DNA of 62,110 nt, counting the filler, from Basidioascus undulatus (taxonomy: Eukaryota): assembly GCA_000826855.1 (NCBI GenBank). It is 8 parts of 8 records of this genome, joined end to end, with 100 filler letters (N's around TTAATTAATTAA, not from the genome) between each part and the next. Parts side by side here need not be neighbours in the genome. Positions count along the whole stretch, not along the records: positions 25,616 to 34,486 come from JTLS01002134.1; 7 more parts are not named here. The stretch is one strand, 5' to 3'. Below are positions 1 through 62,110 of the stretch, piece by piece. Below the pieces are notes generated by a model, which searched no databases, was not told the DNA's origin, and saw only the letters and a list, made by a program, of their open reading frames with translations. A program made the position numbers and the translations under genes. Every line of letters starts with the position of its first letter. The stretch's first letter is position 1.

Positions 1-651
1 CCCCCCCTCGGTGTCGTACCACGACAGCTCGATCTCTTGCAGCGAGCGCAGGCCCTGCGGAAGGTTGCCCTTCGAGACGGCGTCCACGAAGAAGAGATCC
101 GAGGGCAGGGCCGGGGTAATGCTGAGCACATGGAGATGCGGAAGAAGGTCGAGAAGAAGGACAGTTTGCGCCGTCTCGCTGCTGTGCTTGAGGGCGCGCT
201 GGATCCGGTTCGAGAAACCACGGGCTGAGGCAGCAGAGGCGAAGAGGGCGTGTCGGCGGAGAGCGAGTGGCCGACCTCGCCTTCTGCCCCTTCCGTCTCG
301 TCCTCCTCCACCTTGTCCTCATTGTCCTCCTCATCGTCACTCTCTCCCTGTTCGGCAGCCCACCGACCATACACGTGATCGTGCCATTCGACCGTGAGTT
401 CACGAACGTGCGCGCCGAGCGCGGGACGGGCGAGGAGCAAGCGCAGCAAGAGCCCGAAGCGAAGTCTGATAGTTTTGCTCCCAGTAGCCCGCGATCTCAA
501 TCGAGCGGTAGAGCGAAGGTTGGGTGAGAAGGTAAAAGCGATGATTGACGAGCGAGAGGCGAGCGAAGTCGACCTGCGCCGAGGGCGGCTCTCGTGCGGT
601 GAGCGAGATGATTTCGAGAAGGGTCTCGTCGGGGAGATCGAGAACAGCCAT
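1..651 (-). pseudogene. F-box domain protein, 5' part (runs off contig start), with two compensating frameshifts (pseudogene or sequencing errors)
   Basis: N-terminus MAVLDLPDETLLEIISL...LSLVNHRFYLLTQPSLYRSI is an F-box pattern. Protein-like sequence continues in a shifted frame (LLARPALGAHVRELTVEW...acidic tract) and returns to the original frame (ALFASAA...LLLDLLPHLHVLSI...LRSLQEIELSWYDTEGG). Shifts near 453-455 and 251-254. Confidence 0.7.
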
Positions 652-1989
652 CGTCGAAAACTGCGAGATGCACTGGAACTGGAGGGGAGGGTGAGGGTCG
701 ATGTTGAGCTGGCAGAGCGAGTAAGATGAGGAAGAGGTACAGGCCCTTCTCGCGAATGTGTCAGCTGTCGGCCTGAATCGCCGGAAAGTGCGGCTATGCC
801 CGCTGGCTCCTATTAACTCGTACTGCTCGGATTACGCGTGGTGCATCGCCCACTCATTGTAACCATATGTCTCTGTGCGGTATTTCAAAAGAAAGGAAGT
901 GAGGGCGAAAAGGCAATGCATCGTCGGCGCTGAGGGGAGCGAAAAGGCGCACACCGACTCGGAGGTTCGCCATACCTCTATGAGCACCCGTCTTTCACAT
1001 CTTCGCAGAAGAAGAAATTCAAACTTTGTGTGTTCTTTCTCGTCTTGGGCCAGGCTGGGGTACCCTTTCCTTAACTGTTTGGGCACGCTCGAGGTCGAAG
1101 TCGTCGATACCCTGCTTACTCGCGGCAGCACTCGAGACTGCAACATGTCCTCCAAGTCAGCAATACTTTGACATTTCCTTAGGCGGTAAATTCCATTCTG
1201 AGTCTTGATAATTTGGGCCTTGGGTCCTCTGTGAAAACACGTGCACAGATTAGGCGAGACTGCACAGGATTTCCACCTTACAGCCAACGCCGCTCTCACA
1301 CCACCAGACCCCATCTCTCAGCATGAGCTATAAACCAGTATTCACCTAGACCCCGGTATACTGACCTCTTTTCTGGGTATTGCGCGGAGGCTATTGCTGA
1401 CCGCGAAAAAGCTAGAAAAACTCCCCTTTCGAGATGAGTTCACTCAGTGTTTGGTCTTCCTTTGACACCGAGGAGTAACAACACCTTCTGAACCTGGACT
1501 GGTGGAATTATCGGACTCAATAACCAGCAGCAACCTTCAACGGGTCTCTTCAGCTTGTTTGGCACCGCTATTAAACGAATTGAACTTGCAGGGATGACGT
1601 CCAGCTCTCCTTGCATCCGCCGCCGTAACGCCGTTACACCCGGCTCGCTCCCCCTCACCCCCGTATTCCATCGCTGTTACCCTTTCGTTGCCACCTTTCG
1701 AAGCAGCTTTGAAACTAATCAATACTATCACACTCGGTCCTCCAATAATCAACCTCGCTACTCTCGGGCCGAGGGTTGGCCACTCGAATCGACCCCATCC
1801 GAGCCGAGAGCGCTCGGCTCGCTCCGCTTAATAGAGCTCGCTTGCCATTCCCTGGGCCTTTTCTAATAGCCAAGGTGAGCTTAAAGGATTATCAGTCTGG
1901 AGGTGTGGTGGGCGCTTGGTGGCACTCGATATCCCAAGTGTCAGCTTCCATTTCAAGCCCGGTCGACTGACGCTGCTGCCCTTGACTAG

Positions 1990-4900
1990 ATGCTGCTCCC
2001 CTCCTTACCAACCCTCCTTCCGCTCCTCCTCCTCCCCTCCTTCTCCCTCTCATCCGCGCTGGCACCCACACAAGCGCCGCTCGTGTTCCCGCACCTCCCA
2101 GGCGGCTCCAAGTCGGCGGTACCGACATCGACCTTCGTCCCAATCGACCCGACCTCGCCTTCCTCGCAGACGCTCATCGACGTCCTCTCCTCCGACCCGG
2201 ACTATGCGCTCCTCCTGCGCATGGTCCAGCGTGCGCGTATGGTGCCGGCGTTGAATCGTCTACGGGAAGCGACTGTCTGGGCGCCCACGGACGAGGCGAT
2301 CCGGCGCCGGGTGCGCGAGCACGAGGAGGAGGGGGCAGGCGCGGGTACCAGCGCCTGGGCGCGAGCTGTGCGATGGGTGGAGAGCGAGGAGGTGGACTTG
2401 GAAGGAGGCGGAAGGGACAACGTCCAACAGGCGACGCGGCAGCTGCTGTTCTACCACATGCTCAACTACACCCTCCCCGCCGCGCACGGCCTCGCCCCCT
2501 CTTCCTCCTCTCCAAATGTCCCGACCCTGCCGCAATCCACCCTGCATACGACGCTGCTCTTCCCCGACTCGGGACACCTCCCTCCGAACCCGCACAAGCC
2601 GCCGCACTCGCCATGGCTTCCCGAGTGCGGCGACGGCATCCTGCTTTCGGGAGAGGGACAGCGCATCCGCGTCGCGCGCGAGCCGGGAGACGACGGCGCT
2701 TTGCGCGTTGGCATCAACGAGCGTGGAGAGGGCGGCGCGAAGGTCGTCAAGAAGGAGAGGAGGGCAAGGAACGGCGTCGTGCTCGGGATTGATCAGGTGC
2801 TGGAACCTCCGGCAGACTTGGGTACGCATGGCCGCTCATACTTCGCAACTTATCTGACTTTTTCTCGCTTGCAGCCACCCAGATTCGCACGCACCCCTCG
2901 CTCTCCACTCTCGCCTCCCTTCTCCCACCACCGGTCCTGGACAACCTCACGGACGTCTCCCCGCACCTGACTCTCTTCCTCCCGACGAACGAGGCTTTCG
3001 ACTCGCTCGACCCGCTCATCCTCTCGTACCTCCGCAACGTGCACGCTGCACCGGACCTCATCAGCCTCCTCGGCGGGCACGCGAGCGGGCAGAACCGGAT
3101 CGGGTGGAGCGACCGCTGGCGGGACGGCGACGAGTGTGCGTAGTCTTTCATTGCACCCTTGCGCAGTTTTCTAGAGCTGATGAGTCTGTTGGCGGTATGA
3201 CGTGAAGTCCCAACCCTGTACAACACGACCCTGAAGCTCACGTCCTCCGACACGCTCACCCTCGAGAACGACAAGCACGACGTCTCCGCGCGCCTCGCCT
3301 CGCGCGACATCCTCGCCTCGAACGGCGTGCTGCACACCGTCTCCTCGCTCCTCACGCCGCCGCGGCTCCTAGCGCTGAACGTGGAGAAGCACCTGATCGG
3401 GCTGAACGCGACGCGCTTCGTGGACATGTTCCGTTCGGTGAACCTCACGCGGTCGTACCTCTCCGACTCGGACGCCGAGGCGGGCGAGCGGGACGGATAC
3501 ACGATCCTCGCGCCCCGGGACGACGTTGTCGAGGTCCGCGCGCGCAGGCGCGAGCACGGGCTCGCGCGCTTGCCGGAGCCCGGGACGGAGGGCCTGAAGG
3601 ACTTGCTGAAGTACCATGTTGTGAAGGGACGGGTGAAGAAGAATGGGGTCCACGAGGATGGAGAGCTCGTGGAGACGGAGCTGAGGACGCCGCTGCTGAA
3701 GGGCCAGGGCCAGAGGCTGCAGGTGTCCCGTGCTAAGGGCCGGGGCGGTAAGGAGAAGGAGAACAAGCATGATGGATGGAGTTTTGGGGATGCGACGGTT
3801 GTTGGCGAACCTGGTGCGTTTTAGCTTCACTCCTCCGCTCAGTTAAAATTGCTGCTGACAACTGCTTGGGCTCCAGTCCACGTCGGCAACTCAACAATCT
3901 ACATCATATCTTCGGGTTCGTCCCCAGTTGTGTCTTTTTGTTCTTCCCCGCTTATTAACCACTTTCAATTTCAAAAGTCCTCGATCCTCCGCGCGACTTC
4001 CTCTCGGTGGCGGTCTCAGACCTTCGCCTGTCGATCTACGTGGCCTCCCTCTACGCGGCCGACCTCGCCAAGCCGCTCTCCCACACGCCCGGCACGACCG
4101 TCCTCGTCCCGCGCAACAAGGCCTTCAACGCGCTCGGGCTCGCGATGCAGTACCTCCTCCTCCCGGATGCCACGGACGAGCTCGCCAGCGTCGTGCGCTA
4201 CCACGCGCTCGACTCGATCGTCTACCTCTCCGACTTCGCCAACGCCTCCTACCCGACGCTCGACCCTGAGCACGGCTCGCTCGACGTCGAGCGCAAGACG
4301 AACAGCACTTCTCTTGTCGTGCGCTCCCCTCGCACACCGGAGGGCTACGCGGTCAACGGCGAGGACCGGCCCGCGCGAGTCCTCTCGGGCGACGTCCTCA
4401 CCGCCTCGGGCACGATCCACGTCATCGACCAGGTCGAGCTGCCCCCGGGCCTGGACATCACCATCGGCAAGCTCGTCCGCGGCGCGCACGCAGAGACGAT
4501 GGCCGACCTCGTCGAGCGCGCGGGCATGGGCTGGCTGCTTGACGGCCTGCCGCCGCCGACCGACGCCGACGCTCGCCGGACGGGACTCGAGTCCAGAAGT
4601 GACGCCGGTGCACCCCCGCGCAGCTACACGCTCCTCTGCCCGACCGACATCGCCTTCACAAACATCAACCTGACGCACTACCTCACCTCGCCCGCGGCGC
4701 TCGACGCTCTCATCCGACTGCACATCCTCCCATCCCCGTCCATCCCGTCGCCGCCGAGCAGCAGGAAGCGCGGAACGAAGGGCGCAGCGGATGGCCATCC
4801 GCTCGCGCTCGCGGACGCGGCCACGTACTCGACCCTGCTCTCGAAGCGCGAGGGCGGCCCGAGCTCGTACGGCGACCTCTCCTTCCGGGCAACGGGCGAC

Positions 4901-5332
4901 GGGAGCTGGCTCGTCGGCATCAAGGGCGCGCGCGGTACGGACAGGCGCGACGACTGGGCGCGCGTCATTGCTTTCGGGCGCGCTACGCCGCGCTGGCGGC
5001 TAGAGGCCAACGCAACGCTCGCCGCGGCTGGTAACGGCGACGAGGGCTTCGACAGCGACGGAAGCGGGCGCAAGGGGCGGCGGGGCAACGACAAGAACAA
5101 GCCGCCCGGAGCCGAGGCGGCGATGGTGCTCGGCGGCGGCGTGATCACGATCGACTCCGTCCTCGTCCCGTACGAGCCGTCCTGGCTCTTCCGCTGGGGA
5201 TGGGCCGTCTTTGTCGCACTCGGCGTCACCGTCGCTCTCGTTGGCATCGGGTACGGCGGCTGGCAGTTCTGGGCGCGTCGGAAAGCAAAGCGGGAAGGGT
5301 ACGAGCGTGTAGAGGCAGGCGAGGAGGACTAA
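1990..5332 (+). CDS. Multi-FAS1 (fasciclin) domain cell-surface protein with signal peptide and C-terminal transmembrane helix, multi-exon
   Basis: Hydrophobic N-terminus. Repeated FAS1 H1/H2 motifs (TVWAPTDEA, TLFLPTNEAF, YTILAPRDD, TVLVPRNKAF, YTLLCPTDIAF; NGVVLGIDQVL, NGVLHTVSSLL, SGTIHVIDQV, GGVITIDSVL). TM segment WAVFVALGVTVALVGIGYGGW followed by a basic tail. GT-AG introns join the frames. Confidence 0.9.
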
Positions 5333-5702
5333 GTTTCTAGTCTCGTTACGTATTTCCTTACATCTCTTCTGTGTCTCCACATTGTTTTGTTGTATTTTCA
5401 CGCCTTTACATTGCCCTCATGACGATATACATTGCTAGCTCAAAACGATAGGCTCGCGCGGCGTCGCAAATCCTTCAGGACGCGTGGTTGCTCCATCATG
5501 TGCAACCAAAATCAGACCAGCAACATTGCACGCCAACTGTGATCGGTTCTCAATGTCCAGTGAATGCAAGTGGTATCATGCGATGCGAGTACGGAAAGAT
5601 GCGGAAGCTGCCGAAGAGTACGGTAGGCGGAAGGAGATCAGAGGACAAGCAGATAGAAATGCGCTGTCTCTTGGAAACTAGGAAAAAGGAAGCAAAGGCC
5701 GT

Positions 5703-8700
5703 CTAGTCGCTGTCCTCGTCGTCCTGCTCATGCATCATTTGACCCCAGAGACTGGACGACATCGAGTCGAGCATCTGACTGGCAGACGTCATGTCTGCGG
5801 AGACGCGCGCAGGGCTCGGACTGGCAGATTGGTGGTGGACGGTCAGAGCTCTGGGGAGGGATGTCAAGGGAAGGTCGACGCACCTTGCGTCGAGCGAAAG
5901 GGCGGAGTCCTGCGAAAGGCGAGAATCGCTGGAGATGCGCCGACCCATGCGCGACTCGTCCACGCTGGCGTCCCACGCGGACTGGCCGACGTCGAAGCTG
6001 GCGTCCGGCGAGTAGAGCGATCCGTGACGTGTCGACGAATCTGCCGCGAACGGGTTGATAGGCGAGAAGACGGGCGAACCAGGCGCAGACGAGGCCGTAG
6101 CGTCGAAGGCGTCAGGAGGCGGCGAGTTAGGCGAAGGCTCGACAAAGATGGCGGGCACTGCGTAGGGAGCGCCGCGATGGTTAGTGCTGCGAGGAGCTCG
6201 CAGTGCAGTCGGCTTACCCTGAGCGTCAGCTGCACGCTGACGCTGGCGCTTCTCCTCGCGAATGTACTTGTAGCGCCTGCGGAAGTAGAGCATGCTAAGG
6301 AGCCCTTGTACGCGGTCTAGATTGACTCGGTCTTGCACGCGCTCCGTCTTCGCCCTGCGCTCGAGGAGCTCGTCAAGCCTGCGATGCAAGCGTCAGCCGC
6401 ACATCCGAAGGTTTGGAGCAGTGTCAGTACGCACAGCAAGGCCTGGTCGTCGTCAATGAGCTTGTAGTGCGCGAGTAGGCGAAGCATCTCGTGGAAGGAG
6501 ATCCCGCGCGATCCTTCGGAGATGAGCGCCTCGTGGAAGAGTCGCTCGTAGAGCTTGCGGCGGCGGCGGACAGCCTCGTAGTCGATCTTCGACAGCGCGG
6601 CGTTCAGTCTGCTCAAGTCGACGCCGTCCACGACGTTAGACGAGTACGGCGAGACGCCTTCGCGGGCGGTGCGCAAGAGGCTCGGCACGCGGTGCTCCGT
6701 AGGGTAGATCTTGACATCGAAAACGCCGGACAGTTTCTGAGTCGCGGTGTGCGCGATCAGCTTCAAACGCTAGATTATGCAGAAAAGTCTATACTCACCG
6801 CAAAGAAGGCGACAAAGTCTTGGCGCTGTAAGTAGCCGGTACGTTCGCGGTCAAACTCCGCCCACGCCTTCTTGAAGACGCGCATCTCGTCGCGCGATAT
6901 GAGAGAGCGGCCGCCTTGCGCATAAACGTAGGCGAACGATTGCACAATTACCTGCACAACGGGGATGAGAACCAGATGAAACCGCACGGCGGCAGTGGAC
7001 TCACGGCAGTAAACATGTCTGATACGCGAGGGGTTCAGCATGCGTTTTGTGAAGCAGACAAGTTTTACAACACATACTCAAGAAGATGTACTGCCGCGCA
7101 CGAGCATTGTCAGTCGATAAGCCCGGATGGTTACGACACGTTTCGGAGCGCACCATGCTGATAATGTTCCAGCCGATGAAGAGGAGGTTCGCGGCGGTTT
7201 CAGAGCCACAGTCGGTCTCGAGGTACTTTTCGGACGGGGTGCACCGAGGATAGGAGACATAGCTACCCGCCAAACATTAGCCTGTGGCCGACCGTGATAG
7301 TTCAGGAATACGCACTAATCGTCCTTGAAGCTTCGAGTCAAGCGAGGCGGTCAGCTTCAGGTTCACCAAGGAATCAGCACGGACGCACAAGTTCCAGCCC
7401 TCTGATGTATCGAAACATCGGGTCAGGCAGAAGCACAACGCGACTCCTCCCATGAGCGAACATGGTGCTTACCGCCGGTGCTCATGAACGCCTGCATCAA
7501 CAGGGCGTACTCGAACTTCTGATAGTTTTGAAGATGCGTCCCGTTGTTGCCCCATTTCGTCAACGAGAAGTTCTCCGTCATGAGGATCGCCTGCAGAGGC
7601 GCGCTTAGCGACGCAGCAACCCTTTGCTTGGCACGATGCTCACCCAGACGATGAAGAGAGTCGCCCAAAGCTGTCGGTGGATCAGCATTCTGTGCGTGCG
7701 AATTTTGGCAAGATGGACGCCGCACCATAAACAAGCTCCCAATGGGCTTGAACGACGCGCTGGAAAAGACAACATAAGTCCACGCACGCCCTGCCTTAAC
7801 AAAGGACGCGGACGTACGTGGCGATCTTGAGAAGTTGGTTGAGAGAGTCGTTGCGCTGCGCGAGCTTGAATACGATGCTGACGAGAAAGAGCTTCTGTAG
7901 CTGGACGTTCACTTGGGATGTCGAGCCTTGCGTAATGGCAAGCGTTGTGGCGAGACTACCCGTCACGCTGAAGAGGTCGAAGAACGACCACCCGTGAAAG
8001 AAGTTCCGCCAACCGAGCCCGACAAGGCGAACGAGGATGTCGATCAGATAGAGGATGATGAGAGTGAGGAACACGTAATCTGCGGATAAGAATGTTGAAT
8101 GACAGCCGAACTGGATGTCGACTAGACAAAGCTTACCTCTCCGCCGACTGAAAGTGTCAGACTCGTCGTAGGTCTGCGACATGAGTAGGCCGATATGGAC
8201 GACATAGAGAACTGTAAGCGTTCTCGACCACCAGCCATGCTTGTGGACAGCACGGTCGTAGCACCAGCCACGGACGCCATGCGGACGGGTCTTCGGACCT
8301 GCAAATGGGACAACGTCAGACGCTTCGGCAAAGGAATTACCGTTGCGCAGAAGAGTTACGTTTTGCGGGCTCCTGTCTTGTGATGATCTTCTGCAAGTCT
8401 TGCCACTGCCGCTGAGGTGCGGTCAGGAGGGCGTCGCCTGTGCGGTTGCCGAAGTTGGCAATGATGATCGAGACGAAGCTGTGAAAGATGGCATAAACGC
8501 TAACGGCTCGCAGCAGGCTATGGGAAGAAACGCACAGCGAGAAGATGATAAGGCTCTGTCGAAGGGAGTCGTGAGCACGGGGCATAGGACGAAAGGCTTT
8601 GCGGTACGTACCCCGAGCAAGTTGTACGCGACAAAGAACAGTCCATTCCATTGCGACGCGTCGTGTTCCGGCTGTAGATCGCGGCCGGTAACCTGCAGAG

Positions 8701-11700
8701 TTGACTGCATGACGTCGACCCAGCCTACAAGATTGCATCGGACTCAGCTTATGCCCCGGCCGGCCTGTGCCTGCGGAACGAACCTTCAAGCGAGACGATC
8801 TCGAACAGGATCAAAAGCGAAGACTTGAAGTTGTCGAAGGACCATATGCCGTCGGTAGACGGGTTGTCCCATACGCGCGGGGCCAGGTAAGCCCAGTCGT
8901 CGTTGACGGGCGCAGTCGTGAACTCGTCGACGCATGTCCCCTTGCCGGACACCGAGTCGTCGTTGCAGGAGAAGAGAAGACCGCGGAAGATCGTCTGGCC
9001 CCAAATGGCGTACGGGATCATGTACAGCTGAATGGGGGATGGTCAGCGTTTTTCTGGAAGGTCACCCGAATCATCAGGACGTACGATAGCGAGAACGGAG
9101 GCTTCAAGAATACGACTGAAGCCTGCTATAGCTACAATGTAGAACGTCTCGCGCATTGCGGCAGAGAGCGTGATGAAGCGCAAAGCACGAAACGCCTTGA
9201 GGGAACGAGTAAAGGCACTGCGAACGCCAAATCAGCGCATTTAATGGAAACTCCGCTGTACAGGTGGGACTTTACCTCCCGCCTCCCACGGTCAGGAGTT
9301 CGGAGACGACATTCGTGATGAGGGTGATGAGCACGAAGACTTGATATAGCTCATCAGCGTAGTAGAAGTTCGGATACAACGATAATGCGCACAGTCTATG
9401 GAGCACCAGACGCTAAGGAGGTAGGCGCTGGGAGACTGGGGCACATCGAGTCAGTCGTGCCGGCTCGGTTTCGAGAACGCAGAGACTCACGAAAAGAAAG
9501 CCCTGGATGGTGAAGGAGATCAGACATTACTAAAAGCGAAACGAAAGTCGCAGGTACGCACATCGGCGATAATTTTCACTGCAAACTCGATGACGAAGAC
9601 CACGCCAAGCGACGCCTCGACGATGACAAACCACGTGTTCCTCGTGATGGTGTTGTTGAGGTAGTACGTCCGACGGTATACGGGCGTTGCGTACGCGGCG
9701 ACGGCGACACTGGCGCAAATGGAGAGGAAGATGACGAGGCGGAAGATGTTGTGCCGGAGCGGTTCCACAGGGACGCCGTGGATACGTTCGCCATACGCTG
9801 GCGGGACGAGCCGTTGGCAGAAGCGGCGTATGGTGTTGTTGTTCGAAAAGACGAAGAGGGACTTGTCGAACGTCGGATGAGCCGCGATGAAGTCGGCTTG
9901 CTGTGCTCGCCGCTCGTAGCGATCGTCCAGCCGCGCCTCGGAATGACCCATCCCGCTGGTCGCCGCGAGCACCTCTCTGCGGGCATGATTCAGCTCAGAT
10001 TGCAACAACGCTCACCGAAGGGACTCACAGCTGCTTCGTGATATCCGCATGTTCGGTACTTCGCGCGGATGTGCCGGCTACGTCGGCAAGCTGAATGCTC
10101 TCCTTGTTGCGACGACCCGCGAACAGGTGCCGGAGATAGCCAGTGAACGAGAGTGGTATCTCGCTCTCGTCACCAAACTCGGACGACTGAAATGAAGGGA
10201 GGTCAACCAACTGTTCCGTCTGGCAGCAGAAAGACGAGTGTCACCTCGTTCCGACCCTTCTTCGCCCCCGTGGCAAGAACCGACTTCTGCATGGGAAGGA
10301 CGAGGTTCGAGCTGACGTTGCCGACGGCAAGGGCTTTGGGCTTGGCCTTGACGAAGCGGTACGGGTTGAAGCGATCCATCCAGGTTGCACGCGTCGCGGT
10401 GGGTCCCGATCTCTGCACGAACGCGCGGACCTGCTCCTTCCTCTTCACCTCCTCGTCTGGAAGGCAAGTGAGAAAGCGCGTGTGGATTACGTCGGATTGT
10501 TAGAACATACCGACGCTGAAGTTCTCGTTGATCACCTGAGCAGAAGCGGGTCAATGAAAGAAGCGAGAGCGCAGGTTGACTGCTGCCGCGAAACGTACGG
10601 CGATGACCAATTGAACGAGGACGACTGTGTTGACGGCTTAGGAATGTTTGAGGTGAACTAGATCGACATGAAAAGACTCACAGTAGCCGATCGCAATCCA
10701 GGAGCAAACAATGATAGCCGAAATGGCACCCTGTTTGAACTGAGCGCCTCCGGAAATCGCGTTGTTCATAACATCGGTCCAATTCTCGGACGACAGAACC
10801 TGTCCCAAAGACTTTCCTCAGCGCTGAAGCGCCGGCCGAATGAGACAGCTCAAACTCACTTGGTAAATAGCAAGAAACGCGTTGTAAACGTGCTTAAAGT
10901 TTTGCTGAGTGTTGTCGCCGTCGTCGTCGACCTCCGGGACGTCTCCACGGAAAATTTGGACCGTCTTGAGCAAAGCATTAGCTCTGCGGCGTAATGGCGT
11001 AGCAAAGAGTATGAACGCACGAAGAGCGAGACGATCCCGGTGGTCAAGAGTAGGAAGACGGAGATGTTGGCGAGACCGGAGAAATTACCGAACACGCGAA
11101 CCTGGGCATCAGTCGAGTCGGAAGTTAGAGCGGGAAAGTGGCATAGGTATCTACAGATTATGCGTACCAGAAGGAGACGCAGTCTGGGAACCAGGATAAT
11201 CACGCGGTAGAAACGTGCGATTTCGAACGCGCTCAGCCACGCGTAGACACTCGAGCGGTGGATGACGGGGATCTGGATGATGGCAGTCATGATCGCGAGA
11301 AAGAGGTCGACCGAGTTTCTGCGTCGATGCAAGAACCTGTCCGATGCGCGTAAGTCAACTTCCGGAATTCATCATGAGAAACGAGTCCAACACACAGACG
11401 CCAGTCTGGCAGATAGGTAATAAAGCGGATGACGATCTCGCTGAAGAAGATCACGTTGAACACAATCTCCAGTCGGTCTATCCGCAACAACAAGTCAACT
11501 GGAGGCGGAAAGAGGATAAGGGTGAGGAAGAAGACGCAGCGGCTCACCGAGCAGGTCCTTTTCCTGCTGTGGCGTAGACGCTTCTTGCGCGGCGAGGCAC
11601 GCGATGTTGACGATGATGAGCAGCGCCCAGAACCATTCGGACTTCGCATAGATCCGTTGTATCTTGGAGCAGCGGAGGCGCGCGGCGTCTCCCGTCCAGC

Positions 11701-14374
11701 CGTCGCCTTTCTCGTTCAGGATTGGCTCAGGGCTAGGAGGACTCGCGCTGGTCAGCGTTACGCATCACCGCGAAAAGCGGGAAGACATACGCGGATGCAG
11801 CGAATGCGCTCTGCTTGGTCTCTTCCGTGATCGCGGCAAACGTGCTCGTGATTACGGCGACCACAAGGTTAAGCAGCCAGCTGGAATATAGCGCTTCGTG
11901 AGCGGCAGTGCACTCGGGCATACAAGAACAGCCCATCACGCACAAGTTGAGAGCGATCAGGGCCACAAGGTAGAACAGCGCCGTCGCGCCGTAGTCGGCG
12001 TCGATCATTTCGTACATGTTGTCTGTTTGATAAGTCTTGAATGAGCATCTGCTTACGGGGATCGTACAGGACGGCGTCGCGCACCGGAGTAGGTGTTCGC
12101 TGTTATCGACCGAATACGCAGCAGCTGTGAGCAATGCATTCCAGCAACGTTTGAAGAGATTGACATACCGGACGCGATAATGACCACCTGCAGGGCGGAG
12201 ACAAAGACATTATCGTAGCTTTGAAAGCCGTCGAGGGGACTAGAGTCATCCTCCTATGAGCCGCCAATTGCAGTCAGCGGCAGCCGGTGGGCAAATGGAA
12301 CCGCTATTGCCGAACGCATGATGCCCACGCACCTGGCAGACCTGTCCTTGGGGACAAATGAAACCTTTGGCAGGTGGTACTGGATCGCCAGACGTGTTGA
12401 GGTACCCAGTCTTGGCGCCCGTGACGAGGTCGTAGTGGCCGCCGCATTTCTGGCCGGTCGAGAAGCTGCCGAAACCGTCGCCGTTCTCGCCTGTTGCCCA
12501 CATGCGTCACATAATGTTCCGAACATCTGTGCTCATTTGACGTACCCATCCATACACACTCGCGGCGAAACGAGCCCTGGAAACTCTGCACTCCAACGAT
12601 GCTGCGTGCAGAAAAGCCGATCAACTTAAACGCAACCGAAATGAGCCAAGCGGCAGAAAATAATACCTGAACAGCAGGATCGCGAACACCGTAAACAACC
12701 CGACCTGCACAAGAAGCGGTCCAGCTCGCTTGAGGGATTTCAAGATGGTCTGCAGCAAGCAGGACGAAACGAATGCATGAGCGTCAGTCGTACAAGAGCA
12801 GTAAAATAAACTACCATACAGTCGTTCCCGTCGTGATCGTAAGCAGCCTGAACGCCCTGAGCATACTGAGCGCGCGAAAGATGTAGAGATGCCGATCAGC
12901 GGTCGCCTCCGTCCCAGTGATGGCGAGGCAGAACGTGACCCAGAAGCAGATGATCGCGAGCGCGTCGACGCGGTTCCAGCTGTGGCGGAGGTACGGCCGC
13001 GACTGCGCCGTGAGCGTCTGCTGCTTGACGATCGTCTCCCGGAAAGGCAGTTCCGCCGCGAGGCTGCGCGTGCGCGTGCGCGACGGCGGCGGCGGCGGCG
13101 GCGTGCCGCCCGACTCGGAGGAAGGCGAGGAGGGTCGCGAGGGGTGCTGATGTGGAAGCGCCAGAGTGGAGGAGACGGTGTTCTTGACGCGCTGAGTCAT
13201 CGCGACCAGCTGTTGAGCGGCGGGACGTTGGGGGGAGCCCGGATCGGGGGTCCGAGAGCGGGAGGGCGCGGGCGGCATTTCGAGAACGCTCGCGCCGGAC
13301 GCTGAATGCTTGCGCGAGAAGGGAGTCTCCGGATCTAGGAGGAGTCCGGACACAACGATGCGAGCGATGGCCTCCAAACTACCGGTGAAGGAGCAGGAGC
13401 AGTCAGAAGACAGTGATGTACAACGCTGCATGAACTAAACGCACGTGAAAACACAGAAGAGGCCGAAGCGGACCCAGTCTTCCCAGCTCGAGAACCCTTG
13501 TTCGCGAGGGTGTGCGTAGACGGAGGGGGAAGATTGAATGGTAAGGACGACGACGTCGGCGACGATGAGCATGAGGATGAGAGGCTCGGTGATGCTGCAA
13601 CCATTGGCTCAGAGTGGGCGGTCGCGAGGAAGATAAATATGTAACTCACGGATTGAGGAGGAAGCTGTTCATTGCTCCTCTGAACTTGTTGTTCGACCCG
13701 AAGACGCCCAGCGTCCTCCCCCTCAGCGCCGTCGCCTTCGCTTCTGGCGGCGGGACGAACGCCGGCACGCCCTCGTCGCTCGTTTTGCTGATCTCCGCGT
13801 CCTCCTCATCTCGTATGCGCACCATCCCTTCCTCCCGGCTTGGCGCTGCGCTGCCCAGGTTGACAACGCGTACCGAGATGCGCTTAATATGGCGCGACAC
13901 GGCGCTGAGCGTGCCCCGCCTGTCCAGCGCGGCCCCGCGGGCTGGCGAGCCGCCCGGCGGCGCGGACGTGATATCGCCTTCCTCCAGGCTGGCGTACGCG
14001 CCAGACCACCGCCTAGGGCGACGCGGGTGCCCCTCGGCGGCGGTCAGATGCACCGTGTCCGCGCCCAGGTCGTGCTCATCGGTGGGCGAATCGAAGGAGG
14101 CCTCGGAGGTGAATGCTGATGGCTGAGAGACGAAATGGGCGTGGGAGGAGAATGCTGGTTCGTATGGTAGAGAGGGTGTTGTAGGGGATATGGAACGAAG
14201 GTCGGGGTCGTAGGGAGCGCTGGTGGACGAGGCAGCGGAGCGCTTGCTCCAGCTCTGGCGACGGGAGAGCGAGGTGTCTGGATGCGGTGAGGACGGGCGT
14301 GAGCCGGCAAACGCGCTCGTCGTCGAGGAAGATCCCGACGCCCTTCTCTCTGGCCGTGATGGCGGCCCCGTCAT
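5703..14374 (-). CDS. CCH1: Fungal voltage-gated-like calcium channel alpha subunit Cch1 (four-domain), many exons
   Basis: S4 segments ([35 protein letters not shown]). Pore loops ASANTYS, LSSENWT, VSLEGWV, STGEGWN. Cch1-typical [30 protein letters not shown], and [16 protein letters not shown]-hand-like C-terminal region. Confidence 0.95.
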
Positions 14375-17311
14375 TACGGTTGGCGAGGATGTGGAACGAG
14401 ATCAAGTGGCATGAGGCACACAAGGGACGGAGGAGCAAGACGCTGCGAGACCTCCTGCGACCGCCACGGTTCGGATTGCTTCCGGTCCGCGGTAATTTCA
14501 AGGTACACCGTGTGTTCTCTGTCAGCAACTGTCAGGCAATGTCAGGCCATGTCAGGTTTCGAATACCGCATCTTGCGACCGTCTTCGTTGCATTGCTGTT
14601 CATTTCAGAGATCAATATGCACTGTTCCAGTAGTGACTAGACCTGGACAGTGGATCTTGGGCTCACGCCCCTGCGCAAAGCGAACAGTGCTGTATCGACA
14701 GGTATTGCTGCCTGTGACTGCAACTGGCAGCGATTCTCATAGTTGAGGCCAAAATCATAAGACATTTCACTTCTACTTCGTCTTCCTTCCAGAAATAGGC
14801 AGAATCTGGATATTGGTATAGTCTTGGTATGTTTGTTAATCAGTGCATCGTTGAAGCGATGTTGTGTCCTTGCAGCTGCCCTTGCGGCGCCAGGCATTGC
14901 ATTTGTCAGTCCTTCAGCGGTTTGGAATCTTTGGCAGGCATTTTCTATCCACTCTGAGCCGGACAAATGTGGAAGGTGACCTCCATCTCGATTCCACACC
15001 CCTTCCACTGCTGCTCGCTGCTCTGATACCTCGCCTCAAGCTTGTCACCCTCGTTCCAGGAGAGCATCCTGAACCTTTGGCCCTTGGACCAGCGACCCGA
15101 AGGCATTATGCAATTAGACATTTTCGTGGATGTGTATACCATCTGGATTTTACACACTGTGGTCTCTTCGTATTAGCATGTCAGCGTGTATCCTCTCAGA
15201 AGCGCGACAATTTAGGAGGCAGGTCTGTCTTGGCATTGACTATACACGAACACTTCGTCCTTGTCTATTAGACCTTGACATACCTCAAGGGGATATTCCC
15301 TGTAGATTTGCGTGTGGGGTGGGTTTGGGTTGGCATCCGCGGGTCTGTTTCTCACGCCATGCTGCGATATGAGCATGGACTGCGTCTAGCTTCTGGCAAG
15401 TAATGGTCTGAAGACGATCTGCCCCTAATTTGAGACCATATAGACTACGCATTCTACATTACAGCAGTTTGAAATGCCCACCCATGATGGATCCGTGGAT
15501 ACGCTTATGCCGCAGCCTTCGAGTCTTTTCGAACTTTGCAATCTCTGTCCGACCTCTTGGTAGCAGTGGATTCGGAGATATTTCCTTTACACGAATTTAA
15601 TCATCCGGGCACTTCCGTATATCTCTGGAAGCTACACCGAAGCAGATTGGGTCAGTCCATGTTCCACGCTGTCGAAAAAGGCTGCATGCAGTGCCGTCTC
15701 TCTTCGGACTGCAGTCAGGACCCGACACTGTCGGGTACTTGGCTTGAGCACTCCCACCGATATCCTCCGAAGGGGGTTTCGCAGACATGTGGTTTGCAGG
15801 AGGTTTGCTCTTTGATGCGGAAACCACAACGTGCAATGGGCTGGGCAAAGATGCCTACCATTGATCGAGTACCTTGGCGTTATAAGTCCGTCCTCATTCC
15901 CATTTGCCAAGATTCGAGCTGTATATAGGGAGAGTAAACACCCCGAGAAGAACGCATATGGGCACGGATACAGTCTTAAAATCGCTTCGCCTAGACTTCA
16001 ACCAAAAGGACAGTGCGCAAGACAGGGTCGTTATTGCAAGTCCGCGTCACTTCCGCGTCACTTCTTCAACACCACTGCCCCCACCATGGCCGGCAGCCCA
16101 TATGTAACCTGTCATGGGCCAGCGGCGCCAGTGCTCATATGGTTGTCCCACTGGAAGGGTAGCCAAGCCACTGCTAATAGGTCGGACTGCCAAGGCCTCC
16201 GGTGCGAGGTCCAGATACGCAGTCGGCGCACGGTACGTGGAAGTCCCAATTCCCGTCGTCCTCGCGCTCATCTCGCTCATCGTAGTGCCAGCAGCATTTT
16301 TAGCGTTGACGTTGTTCGTCTTTTCCCATTGGTGTGCGCCACATCGCGCCAAAAGCCAAAAAGATAGATCGCATCTTCGGTGTTCCTGGTCTTCCACGAA
16401 AGACTTTCCGCATCTCTCAGTGAGTGCAGAAATTTGTCAAGAGCACGTTCACGTTGAAAGTTGAACTCGTTCTGAAGCACTTATGCTGTGCATCGCTGCT
16501 ATCCGGGCGTGGTACAATGCCATCCGTCTATTTGCGCCTGCAAAGCATTCAACATTCAGCCCGTCTAGTTGTACACGCATGCCAAGATCCAAGAGTGCCT
16601 TCGAGTGCCGTTCGGTTGCGCAGATTGTCGTGCAGAACTCGCGGGGCATTCGGGAAGCACTCAGAGAGAGTGTTAGGCTCGAACCGACTTTTGGGTGCTG
16701 CTTACCGTGCCTAGCTAGACCAGAGTGCCGGGTTGGCGATATGCAACGCGAATGGGCCTTCCCGTCTCGTCCTCGCTCAGCTTCGTACTCGGGAACGTGC
16801 GCATCCAAGCTCCCCCAAATCGTCAATGTGGATATTTTGAAACACCCTTGCATTGCCAGGTTCGCACAGACTGCCAGGACCTGCAGCCTGCTGCAGCTGT
16901 TGTCGACTTGCGTCCTGCTCTGCGTGCAGTGCTGCTGGAGCAAGGCGATTGTAAGTCAGGTACCGACGTCCCGAACATCGGATGTCAACTACTTGTGGCT
17001 GTCGTCCTATCTCCCCCACCAAAAAGACAAGGATGTGCGTTGAAAATGTACCCCTGTAAATGCCACTTGGGGCACGCTCTCGGACTGGACTTGCACGTGC
17101 GCTGTCTCAGCGAGCTGGTTGGCGTCTTTCCCTCATCTTGCAACGCGTGGTCCTCTTGAGGCCCTTTCATTTGTTTGATGAACGCTGAGAGCTCGTTATG
17201 GTGCGCAAATAGCTATGTGGACTAATCTGTAGCATGATCGCGGCGTCTTGGAGTCTGCGGGTACAGCTCTCCTTCCGAACGGTAACGGCACTGTTGGACC
17301 CGGCGAGCACC

Positions 17312-19075
17312 ATGCGTCTCCATTTTCTGAATGCCATCAGCAGTGCGGCTTCCTCCTCTTCCTCCTCCTCCGCCGCCGAGCCCCCTGCCGCCGTTGCCCA
17401 TGATCTCGTCCCACCTCCTCAATCTGATCCCGCTCCGCCGCAACAGCCGACACCGCCCTACGTGCCTCCACTCATCGACCTCCAAGGCGCTGTACCAGCG
17501 GCGCCCTTAAACACTCTCACCAATACCTCGTCCTCGATCGCATCCCCTTCCGCGCTCTTCGGGTCGTCCCCCGCACCCAGGGACGCGATGTTCTCCAACA
17601 ACGCCCTCATCACTCACGGTCCAACAATCGCTTTCGATGGTGCGCATTCCAGGTCTCTATCTGATATAATGTGGGAGCCTCACCTCGCGGAGCTTATCAG
17701 GCGGCACTCAGACCGGACTCATCGCGCAGATTGCGGCCGTGCGCAACTTCGGCCTCGACGCGCCCCGCGTGGTCGACGCTATTGAGCGTTACATCGTCGT
17801 CAAGCTGAAAAAGGGGCGCAGCACGGAGGAGATTCACAGAAAGCTCGTAGCTGTCGAAGAGAATGTGAGTTCTTGTTTAAATGGGCATCGCATTGGATGA
17901 AAAGTGGAAGCAATATCTGACATGATGCCGGTCGATCCTCTTGCCTCCAGTTCCTCCATCTTCCCGTAAACCCGCTGTTCGCTGCCGCTCGCGCCAAAAC
18001 GGGCCTTCCCCTCTCACCCTATACGCCGGAGGATGCTCCAAGCGTCTGTTCCGCGTCTTCCACCCGGTCTTCCGCGCGGTCGTCAACTCGTTCGTCGTCC
18101 ACGCGGACCTTACCACCGTCGCTCTCCTCCTGCGGCCATTCCGTGCCAGACTCTGCGCCCTTGACGCCGAACAGCTACGCGCCGAACACTTACAGCGTTG
18201 CTGAGAGGTTCGAAGGCGCTGGGCAATATCCCGAAGACGAGCGCAAAAAGGTGGAGGAAGAGATTGCCAGGCTGGTACGTGCCAGTCAATTCCTTAGTTT
18301 GCGCTCTCCAAAGGTTTTGCTGAAAAAGGAGGTACCGAAACAGCAAGCTCTGCTTGTGACCATGTCGACCAGCTCTCCACCACCCGACCTTTCCCGGTCA
18401 CCTCCTACATCGCCCACACGTCTTTCCCCTTCACCGCCCCCGCTTTCCCGCCCCTTACGCGCCTCGCGCCTTTCCTTCGGCTCCACTACGGTCCTCTCTC
18501 CGTTGCACGTCTCCGCCTTCTCTCCTTCCGCCGGCACATCACCCCCTCCACCTCCACGGTCACCCCCGCCGCTGCCCCCTGGGTTCCCTCCCTTCCCTCC
18601 CGCCGTCCTCAGCCCCCACCCAGCATACCCCTCTTCCTTTTCTTCCCCCAACCTTCATATGTCTCACCGACCACCCGGGCTTTCCAGGTCCCCGCCTGCC
18701 CCTACTCGCTCGCCTCCTCCCCCTCCCGCCCGCTCGCCAGCGCCCCACCGCGCAGCGCGCGCCGCATCCCTTCCGCCCACGCATCCTATGGTGCAGGCGC
18801 AGGCCCAGCAGCTGTCGCAGCCGAAACCTCGACCGCCCCGCGCAGCGAGCGTTTCGTACAGCCACCATCGCCGGCTGACGCGCGACTGGAGCCTCGCGAT
18901 CGAGGCTGCGGCTAGTGCCTCCGAGGATTTCCGGGAGTTGTTGACTGAGTGGGAGCACGAAGGAGTTCCGGGGCAAGAAGAGGACGGAGAAAAGGACTCG
19001 GGCGAGAGGTCGAAGGATCGCGAGCGGGAGCTGCCGGAGAGAGGGGACTCCCCGTTAGATGCCGCGCTTTCATAG
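17312..19075 (+). CDS. Hypothetical Pro/Ser-rich protein, multi-exon
   Basis: ATG at 17312, GC-rich coding-like exons joined by GT-AG introns (about 17640-17700, 17865-17950), long final ORF ending at TAG 19075. No recognisable domain. Confidence 0.6.
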
Positions 19076-19535
19076 ACCCTTTCGACCTTGCCATTGCATC
19101 CCGAGACAGTCGACGGCACCCGGTAACGACTCGGTGAGGAATAAGCAGAAGTGTCGCAACAGTGTCCGTTGTCAGCGTTGTAAGCCGCGGCTGCACATCC
19201 GAAGACAACGAATAGGCGTAACCTCCGCCTTGCACACTCGCGTTCATTCTTCCACTCTTTTATAGTTTGATGCAGCATGTGATATAGCGAGCAGAAAATG
19301 CGTGCCCGATGAGGTGATAGGTTGGTACAGGTATGACAGAGGGCAAATGAGCGAGAGAGTGCGGACACAGGAATCATGGCAAACGAAGGAAAGACGCAAC
19401 GCGGGCGGCTACGAGTGTCCTGGCGTAAAAAAAGCCAAAGTGGCCGCGCCCAAACAAAATTCAAGTAGACGATGAGAAAGAGAGAGCGAGAGGAAGAGCG
19501 TCACGGGAGGAAGACGAGAAACGAGCGCAGCGCCT

Positions 19536-22500
19536 CTAGTGCGAGGTGAGGCTCCAAGAGTCGATCAGCACGCTCGGCGGGTTGACATACTCCTTCGCAT
19601 CAACGCCGTCCCATTGCGGAGTGAAGAGGACCTGGAGGTTGTAGCTGGAACGCAAAGTGGTACGTCAGACATCGGAGGCAAGCACAGGAAGCAAGGTTAT
19701 CGTGCACTCACATCCCGGGACGCAGATCGATGGCGAGGACGTGCGTGTCCCCGTTGACGCCATCGTTCTTCATGTCGGCGTCCTTGCCCTCCCCGTTGTT
19801 GGGGAGCGGCGGGTCCGTCTCGAAACGAATGGGATCGAGCTCGCTGAACGAAAGGTTGGCATCCGTGGGAGAGATAATCTCGACCTTGAAGAGGTCCGCA
19901 TCGTCAGCACAATGTTATGTCAGAACTCGGGGTAATATTCCACCTTCATCTTCTTGCCGGACATCGGGAACTGCAAAGATCGCCGAATGTCAGCGGCCAG
20001 AGTCCGGAGAATCCCTGCCTATCCGGATATCCTCACCTCGAGGTTGGCTGCGAAAGATATGCGCAGTAAGCAAACTGAACGAACGGCTCGAGATGCAGTG
20101 CTGCTTACCCGTCGAGCCATCAAGGGTGATGGTCGCGTTGGTGTGCATCCTCCACTGCGCATCAGCCGTGTTCGTGATCTCGTCCTGTACAGCAGCATCC
20201 GAAGATCAGCATTGCGCGCGCGCAAACCGCCCAGCTGCCGTAAGCGCACCTGGAGGAGGATCTGGCGGCGCTTGTTGGTGAGACGAATGCCGCGCTTGTA
20301 TTGGCTGGAAACAGCGTCCGTTTCAGTATGCAAGGCTACTTCGCAGAAACTCAAGGAACACGTCGACTCACGTGCCCCCGTAGGCGCTAGAGAGGTCGGT
20401 GTGGAAGTACGCCGCGGTGGTGTCGGGGAGCTTGATCTCGGTCGTGGGACCCTGGATGTCGCGGGTCGAGTCGAACGCGGTCGGTGGCTCGGTCGTGAGC
20501 TCCTGGTTCTGGCGGTTGACGAGGATGACGTTCTGGCCCTCGCTGCGCTTGCGGTACCACAGCCAGCGGTTTGAGTCAGCGGTCTCGTTGTTGAAGTACG
20601 CCGTGCCTGGAAATGAAGGGCGTTAGCATTGTACCGACTTTGAACGAGCTTCAGAGAAACGCACCAAGGTAGTTCGCGCTACCGAGCTCGCCCGCCCAGC
20701 GCTCGCCGAGAGCGTCGATGACAAAGTCGCCAGCGTCAATGTCGCCCTGCGTCCCCGTCTCAATTCGTTAGTAATTTTGGCTGGTAGAAGATGCATCACA
20801 GCGGACGCACATGCGTTTGGTGACCTGTTGCACAGCGCTCACGTCAGCCGAGCCAGGGTTAACGGCTGGAGATGCGGGCGCACCAGTCATGTTGCCCGCC
20901 TTCATCGCGACGTAGAGCCCGTCGGGGTCGGTCCAGCTAGAGCGCATGGACGCCCAGGCATTGCGCGGGTCGTCGAAGTGGCGGTCGAGCGGGAGGTCGT
21001 TCCACCACGCACCGGCGAGGTTGACGTCGTACCAGAGCATCGAGAACGGCTCGGGCGCGTCGAGGCGGTCGCGCTGATAGAGGCCGTAGCGGGGCTGGTT
21101 GTACTGCGAGCCGTAGAACATGAGGTTGTTCGCGGTGGCGGTGAACTTGTTCGGGCCGTGGTCGCCGTAGTTGAACTTGGACGTCTGGCCGAAGACGTAG
21201 ATGTGCCACAGCGACGTCAAGTTGAAGTCGGGGTTGTCAGTGATCAGGCCTTGGTCCGAGCCAGTCGCGGTAATGAGAGTCGAGGCGGCCATGGCGTGGC
21301 CGGTCGTGCCTGAAAAGCGGAGGCGTCAAGCTTGCACCCCCATCCCATCCACAGCAAGACAACGCGTAGACTTACCAAAGTACCAGTAGTCGCTCGTCTC
21401 ACTCCAGGTGCCGTCGGTGTGTCTAAAAGAGCAGAAATGAGGATGATGGCGAGTTTGCAAAAGATGAGAATTGGACGCACACAGCCTGGAGGCAGTTCTC
21501 CTTGGCGGATGCGAGAGCAGTGTTGAGCACCTCTTCGACTGCAGAAGACGGAGCCCAACGTCAGCTGTTCCCTTCACACGAGTGAGCTTCAGCCAAAAGA
21601 CGGCGCACCCATGCCGTCATCCTCGGATTCGCCCATGATCGCGATGGCCCCGTTGATCATGCCGCCGTTGGAGACGCAGTTCCAGTTGCCCTGCGCCGAG
21701 CGCCACCAGAGGTTCGCGTCGCGACCGCGGGAGAGGCCGAGGTTCATGATCGACCACCGAATATCGGTGAGCTGCTGGGGGGTCCAGACGTCGTGCAGCC
21801 AGTCGTACGCGATGGCGAACGCGTTGGTGAACTCGGCGAGGTCGAGGAAGTGGATGCTGTTCCAAATGTCGTCGCCGCTCTTCTCGTTGCCGTACTTGTG
21901 ATTCGAGTCGTTGCCGGCGGCGACCTGAGAGCGGGCAGCGAGCACATCAGCACAGAGCCAGAGACGATTTCGAACAAAAGGACGAACCCGCAGATCGTTC
22001 CAGACGGCGTCCGACCACTTCGTGTCCTTGGTCATCAGGTACGCGTACGAGAAGTGCTTGATGCGGTCCTGAATCTCGCGCGCCTGATCGAGCACGCCCG
22101 AGCCGTCCAAGCCGCCATCGGGGATGTAGTTGGGCGGGGGGCGGTCGAAGTACGCCGAGGCGTTCGCGAGGATGGTGTCGTGCCACGACTTGAGGTACGG
22201 GTCGAACTTGATGAGGTCGGGCAGGCAGTCCCAGCGCGCCTTGGGCGCGACGAGACGCGGACGGTCGGTGCGGAGCTGGATGCCAGAGCCGCCACTGGGA
22301 GAGAACGAGCCATCTTGGCAGGAAGGCGCCTTGCTGTCCGCCGTGGCGAGGGCGGTAGGCGGGCCGAAAGCAGCGGCGTTGGACTGTTGATGAGAGTATC
22401 GTCAGACATCAAGATCGCAGTGCGGAAAGAATGCTCTGAGAGAACGCACGGTGGATGTAGGATAAAGGGGAATGCCGTAGTTGTTGTGGGAGCTGATGAA

Positions 22501-23198
22501 ACGGCCGACCGACTCCTTCCCGCTTGCAGCGTCGGACGCCGACGGTGGATCGGCGGTCGTGCCGGAACTGGAGCTCGAGCTGCTGCTATCGTCGTCCGAG
22601 TTTCGAGAACCGACAACGCCGCCGACGACAGCGGCGATGATGACCGCGACGAGGACCGGGACGCCGATCTGTCGAGAGCGCATTGGCAAAAGAGTGTGAG
22701 TGAATTAGGACGTAGTTTTGGGTAAAATGAAGCTGGCGTGAAAGGGGACAAAGTGTGCAGGAAGAAAGAGAGTCGGAATGGCAAAGTACAGGCCGGAGGA
22801 GGGCCCAGCGTTGACTGTGCGAGCGATGACCTCCTGTAGGAGTCCCAAGAGGAGATCGAGGGGACCCTCCACACCGCAGCCAAGCACCCTAGTCTTTCAC
22901 GTATCACCAGCAGGAGCCCCCCAGAAGACCCAAGAGTCCTCGTAGTCGCCGGGGGGGGAACACGCAGAAAAGTCGGAGACCAAGCGCTCACCTTCACCCA
23001 CTTGGACGAGTACCACGGCTTCTTGGGGGTCGCGTTGAAGTGCCCTCCGCTACTTGCATTAGCGTATTTGAAGCCTTCCCCAGAACCGTACGGACTGGTG
23101 GGGCCGGGACGCTGGTCCATTTCGTACCCGTCGTGACCTCCGGGACCGTCATCGTAGTACGGCGTCTGCGCGGCCTGCGGCTGGTAGTTGTACGACAT
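19536..23198 (-). CDS. Type II membrane heparinase II/III-like polysaccharide lyase, multi-exon
   Basis: Cytosolic N-terminus, then TM IGVPVLVAVIIAAVVGGVVG and a Ser-rich stalk. Motifs HFLDLAEFTNAFAIAYDWL, GNWNCVSNGGM, WSETSDYWYFG, NYGDHGPNK, HQTHGDIDAGDFVIDALGERWA, WYRKRSEGQNVI are typical of basidiomycete heparinase II/III-like proteins. Confidence 0.85.
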
Positions 23199-24378
23199 CG
23201 TGGATGCCGATGGCGGGAGCGGGGGACGAGGGGAAAGAGCGTCGGGGTCGTCGGGCGACCTAAAGATCGGTGGCGGGGAAGAGCGCGGCGGAGAGGACAA
23301 TAAAGAGAAGACAGAGACAGAGAGAATACGGGGGGCCCTCGGGGCGGGCTGGATTTGTTGGGCGTTGAGGACGAGGCAAAGGAAGAGAGGGGCGTCTGGC
23401 CGAAGGGTAAGAGCCCGCCCGCTTGCCAGGCGCGCGCGTGGCTCTCTCTTCTGTCCTTGGGCTCGTCCATCGCCTTGGAGCCCCGCATTCACTCAGCTGC
23501 CGCATGTCACTTGCCTGATATAGCCCCTCGACAGTATTTTATGCTCTGCTTGCACTGCAATGCGCATCCCACTCGTTCACACTCTGAGGATCTGGCGGAG
23601 GGCGGGCGGGACGACGGCGAGGACGCTGACGCTACTGCAACTTGCCACAGCGCCGCAGCGGTATTTTCAGCCCATCTCGAGCCCAATTCGAACTTGATTC
23701 GAACGACCCTGGGCATGAAACTCCGCAGTCGCACAACATCGCAACGATGTCTGATTGGCGTTCTGGACATTTTTCATCACAGCTCTTTTTCACAAACAAG
23801 TCCGCCGGAGTCCGCCCCTGCTACACAGCTATTTTCCGGGACGACTAGCGTCCGCCAAAGCTGCACTGGAAGTTTTGAGGACGTTCTGTGGCCGGCTGTG
23901 CCAAACGTCCGCAACGACAGGCGGGCGCAATCCACAACTTTCAGTCTGTGCCGCGCCTCGAGGCCACACGATCTTCACGTCCGTGAATTGCGCCTTGTCT
24001 TGTCAATGCTCTTCGCAAACAGCGAGCTCAAGGTGAGGATTTGAAGATTTGGGTGCCCTACGGACTTCAGCCTGCATGAAGCCGGCTCTCACCCCTCACT
24101 CACGCCAACCAAGACGTAACCGCTTCGCGCTCACGCAACACACAAAGTCGTACTACTCAGTGGGCTGATGATGCTCATACTACTAGTCAAGGTCTGCGAT
24201 CAACAAAAATCTCAAATACGGAATACGAAGGATGTGGAAGCGAACTCGGATATCGGGTGGGTTGTGTGCGCGCGTCAAGATGATGATGGAGATGGGAGCG
24301 AAGGAGGGACGGAAGGCAGGAGCGGAAAGGGAAGGAAAGACAGTCTGGCGCAGCCATGAACAAAAACACCGTGATCGA

Positions 24379-25498
24379 TTACTCGGCCTGCACCTCCTCC
24401 TTCGGCTTGAGGACGAGCTCCTCGCTCTTGATCCGGCGCCAGACGTCCTTGACCTTTCGACGCGGGGACCAAGCAGTTCAGCCAAGTCAATCAGAAAGAG
24501 AGGGGGAGGGGGTAGGAGAGAAGCGGTGGAAAACGCACATCGTCAACGACAGTCTCAAAGTGGCTCGTCGCGTCGAACGAGCGCGTGATGAACACGTTGT
24601 CGTCGCGGCCGTCCGAGGTGGGGGTGTAGAGGGGCGCGACGGTGACGAACCTGATTACACAAAACCAGGGAGTCAGTATCGTACTAAGAAGAGTGAAAAG
24701 TAAAGGAAAAGGAGAGAAACGACATCGGAGTGGGAGGGGGAGTGGGAGGGGCCACGGGACGGACTTTTCGTAGATGGGGCCGAGGAGGTCGAGGCCGGGC
24801 TTGAGCTCCAGCTCGGGCGTGGACGTCTCGACGATGGTGGACACGATGGCGACGTAGATGTCCTTGGCGCAGACGTTGTGTGCTGAGGAGACCTCGGCGA
24901 TGTAAATGTCTGTCCGACGCCACCGCGGGTCAGTCCGGGCGTCCTTCCGGGAAAGAAGTATGGGGTTCGAGGAAGAATAAGAAAATAGTAAAGAGGAAGG
25001 AGGAAAGATGAACTAGGAAAGAGTAAGGAGTAAGGAGGAAGAAGGAGCGAGGAAAGCGGCGCACCGTTCTTGCGGCCGACCTGGTTCTGGGGGATGATGA
25101 TCTGGGCGGAGTCGGAGTTGTCCGTGTTGGGGATCGGGTGCTTGAGGAGGCAAATAGCGCGGACGACCTTCCCCTCCTCGACCGTGCGGACCTTACCTCC
25201 CTCCGCGCCCGCAGAAGGCTGGAAGTAGCTCGGGTCGCCGATGACGCGCTTGGCCTTGACGGTCTCCTCACCGCTGCGCACGCCGACGAACTTGCCGTCC
25301 TCGCCATAGACGATCTCGTCCACGGACTTGTCGAGCATGTACGTCCCGCCGTAGATCGCGGAGAGGCGCGCGAACGCCTGCGGGAGCTCGCCCAGCCCGT
25401 AGAGCGGGTAGATGTAGGGGGACTTGCCGTACCGCGCCATCGAGGACGTGTAGAGGATGATCCGGTCGTACGTCGCACGCGCGGGCTTGTTCTTGTAC
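24379..25498 (-). CDS. GDI1: Rab GDP-dissociation inhibitor, 3' exons only (5' part lost at contig end)
   Basis: [80 protein letters not shown]; stop TAA at 24379-24381. Confidence 0.96.
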
Positions 25499-25515
25499 CT
25501 GCGGGCCGGGGGGGG

Positions 25516-25615
25516 NNNNNNNNNNNNNNNNNNNNNNNNNNNNNNNNNNNNNNNNNNNNTTAATTAATTAANNNNNNNNNNNNNNNNNNNNNNNNNNNNN
25601 NNNNNNNNNNNNNNN
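25516..25615. other. Artificial contig spacer (44 N + TTAATTAATTAA + 44 N)
   Basis: Identical 100-bp six-frame-stop linker seen 7 times in the window. Confidence 0.98.
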
Positions 25616-28579
25616 GGCTGATGCTCGCTGGGTGTGACTGCGCTATGGCTGTGTGCCGAGTTGTGGTCAGCTGAGTCGAGCGCGCGACATTCACAATGTT
25701 TACAGCTGTGCTCGCCTCTCCCGAACAATGCGCCCCAACCTCCTCCACACCCTCTCGACCATACTCTTGGGGGTCCTCGGCAAAACCACCTCCCCCTCCT
25801 CTGCTTCCGCCCAAGGCGATGTCACGGACACGCTCTCCGTGCTCCCGATTGAGGAGCTCACGGACGTAGTTGAGAATTTGGTGGAGGAACTCGGGCTGCC
25901 CCTCGGAGCTGGCGGCCGGCGCCTGTACCACTATGCCATATTCCAGAAGCGTTTTCGGGATAAAGGTCCGGTCAGTTTGATGGTTTTTGCGCGGAACGCT
26001 TGCCGCATCTTTCCATCCGCACTCCCGTAGAGTTTGAGGATATCCTATTAAGCGCGCCCAGTCAAGTCAGCTCAACCTTGGCAAGAAGCAAGACCATTGG
26101 TGAAGGGGGGAAAACGTGTCGGCTTACGTCCTTGAAAGCGTCGATTATCATCCAAACTGGGGAAAAGGTTCTGCCTTCGTAGATCATGTAGATCGAGTAT
26201 CGAACTTGGCGAGCATCTTCTCGACGGACATGTTGAGCGAGCACCACTCGGTAGCGAGAATGTAAGAGTAAGAGACCGCCGTGGTCTCGTTCTCCGCACC
26301 GGGATGCAGGCCGAACTTGATCGCCTGCTCACGGACTTGGGATACTCCGTCAAATTGCCGAACGAGTGACGGTGCATCGCCGCCGTCTCGCCGCGAGCCA
26401 CGGCAGCGTTCATCGCGTCTCTAAGCTCTTCGCCGAGTTGAGAGTAGACGAGCTGGTAATGAAGGTCGACGACAGTCACAAGATCACCGAGTTGATCCTT
26501 TCAAGTTTGATGTCCCGTTTGAGCATGTGGGACGTCTAGAGAGTATGGGAGCACGATGAAAGCAGAAGAGAAGAGACAGCTCGCACAGAAGTTGCTTGGT
26601 CCAACTTGCGCTTCTCGGACGGCGTGCGCGTCTGTAAGGGATGAAAACGCGTGAGCAACTGCGATTCAAGAGTAATGCAAACGAACCAGAAGGCGATGGA
26701 GATCTCAGAAGAAGTGATTGCCGGCAGCTTAACCAGAATCCATTTTGCGATGCAGTGTTCGACCGCTGTACTCTTGCAGGTGCGGAGATGCTTGAGGAGG
26801 TTCCGCTTGCCAACGGGCACATGGTGCTTTTCGGAATCCTACGCAGCAATGCGCATGTGTTAGCTTGACGGACTTCGCATGGACAGTATCACATCCTCAC
26901 CCAGCTGAAAGTGTAATACTCTCTGAAGTACCGGTTGTTGGCGATGATTTTGAACTGCGCGTTCTGCGCGAGGAACTCGTACTGCCGAAGGTGATGCCGA
27001 AACATGACGATCTGCTGAGGATAGAAAGCGGATTGTTTAGCTGTGTATACCCTCATTCTCTCCTCCCTAAGTCGATCAACATCCTTCATTACGCGAGCAC
27101 TCTGCTTAGAGAACTCGCCTGCCAGAGAAGGTCCGAGTCGCGCCTCGCTGCGCGCGCGATGGCCGATGGCGTCTTGATCCCCGAGGCGTTGAAGCGGCCG
27201 TAAAGGTCGAGCGCCGAGGACCAGACTAGATGTCCCCTTTAAGCGCAGGTCCTGGCAGAGTGCTCGAGAAATCTAGAGAGAAATGTCGCCCTCTCCAGGC
27301 CCGCCGTCGTCATCCGGACTCGAACCGTAGTCGCTGCGCGCCCTCAAAGCTGTCCTCGTCCGCGTCCGCATCCGCATCGGAGTGGGTGCGGTCCAGGCTG
27401 TACTCGTAGATGAACTCGTTAAGGTATCTCCTGCAATCGTTCTCCAGGTAGTCCTGGTGTTTAAAGAGGGATATCACGTTTCGCTGGACGTCACGGGCCT
27501 CGCGGTGGGAGATGTGCTCACTGGCGCTTCCAGGGCGTCCTGTGCCTCGGCGCCTAGCGTAGAGATGCGCTCAAAGAGCATATCGAAAACGCTATAAGGG
27601 TGTACAGAGGGAGATGATATAAGAGCGGTTAGTCAATCTCGAAACATGACGAGGAGAGAGGAAGGACGGAAGTCAGGAAAGAAGACGCTCAAGTCCTTCC
27701 TCGTTCACATATCATCCAGGTCGTCTGCCAGACGGTCCTACAGATTCCGAGATGGCATCAGCTGTGCTATTTCAGTGGTAGAAATACAGTTTACGCGACT
27801 TACCAGCTCTGCCCAAGCTGTCTTTTTCGCATTGGCAAGATCGAACTGCGGCCACGAGTGGCCGGCCAACAGCTTGTCTGAATGCCCATGCAGGTATCGC
27901 GTAAGATGCATGGACTGACTGAGCGGACATAATATAAAAGTACGTACTCATCGTCCTTGCCAAGAACTCCTCGGTCGACTCCCCGCGCTTGCGGACGGGT
28001 GCGGTACGCAGCCCATCCTCCTTCTCCTTCTTGAGCCCGGCCTGCTCCACCTCGGCGAAGAAGACCGTGGTCGAGTACCACTGCACTATAAGTCCGAAGG
28101 CCACCGGCAAAACGTTCAGAGATTTCTGTTCGAGGTGCGCATGAACAAACGGAAGTCAGCGTACCAACCGGAACCAGGACCAAGTGAAGGCAAGAGGGGA
28201 TCATGAGGACGTACGGCGAGCGGTTCTCGTCAGATGGAGGGTCGTGGCGGATGACATGCAGACGATCATTGCCGGGGCCGGGACCGAACTCGGCGATGAC
28301 CCTGGAAATAAAGAAAGTCGGCTGCCTTCCGCAGCGCAGAGGAAGCGAGAAGGCCGGTCATCATCGCGCGCACCATTTTTCGAACAGGTCTTTGTTCTGC
28401 AACTGAGCTCTACCGACCGCCTCAACAATGTGGATAGCACCGTTGCTTTCATACGGGTTCTTCACCCAGTCCGCAGCTCTTTGCAGTGCGGAAAAGGACA
28501 GACGCTCGGAGGCGAATGAGCGGAACCATTCAGCGGAGCAAGGTGGGCAGGGGCAAACGCACTTCTTTTTCGGGGGCAT
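25616..28579 (-). pseudogene. Decayed multi-exon orphan gene starting MPPKKK
   Basis: Chain of protein-like exons bounded by GT..AG introns (e.g. VIAEFGPGPGNDRLHVIRHD, WYSTTVFFAEVEQAG, KLLAGHSWPQFDLANAKKTAWAEL, DYLENDCRRYLNEFIYEY, FRHHLRQYEFLAQNAQFK). In-frame stops at about 27705, 27273 and 26501, plus frameshifts. Confidence 0.6.
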
Positions 28580-29341
28580 CTTGACCTTTCATACTCATAA
28601 AGGATAAAGCAGGGTTCCATACTATGTTTCGCGCTAAAGCGAGTTGAAAGCAAAGTGCAAGGGTGATGTACCCAAAAAGGCTGAACGTCGCTCAGGTTGT
28701 ATGCATGCAAGGATTATGTGGCTCCATGGACTGCTCCGCGAGTTACCGTCTTTACAGCGGACGTCGCATTGCGAATTCCTCAGATGCCTCTTAAAAGATC
28801 ATTCTAGACAGGTACATTTGTTTTTGACCGTGGGACTGAGCCAGTGAGCCAGCGGTCACTGCTGCCTTGTGCGGAAGCTGCCTGGGCTGTTGCACGTACA
28901 CTCCTTCTCAGCTCAGTTTCGTTCTTCGACCAGGAACGAAGGTATACGATTGAGTCCCAAGGTTTTCGGAGATATCTCACCTAAAAGGACTAGACAAGCC
29001 CAAGTAAAGAGAGTGGGATGTACTACCAATCCATCTGCCTGGAACTAAGCGTGAGTGTGAGTGTGAGTCTGCGGAAGTGGGATCCTGGGGAGTGAGCCAA
29101 AGTTAAAGTGGAGAGGATGAAACTCATCGGAGTGTCCGACAAAGAGAATGATATTCTGAGCCCGGTGACTCCTCACAGAGCACAGCGGAACCGGCCGTTG
29201 AAAGGGCAAAAGGTCAGCACTGCAGCAGTCAGCGCTTAGCCTGCTTCCTTAGGAACAACCTCTAGTTCCCCAAGGTTGCCCCTCAATGGGTCTCACCAGA
29301 CCTTGAACAACCCTGGGTCGCAAGATGTTCCACTGTTGCAT

Positions 29342-29423
29342 GTCAGTGTAGTATAACGGTGAGTACATGTCGTTGTGGTTCACTAAGCCCGACAAGATGG
29401 CGGTTCGATTCCGCCCACCGACA
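29342..29423 (+). tRNA. tRNA-His(GTG) with a 10-nt intron after position 37
   Basis: Cloverleaf: acceptor GTCAGTG/CACCGAC (A4:C69 mismatch), D stem GTAT/GTAC, anticodon stem TGTCG/CGACA, loop TT-GTG-G[ttcactaagc]C, T arm GGCGG-TTCGATT-CCGCC, discriminator A, T5 terminator at 29430-29434. Confidence 0.88.
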
Positions 29424-30567
29424 TAAGTGTTTTTGTGTTATTGTCGGACCTCAAGAAGCGGTCTCTTTGGGCAAGCAACGCAGGCAGTCGGCTGTGTCAT
29501 CATGTCCGGCTCAGTCTGCACAGAGTACGTGGGCATTGAAGACTGGCAACGTCGAAGACGTCGTGCAGCATCGCTCTGAGATGAACAGAAGACAAAACGC
29601 ACAGTCCCAAAGGAACTCCTACAAGGTTCGGGAAGTCTGTAGTCAGGCAACATGTCCATACAGAGCGCAGTACTGGACAAGTTTTGATGGCTTAACATAG
29701 CGTCTCGCGTGTGCCCTTGCCGCATCCCTCAAACTCTGACTGTCTGGCCATAGACTAATTCTTTGAGTACTATGGGTTTGGAATCGTCTACGAACTTAAA
29801 AATGTTCGCTCTGACACTCTCAGACAACCGGTTTCTTGCCTCCAACACAAATTGCGGTGCCATTATACCATGCCATCCATTCCCTGTGTTGCCTTTCCGC
29901 CTGATCCAAGATGCTTCTCTTGGAATTGATGAATTCTTGGACTTCTGGGAAAGATCTTGAGCGCATGAATTCCCCCCCCCCCCAGTCCAGCTTTCGTGCA
30001 ATGTGCTGCGGCACACAGCGTTTCGCGAATTGCCCATTACATCAAGCCGGCTCTGCAACATAAGCATGATGTGAGCAGCTCAGGAAGCAGCAATTGACAC
30101 CCCAATTTCGTGCATGCTTATGAGGTGTACATTCGGGTTCTATCAATTCGTGTGCTGGCGAAGTCGGAATGTATTAAGCCGTTAGCCATTAGTGAATACA
30201 CACCATCTCAGTTGCAATGATCAGCAGTCACTCTGAATAAGCATTAACTCCCATATGCTCTCCAAATGTAACACTCCTGAACCTCTAGCGCCTGAATTAC
30301 CTGGGGCGGATTACTGGAATGTCAGCTTTGAGCTCTGCTGCCTGCCCGCATGACCCAGCGCAATTTTGCCTCTCGCCTCGTGTGCCACGTGCTTGCTGCA
30401 TTTCCGTGCCATGATCTGTTCCTGCAGATATCTCGAAGAAACAGACAGAATCAAGAAGGCCTTCCACAGGAGAGAACATAACTGAGTGATGGGTATGGTG
30501 CATCCCAACCCGTCTCTCCCTCCAACTCTCGGCGGCTGATGCAGACTGGGGGTTGGGTTGGATGCAG

Positions 30568-30942
30568 ACTACACGATCAAGGAGCTCGCCCTGTACGACT
30601 TGCCTGCGCTCGTGGACTACGTCCGGAAGACGACGGGATACGACAAGGTGCGCTCCTGTTCCCTCTCCCCATTATCCCTTTCCCCGGCTCTCCCCTCACC
30701 TCGTCTCCTTCCCCTCGCAGATCGGCTTCATCGGCCACTCGCAAGGCAACGGCCTAGCCTTCATCTCGCTCTCGCTGGGCATGCGCCCCGAGCTCGGCGA
30801 GAAGCTCTCTGTCTTCGTCGCGCTGGCGCCCGCCGTCTTTGCCGGCCCGCTCACGACCGGCTTCCCCTTCACCACGCTCGGGCGGATGGAGTGGAAGACG
30901 TGGAGGAGGGTGTTTGGCGTACTCGACTTTATTCCGATTATG
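30568..30942 (+). pseudogene. Isolated two-exon fragment of an AB-hydrolase acid lipase/sterol esterase (Tgl1/Yeh-like)
   Basis: DYTIKELALYDLPALVDYV...IGFIGHSQGNG...VFVALAPAVFAG with the GHSQG nucleophile elbow. Intron 30648-30720. Intact splice sites on both sides but no further lipase exons up- or downstream. Confidence 0.85.
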
Positions 30943-31246
30943 GTGCGTTGCGGAGGGGAGGGAGGGGGAGGAAATAGACGCGCCCGGCTGGGGTGGTTTC
31001 TGTGGAGGAATTACTGCGAATTTCTGCTCGTGCTCGTGTTGCGCGCGTTGGAGTTTGCGGTTCCCTGCCCACAATCCGCGGCGCTTCCATCGTCTCTCCT
31101 CCTCCAGCATTCAGATGCCTCGGTTCAAGTTTCGGTCGATGCGCTGCTCGCCGACGAGAGCTCCTAGAGCATTGGCAATCTCGAAGAAGGGCATTTTCGG
31201 GCGTTGAATCTTCGGTACTCGGCGTCGCGGTGGGTTCTTGACAGAT

Positions 31247-32113
31247 CTGCGGTGGATAAACACAAGACTGACAGCTCCGGAGAGCCACCCAGCCCTGAGA
31301 AAGCGCAAGAAGAGACAGTAGATATTTCTTGCTGCTTGATGCTTGATGCTTGATGCTTGATGCAGAATTGTGGCTGGGACTGGACCTAATTGGAATAGCG
31401 AGCGGACTGCGGGGTGGGTGAGTTGCACAAACATGCGTGACAGCTCCGTAGAGCGACGGCAACCCGGAGGAAGCACGCGATTCGGAGAGAAGGCGTTGCT
31501 TGGTCTTGAACCTGAGTCTTGAGTTCCGAGTCCTCAGTCTTCAGCGAAGGGGCTGTGAAGTGATCTACGGAGAGTAAAGGTTTCTGTGTTGTTCAGGCTG
31601 TGCGGCAAGCGGAAACCATGAGGAAGCGCGAGCTGGAGCTACTACGTACTTGGTCTTGAGTCTTCATGCTGATTCTTTCGTGCGTGTGATGCCTAAAGGT
31701 AGGCTATGGGGCTCTGCACATGGGCATGGTCAGTCCACAGACACGCTGTTCGAAAGCTCTGTGGAGCAGCATCGGCAACCCGGAGGAAACGCGAGCTGGA
31801 TATGCCCTTCGTACTTGACTCTGATCCTTCATTCCTGGGTAGGGTGACGCCGAGATCGGTAGGCAATCGGGAGGTCTGAACGGGGGTTGGGTGAGTGGCC
31901 AAACACGCTGTCGGACGACGACAGCTTCGTAGAGCAACGGCAAACCTGAGGGACCGCTAGAAAGAGAAGAGGTCGCTGTTGAGAATTGATGGAGATTGAT
32001 TATTGCGTGTGACGGAGACGAGCGAACTATGGGGGTGGGTGAGTGGGACAGAACGCGAGACGACAGCTCCGTAGAGCAGCGACAACCCGGAGGAAGCGCG
32101 AAGAAGTCAGTGC
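31247..32113 (-). repeat. Degenerate tandem array of six ~155-bp exon+intron-like units with a conserved intronic core
   Basis: Minus-strand core (C)GCGCTTCCTCCGGGTTGCCG..GCTCTACGGAGCTGTC recurs six times, each followed by a C-rich tract and YAG. Four units have a CTCAC/CTGAC branch site. YAG positions 32027, 31876, 31714, 31565, 31407, 31247 (spacing 151, 162, 149, 158, 160). Confidence 0.8.
31333..31363. repeat. Heptamer microsatellite (TGCTTGA)4
   Basis: Four perfect copies plus TGC. Confidence 0.9.
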
Positions 32114-33606
32114 TCCGCAGAAGTCAGTGCTCCCCAGAGCGCGAAGGTCCTGAGCCTTGCGTCGGCGGAAGGGAAAGGTACGGGCGCTTCAGGGGGAAGA
32201 CAAAGAGAGAGGGAGGGGCAGGGCGAAGGGTGAGTGGCGAGTAGCGAGGCGCGGCGGAAGAGGAGGTGGGCTGGAATGTTGATACTGTGTCCGTCTGACT
32301 GACTTGATTGACTGACCCCAAGCTTATCCCTAGGTAGTTGGTAGTTTGGTTTTTTGTGAGGATTGAGACGGAACTGAAGGAAAACTATGGTGGAAAGGTC
32401 GACGGTTAACGGTAACGCAGTTGGGATGGTAGCAGAGGAACATGTGAGAGAAGAGCGCTCGGGACGCCTGCTCTCTTCCTCTTTCACCCCGGACCCGCTT
32501 CTTCGGCAATCTCAGATATAATGAACCAGGCTGTAGCTACACCGTGCGCAACTGCTTTAGGGAAAAGAGAAAGCGCCGCGTTCTTTCCGTCCCACGTCCC
32601 TTTACAGTCCTCGGCCATGCAAACGCAACCTTCTCGCACTTGTTTAGAGTCTTGTTTTATGTATATTGTAGATTAATGTATTTTATTGTGAAAGTACATC
32701 ACACAAATATTTAGTGGCTCTCCCGTCGCGCGGGCGCAGTTCACCAGGGAGACGAAGTCGAGCGCGGGCGGGGGGAGTCGATCGAACCGTCGGTCGAGGG
32801 CACAAGGGCGATAGCAAGATCCGCATTGCGAGTGCCGTACGTCCTGAAGGATCGAACGTCAAGCCGACGGCTCTGAATACGGTGCCGACGGCAGAGGTGC
32901 AATTCGCGTCGAGCGGCGGGGCGTGCTGGGGCGAGGCGAAGTGTGGAAGGCTGCATTGTTGGTGCATCCAGCCTCACACAGCATTGCCGGTTCCTTAGAG
33001 TTGTACGACCAGCGCGATGGGAGCGGGTAAGGTCGAGTGAAGCGCAGGCAGGGAACGCGGTGATGGTGCGCGATCCAGCGTGCGGAACTGCTCAGCTTTA
33101 GTGACAGACTGTTTGTCCTCTGCAATCATATACAGACGGACTGCGTGTGCGGCCATGCGTCCCTTGGTATATGGCGTCAAGAGCAATCGATACGAGAGTG
33201 AAGAGGGCCAAGCGGATGGCGGCGAAGAGGTTGGCTGGACGTCCCCGCAGCATGTGGAGCGATCGAAGCGGCCTATCGAATTGAATCGATGAGCAGATGA
33301 GTTCGAGCAGTGGGGATGAACCCTAAGAATGTAGTGTGAAGTGTAAGGAGAGCAAGAAGCCTCGAAGAGGGTTGGCGCCCAGAGGTCACGATCGAGGTTC
33401 GAGCGGGAGGTGAGGGGGTGTAAGTGGGCCGATTCCCCGACTAGCGGGGAGGCCATGCCCTATTGCGCTCCCTGTGTCCTGCCACCGCCTTCAGAGGCTC
33501 ACCCACTGTGAAGCGATGGTATAATGCACGGCACAGCGGCGCATGAGATCGTCCCCCGTCCCCTTCTCGCCCACCTACCCCCACCTCTCCTCCGGCTCCG
33601 AATATC

Positions 33607-34178
33607 TCAACCCAAGAAGCTGAACACGCAGAAGTGTAGGACGAGCGATCCGAACGCGTAATCTGCGAATGCTCTGCGGGGAACAGCAGTATACGGGGGT
33701 CAGGGAGAAGGGACGAGGAGGAAGATGTGGGGAGACTGATGTGAGGTGAGGGGGAAGAGCAAGAGGGGAGACTCACCGTTCAGGGGTGACGGCCGGGAAC
33801 TCTCCCTTGTTCTCCGGGTTGACCTGGCTGCGCAGCCCGGCAGTGAGGACGAACTGCCCGATGTTGCTTGCAAACCTGTTTCTCCCCATCCATCCAACCC
33901 ATCACCTCTCTCACTTCAGCAGCCCTCCTGTCAGCCCTTCCCCGTTCTCTCTCAACGCACCCGGCAAGGAAAGCGTTAAAGGGATAGTTAGACACCAGCA
34001 CGCAGTACGCGAACTGGAGGACCCCGCCGAGGCAGAGGAAGGCGAGGAAGGCGTCGATGAGCTTGAGCCGTGCGGGGGTGCGCGACTGGTAGGACTGCAC
34101 GAGGGTGCGGAGGGCGGAGGAGGCGGTGGAGACGGTCGCAGCCGCGGTGGAGGAGGAGGGGGATTTGGAGGAGGCCAT
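33607..34178 (-). CDS. OST2: Oligosaccharyltransferase epsilon subunit Ost2/DAD1, 3 exons
   Basis: TPARLKLIDAFLAFLCLGGVLQFAYCVLVSNYPFNAFLAG / FASNIGQFVLTAGLRSQVNPEN...VTPER / AFADYAFGSLVLHFCVFSFLG*. Confidence 0.95.
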
Positions 34179-34385
34179 TGTGGGGAGGGGCAGATGGGAT
34201 GAGGGGAAGACGCAAGCTGGGCTGCGGGCGACAGCGAAGTCGAGTGCAGCGACGGCGGCATCGGCCCGCCGGCACAGCGCGTCATTCGCGCCGTCCTCGA
34301 GTTGCCTTCCTTCCTTCAGACCATCTTGCTCTTCACCCCCATTCACATCTCAAAATCATACTGAATCCCAATCACATCTCCGCCT

Positions 34386-34444
34386 ATGGTAGAAGCCACC
34401 TCAGCCGGTCCCCTCTCCGGCCTGATCATCCTCTCTTCATCCGG
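34386..34444 (+). CDS. Probable first exon of a gene divergent from OST2, truncated by spacer; possibly a longin-fold adaptor mu subunit
   Basis: MVEATSAGPLSGLIILSSSG then donor GTGCGT at 34445. GLIILxxxG resembles AP-3 mu N-termini (weak). Confidence 0.35.
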
Positions 34445-34486
34445 GTGCGTGCATAGGAGCGCTGACTGACGTTAGCGCTTTGCTGG

Positions 34487-34586
34487 NNNNNNNNNNNNNN
34501 NNNNNNNNNNNNNNNNNNNNNNNNNNNNNNTTAATTAATTAANNNNNNNNNNNNNNNNNNNNNNNNNNNNNNNNNNNNNNNNNNNN
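34487..34586. other. Artificial contig spacer
   Basis: 44 N + TTAATTAATTAA + 44 N. Confidence 0.98.
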
Positions 34587-34700
34587 TGGGGGTTGGGGCT
34601 GGGACTGGGGGGAGGCGGAGGCAGGGGAGGTGGTGGAGAGAAAGCGGACTATAGGCTGAGTGCGGGTAAGGGCCGCTAGTTGGCGCGTGAGAGGGCGCAT
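34587..34700 (-). CDS. 5' end of a gene encoding a protein with a mitochondrial presequence, truncated by spacer
   Basis: MRPLTRQLAALTRTQPIVRFLSTTSP: Arg/Leu/Thr-rich, no acidic residues, R-x-L-S-T-T cleavage-like motif. Head-to-head with SUI2. Confidence 0.55.
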
Positions 34701-34942
34701 GCTGGGCGGAGAGAGTGTAGCAAGGAGGAGCAGGAGAAGGACGAAGCGAGAAGGCGCAGGTCCGGGCAAGGGTGGTGGCCAGAATCCACCGAATGCCGAT
34801 AGTGAGTCTCGGGCCGATAGAGCGTCTTCTCCCAGAGGCGACGTCGTGACTTGGGCGTCGTTTTTGTCCGCGTCCTCCATCCCGCTCGCTCGTTCCATCT
34901 CCATCGCCACCCCCTCCCTTTCCCCTCCCACACACGCTCAAA

Positions 34943-35978
34943 ATGCGCTATTACCGCAACAAGTACCCGGAGGTCGACGAGCTGGCCATGGTCCAGGTCC
35001 TCCAGATCGCAGAGATGGGCGCATACGTCAAGCTCGTGCGTCCGAGGCTCCGACCGCGGAGGGAGTGCTGGGAGTGAGGAAGGGATGTGGGAAGGGGAGC
35101 TGACTGGAAATTGGGATGGTGGTGGTGGTGCAGCTCGAGTACGACGGGATCGAGGGCATGATCCTCCTCTCCGAGCTCTCCCGGCGGCGTATCCGGAGTA
35201 TTCAGAAGCTAATTCGCGTGGGGCGGAACGAGGTCGTGGTTGTCCTGCGTGTGGATAAGGAGAAGGGTGAGTCGTCTTCTTTCGCCCCATTCCGGGTAGT
35301 TTGTAGGGGCTGACGGACGGACACGGCGCCCAGGCTACATCGACCTGTCCAAGCGCCGGGTGTCGCCCGAGGACGTGATCAAGTGCGAGGAAAAGTACAA
35401 CAAGTCCAAGGCCGTGCACTCGATCATGCGTCACGTTGCCGAGAAGCAGCAGTCCGACCTTGAGGAGCTGTACAACCGCATCGCCTGGCCTCTGCAGGAC
35501 AAGTACGGCCACGCGTACGACGCATTCAAGCTCTCCATCACGTTCGTCGTCCTCCCCCTCTCCTCCCCGCCTCCCCAACTGTCTACCTTTGGAATGAGGG
35601 GTGGCCGCTAACTCTAGGAATGCGCGCAGCGAGCCGGATGTCTTCGACGGGATGGGTCTGGACGCCTCCACGCTCTCCGAGCTGCGGTCCAACATCTCGC
35701 GCCGCCTCACCCCGCAGCCGGTCAAGATCCGCGCGGACCTGGAGGTGACGTGCTTCGGGTACGAGGGCATCGAGGCGATCAAGGCCGCGCTCAAGGCGGG
35801 CGAGGCGCTTCAGACCGAGGCGATCCCGATTAAGATCAAGCTCGTCGCGCCGCCACTGTACGTCGTCACGACCAACTCGACGGACAAGACGGGCGGGATC
35901 GCGCTGCTGGAGAAGGCGATCGAGACGATTGAGGGGACAATCAGGGAAAAGGGAGGGGAGATCAACATCAAGATGAAG
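34943..35978 (+). CDS. SUI2: Translation initiation factor eIF2-alpha, 4 exons, final exon absent
   Basis: [64 protein letters not shown] (Ser51 loop)/YIDLSKRRV.../[28 protein letters not shown]...[10 protein letters not shown]...NIKMK then donor GTGCGT at 35979. Confidence 0.96.
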
Positions 35979-36155
35979 GTGCGTTTTCCGTGCCCTATCG
36001 CTTTCCACCCAACCTCTCGTCCCTCTTCTGCCGTCCTCCCCCTCCTCCTCCCCTCCTGCCACCTCCCTTCATCCACCTCCTGCTCTCGTCTCTCACCTCC
36101 CTTTCTCCGTCCGCCAAGCCTCCACCAAGCCTCCCACTAACTCCACCCCTCACAG

Positions 36156-37214
36156 GCTGGGAAAAAGTCGCCGCGCACCGGTCCGCCGCCTCCTCGCCAC
36201 CTTCTTTCTCCCTTCTTCCCTCTGACCCCCCTCTCCACCTCAAAAGCCTCCCCCAAATCCAACGCAACACAGGCTTCATTTCCTTGGGGCCGTATTACAA
36301 CGCGACGTGCGAGACGTGGGTCCCCTCTTTCTCCCCTTACTCCCTCTTCCTTTATGCTCCGAATCCCCCTCCATACTAATTCGGACACCCGCCACCAAAA
36401 GCGAGCATCGTTCCCCCGGCGACGACTTTACGATCCCCCGCATCCGAGATATTTGGGAAGGTCCGTTCCTTCTTTCCTTCTCCCTCTCCCTCCTTACCCT
36501 CCCCTCCTTCCCTCCTCCCCCCGTCACTCTCCCCGTCCTCCCGGTCCTCCTCCTCTACTCCTCCTCTCCTCCATAATTTCCCTCGCTCTTTCCGCTTTCC
36601 CTATGTTCGGGATAGTTGAGCCTCGCACTCACAGAGTTCCACCCCACCGAACCCTGCGAGTCCAACCTCCGTGCCATCACCTGGGCGGGGCAGTTCGCCG
36701 CGTCCCGCTCGCGGATACGCATGAACAGCGTCGAGAAGTATGAGTGGGTGATGGGCCTGCTGGAGGTGCGTTTGCGTTTTTTCCTTTCTCTTTCTCTTCC
36801 CAGCAGGAAAAGGCTGATAAGGTGATGTGGTGTAGGCGCCCAAGGGAGACGCGATTTACAAGGAGGGCGGGACACGGAACGCCCCGTGGTTCGGGCACTC
36901 TGTGCGTTTCTTTCTCCTCCCCCTCCCTTTCGCCCCCTCTTCCTTTCTCTTCTCTTAAACGCCTTCCTCCCCGCGCAGCTGGAGCGCAGCTGGCCAGCGA
37001 TCATGCACTGTCCGTCCTTCCTCCCTTCCATCCTTCGTCCTCTGTCCGTTCCCAAAGAAAGCGAGCTGACGCCTCGCACGCAGGCTCCGAACCCCGCCTC
37101 GGCCTCTGCCGGTATACGACCGACGACCCGGCGCTGTGCGCGTGTGCGGATGAGGAGGAGGAGTCGCAGGGGAGCCGGTTAATTAGAGGTGGGAGGGCTT
37201 GGTGGGGCGCTTGA
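36156..37214 (+). CDS. 3' half of a DUF3431-like protein, multi-exon, 5' part absent
   Basis: Spliced reading WEKVAAHR/LPQIQRNTGFISLGPYY.../IPRIRDIWE/...WAGQFAASRSRIRMNSVEKYEWVMGLLE/APKGD...WFGHS/LERSWPAIMH/C...GAWWGA-like end with TGA at 37214. QFAxSRxRI and GHxLERxW are recalled DUF3431 motifs. Confidence 0.65.
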
Positions 37215-38266
37215 GGTGTTTTTTCTATTGAGATTTAGAAGAGGATGGGCCATGGACGATGCTTACTGTTGTTGTTCGTTATGGGGCGGTGTGCGCTGTG
37301 CAGTGTGCGGGTGATGTGTGAGGGGAGGGCGTAACTAAGGAGGAATACCGAATGAAGCCAAACAGTTGCAGGATCAGGCACGCAGGATGGCCATTGCCAC
37401 TGTGCCTCCAGAAGCTTTCGGGCCTGACTCATCAGCCTGCAGCAACTCCAGTTGCCCGACGTTGTCACACCGCTTCAGCCTTCTCGAACACAGTCATCAC
37501 GCAACGCGCTTTCGCCATCCTCGACTCTCTCCCGAAAAGAAACCATCGTCGTCGTCGCGCGTGTCTCCGCCGCTTCCATGCATGTGGCGGTCCACCTTCC
37601 ACGTCCGCTCGCCCTCGCGCGATAGCACATGGTTTTCGGCGTCCGCATCGCCTGTCGTTGGCGCGTGTTCCCCCGACAGCGCAAGGGACACACCACCGAG
37701 TGTCCCGACAACTTTTTATATTTTTCTCGGCCGTCCGGTAATAGCAGGCGTATTATGCAGTGGCACTGTGGCAGTGCATAGCCTTCGGGTAAATTGACCA
37801 GGGACAAAGGCCCGCGTTAATTTTGCACCCTTCGAAGAGTCGCACCGGCGCCGGCTTCCACGTCGGTTGCGGAGCGGTGTTCGCTGTTCAATCTCTCCAG
37901 ACAACACTAAAAGACCACCTGCGACTGCTCAGAAAGTGAAGGAAGATATAGACACTTGAGTACTTGATTTCGAGTGGCTAAATGAAAGCGCAATGAAACG
38001 TGCTCGTCGTTGGTGTGCGCCTCGCCTCGGACCGGCGACTGGACTGGCAGTCGCGCACTCGCGCGTGCCCTCCGGCCTGCCGAGCTTCTGGTCTCGAGCC
38101 TCGCCTGTCTTGTGTTTCCAACGGACGCTCGCGTTGGCTTGCCTCTTGCTTTTCACCACCATCATCCCCCTCTCCATTCCCCCGAGCTCCCGGGCCCGTA
38201 TATTCCTTATCGTCCAGGATTCTTGTCCATAATCCATCCTCTGCACCCACCCGCCAATACACGCCC

Positions 38267-38986
38267 ATGCCCTCCCCGCTCATGTCCCCCCCGCCGTACG
38301 GGGGCAGCATCCGCTTCACGCTCGACCCGTCCCCGCGCCTGCCGCGCCTAGCGTCCGACAACCTCCTCTGCGCGCTGCACCGCTTCCTCGAGACACTCGA
38401 CCGCGCCTCCGCGACGCTCGCGATCCTCCCCGCGCCCTCCCCCTCCGCACAGCGCCTCCAGCTCGCCCTCCTCGCCATCCAACACGTCTTCCGGCCCCTC
38501 CCCGCACGCGTCGCGGACGCCGGCGACGCGGCGTTCTCGAAGGACAAGACGACCAACTTGATTGGCGTGCTAGAGCAGCTTAGTGCTGCCGTGGAAGCGG
38601 CGGTCGAGAGCCCTGACGGGAAGCACAAGGACAGCTGCTCCAGCAGCGTGGCGCTGGGGGTCCAGGGGTTCTTGCGGGTGCTCGGAAGGGAGGCCGGAGA
38701 GGAGGAAGAGGAGGGACGGGTGGAAGTCCGTACGGACTTGCTCGATCACGGGCTCGCCAGGTGCTTGGCCCCGCTGGGAGCGTATGTCGGGTTCGAGGAC
38801 GAGCATGGGCGGTGGCTGAATGGTGCGTTGCTCTCTTCCTCTTGCTTCTCGTTTATTGCTCACCCGATGAGGAGGACGCCCGGAACAGACGACATCAATA
38901 CCCTCTTCCTCGGCGGCACACCAACACACATCCACGACCGCGTCCTCGCCCGCATTGGACCCTTCGTCTCGCCGCTCGCGACTCCG
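38267..38986 (+). CDS. Hypothetical protein, 5' exons (truncated at spacer)
   Basis: Long GC-rich ORF MPSPLMSPPPYGGSIRFTLDPSP..., intron about 38823-38889, donor GTGCGC at 38987. No family recognised. Confidence 0.65.
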
Positions 38987-39098
38987 GTGCGCCTCCCTCC
39001 CTCCCCCCTTGCCTCATTCCCCCCATCTCACATTCCTCCCTCTCTATCCCCACCCTCCTCTTCCCCTCCACCTCCTCTCCCACCTCACCCACCTCACT

Positions 39099-39198
39099 NN
39101 NNNNNNNNNNNNNNNNNNNNNNNNNNNNNNNNNNNNNNNNNNTTAATTAATTAANNNNNNNNNNNNNNNNNNNNNNNNNNNNNNNNNNNNNNNNNNNN
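39099..39198. other. Artificial contig spacer
   Basis: 44 N + TTAATTAATTAA + 44 N. Confidence 0.98.
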
Positions 39199-42100
39199 AG
39201 TGCCATACCTACCGTCAATCTCGTAAGCCAACTGAAAACTTCTCCTTCTCTACAAAAGTCTTGCAGTGCACGGCAGGTAGGATATTTCTGCTTCTCTTTG
39301 GAAAGTTATCCACGAGACAGGGCGGCAGCGAGAGGCGTTCCAGGTCGGCAGCGTCGGAGACCTTCCAGTAAAGGGAAGGATTGCGGGGAAGCTCGAGCGT
39401 AGTCCTTCTATAATCCAGCTATCAGGATCGGACCAACATCCGTGCAAGGAGATGAGCTGACTGACGAGGAAGGCAAGACGCCGGGAGTCGCCTGACATGG
39501 GAAGCCCGGAAAGATAAGCAGCAGATCTTGTCGAGATTGTATCGCGACGCCGGCGTGCAGCGACCGTTGGCTGAAAGCGGTACATGTCCCACGTAAGCCA
39601 CGTGTGTACGAACGTCGCTTGAAGCGTGAAGTCGGGCGGTGTCGGTAGGCCAGCGCGTGCTCAAACTGTTGCAGGTCTACCAATCGGAAGGCGATGCTCA
39701 CAGGCCTTTACACCAAGTCGAGACTTGATCGCTTTGCGCGCGGACCGCTCCGATTGAACGAATGGCAGAAACGAAATGCGATCGACGGGGCCTTCCGGCA
39801 GTGAAGTGGCCCGGCTGCGAAGCGCTGCTGGCAAGGCCTCGTCCGCTCATGCGAGACTCGAAAGGAACGAGCGGACGTTTACGGCCGCAATGCCGCGTTA
39901 CTGTGAGTATTAGCATGCCCGAGAGAGAATTGCGAGAAAGCGAAGGAGAAAGACGGAAACAACGCACACGCCCAAAGGACGTCGTTTAAGCCCGAAAGCA
40001 GGAAATAGTGGAATCTGAGCTCCGATATGGCTAAAGTGAGCTGCCTTTATCATCATTTCTATCTATTGCAATAAATACAAGTTTGGATACACAACGGTGG
40101 AGCCTTTCAAGATGAGAAGAAAGCACAGTCAAGGTGTTTCCCAGTTCGAAGCGACATGTCACAGTCTCGGAGCTTCCGCCGTGCATGCGTCCTTCGCAGC
40201 TCTCGCACTCATACATTCTTAGTCCCCGGCACAAAATTTTTGTAGGCGCTTCTCAAATTGTGCTGTACACCCCCGAAAGTCGAGTTCAGTCCCGGCGTCC
40301 CAGTAGACTTCGCACCTGCAAGGGAGTGAGCGTTTTGCATGACAAGCTCCAGCCTGAACTATGCCCATCCACTTCGCCGAAGACTTATCCCTGTTCTCTG
40401 GGTATAATTATTCTGCCTTGCAATATCTCCCTATTGGCAAATACCCAAGAGACGTTGAGCGGGGCATTGCAACAAGTCTTGAAAGCCGGCATTACTGTAC
40501 CTGCGAGCGAGGTGTGCGCCACGGCCCGTGCCACCCTCACCCGAGACGATACGAGAGAGGCTGCTTGTCCATGTCATCCCACTACATGTAAACTTTAGAG
40601 AGTGAAACGATACGTGATAAGCGATTCTGTCCCACTGGTCAACTCGTCCCTATCCGCGTCATCTCGTTGCGAAGATCAGCAGCAGGCCGCCGTATGGCCT
40701 CTTCACCCTTCCATTTCGCCCTCTCCTCCGTCTCCACTCGAGAATTAGGCTTGGTACAATTCTGTGGACCTCCCATAGAGAGAGTGCTCAACACGAGATG
40801 GGTTGACACGAGTCGCCAGCAGTCTGAAATGGCTGCGGGCCGCTGCATCTTCACCCCTACCTCCTCGCCTCTTTGTCCACTCCACCTTCCGCTCCCTATC
40901 ATCCCAAAATACAAAGCCCCTTGAGAAATGTTTGTGCACCCCTCTTTATCGGCTTACGCAAGAAGCGCGAACGCCCCTCGCAGATGCACAACCTGAGACG
41001 TCGACGGCCCGTCGCGTGTCCGTCTCAATGCCCCGTGCCCACCTCTTCGGATCTCACCGCATGGCCTCACCTCCTCTGTAGCTCTACTTTTTTCTATGGC
41101 GACCCCCAGCACTCGACAGTGCTTCTGATCATCCAGCGCCGAGACCCGAAGAGGCACCCGCTGATCTTTTCTTCGCCGTTCCCCTTTCCGTGGCTCATCA
41201 ACCCTCTCCCTGACGCAGTGCCCTTGTGACCCTCATAGGATTGAAAATTTCCAAGAAGGTGGATCTGGACATGAATGAGGGAGACACACGCAGGCATGCA
41301 CGCCGATACACAGCAGACGCATGCGCTCATTTGCAACAGCTGCTCTCCTGCCCTTTGTCGCCTCGAGTCTGGCTTGGCCGAAAGATAGTCAATTCACGCA
41401 ATTGCGCCTCATAAACTTTCACCAACCACCTGCCGCTAAGCGTCCACCCTCTGCCGGTCCGGCACGAACAAGATAACCCCCGCCCTCGTGGCTGACTAAC
41501 TCTCCGAGAAGAAAGAAGAACGCCGAAGCCACGCGGAGTCCGACAGAGCGTTTCGATCCTTTTGTCCGACTGCCCTCGTAGCTTCATTTGTCGCGGTGTG
41601 AGGAGGCTCAGGCTTTGGTTGATCTGCGAGGAAGTTTGAAAGATCTCGCATATGCAGCAGTCTGAGGGAGATCGGAGGGCTCTTACGCGCTACAGTAAAC
41701 TTTTGGGTGCTCTGATGATTTCAGGCGCCAGCTGCGATCCAAGTCATACGAGTTTCCGGTTCGTCTTCTTCGCAACACCAAGGGCAGGGCAAACTGCAGG
41801 CACGCCTTGTGGCGCATATATCCACGGTTGGGGTTCACGCAATTGCCGTTGCTTCGTTTGACTGCCTCGTGAGGTGTATTCTGAGCTTTCCCCGCTTCCC
41901 ATCCTGCTGGGTCAGGACAGGCCACGGCAGACACGTTACACCCGCTTCGCGTCCGCACCCCTCCTCCCGTTGTGTGACTGCGGTGCATGAGGCTCTTGTG
42001 CTCGGGGCCTTTGATGATATGCATTCCGGAACTCACTCCCCGCTCCTCATTTGACCGAACGAATCCTGCCGGTGACTCCGTCGGACGGAGAGTTTGCGTC

Positions 42101-42645
42101 AGTGGAGAGACGGTCAAGGAGATCAAAAACGAGGCTCGGGAAGATGAACGCTATCCATATCTGTTTGGACGCCCGTGAAGGCAATTCAGGATCTTTTCAG
42201 CGCAATGGCAGTACAGATAGCGAGACCTCCTTCTCAACACCGAAAACGAGGCACTTTGAGGCACTGTACGACGATGAGGAGAAAGATAAAAACGAAGGAA
42301 CGAAACGGTAGTCTCAGAAATAGGTAGAGCCGGGCTATTGGCGCGCTGACAAATTTCTTAGTGGGCAATTCGCGCGGCACGCACCTTGCCCTCCTCCATC
42401 GCAGTCCGGGAGCCTGAAGCACAGGCGTCGCAGATCCCGTTCAAGCAAGGCACCGAGCCGCCCAAACAGCCGTCCATCGCAGATATATCACCCCCAGGTA
42501 CATTCCCATTCCCCGCTTTTCTCCCTCTTTCCTCCCAACAGTCATCATCATCACAGTCAGCTTACGCCCATTGCCTCTGCCCCACCCCCGCCCGCGATCC
42601 GAAATGCCATTCACATTCACACAGCACACGCCGCGAGGACTCATC

Positions 42646-43708
42646 ATGTCCCAGTCCCCGACCCTCCCTTCCACCGTGCCCTCCTTCCCGCAGCTCCCGC
42701 CCATCGGCCAGCCCGTGTCCCATGCGCGCGACGCAGAACACACGTCCACACCGGACGACTCCTCCATCCGCGGGCTCCACAGCCTCGCCTACGGTTGAGT
42801 CCCCATTTCCCCGGTCTCGCCCCATTCCCATCTGACAGGTCATCTCTCCAAAACGCAGGTGCATTCGATCCCCAGAACGTCCAGAACATCCTCTCCCTCG
42901 CCGCCGCCGCCCAGTCCCAGTCCCAGCCCCAGTCCCAGACGTCCTCCCCCGAGCCGTCCGCCTCCGCGAACAAGAAGCGCAAGACCGCCGGGGGTGACAC
43001 TAGCGCGGGCGAGGGCAGCACGGGCGATGATGCTGCCGGGTCGCCCGTCGAGGTCGGGAAGACGGGCCGGCCGCTGAGCAACACGAAGCGGGCGCAGCAG
43101 AACCGGGCGGCGCAGAGGGCGTTCAGGGAGAGGAGGGACAAGTGAGTACTCCTTCATCTATCGCTGTGTCCGCTCTGTGCTGGGTGCCTGCATGGAGGAG
43201 GGAACGACGTTGATGGGAAAGTGCAAGCCGTCGGCGGGCTCGCCGTCTACCTCCTCGCCGGGACATCCTTACATAACCCTGACTCAGCATGTCTTCACGA
43301 AACGCCTAACGCACTCTTCCTTTCACCAAAAACACAAACATTTTTCTCGTTTCAGTGCACTGCGATATTGACCCACTCCCCTTCCCCGCGTCTGCAGGCA
43401 CATCAAAGAGCTCGAGGAGAAGGCCAAGCTGCTCGAAACCGCCCTGGCGTCGTGCGTCTTCCCCCCTCCCTCCTTTCCCCTTTTCGTCTCAAACTCCTTT
43501 GTCTACTTTCCTCTTTGTCCATAAAGCTAACCTTTCCTTTACCCCCTTTCCGCATCTTGCCCCAACCAGCGCGCAAGACCTCCAGCGCAAGCTCGAAGAC
43601 GCGCAAACGGAGATCCATGCCCTGCGCGCGGAGAACCTCGCGCTCCGGCACGCCCCCGCGTCCGATAGCAGCGGGAACCCCAACCCTTCCCCACCCGCCC
43701 CCGCCGCC
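42646..43708 (+). CDS. Yap/KapC-type bZIP transcription factor, 3' end truncated by spacer
   Basis: Basic region GRPLSNTKRAQQNRAAQRAFRERRDK (NxxAQxxFR Yap signature), then zipper HIKELEEKAKLLETALAS/AQDLQRKLEDAQTEIHALRAENLALR across introns. Confidence 0.88.
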
Positions 43709-43808
43709 NNNNNNNNNNNNNNNNNNNNNNNNNNNNNNNNNNNNNNNNNNNNTTAATTAATTAANNNNNNNNNNNNNNNNNNNNNNNNNNNNNNNNNNNN
43801 NNNNNNNN
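43709..43808. other. Artificial contig spacer
   Basis: 44 N + TTAATTAATTAA + 44 N. Confidence 0.98.
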
Positions 43809-46491
43809 TCGCGCTGCTCGGTGGGCGGGAGCGAGGAGGGAGGACGCCTTTTGCTCAAATTGGAATAGACGGATTTCTGCAGCAATTTAGAGCGCACAGT
43901 GCTTGTGCAGACGGAGGGAACGGACGAGAAGCACTGAAAATTTCACGCTTAATAAGCCCGCGGTCTGAGCAGCTCACCGACTCTCGGCTCTTGCTTCTCC
44001 GTGGCTGCTCGCCTTCTCGAACATAGGTACCGCTTCACAAGCTCCGCGGCACGGAACGAACGCGAAGAAAATAAATACGGCGCGTTGCGTCCCCCGTATA
44101 TCGGCAGTTGCGTCCACCGCGTTCGATAGCGGGGCGCTGAACGCTCGCAGCGTGTCTTCAAAGGCGGCTTGCCCTTCGACCCCCGTTCGACCTTCGTCCA
44201 GATCCATTTCTTACACTCCCCGAATTCGCTTGAGCTCATCTGTTTATTGCTCACATCTGTACGAGATAATCGATCGAACTTTGAATATCCTCGTCCTCGA
44301 CTCCCGGGCTCACCGAATCGAGCTCAGGACACTCGGCCTCGTCGGCACTCCCCTCATATCGACAGGCGTCCTTCACGCTCATACAATCTTTTTGGTCTTT
44401 CCCCCGGCTTATAGGCTCCCAAGATGCCGACCAAGGGCAAGCGCCCCACCCCCCGCTCGGCTCGCGCGCCCGCCTGATCGTCCTGTCAGACTCGAGCTCG
44501 AACGCGAGCTCGGAGGAGAGCCAGAGCGACTCGGACGACGAGGTGGTAATAATCTCATTTTCCAGGGTGGGCGTTCTTCCGTTCTTCTTATTCTAATACT
44601 TTGAGGATCCAATCTGTGCACTTGTAAGATTCGTTCAGCTCCTTTCTGGCACTAAACAAAAGCATGTCCGTAGCGCCACCTTGCACGAGTGACTTGCACC
44701 GGCAACCCAGCAGCAGTGAGCTCGTGCACATTTGTGAGACTTCAAACCACGGCGTCATCCTATACTCCGGCTCAAAGCCCTGAATCCAATGAGCATGTTC
44801 TTCGTGATTACGCCTGAGGGCAAGAACGAGGCAGACAGCTTGGGCGGAAGCGTGAAACCCGCCGTCGGACCGTCGTTCAACATGCCTGGTCATTCGCGTA
44901 AAAAGTTGCGGTGAAGTGAAAACAAAGGTCTGAGTCGTCAATTGGTAGATAGTACTATGTATCCGCACCTAAAAACTCCTGCAGGTTGATGTGCACGGTT
45001 CAGCGCTACCGGCATACAAGCTATGATCGCGGAAGCACTGCGGTATGAAGTCGACCCGTGTGTCCTGCCCTGCCTCATGTCGACGACTGTAGATAGGAAG
45101 CTCTGCAGTATCTGGACTTCCTTATCAATAATCACTCCATGACTCTCCCCAAGTACTCGGCTGCATCAGCTTTCACGGCCGCATCTCCCCAGTCATGCAC
45201 GGTGTCTTACATGCTCGAGCCAGCACGCTGCCACAGCCTGTGCCCAAGAGCCCCAAACGTAGCGCTTTTGTCACCTCAGCAGTTTCAGTATTGTCACCTC
45301 TAGCTGAATATCTTACTTTGGATTTGTCTAGGCGGTGCTGGGAATTGTGCTGCGGTGGGCTCACGGCTACTTACCGGAACGAGTGCATTTCCGGACAGTC
45401 ATAAACAGCTACGAGACCGTGTTTCCCTTAATTAGAGAATGGTACTCTAATCGAAGATATCAGTAGTGCTGTTTTGAGGTCTTTTGATGTACGTGGTTAA
45501 GGGTTCTTGGGAAGCCGGTCATAGTGAACGCACAGGTTGCTGGCCAGTCTTTGCGTCTTCTTTGTCTCATCTGAGTGAATGGAAGCCTTGCGCCCGCCAA
45601 ATTGCTAGAATGTGTAAACGACTGTTTATCAGTTTCACCCAAGCAGCATGTGCCAAGTTTTACGAATGAATGTTCTGCGCACTGAAACGGCCGCGGAGAA
45701 CATGTCGCGAAAGGTGCTTCGACAGCCGAAAAAACGCAGTTTATTGAGAAAGGACTGGGTGGTTCTCTACTCTACGGAAGTGTGACGACCCCTTTTCATT
45801 TTATGTGCATTTCCCAATCAGAGAACGTTCATCGCGGGCAGTTGGAATCACCAAGGATCTCCAACCAAGTAGTGCGTAAGCCCGTCGGTTCGTCGCTGAG
45901 CCTGCCACCCTGAGCGCACACACCCCGGTCAGACCACACACAAAGCTGCTATCGTGATGTATAATTCTGTGTTAACGAGAGGGAATCTGACGACAGAGAA
46001 ACCGTAAGAAATGGGCTGTCAGTGTTTGACGCAACAGCGCTGAAAAACAGGCTTTGGTTTGCTCGACGCCAACCGGCCGTCAAGGCAGCTGTCAGCGCCT
46101 GACCGCCACGCTCCTTCTCGCACCATCATCCCCATCCCCTCGCCTTCGCTTGCCCCCGGCGTCTTCTAATTTCAAGGTGCGCATAGCTTCCTCGCATCGT
46201 CCAAAATATTCTGGAGCATCTGGGGTCTCTTTATATCTTCGCTCGGTCTCTCTCGACCTCGTGCGACTCTCCTTTGCCCGTCCTGCGACTTCTCTCGACC
46301 TCGCACTGCACACGCTCGCTTCGCCCGATTCCCTTTTCCTGTCTCCACACAAGCTCTCCCCCCCTTACCAACCACACACCCCTCTTCCCCCATGCACAAC
46401 CCCAGACCTCCCTCGACGCCTTCGAACCCCTTCTCCCGCTCCCCCGTTCCCGCTCGCGAGGCCCCCGCGGAGCGCCAACTGAACCAGAGCC

Positions 46492-48202
46492 ATGTCCGCT
46501 GAAGAAGACCCCACCGTGACCCGCAAGCGCTCGCGCTCCGCCTCCCCCGACCACGGCATCGACAGCAACAAGCGTGCCAAGGATGAGGAGTCCCAGTCCC
46601 AGTCCCCTGCCCCCGCCCAGGCCGACGAGGCCGCGTCCCCAGCCGTGAACGCCGAGGGCGACGCAGCGGAGGGCAGCGCCGCCGAGGGGACGGACAAGGG
46701 CAAGGAACCCGAGTCCAAGCCCAGCACGGCCGGGCAGACCATCTCCATGAGAGCGCTGATCATCACCCAGGACGCGTCCATCATCATCGGCAAGCAGGGC
46801 CGGAACGTCGCCAACATTCGCGAGAAGAGTGGCGCGAAGGTCAACGTGTCCGAGAGCCAGCCGGGCAACCCCGAGCGCAGTGCGTCCGCGTCTCTCCAGT
46901 CCGCGATGCCCGACGTCGAGCTGACCTTTCTTTCAGTCCTCACTGTCAGCGGGTACGTTCTTGTGTCTTCCGGGTCATGCGCGCTGCTGACCGACAGTTG
47001 CTTTCAGTCCTCTCGACGCCGTCTCCAAAGTACGTCTTCTTTTCGAAGGCATTCTGATCGCTGTAGGGCTCAGCTGATGTAGCGGCGGTTCGACTACTTC
47101 CAGGCCTTTGGTCTGATCGTCCGTCAAATCAACGACGAGGACTTCGAGACTCCCTCCGTTCCCGGCTCGCGCGCCGTCACCGTCCGCTTCGTCATCCCCA
47201 ATTCTCGCATGGGCTCCGTGATCGGCAGGCAGGGCGCCAAGATCAGTACGTAGCACCCTCATAGTTTGCGTGCGCATGAAACTGAAAGTGGGGGTTCCGG
47301 TGCAGAGGAGATCCAGGAGGCGAGCGGGGCGAGGCTGAACGCGAGCGAAAGCATGCTGCCGGGGTCGACGGAAGTGCGTCTACACTCATTCCCTTTCCTG
47401 CTCGACTCGGCTGACCCTTCATCTCGCTCTACAGCGTGTTCTGAGCGTCTCGGGGGTGGCGGACGCGGTCCATATCGCGGTGTACTACATCGGTACCATT
47501 TTGTGCGTCCAATTCCCATCTCCCTGCATTTTCATCTCGCTCATTTGCGCTCATCGGACAGGCTCGAGCACGCCGAAAGCCGCGGCTACAACGCTGCGTC
47601 AGCCGGCGGCACCTCCCGCCCGCCGCGCAGCGCCTACGCCGCTCCGCCTGCTCCCTACGGCGCCGCGCCCGCCGCGCCCGCCGCGCCCGCCGCGCCATAC
47701 GGCGGCTATCCCCCGGCCGTGACGCCCGGCATGCAGACGCAGCACATCTTCATCCCGAGCGAATTGGTCGGAGGTGAGCATGGGCGAATAGCTGCGCCGC
47801 GGTGCTTCGCTTATCTCTTTGTGTTCGACAGGTATCATCGGCAAGGGCGGCGCGAAGATCAACGAGGTGAGCGTTCGTTCGGTATCGCACCGTCGCGCTC
47901 GCTACTGAAGGCTGACGAGACTTTCCGAACGCAGATTCGTCAGATGAGCCAGAGCCAGATCAAGATCATGGAGCCCGGCCAGGACGGCCAACCGCCGGGG
48001 TCAACAGCCGAGCGTCTCGTCACCATCACCGGTACGCCGAGCGCGATCCAGATGGCCATCTCCTTGCTGTACCAGGTCCGTCGCGTGCCCATTCTTGCCC
48101 CTCCATCCCGCCTCAGTCGCAGCGAGACTGAACCAGTGCGACGTCCAACAGCGTCTCGAGGCCGAGAAGCAGCGCCAGATCACCGGTGGACGGGTCTTCT
48201 AA
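46492..48202 (+). CDS. Triple-KH RNA-binding protein (Rnc1/Pbp2/Hek2, hnRNP E/K family), multi-exon
   Basis: KH1 ASIIIGKQGRNVANIREKSGAKV, KH2 RMGSVIGRQGAKIKEIQEASGARL, KH3 IIGKGGAKINEIRQMSQSQIKI...ERLVTITG. Microexons 46937-46952 and 47008-47029. TAA at 48200-48202. Confidence 0.92.
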
Positions 48203-48316
48203 GGGTAGCTATTCCGGAAGCCGGGCAGGTGCTGAAGAGGGGGGTGGAGGGAAAGGAGAGAGCGAACACGACGCACCATCATGTGTTTCCGGAACAGGCC
48301 CTCCTTCTTCTCGAGG

Positions 48317-48416
48317 NNNNNNNNNNNNNNNNNNNNNNNNNNNNNNNNNNNNNNNNNNNNTTAATTAATTAANNNNNNNNNNNNNNNNNNNNNNNNNNNN
48401 NNNNNNNNNNNNNNNN
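48317..48416. other. Artificial contig spacer
   Basis: 44 N + TTAATTAATTAA + 44 N. Confidence 0.98.
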
Positions 48417-49455
48417 CTCCCCTCCCATTCCTTTCCCACCCCCTCCCCCCCCCCACCGCCGCCCCCCCTCCCCGTGACGCTCGCGCCCGAAGAAACCGAG
48501 CCGCTCCTGGCGCTGCTTAACCCGGCCTACCTCTCCGCGTCGACGCTCGAAACGCTGCGCAGCAAGTTCATCGAAGACTCGCATCTCGTTCTCGCAGACT
48601 GTACGTTCCTACCTTTCTCCTCCGAAAAGTAGCTCAATCTCCTCTTGTTGCGGCTCAGTCCTCCGCGCCGACGTCGCAGCGCAGCTCGAAAAGCTCATCA
48701 TCGCGCAAGACACGGCGGACGGGCTTCTCCGGCCCGAGCGCACGCTCCCCGCCCCCTCGCACGGTGGGAAAGCGTACACAGTCCCGCCGCACACAGCCGG
48801 CGAGGACGCCTCGTGGTCGCTCACGGGCCCTCCGCACATCCAGCGGTACCTGACTCTGACCGCGCCGCCCTCTCTCGCGCGGACGCAGCTCACCGCGCTG
48901 CTCGACTCGCTCCTCGCGCTCTTCTCCACCCCCGCGTTCCGAGCGCTCCTCGCGGCGCTGACGTCCCTTGCGCCCCTCGCGCACGCGACGGAGGCGCGCC
49001 GCTTCCGCCCCGGGCTAGATTACACGCTCGCGCGCGGGGAGCCGTCGTCCGGCTCTGCACGGCTGGACATGGGGCTCAGCCTCACGCCCGGGAACGATGC
49101 GGACTGGGAGGCGGGCGAGGTGGGCGGGTGGGACGCGTGGCTTGCGGCGGACGACGACTCGGACGAGGCGACGTATGGGGCTGGCGGGGGCGGCGTGGAT
49201 GGGGACGAGGACGATGGCCCGCTGCTTACCCTCCCTCCGCTGTGGAATCGCCTCCATTTGATCCTCCGCGACCCGGGCGTGCTAAGATTCGTTAAGTACT
49301 TGAGTGCACGGGCGCCTGGGCCGAGGTGGGATGTGGTGGGAGAGTGGGAGGTCGGGCATGTGGAGGAGGATGAAGGGGACGAGGACGCGGAGGGGGAGGT
49401 GGTGGATGAGTCTGCGGGGGAGGGGAAGAAGGAGGGGGAGAAGGAGACGGCATAG
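48417..49455 (+). CDS. TPA1: Prolyl 3,4-dihydroxylase Tpa1/Ofd1 (OGFOD1), C-terminal degradation domain only
   Basis: LNPAYLS...FIEDSHLVLADFLR, GPPHIQRY, ARRFRPGLDYTLA, EVGGWD, PPLWNRLHLILRDPGVLRFVKYLSARAPGPRWDV. Confidence 0.9.
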
Positions 49456-50685
49456 ATCGGGGGTGGATGGATTGCTTAGCTGCTTGGGCGCTTGTGAGTT
49501 TGAGCTAAAAAGAATATGTCCATTCTGCCAACTCGGTATGGGACACCGTGAAGTTCACCATCACTTTTCCTTTCCACTGTTAATACAGCCGTCTGACTGA
49601 TACTATATGCATCTATACGTCCTCAGTTTGCCCCCGGCGTGAACGTCATTAGGTAGTCCACCCTTTTATCGGATGCTCGCACCGTTGAATGTCGACTGAA
49701 CTCCGCATTTCCCGCAGCGCCTGGAGCACTTCCGACAGCGTGACGAAACGAACGCTATAAGCAGTACGAGCATGGCGACTCTAATATCGCTGGTTTCTAC
49801 CTCGTAGCTTACTCGCCCCATTACAACGATAACAGAAACGGCTCCCCGGCCAGCATTGCCAGCCTCCTCAGGTCGCTCTCCAACACTAACCGTATCTTTG
49901 ACACGGGCGGCTCGCGAACCAGCTCGGCTACAACGGGAACTTCTGAATGAGCTTGACTGCCAGCGCAAGATGACTCCTCAATTGGACGATAGCAGCTCGC
50001 AAACATTTTGGACTGTGGATATGTGATTGGATCTAGAAGCTTGAATAGGGATTCCTTGTGCTTTGGGATGAGTCGTTGTCGGTCTGTCAGTCTGGCTTGT
50101 GCAGTTTGCCCGGACATTCAAGCTACAGAGGGAAACTTGGGGGGGAGACTTCACCTTCACATAATTTGACCCAGACGTCTTTCTGAGTTTCGAGGCCTAC
50201 ACCGGGTAATGAGCGTCTATCTTCCCCGCATATTTGGGTAAAGATTTTCTCAACTAGCGCTCTTGTGTCCCATCCCACTTTGCTGCCTCCCGGCCAGTTC
50301 ATCTTCCCCATTCCATTCCGACCAATACGCTCTGCATACACGTTTCTTTTATTCTTCAAATTTTCACTACGACCCGCTTTCTTCCGGAAGTCCTTTCCGA
50401 CACAAACTGTGGCTGACTCATTTCTGCTGGTCGTCACGTCAGCCCATGGCCAGCCAGCGTCTCCTCAAAACATGTGGCTGTCATGACTGTTACACCCTTA
50501 AAAAGCTGTGACCATATCTCTTAAAGCAACATACTGGTTGCTTTTGACGATTAGACATGGGCACCAGTAGCGTCTGTGACTCTGCGGTGAACTGGGTGAA
50601 TGCAATGCAATTTGGCTGATTCAGCAACTCCCATTGCCGAACTGCCGTTGCGATGCAGCCCTACGTCCATTGGCGTTTTACAGCG

Positions 50686-52077
50686 ATGTCGAAAATGTCG
50701 AAACAAAACAAAGACACTTATGCGTATTCTCAGGAGATCACGCAGATGGTAGGATCCGGATCTTGATGCTCTGCGAAGAGATCATGCTGATTCCGTGTGG
50801 GGACGGCGCAGATGTTCGTGTTCGGCGAAGTGCAAGACCCGATGCCTGAAACAATCCACCTCGTCGAAGACATCTGTCGAAGCCAGATTATCGAGCTTGT
50901 GTGTATATTAGATCGCTTAGTCTCCTCCCTACCCAAGGCTTAACTCTCGTCCCTTCCAAAGGTGACTCAAGCGCGCACGCTCGCGCTCCGACGCAACTCG
51001 CGCTCGCCCGCGCCCGAGGACCTCATCTTCCTCATCCGCTACGACCGCGCCAAGGTGAACCGCCTGCGCACGTACCTCAGTTGGAAGGACGTGCGCAAGA
51101 ACGCGAAGGACTCGGAGGGCGGCGGGGCGGAGATCGAGCTGGACGAGGGCGCGGCTGGTCCGTCTTCCTTCACTTTTCACCCTTGTCTACCGCGTTTAAT
51201 TGGCGGAACGTACTAACCAAGAATGTGATATGATTATGGGGATAAGATAAAATGACGGCAAAAGCGAGCAAGATGTCGATCAAGCTCCCCTGGGAGCTGA
51301 CGACGATCTACTCCGAGCACCTGAAGAAGGCGGGCGACTCGGACGACGAGGAGATGGACGAGGACGAGGTTGAGGCGCACGAGGACAGCTTGCGGCGGCT
51401 GAGGGCGCGTCGGTCCCCCATCTGTCTTCGATCTGACGCCGGCTGACTAGGGCTACAGGAAGCGGACGAGGCGACGCGGCGCATGTCGCGAGAGGAGTAC
51501 GTGCACTATTCGGAGTGCCGTCAGGCGTCGTTTACCTTCCGCAAAGGTGCGTCTTCAAGCTCTATCGAGATTCCACTTGCAAAGTAGCTCACCTGGCATC
51601 TCATCCTATCCAGCCAAGCGCTTCCGCGAATGGGCGAACCTCTCGGCGCACCTGGATGTGAAGCCCTCTGACGAGCTGACCGACACGCTCGGCTTCCTCG
51701 CGTTCGAGATCGTGCGCTCCCTCTGCGTCGCCGGCCTCGAAGTGAAGCGCATCCTCGAGCGCGGCGATAGCAGCAGCAGCAGCGATCCCTCCTCCTACTC
51801 CTCCGACCCTCCCAACTCCTCCCCCTCTTCCGGCGACAACTCCGCCAAGCGAAAAGCCGAGCACGAAGGCGCGGCCGAGGGCGCGCCAGAGCAGAAGAAG
51901 GGGCCGGGCGGGAACTTGTTCGCGCTCCCTAGCACGGCGCGCACACCGCTCACGCCCGCTCATATCCAGGAGGCGTTCACGCGGATGCAGCGGGAGAGGG
52001 CGAACGCGCGCCTGGCGGGGATGCGCAACTTCCGGGGGACCGCCGGGCTTGTGCGGACACGAGTAGGGTTGATATAG
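50686..52077 (+). CDS. SPT3: SAGA complex subunit Spt3, multi-exon
   Basis: YSQEITQM/MFVFGEVQDP...LVEDICRSQ/...EDLIFLIRYDRAKVNRLRTYLSWKDVRKNAKD/...LPWE.../EADEATRRMSREEYVHYSECRQASFTFRK/AKRFREW...LGFLAFEIV. One GC-AG intron at 51405-51458. Confidence 0.95.
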
Positions 52078-52229
52078 TCTCAGAGCGCCCAGTTTCCTCC
52101 TTCTTTTTCGTCACTGTATTCGTGGCATTCGCATATTCACTTGCATGTTGTACTTGATGTCCTCATTCGCACACATGGATACCACCGGCGCGCACACGCA
52201 GGTGAGAATAAGCAATCTAAGATAGACGT

Positions 52230-52904
52230 CTAAGCCAGTGCCGCTCCGCCGTCCGCGCCATCCACCCCACTCCGCGGCGGGGGCGGCGGGACGTCCCCCT
52301 CCCCGTCGTCGCCCTCCATCCCGGCGGCCGCCTTCCTCCTCGCGCGCGCCGCCGCCCCGCCGGTCGGGAGGCCCGCGAACTTGTCCCTGAGGCTCTGGTA
52401 CTTCCTCATTTGTGCGGCGCTCACACTAGGCGAGACCTTCGCGAGCGCGGCCTCAAAGTGTTCGAGCGTGACGGCGATCTCGCCTTCCTCCCCATCCTCG
52501 TCGGCGAACTCGATGCGCTTGCCAGGGACGTGCTTCTCGTCACTGAGCGCGCCCGCGCGCTGCAGGGTCGCGCGGAGGGCGAGGACCGCCGCCTCGCGCG
52601 TGAGCGCCGCGAGGTCCGCGCCGCTGAAGCCTGTGCACTTGTCCGAGTGGACGAGGTCCTCGAGGTGCGCGAGGGTACCGGGGGCGAGGGGCGTCTTGCG
52701 CGTGTGCGTGCGCAGGACGTCTGCGCGCTCCGAGGGCGAGGGGAGGTCCACGTAGAGCAGCTTGTCCAGTCGTCCTGGGCGAACCATCGCCGGGTCGATC
52801 ATGTCGGGGCGGTTGGTCGCGCCGATCACGAAGACTTGCTTGCGCGATTCGAGCCCGTCGAGCTCGGTTAGGAGCGTGTTTACTACGCGGGCGGAGGCTT
52901 CGGA
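52230..52904 (-). CDS. RIX7: AAA+ ATPase Rix7/NVL, last exon (D2 domain C-terminal part)
   Basis: SEASARVVNTLLTELDGLESRKQVFVIGATNRPDMIDPAMVRPGRLDKLLYVDLP...CTGFSGADLAAL. RVVNTLLTELDG and RLDKLLYV fit Rix7 better than Cdc48 or Pex6. Confidence 0.85.
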   Translation of the reverse strand, partial: SEASARVVNTLLTELDGLESRKQVFVIGATNRPDMIDPAMVRPGRLDKLLYVDLPSPSERADVLRTHTRKTPLAPGTLAHLEDLVHSDKCTGFSGADLAALTREAAVLALRATLQRAGALSDEKHVPGKRIEFADEDGEEGEIAVTLEHFEAALAKVSPSVSAAQMRKYQSLRDKFAGLPTGGAAARARRKAAAGMEGDDGEGDVPPPPPRSGVDGADGGAALA

Positions 52905-52917
52905 CTGGGAGGGTGGG

Positions 52918-53017
52918 NNNNNNNNNNNNNNNNNNNNNNNNNNNNNNNNNNNNNNNNNNNNTTAATTAATTAANNNNNNNNNNNNNNNNNNNNNNNNNNN
53001 NNNNNNNNNNNNNNNNN
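52918..53017. other. Artificial contig spacer
   Basis: 44 N + TTAATTAATTAA + 44 N. Confidence 0.98.
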
Positions 53018-56000
53018 TCAAGCGAGACGGACCGGGAAGGAGCTTCTCCCGCCGTTGTGGGCGAAGGCGGAGACGCCGTTTTCGGCGAGGGAGCGAGCGT
53101 CGCGCTTCACCTTCGACCATCGGCGCCGCAGCGTGAGGACAATGGCAGAGTCCTCTTTGGCTCTCTGGCCCGCGCCCGGTGGGACCGCGTCGGGGTTCGT
53201 CAGAGTATCGCCTTTCTTAAGAGGCAGCCACGGCTCGGGCAGGACGCCCGTAAGCGCGGGATGTCCGTATCGTCGCCGGCCGGTGTTGAGGACTGCGAAA
53301 GGCGCGTGTCAGCGTCGTCCGCAATGATACGTAGCGAGCCACGCACCTCCGTGGTACCAGAAGCTCATCGGCGGCTGCGAGTAACTGCGAGCGGATGCGC
53401 GTGAGTACGAAGATCGAGGTTGTGAAGAAGCACGCAAACATAGTGTACTCGGTCTTGTCCGTCTCGGGAGCTACGTAGAGCGTCGCATCGTTCATAGCGT
53501 ACCGCCGGCGGTTCAGGTTACTGCAAGGGACGGTGAATAGCCGCTTGCTTAGTCCATGAGATGACAGACTCACGTCTGCGAGCGCGATACGGGATGTCCG
53601 CTGCGCAAGCGAATGAGGTCGGTCGGGTCGTTGCCCCGCTGGACCTCGTAGATGGAGCTCAAGCTGCGAAATGCGAAAATGAGCAGACATCCGGATTACT
53701 CGCGGCGATCCTTCGAGACGCACTTTACGTATTTGCTGAGGCCCTTGAACTCCTTGTGCGTGTTGTACGACCAGATGACGGTCCCAGCAACGAGGGGCAC
53801 CATGAGCGTCGTGTAGAGGAAGGCGCCCTGAAGAGTGAAGAGACCGACTGCACGAACCGAGCTGCGTCAGCGATGCACCGGTGTCGCTAAGCGCGCGACT
53901 TACTCATGAATAGCTGGAAGATGACAATCCCCCAAACGCAGCGCGCGTAGGTGATTGGCCAAGCCTGTCCGTTGCTCTCCCAGGGCTTGTAGTAGATGAA
54001 GAGGAGCTTGTACTGCAGACGGGTGCAAAAAACGTGAGACAGCGCCGCAATCATTCGAGGCAAGATCAGCCGCCGCACCTTGTAGACGAGGTACGCCATG
54101 CCGAAGTAGATAGCGCTGAACACGAGGATGAGGGGCGAGATAATGCTGTATAACAGGCCGATGACGAAGACGAGGATCGCCGGGGGGTACACGGCGCCGT
54201 AGTTGAGCTGCGGCGGAGCGTTGAGCTCGGCGTAGTCTACGGGCGGAGACGAATCAGCGGTTGCATAGACGAAGCACTTGAACGGCAACGGACCTCGAGG
54301 TGTGCGGGTGAAGATCATGTAGAACATGCGCGGGACGATGATGCCCAGCTGCAATAGCTGAAGGGGCATGACGCCAACACCTGCAGCTGAGGGTCAGCAA
54401 CAAACCGGTGATTGTTCAGTCACTGCAAACGTACCTTGCAGGATCACGTAGGACAAGAAGAAATGCCTGCCGACAAAGTCATCGTGAGTCCGCGAGGTCG
54501 AAAGGCAACAGAGTGAGATGCACGCACCGAGCCTTCGCCGCTTTCAGACTCTGCGCAAGCCTGTCCGGAATCTTGAGCGGCTATCGAATTGAGCTGAGAG
54601 TTCAGCCTTCCTGTGCTTCCGATCTCCTCTCGAGACACTGAACGCTCACCGCATCGGCAAGCTCCTTCGCCATGAGGTACGTGCTGGCCGTGATGAAGAC
54701 GAAGACGACCGCTGCTCACCAACGGCCCAATATCAGCGCCCGGTTCATTAACTCGCAGTTCTTGAAGCACGCACTGATGAGCAGGACGAGGAAGTACTTT
54801 TTGAGCAGGCTGTACTCGATATGACTCCGTGCGCGCAGGCCTTGGAAGTACGACAGCCCTAGGAGTCCGTCGGCACAGCATCAGAACGCAATGTTTCGCA
54901 CGTGATGAGGACAGAGCAACGAACAGTCAAGGAAGAACGGCAGCAGTGCGTTGAACGCGATAAGCGCCGTCGATGGCAGCGAGGTTTGGACGAGCGCGCG
55001 AACGGCCTGTAGGACATGAGATGAGCACGCAGTGAACTTGAGATGCTTCTTTCGGGAGCCCGCGACGCACCGGGTACTTTTCGATCATCTTCGCAAGCCA
55101 AGGCGCGACCCTCTTGATCTATCCTCCCCACCGAAGTTCAGCGCCATCACTCCCGAGACGACGAAGTCACCACGGGGCTTACCTGCTTGTACGACAGCAA
55201 GCTCGCCAATCCCGTGACGGGCACGGACCAGAAGAGGAGGATGAACGCGACGATGGTGTAGACGATGAACTCGCGGACGCGGATGTTGCGCGGGCTCAGC
55301 GCGACGTTCTCCCACACGATGTCGCGCGGCTCGGGCGCGGGGCGCGTCAGGCACTGGCCGGGGTTTGGGTTGTGCACGACTTGGGAGGCGATTTGCTGTG
55401 TGGGTTAGAGGGGTGGCATTGTCAGTGAGGTTTAGTGGGAGCAGATGAGCTCGAAGGTGTACGGTGTGAGCGGCGTCAGCGAAGGTCACGAACGCGACCA
55501 TGGTCGACTTGAACCGCGCCTTAGCCCGCTTCGCCTTGACAGCCTCGTTCAGCTCCACTGTAGCAAAAGCAACACATACTGTCAGCATCTACCTGCCGCA
55601 CCAGCGATTATGTGCAGGGACGTACCGAACTGCTTGGTCAAGTACTCGATCTTGTCCACCTTGGCGCCGCACGCCCACCACCTCGGCCGCATCGTAGGTC
55701 GCTTCCGGTTGGGCACGATGAGCCGTCCGGGTTGCGCCTGCGCCTGCGCCTCGGGATCGGGGGAGCCGGGGCGCGAGGACGACGCTGGAACGGGTTGAAG
55801 CGAAGAGGTATCGACAGAGGAAGGGCTGCATTGACAAGCTCTGTTAGCACACGTCGGCGCAACGGCGAGGGGAAGGAAAACAGTTCGCACTTTCCGAGGT
55901 ATGCCGTCCATGCGTCCTCGAGCTTCAGGAGCGCGGCGGTACGCCGCTCGAGAAGCTTGCTGAGCGCGCCGATTTCGCGGACGCACGAGACGCTCTCGAC

Positions 56001-57293
56001 GGTCATGTCCATGCTCTCAAAGTACTCGGCCCTGCATCCACCGCACCCTGTAAGCCGCGTCCTTCCCCCCGTCGACAACGAGCCCGACTCACAGTGCGCG
56101 ATCGCTTCGAAGGTGCACCGGCAGCTGCTCGATGAGCACCGTCCGCGCGGGAATGGAGTGCAGTAGCTCGAGGCTGAAGATCTGGCGCTGGCGGATGAAG
56201 CGGCGGTAGTTGGTGTAGAGGAAGCGGAGCGCGAGGAGCGAGAAGAAGAACGTGAATGCCAACTGCACACCCTGGTACGCGTCCGCGTTCTCGAGCGAGA
56301 AGTTGTCGAGCCAGCGGCGCCACTCGGGGCGGTGGTCCTTCGCGAGCGTGTCGATCAGGGGCGTCAGGACAACGGGTGCGGAGACGGAGCGCCGGGAGAG
56401 GGAGGGCGAGAGGAGCGCGAAGGTAGAGTTGTCCGCTTCGTCGTCGTCATCGGCGCCTTCCCAGGAGCCGTTGTGCTGAGAATGAGAGGTCAGGTGTAAG
56501 CGTGAGGATTGGAGGAGGCTGGCAGTGCGTGCTGTGCACCTTGTAGTTGATCGGGATGAGGATCACGAGAGCTGCCATGCTGGCGACACTGAAGAACCAG
56601 AACGACATTTTGAAGAAGTTGAGGAGCTATGACCGTTCTTCTCAAGTAACTCAGTATCGCATCATGAACGATCCTTGGGGCCGACGCACCACAGCGGCAT
56701 CTGCAATTCCGCATGCTGTGAGCATCAATCCTGTGCAGCTTCATTCTGAACAGCGGGACATACCGAGTCCCACAATCTGAAGAACCGTGTACTCGCTTGT
56801 CCGCAAGGTCGGTCCCAGCCACCCAAAGAAAGAAGACGTGTCGTGTGCCTCGTGCGGGGAGAAGCCTGCCGGACAAAAACACGGGTCAGTGCTGTCGCTT
56901 GGGCGCACTCGACTGGCCCTCAAGCCAGACCATTTCCAGTGGTCTCCGTATAATTCCCGAACCATGGCCGCTTTCACCAAAGAGTATGAGAGATCGGCGC
57001 TCACCTCGCAGCTTAGTCCTCGGCGCGAACAGCACGGTCCACCTCGTCCGCAACCAGCAGAACAGCAAGAAGCTGATCACGCCGAGCGTGAGCGCGAGGG
57101 TGATCTGCGTCTGAAGCCATGGCCCGTCATATCGGTCTGCACCAGTCACCAATGCATTCCTTTAGCACAGCGCTCTATCCGCTGATCGCTGTGCGGATCA
57201 AGGGGCATGATCGGCGGACGTGAACGCACGGGTAGGGGGTAGCCCCGGCTGATTCTCCTCGTCAAAGGCGACGAACCACGGCTGAGATGCCAT
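53018..57293 (-). CDS. CSC1/OSCA/TMEM63 (Rsn1/Phm7-like) calcium-permeable stress-gated cation channel, 3' end truncated
   Basis: RYDGPWLQTQITLAL...LFAPRTKLR, VLQIVGLDAAVLLNFF, AFVTFADA, PAPEPRDIVWENV, LNYGAVYPPAILVFVIGLLYSIISPLIL, YKLLFIYYKPWESNGQAWP. Confidence 0.92.
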
Positions 57294-57514
57294 TACCCGT
57301 CAGTCCCTTTAGAGTGATGTGATGGATGATGTTCTGAGAGGATGAGTGCAGCAGTTGATGGAGGGCACCAGGAGCGGAACCGACCAGCTCTCGGGCCGCT
57401 GACGTCGCGCGACTGACAAGATGCGGTCGCTTCGCAGCCGCTGAAATTGCGGTCGCAGTGCAGCCTCGACATTCTTGCCTTTCGACTCTGACATTCCTTC
57501 TTTTGCTTTTAATT

Positions 57515-57614
57515 NNNNNNNNNNNNNNNNNNNNNNNNNNNNNNNNNNNNNNNNNNNNTTAATTAATTAANNNNNNNNNNNNNNNNNNNNNNNNNNNNNN
57601 NNNNNNNNNNNNNN
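57515..57614. other. Artificial contig spacer
   Basis: 44 N + TTAATTAATTAA + 44 N. Confidence 0.98.
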
Positions 57615-57618
57615 TATG

Positions 57619-57692
57619 TCTTTGGTGGCGCAATTGGTTAGCGCGTCCGACTGTTAATCGGGAGGTTGTGAGTTCAAGTCTCACCTGAAGAG
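57619..57692 (+). tRNA. tRNA-Asn(GTT), intronless
   Basis: Acceptor TCTTTGG/CTGAAGA, D stem GCGC/GCGC, anticodon arm TCCGA-CTGTTAA-TCGGG, T arm GTGAG-TTCAAGT-CTCAC, discriminator G. Confidence 0.92.
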
Positions 57693-57706
57693 TTTTTTTT
57701 TTTTTT
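57693..57706 (+). terminator. RNA polymerase III oligo-dT terminator (T14)
   Basis: T run immediately after tRNA-Asn. Confidence 0.85.
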
Positions 57707-59149
57707 GCATACGTTTGCCTGTGCAAGGCAGCCAAAGTAAGCGATAGTCATTTTAAACAGTTGCGAAGCCGCGAAGGAAGACGAGAAGACGCAGGCCTGT
57801 CGCCCCTTCTTCTGCCAGCGCCTCGAACCCCGCCCCTTAGGCGATCTTTGATCACAGGAGATTTTGGAACTATCTGACTCTTCAAGTGGCTTGTGTTCGG
57901 CCAAAGAAATGAATCGTGACCAACCTTAGCGCCTGTGTACACGGTAAAAACTACAGGGCTGCTTCTCTGCCTGTCTGTTTACAGTCGCTCCGATGCTGGG
58001 CTTTTACTTCACTCCGATGTCCAAAAACACAACAAGCCTTGGATGATTTTGAGTAAAAGAGGTTTCCTGTGCAGTGAAACAGCAGCGGCTTGAACTGGTG
58101 CGGTCAGTATTACTCAGCTGCTGTGAAGCACACTCATTGTCATTGTTAGGACAAGTGTCGACTTCTTCCTGTCCGGACTTATCCAAGGTCAATTTTTTTT
58201 TCGAAAGTTGTTGAAAAGAAAAGATTGTTCGGTGACGCTCGTGCGCCTGTCGACAAGTGTCGATCATAAGGACGCGGTGCACTTTTTCTCCTCCTTCCAG
58301 CCATCCTCAAAGCGCCTGAAGCCCTGAACTGGCTCCGTAAGGTTCTTTTCTTCAGGCCGGTGCTTTTGCAATATGCATCCGAGGCAAATATGCAACGCTC
58401 GTCTTCGCGAACTCTGCCAAAATCACTCATTTGTCTTGCAGTAGCGTCGTTCAGCCGCCTCCTACACGTGTACCAGCTAAGGTCATCCGCGAGGTACAGG
58501 CGAACCCGACTAACTGCCGGGGCTAGCACTGAACTCTGATCTACGTAATTGAAGATCGCTAACGACAGGAACAGGGCAAAGGCTTCCCGATCCGCGGGTA
58601 TGGGATTTCTGAAGGGAAGGCTTGAACATCGCTCTGAGCCACGAAGGCGCGAAGGCAGACTCGCAGATATTGGCCTGCCTGCGGACTAGCGATCAGTTGG
58701 GCGGGAGTCAACCTTGCCCATATTGATCCTCTAGGTATCCCGGTCTCTGGAGATTGAACTGTTTCTGGGTTGCTGGGGGCCTGGCGTTGTTCGCGGCGCA
58801 GCGTGCTGGGAACCTAGTTGCACATGACGGGGCGGGGTAGAACAACTCTGCTTCACAGTGATGGTACTAAGACCATTCCTTCGGGCAGCCTTACTGATGT
58901 TTTCCGGGGTCTAATGTTAGTTTCCAGTGCCCACTTCGATGTGGAGCACGCTGTCAGTGTGAACAGCGCCAGAGCCGGGCGCCGTTTCTCTCAATCGAAA
59001 TGTCGGGGGCTGAGTCGTCCTTGCTCTATACTTCGCCTCACATGGAGACTGTATACATGGCTTCAGAAGGTCGGTGCTATCAACATGCCCAGCTTCATGA
59101 CGTCTCCATTTTTAGTACCAACTGTCCCCACTGCGTCGGTTTAACCTGT

Positions 59150-59745
59150 CCTCGCCTGGTGGGGGCGGCAGGCTACGCAAGTTCCACCGGCAGCAATCAA
59201 TCGTTCTTCTGCTGACCACCTGGATTGGGATCCTGCTATGGCTGTGGTCCGCAGTTTGAGCTCACTCACTGACTAACACCTCAGTATGCCCGACAGATTT
59301 GAATCTTGGATTCTCAGCAAGAGCGGCAGACATGCTTCCGCCGCGTCGGTTCAACCAGTCCTCCCCTGGTCCTGTCCGGACAGCCCCAGCAAATTCACCA
59401 TCAACCCGGGATCATTCACCCTTCGGCCGACTACCTGCCTTGATCGACTAGCATGAATACGGGTGCGCAGTGTGAGCTCTATCAGTGAATAGCACCTCAG
59501 CGCTGCACCATAGAGCTGAATGAGTACCATAGGCTCCCATTGTACCGGTCTAGCCAGTTCTTAGATACCTGGACCTGGTGGGCCCGACAGCCTCAGCAAG
59601 TTTGCCAGCAAACCGGAAGCAGTCACGCTACTGCCGACTGCCTGGCTGGATCGTCTACCATGAATGTGGGTGCGCAGTCTGAGCTCAATCAGTGATTAGC
59701 ACCTCAACGTGACCAGCAGACTTGAATCTCGGATTTCCAGTGAGC
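59150..59745 (+). repeat. Three ~210-bp degenerate tandem units, each with a homologous 50-51-nt GT-AG intron
   Basis: Introns 59247-59296, 59463-59513, 59670-59719 share GTSCGCAGTNTGAGCTCNNTCASTGANTARCACCTCA. Flanking exon sequence is also related (CCTGGT...CAGCAAGTT...GCCGAC...ATG). Confidence 0.8.
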
Positions 59746-60424
59746 CAGAGCAGCGAAGGGTCTTGTCGAGCCATGTCAGCTGTGTCCAGTTTGAGCATCG
59801 CTGCCAAAGGATGGAACACAGTTACTGATCTGTTCGTGTTGATTATGCATGTCAGGTGAACATTCCCATGAGAATGTCTATGAGTTCCGTCATCTTACAA
59901 CAGGGACTCCTTTCACGGTCTACCGCTATCATCAAGACAGGACTTGCAATCTTGCAGAACGGATATTCAGACTGCAGCCATTCAGGCGGACGTCTAACAC
60001 GGCAGCAAACAGTTAGTCAGTCGACAATACAAGGCGAAAGGTTTTTACCAGGGTCTGTACATGTACCTTCAGTGCGTTTTACAAGGTACTCCGACAGTCA
60101 GGTCCAGAGGTACTCTGGCCCCGGAAATTTTTCTACGGTTTGGGCGGACTCAAGGACAGAGTTGAAACAGACACCAGGGTTTGCATCGCTTTCGTACAAG
60201 ATGGTGGGGGTACGCTTTCACATGGGTGCTGTTGCCAGCAAGGAAAGTCATTCCAGAACCTGTGGGAAGATGGGAGGGAAGACGACGCAGCGGCATTCAG
60301 CAGACTTTCTCCACTCGTTAAGCCATCCTCCCAGGCTGAATACGGCTTCCTTGAGCAGGTCGGACGAAGACCCTTCCTGTTGTCCGTACTACGGACAATC
60401 ACGACGATAATACTTGGCAATTGA
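59150..60424 (+). pseudogene. Decayed orphan gene containing the internal repeats
   Basis: Spliced repeat exons read QQIHHQPG...ADYLP*STSMNT/ELN...QQVCQQTG...ADCLAGSSTMNV/DLNLGF, followed by a long exon (EHSHENVYEFRHL...) with TAG at 60014. TGA at 59441 aligns with GGA in the next unit. Boundaries approximate. Confidence 0.45.
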
Positions 60425-62110
60425 CTTTTTGCAATGAAAAGCGTTCAAGGCAACCGCAGTTGGCAGGAGGCAGTATGCGGCCCTACTCCCTTGCCAAGAG
60501 GGAGGCTCATAAGACAAGGTTCGCCGTGCCTCAACGCCTCCCCACGCACCCTGGCTGAAACTCTTGAGTCCCTTCACCCTGGAAAACGGGCTCCCTAATG
60601 CGTCGATCCATCATGGGGAAGCTCCAGCCTTGCGAAGCAGGCTTTTAACGGGGTCCGGTGGGTGCCCGCGGTACATGGAACTCGCCGAGGGGAATATGGA
60701 CGTCAGCGAGGTGAGGTGGACGCTGCTGCTGCTGCTGCGAGTGAACGACGCTATGGGCCGTGGAGCTCGCGCCATTGCGCGTCTACTTGCCCCTTGGAAG
60801 CTTTCAATGAGTGCAATGGCAGCAATGCTAACGCGGATGCAGATCGATCCCGGTAGATCGCAGCGTGAGAGATGCGCACTATGCGGGTCTTTGCATGGTC
60901 GGCAGGGCAGGCAGATGGTCATGAGTTGGCGAGCCGAGCTGACCCGGAAGAGAATAGGAGATGCGCCCGCGGCTAGCGCGCTCCCTCGTCGCCCACCCAC
61001 CCACTCACCCTGTGCAGCTGGCTGGTCCCAGGGCGGGCCCAGTGCCAGTTCCAAATTGTGGGCCAGAGAGAGAGAGGCACAATCATGCTTCCGAGACGAC
61101 TTTTTTGTGTGCACTGCGCTTTTTGGGAAAGGCGAGCTAGCACATAGGAGCTCTTCCCGGAATTCAAGGACTGCAAGGCCTTGCAGTTGAGGCTTTCACG
61201 CGGTGGGGAGAACGCTGTGTGGAGGAGTTCGGAGAGAGAGGGTCATTCGATTAAAGTTTGTTGAAATCAAGGTTCGATGGCCCTTTTTCGCGAGGGGGCG
61301 TTTCTGATTGTGAATGCGGGGTAAGGGACAATCAGGCCTGGCGCGCGAGGGTCGACAGCAAAGGAGAAGGCCGTCCCGGACTGTGCCCCTCGCTGAAGTC
61401 ACATTCCAGGCTCCCGGGACGTGCAAAAGGGCCTATATTCGTGCTGTATAAGCCGCATTAGATTTGACAAGATACGGCGGCGGCGAACTTGACCTCGAGG
61501 TTGCCGAGCGAGACGTACGACAGGCCGAGCAGGCCACCGAGGTCCGACTGCGAGGCGAAGTCTGTTCCCGCATCGCCCTGGCCCTTCCCTTGCCCTTGTC
61601 CATCTCCCATCTCCCTCCTCCTCCTCCACCCCCCGCCCGCTGCGGGCACCGTGGGCCATAACGACCTCAACGACGACGATACGGCACCGGCGCACACACA
61701 ACCGCGAATGACAGAATCGGCATAGCTTAGCTTATTCACGTTCACACGGGTCGATTGCTTCTTTATCCGGGCTCGCATTGCTCTCGGTCTCCCGGTCTCC
61801 CGCAGCGCGATCTCATACCCGCATCTGCATTCAGCGGACCCCCATCGTCATCAATATCCCGCATTCATCGTGAGTCCCAGGCGCCATGCGTTTCAGTCCC
61901 GACGAGGGCAGTCTGGTTCGGCAGGCAGCTGGCAGGCTGGCACTCGCAGGTCTCGTCTCGGATCCAACGCAATTGGGTGGTCTCAAACATGGCCTTCTCG
62001 CTCACACAAAACCCACCTCCTGTAGCCCAGCATTCTTGTCGTTCTACACATCACTCCTAGACTTTCCCCCGCATCCCCCATATCCCCGTTCCCAGATCGG
62101 AAGAGCACTG

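Follow-up and report, generated by a model that had tools for sequence, protein, structure and literature searches.

Why should a 40-nt box remain recognisable in copy after copy of a noncoding tandem repeat when the sequence between the copies has drifted almost to randomness? The question is raised by a short array in Basidioascus undulatus, a basidiomycete without close sequenced relatives, from a poorly sampled lineage. The array lies in a window of 62,110 nt (the whole stretch of DNA that was analysed) that otherwise contains ordinary housekeeping genes. An earlier note had read it as six homologous intron-like units on the minus strand whose cores outlast their exons, and had proposed selection on an intronic element: a family of small intronic RNAs, a splicing-control element or an introner-like element. 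Two issues are thus combined, namely whether the core is constrained and whether it is intronic, and they are considered separately below.

Results

Organization of the array

The array (31154–32238) is a degenerate tandem repeat of six units plus one doubtful seventh, with a unit of about 155 bp: units are homologous, arranged head to tail and similar in length (Table 1). While the six recurring units described previously are evident, their supposed period of 149–162 bp is not: distances from core to core are 170, 153, 159, 169 and 141 bp, that is, 141–170 bp. A repeat finder placed the cores in a single family and detected further common blocks (families D1–D8 in all), the order of which is preserved in several units.

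Profiles were built from five cores and the window was searched for the sixth (leave-one-out). Four of the six cores – those of units 2, 4, 5 and 6 – were individually significant (E 5.7e-8 to 1.9e-5), and these four units are therefore solid on the evidence of the core by itself; units 1 and 3 are identified by their spacing and by the other common blocks rather than by the core. Whether unit 0 is a seventh copy is doubtful: its core scored E 3.6 with the core profile and E 0.39–3.1 across all six leave-one-out runs, its identity to the other cores is 0.52–0.64 (null 0.51), and it is overlapped on the minus strand by a 27-codon ORF with its ATG at 31194. Tandem Repeats Finder reported only two features in the array, a microsatellite within unit 1 (the 7-mer CTTGATG ×5, 31328–31363) and a 17-mer ×2.2 within unit 6 (32102–32138); that the array of ~155-bp units itself went unreported fits units that are less than 70% alike.

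Table 1. Features of the array and of its surroundings (positions in the window).
Feature	Position	Strand	Core	Remarks
Sterol-esterase/lipase fragment, two exons	30567–30942	+		exons 30567–30650 and 30718–30942; intron ~67 nt
Whole degenerate array	31154–32238	none		six clear units, doubtful seventh, and at one end an additional copy of the G-rich/GTGAGT block
Unit 0, doubtful seventh copy	31154–31269	none		copy of repeat family D1 (67%); matched by unit profile
Unit 1	31270–31439		31270–31312	leave-one-out E 0.62
Unit 2	31440–31592		31439–31481	leave-one-out E 2.4e-7
Unit 3	31593–31751		31592–31635	most diverged core of the six; leave-one-out E 0.017
Unit 4	31752–31920		31752–31797	leave-one-out E 3.8e-6
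Unit 5	31921–32061		31920–31962	leave-one-out E 1.9e-5
Unit 6	32062–32209		32062–32104	leave-one-out E 5.7e-8
Second block, copy 1	31409–31426	none		family D3
Second block, copy 2	31882–31899	none		family D3
Second block, copy 3	32030–32047	none		family D3
Second block, copy 4	32221–32238	none		family D3; just past the last core
Intron-like stretch directly after the array, candidate only	32230–32333	+		GTGAGT, three CTGAC, TAG; 104 nt
DAD1/OST2, three exons	33605–34178	−		on the minus strand, its stop precedes the array by ~1.5 kb

Genomic surroundings

The array is located within some 2.7 kb of noncoding DNA, bounded on one side by a stranded two-exon lipase fragment and on the other by the 3′ end of DAD1/OST2. 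The fragment corresponds approximately to residues 390–490 of a 658-residue relative, and the conserved N- and C-terminal parts of the lipase are found nowhere in the 62 kb. The best named matches of the lipase exon are to Tremellomycetes and other basidiomycete yeasts (80–85% identity); for an eIF2-alpha exon the best matches are likewise basidiomycete, at no more than 73%. In all 30 related metagenome loci that were found with the lipase exon (~161 kb) the lipase is intact and full length. The core is absent from every one of these loci, none of which contains DAD1, eIF2-alpha or GDI: the loci are not syntenic, and are thus uninformative as to conservation of the array. Between the array and DAD1 there is an AT-rich zone (about 32650–32710), where the minus strand contains AATAAA and the plus strand TATGTATAT.

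Conservation of core and spacer

The multiple alignment of units 1–6 gave a pairwise identity of 0.68 (418/616) in the core and of 0.33 (644/1971) elsewhere. When the 15 pairs of units were aligned globally, two by two, cores averaged 0.707 (shuffled sequences 0.506, sd 0.013) and spacers 0.54 (shuffled sequences 0.495, sd 0.007). The core therefore exceeds the remainder of the unit in conservation, as had been claimed, and divergence of cores and spacers – equality of which had been named as the outcome that would speak against the claim – is unequal under formal alignment. Units 2 and 6 have the most similar cores of all (0.84), yet their spacers are at the random level (0.50): recent duplication of whole units does not explain the pattern.

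The 40-nt box is bipartite and comprises the half-boxes ACAGCTCCGTAGAGC and CGGCAACCCGGAGGAAGCGCG, which are separated by a linker that differs by up to four bases. Changes in the length of the box sit in this linker – in unit 4, for example, a 3-nt insertion separates the two half-boxes – as a pair of recognition blocks would lead one to expect. All strong units share the same limits of the conserved segment, and the core has accumulated fewer substitutions as well as fewer indels. Since uniform neutral decay fails to account for the contrast between core and spacer, it is reasonable to infer that the core is constrained: this part of the earlier proposal, selection on the element, is supported, whereas an intronic nature of the element is not. 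Selection on the box is, however, suggested by heterogeneity within a six-copy array of one genome and not by comparison between species, and a similar picture could arise from uneven mutability or from gene conversion over short tracts.

A second conserved block

Conservation is not confined to the box. A shorter, G-rich block containing GTGAGT (family D3; GGGGTGGGTGAGT on the plus strand, ACTCACCCACCCC on the minus strand) is present in four copies that are 83–100% identical. The plus strand of the window contains six GGTGAGT words, of which four are in or at the array, with GTGAGT at 31418, 31891, 32039 and 32230; one of the two words outside it is a genuine eIF2-alpha donor. Viewed from the other strand the same words look different: the minus-strand CTCAC/CTGAC motifs (n=4) are the reverse complements of plus-strand GTGAGT/GTCAGT. 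The intron-like features of the array are ambiguous as to strand, and convince only at the 3′ side.

The array as a possible series of introns

Seven introns of neighboring genes, deduced from homology and from reading frames, served as reference: eIF2-alpha provided four, DAD1 two and the lipase fragment one. Their donors are GTGCGT (three), GTGAGT (two), GTGCGC and GTTCGT, and their branch words are CTGAC or CTAAC, with the exception of the lipase intron, in which CTCAC is the only branch-like word. Read on the minus strand, the cores run from 32100 to 32062, 31959 to 31920, 31794 to 31750, 31631 to 31592, 31483 to 31441 and 31305 to 31270. Each of the six is followed, as originally described, by a C-rich tract and a YAG (the AGs end at 32027, 31876, 31714, 31565, 31407 and 31247). 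The branch-like motif reported for four units is also present: ACTCAC follows three cores, ACTGAC follows one, and two cores have none. These 3′ halves, with ACTCAC, C-tract and YAG at 11–15 nt, resemble the ends of the lipase intron and of eIF2-alpha intron 4 (in the latter, ACTAAC, a C-tract and CACAG), and a 28-nt C-rich motif containing CTCAC is common to two real introns.

The 5′ side is different. Although the donor strings listed previously do occur at the places given for them, only two of the six units have a GT (GTACGT in unit 3, GTACGA in unit 4); three others have weak GC words and for one no donor had been proposed. Taken together, the 5′ sides of the array on this strand do not fit the GT (rarely GC) donors expected of U2-type introns in this organism, a consensus CTRAY branch (CTGAC) is present in one unit of six, and a strict scan for GT donor, CTRAY branch and YAG found no minus-strand candidate in 30950–32750. 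Unit 4 is the only unit with a near-complete set of minus-strand signals (GTACGA at 31814, ACTGAC at 31733 and a CAG ending at 31714). The splice-like signals of the 5′ side do not exceed chance, and the claim that the units are minus-strand introns was not borne out.

On the plus strand, the stretch that begins in the last copy of the second block is intron-like and complete (Table 1), but the strict pattern is unspecific: it predicts 89 candidate donors in the window as compared to a mean of 67 in 20 shuffled sequences. At a rate so near to chance the stretch is only a candidate, and the other GTGAGT donors of the array have no CTRAY branch and YAG of their own in the strict scan. On either strand the box has been preserved better than the splice signals; splicing itself is therefore not what preserves the box, which has probably not been kept as the core of six spliceosomal introns.

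RNA, structure and coding potential

Searches with Rfam at the gathering score across the whole window returned only two tRNAs, neither of them in the array, and relaxation to E values of up to 10 in 30500–33000 added one noise match (E 0.96). Coverage of basidiomycete snoRNAs in Rfam may be thin. No box C/D candidate was found on either strand of 30900–33650 (a C box with no more than one mismatch, followed 50–140 nt downstream by CTGA, and a terminal stem of 4 bp or more), and no H/ACA motifs were seen by eye, in line with the earlier note. Intronic snoRNAs of Neurospora have UHG-like hosts, in which most lie 41–60 nt from the 5′ splice site (PMC2780460). The candidate introns – 85–101 nt long, with a conserved part of 40 nt – are too short for this layout, and together with the empty Rfam and box C/D searches this argues against the proposed small intronic RNAs.

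Signs of a conserved fold are equally absent. Consensus folding of the six cores with their flanks gave −1.5 kcal/mol on the plus strand and −3.3 kcal/mol on the minus strand, and compensatory changes were found at 0/4 and 0/8 of the predicted pairs, respectively, a comparison for which six sequences have little power. The helix between CTCCG and CGGAG noted previously can indeed pair (24 of 30 cells), but not beyond chance: 0 of 5 pairs showed a double change and an equal paired fraction was obtained in 500 of 500 shuffles. The six cores hence gave no sign of a structured element. Fold z-scores of units are −1.71, −1.32, +1.55, +1.47, +0.27 and −0.07 on the minus strand and −1.20, −0.34, +0.35, +2.13, −2.38 and −1.00 on the plus strand; over these 12 folds whole units show no consistent stability and do no better than shuffled sequences.

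Nor does the array appear to encode protein. The supposed exons form no continuous ORF, in agreement with the original description, and in all six frames stops are common and no reading frame carries over from one unit to the next. Frame-specific GC3 contrast reaches at most 0.21 in 30950–33770, as against 0.34–0.46 in the exons of lipase, eIF2-alpha and DAD1. A 139-aa ORF that spans three units drew 17 candidates from 5.8 billion proteins, none with E ≤ 0.1, and 87 ORFs from 29450–34480 had no match in Pfam except DAD1. A coding tandem repeat (a Kex2-processed repeat protein or a pheromone precursor) was rejected because of the stops, the frame shifts and the want of GC3 periodicity or a homologue; a frame that reads DSSVEQRQPGG in three units was rejected along with all six frames. 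The array is noncoding, with no known RNA family and no structural signal.

Copies elsewhere and possible sources

No second copy of the unit or of its core exists outside the array in the 62-kb window. Additional matches to two sub-motifs of the box with three mismatches number 1 and 3 in the rest of the window (1.2 and 2.3 expected), and with no such enrichment there is no sign of the box in other promoters here. The box matches none of the motifs tested; short transcription-factor words picked out by eye (CGG spacing, SYGGRG, MCB-like, GCN4-like) are expected by chance at such length. A degenerate core pattern had no match in metagenomes, and 12-mers of the core, searched against the literature, returned only unrelated primers among the matches listed. 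Proliferation of an introner-like element, another of the options first raised, is disfavored by the single locus in 62 kb and by the inconsistent fold stability. No inverted repeats flank the array region (the only pair found is the motif common to two introns), and a transposase domain is absent from all 101 ORFs in the window that reach 150 aa.

Neighboring genes were considered as sources of the unit and rejected. DNA similarity of the lipase fragment to its relatives ends at 30563 and 30942, and both a weak protein alignment at 31050–31193 (E 0.92) and a one-frame 'RRK' resemblance are noise. A core-like word in exon 2 of DAD1 (33810–33838; E 0.05–1.7) is at about chance level. Derivation from a tRNA was likewise discarded: the tRNA-His gene at 29341–29424 shares only GGTGAGT with the unit.

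Discussion

The repeat and its uneven conservation are plain from the alignments; what maintains the box is a matter for comparison and argument. Known systems provide several points of reference. Alpha-satellite has a 171-bp monomer with a 17-bp CENP-B box, and the RPS of Candida albicans contain 172-bp 'alt' repeats with a 29-bp COM29 core. Like these satellites with a protein-binding box, the array is noncoding; its units, arranged head to tail and close to nucleosome length, have diverged strongly, but most copies keep a short box. Unlike them, it has only six or seven copies, is located on a chromosome arm among housekeeping genes, has a box whose role is putative only, and is the sole array of its unit in the 62-kb window. 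Fungal promoter and enhancer repeats offer a second comparison: CYP51 of Penicillium digitatum has a 126-bp enhancer in five copies, and enhancer repeats of rDNA spacers have a promoter-like core. Here, too, intergenic tandem units of 100–170 bp have a short conserved core as the putative active part, but the fungal enhancer repeats arose recently, hardly differ from one another and belong to a known gene, whereas the copies of the array are old; and since the array sits between the 3′ sides of its neighbors, no regulated gene was identified.

Two further comparisons concern introns. The UHG-like snoRNA hosts of Neurospora crassa (clusters I–V) are similar in that the array could specify a noncoding multi-intron transcript with short exons and short ORFs, in which intron content outweighs exons (PMC2780460). 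The array differs from these hosts in having no box C/D, H/ACA or Rfam match, and from snoRNA clusters, each of which holds different snoRNAs, in that its conserved parts are alike between units (PMC2780460). Introner-like elements of Dothideomycetes are likewise homologous intron-sized units that have been proposed to multiply (PMC3609843). The array, by contrast, is local and in tandem, its copies are some 70% alike at best, there is no second copy in 62 kb, and the stable structure predicted for introner-like elements has no counterpart in a consistent fold stability. In Zymoseptoria tritici, tandem duplication within one gene explains under 1% of the gains of single introns (PMC4457414).

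Our preferred explanation, put forward tentatively, is an old, local, noncoding tandem duplication in which selection may have held a bipartite box, most likely as a reiterated recognition site. Tandem duplication would have produced the copies; the spacers would then have drifted almost to randomness, with small slippage events continuing, while two parts – the bipartite 40-nt box and the shorter G-rich/GTGAGT block – would have stayed recognisable. The box would be kept as a repeated site for a putative sequence-specific factor, and would act on the DNA as a cis-element reiterated at roughly nucleosome spacing; less likely, it might act on RNA made from the array. Its binding-site function is putative, and a pure DNA-site model leaves the intron-like 3′ halves of the units unexplained.

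The most serious competitor dispenses with function. The array would then be what is left of a minisatellite, decaying where genes are few and the DNA has been rearranged, its core kept by short-tract gene conversion between copies, by lower slippage or mutability of a high-complexity segment, or by chance among only six copies. It does adjoin a gene fragment, and some 4 kb here show no sign of coding; its spacers contain fresh slippage products (the 7-mer and the 17-mer); units 0, 1 and 3 are already nearly unrecognisable; and functional signals of any kind were not found in the tests run. Such decay must nonetheless account for cores that are about 71% identical between spacers at the random level, with the same boundaries in the strong units, a pattern that conversion tracts are unlikely to reproduce, and for a core depleted in substitutions and not in indels alone. 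A relic is somewhat less probable than the preferred explanation, and well worth keeping in mind. A minus-strand noncoding transcript of tandem introns and mini-exons, with the box as an intronic element for splicing control, protein binding or small RNAs, is less probable again. It would explain why a C-rich tract and YAG follow all six cores, with ACTCAC or ACTGAC 11–15 nt upstream of the YAG in four, in a layout close to that of real 3′ intron ends; why AAG|GTACGT and AAG|GTACGA occupy homologous places in units 3 and 4 (family D8); and why that strand has a TATA-like word and a CT-rich tract upstream. Against this reading, four of the six units lack a GT donor and the strict scan is empty; ACTCAC is the exact reverse complement of the consensus donor of the other strand; covariation, fold stability, Rfam and box C/D are all negative; the box is better conserved than the splice signals; and such a transcript would enter the lipase fragment in antisense orientation.

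Read on the plus strand, the array could instead be a reiterated 5′ splice site, its GGTGAGT copies being alternative or decoy donors (U1 snRNP sites) for an intron end at 32295–32333, in a transcript that would stop in the AT-rich zone near 32650–32700. This, too, is distinctly unlikely. The concentration of GGTGAGT at the array, the use of GTGAGT and GTGCGT as donors by neighboring real introns, the three CTGAC and a TAG at intron-like distances after the last copy, and TATGTATAT in the AT-rich zone downstream are all in its favor; yet the array donors have no branch and YAG of their own, the strict pattern is unspecific, a promoter or upstream exon is not evident, and the four GTGAGT copies derive from one ancestral copy and so count as a single event. 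There is a slim chance, finally, that in this deep-branching basidiomycete the six units belong to a putative long noncoding transcript of introns and mini-exons in which splice signals are decaying and the 40-nt intronic box is maintained as a platform for protein or small RNA. In Cryptococcus, RNAi reportedly acts on stalled spliceosomes, and by analogy an array of weak introns could plausibly be read by fungal RNAi acting in the same way. Were this platform to exist, it would be the most novel aspect of the locus, of a kind not described before.

As it stands, the array is one more lineage-specific degenerate tandem repeat, useful mainly as a warning: since GTGAGT becomes ACTCAC on the opposite strand, a single conserved block can pass for a branch site in one direction and for a donor in the other, and arrays of intron-like units cannot be called from sequence alone. 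If, on the other hand, the box serves as a repeated binding site or as an RNA element within introns, then the locus would be a compact natural case of selection on part of a noncoding repeat, and would provide an entry point to a factor in a barely sampled lineage of basidiomycetes.

A lipase gene fragment beside the array

The array (a degenerate noncoding tandem repeat) is flanked on one side by an isolated fragment of a sterol-esterase/lipase gene, which covers ~100 of roughly 650 residues. Both the reading frame and the internal intron of the fragment are intact, and its coding GC3 is strong. Homology ends at an acceptor-like CAG (30566) on one side and at a donor-like GTGCGT (30943) on the other. 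The remainder of the gene was not found anywhere in the 62 kb window; in 30 relatives (metagenome loci), full-length lipase genes are present elsewhere. The fragment could be a recent fragment duplication, a set of captured exons, or a piece of a chimeric transcript.

Features on either side of the array, with positions along the whole stretch
Feature	Position	Strand	Remarks
Long ORFs	26075-28155	-	coding GC3 periodicity, strong in several stretches
tRNA-His(GTG) gene	29341-29424	+	84 nt
Sterol-esterase/lipase gene fragment	30567-30942	+	two exons; GHSQG region
28-nt C-rich motif with CCCCTCACCTC	30692-30719; 33726-33753		lipase intron; DAD1 intron 2
Intron-like stretch, then short ORF	32230-32521	+	GTGAGT, three CTGAC, TAG
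44-codon ORF	32387-32521	+	3' of intron-like stretch; A at -3, G at +4
AT-rich island	32650-32710		between array and DAD1; GC about 0.3-0.45

The lipase intron shares its C-rich motif with intron 2 of DAD1, the gene on the other flank of the array. The two copies match at 71% as an inverted pair: the same motif thus lies on the sense strand of each gene. The ACTCACCCACCCC block of the array is similar in style.

Neighboring genes and possible transcript ends

The minus-strand ORFs, for which a Pfam match is absent, are probably an unnamed multi-exon gene. The tRNA-His(GTG) gene is solitary, with the lipase fragment ~1.1 kb downstream of it, and its length suggests an intron. Runs of 44 N bases – in seven pairs spaced about every 4.6 kb (25516-57614), one of them (34487-34586) within the DAD1/eIF2-alpha promoter region – look like masking, not assembly gaps.

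Because the intron-like stretch directly after the array, together with its 44-codon ORF, carries no coding GC3 signal, it is probably not a gene. Beyond it lies the AT-rich island, whose minus strand contains AATAAA and whose plus strand contains TATGTATAT; the island looks like a 3'-end formation zone common to convergent transcripts.
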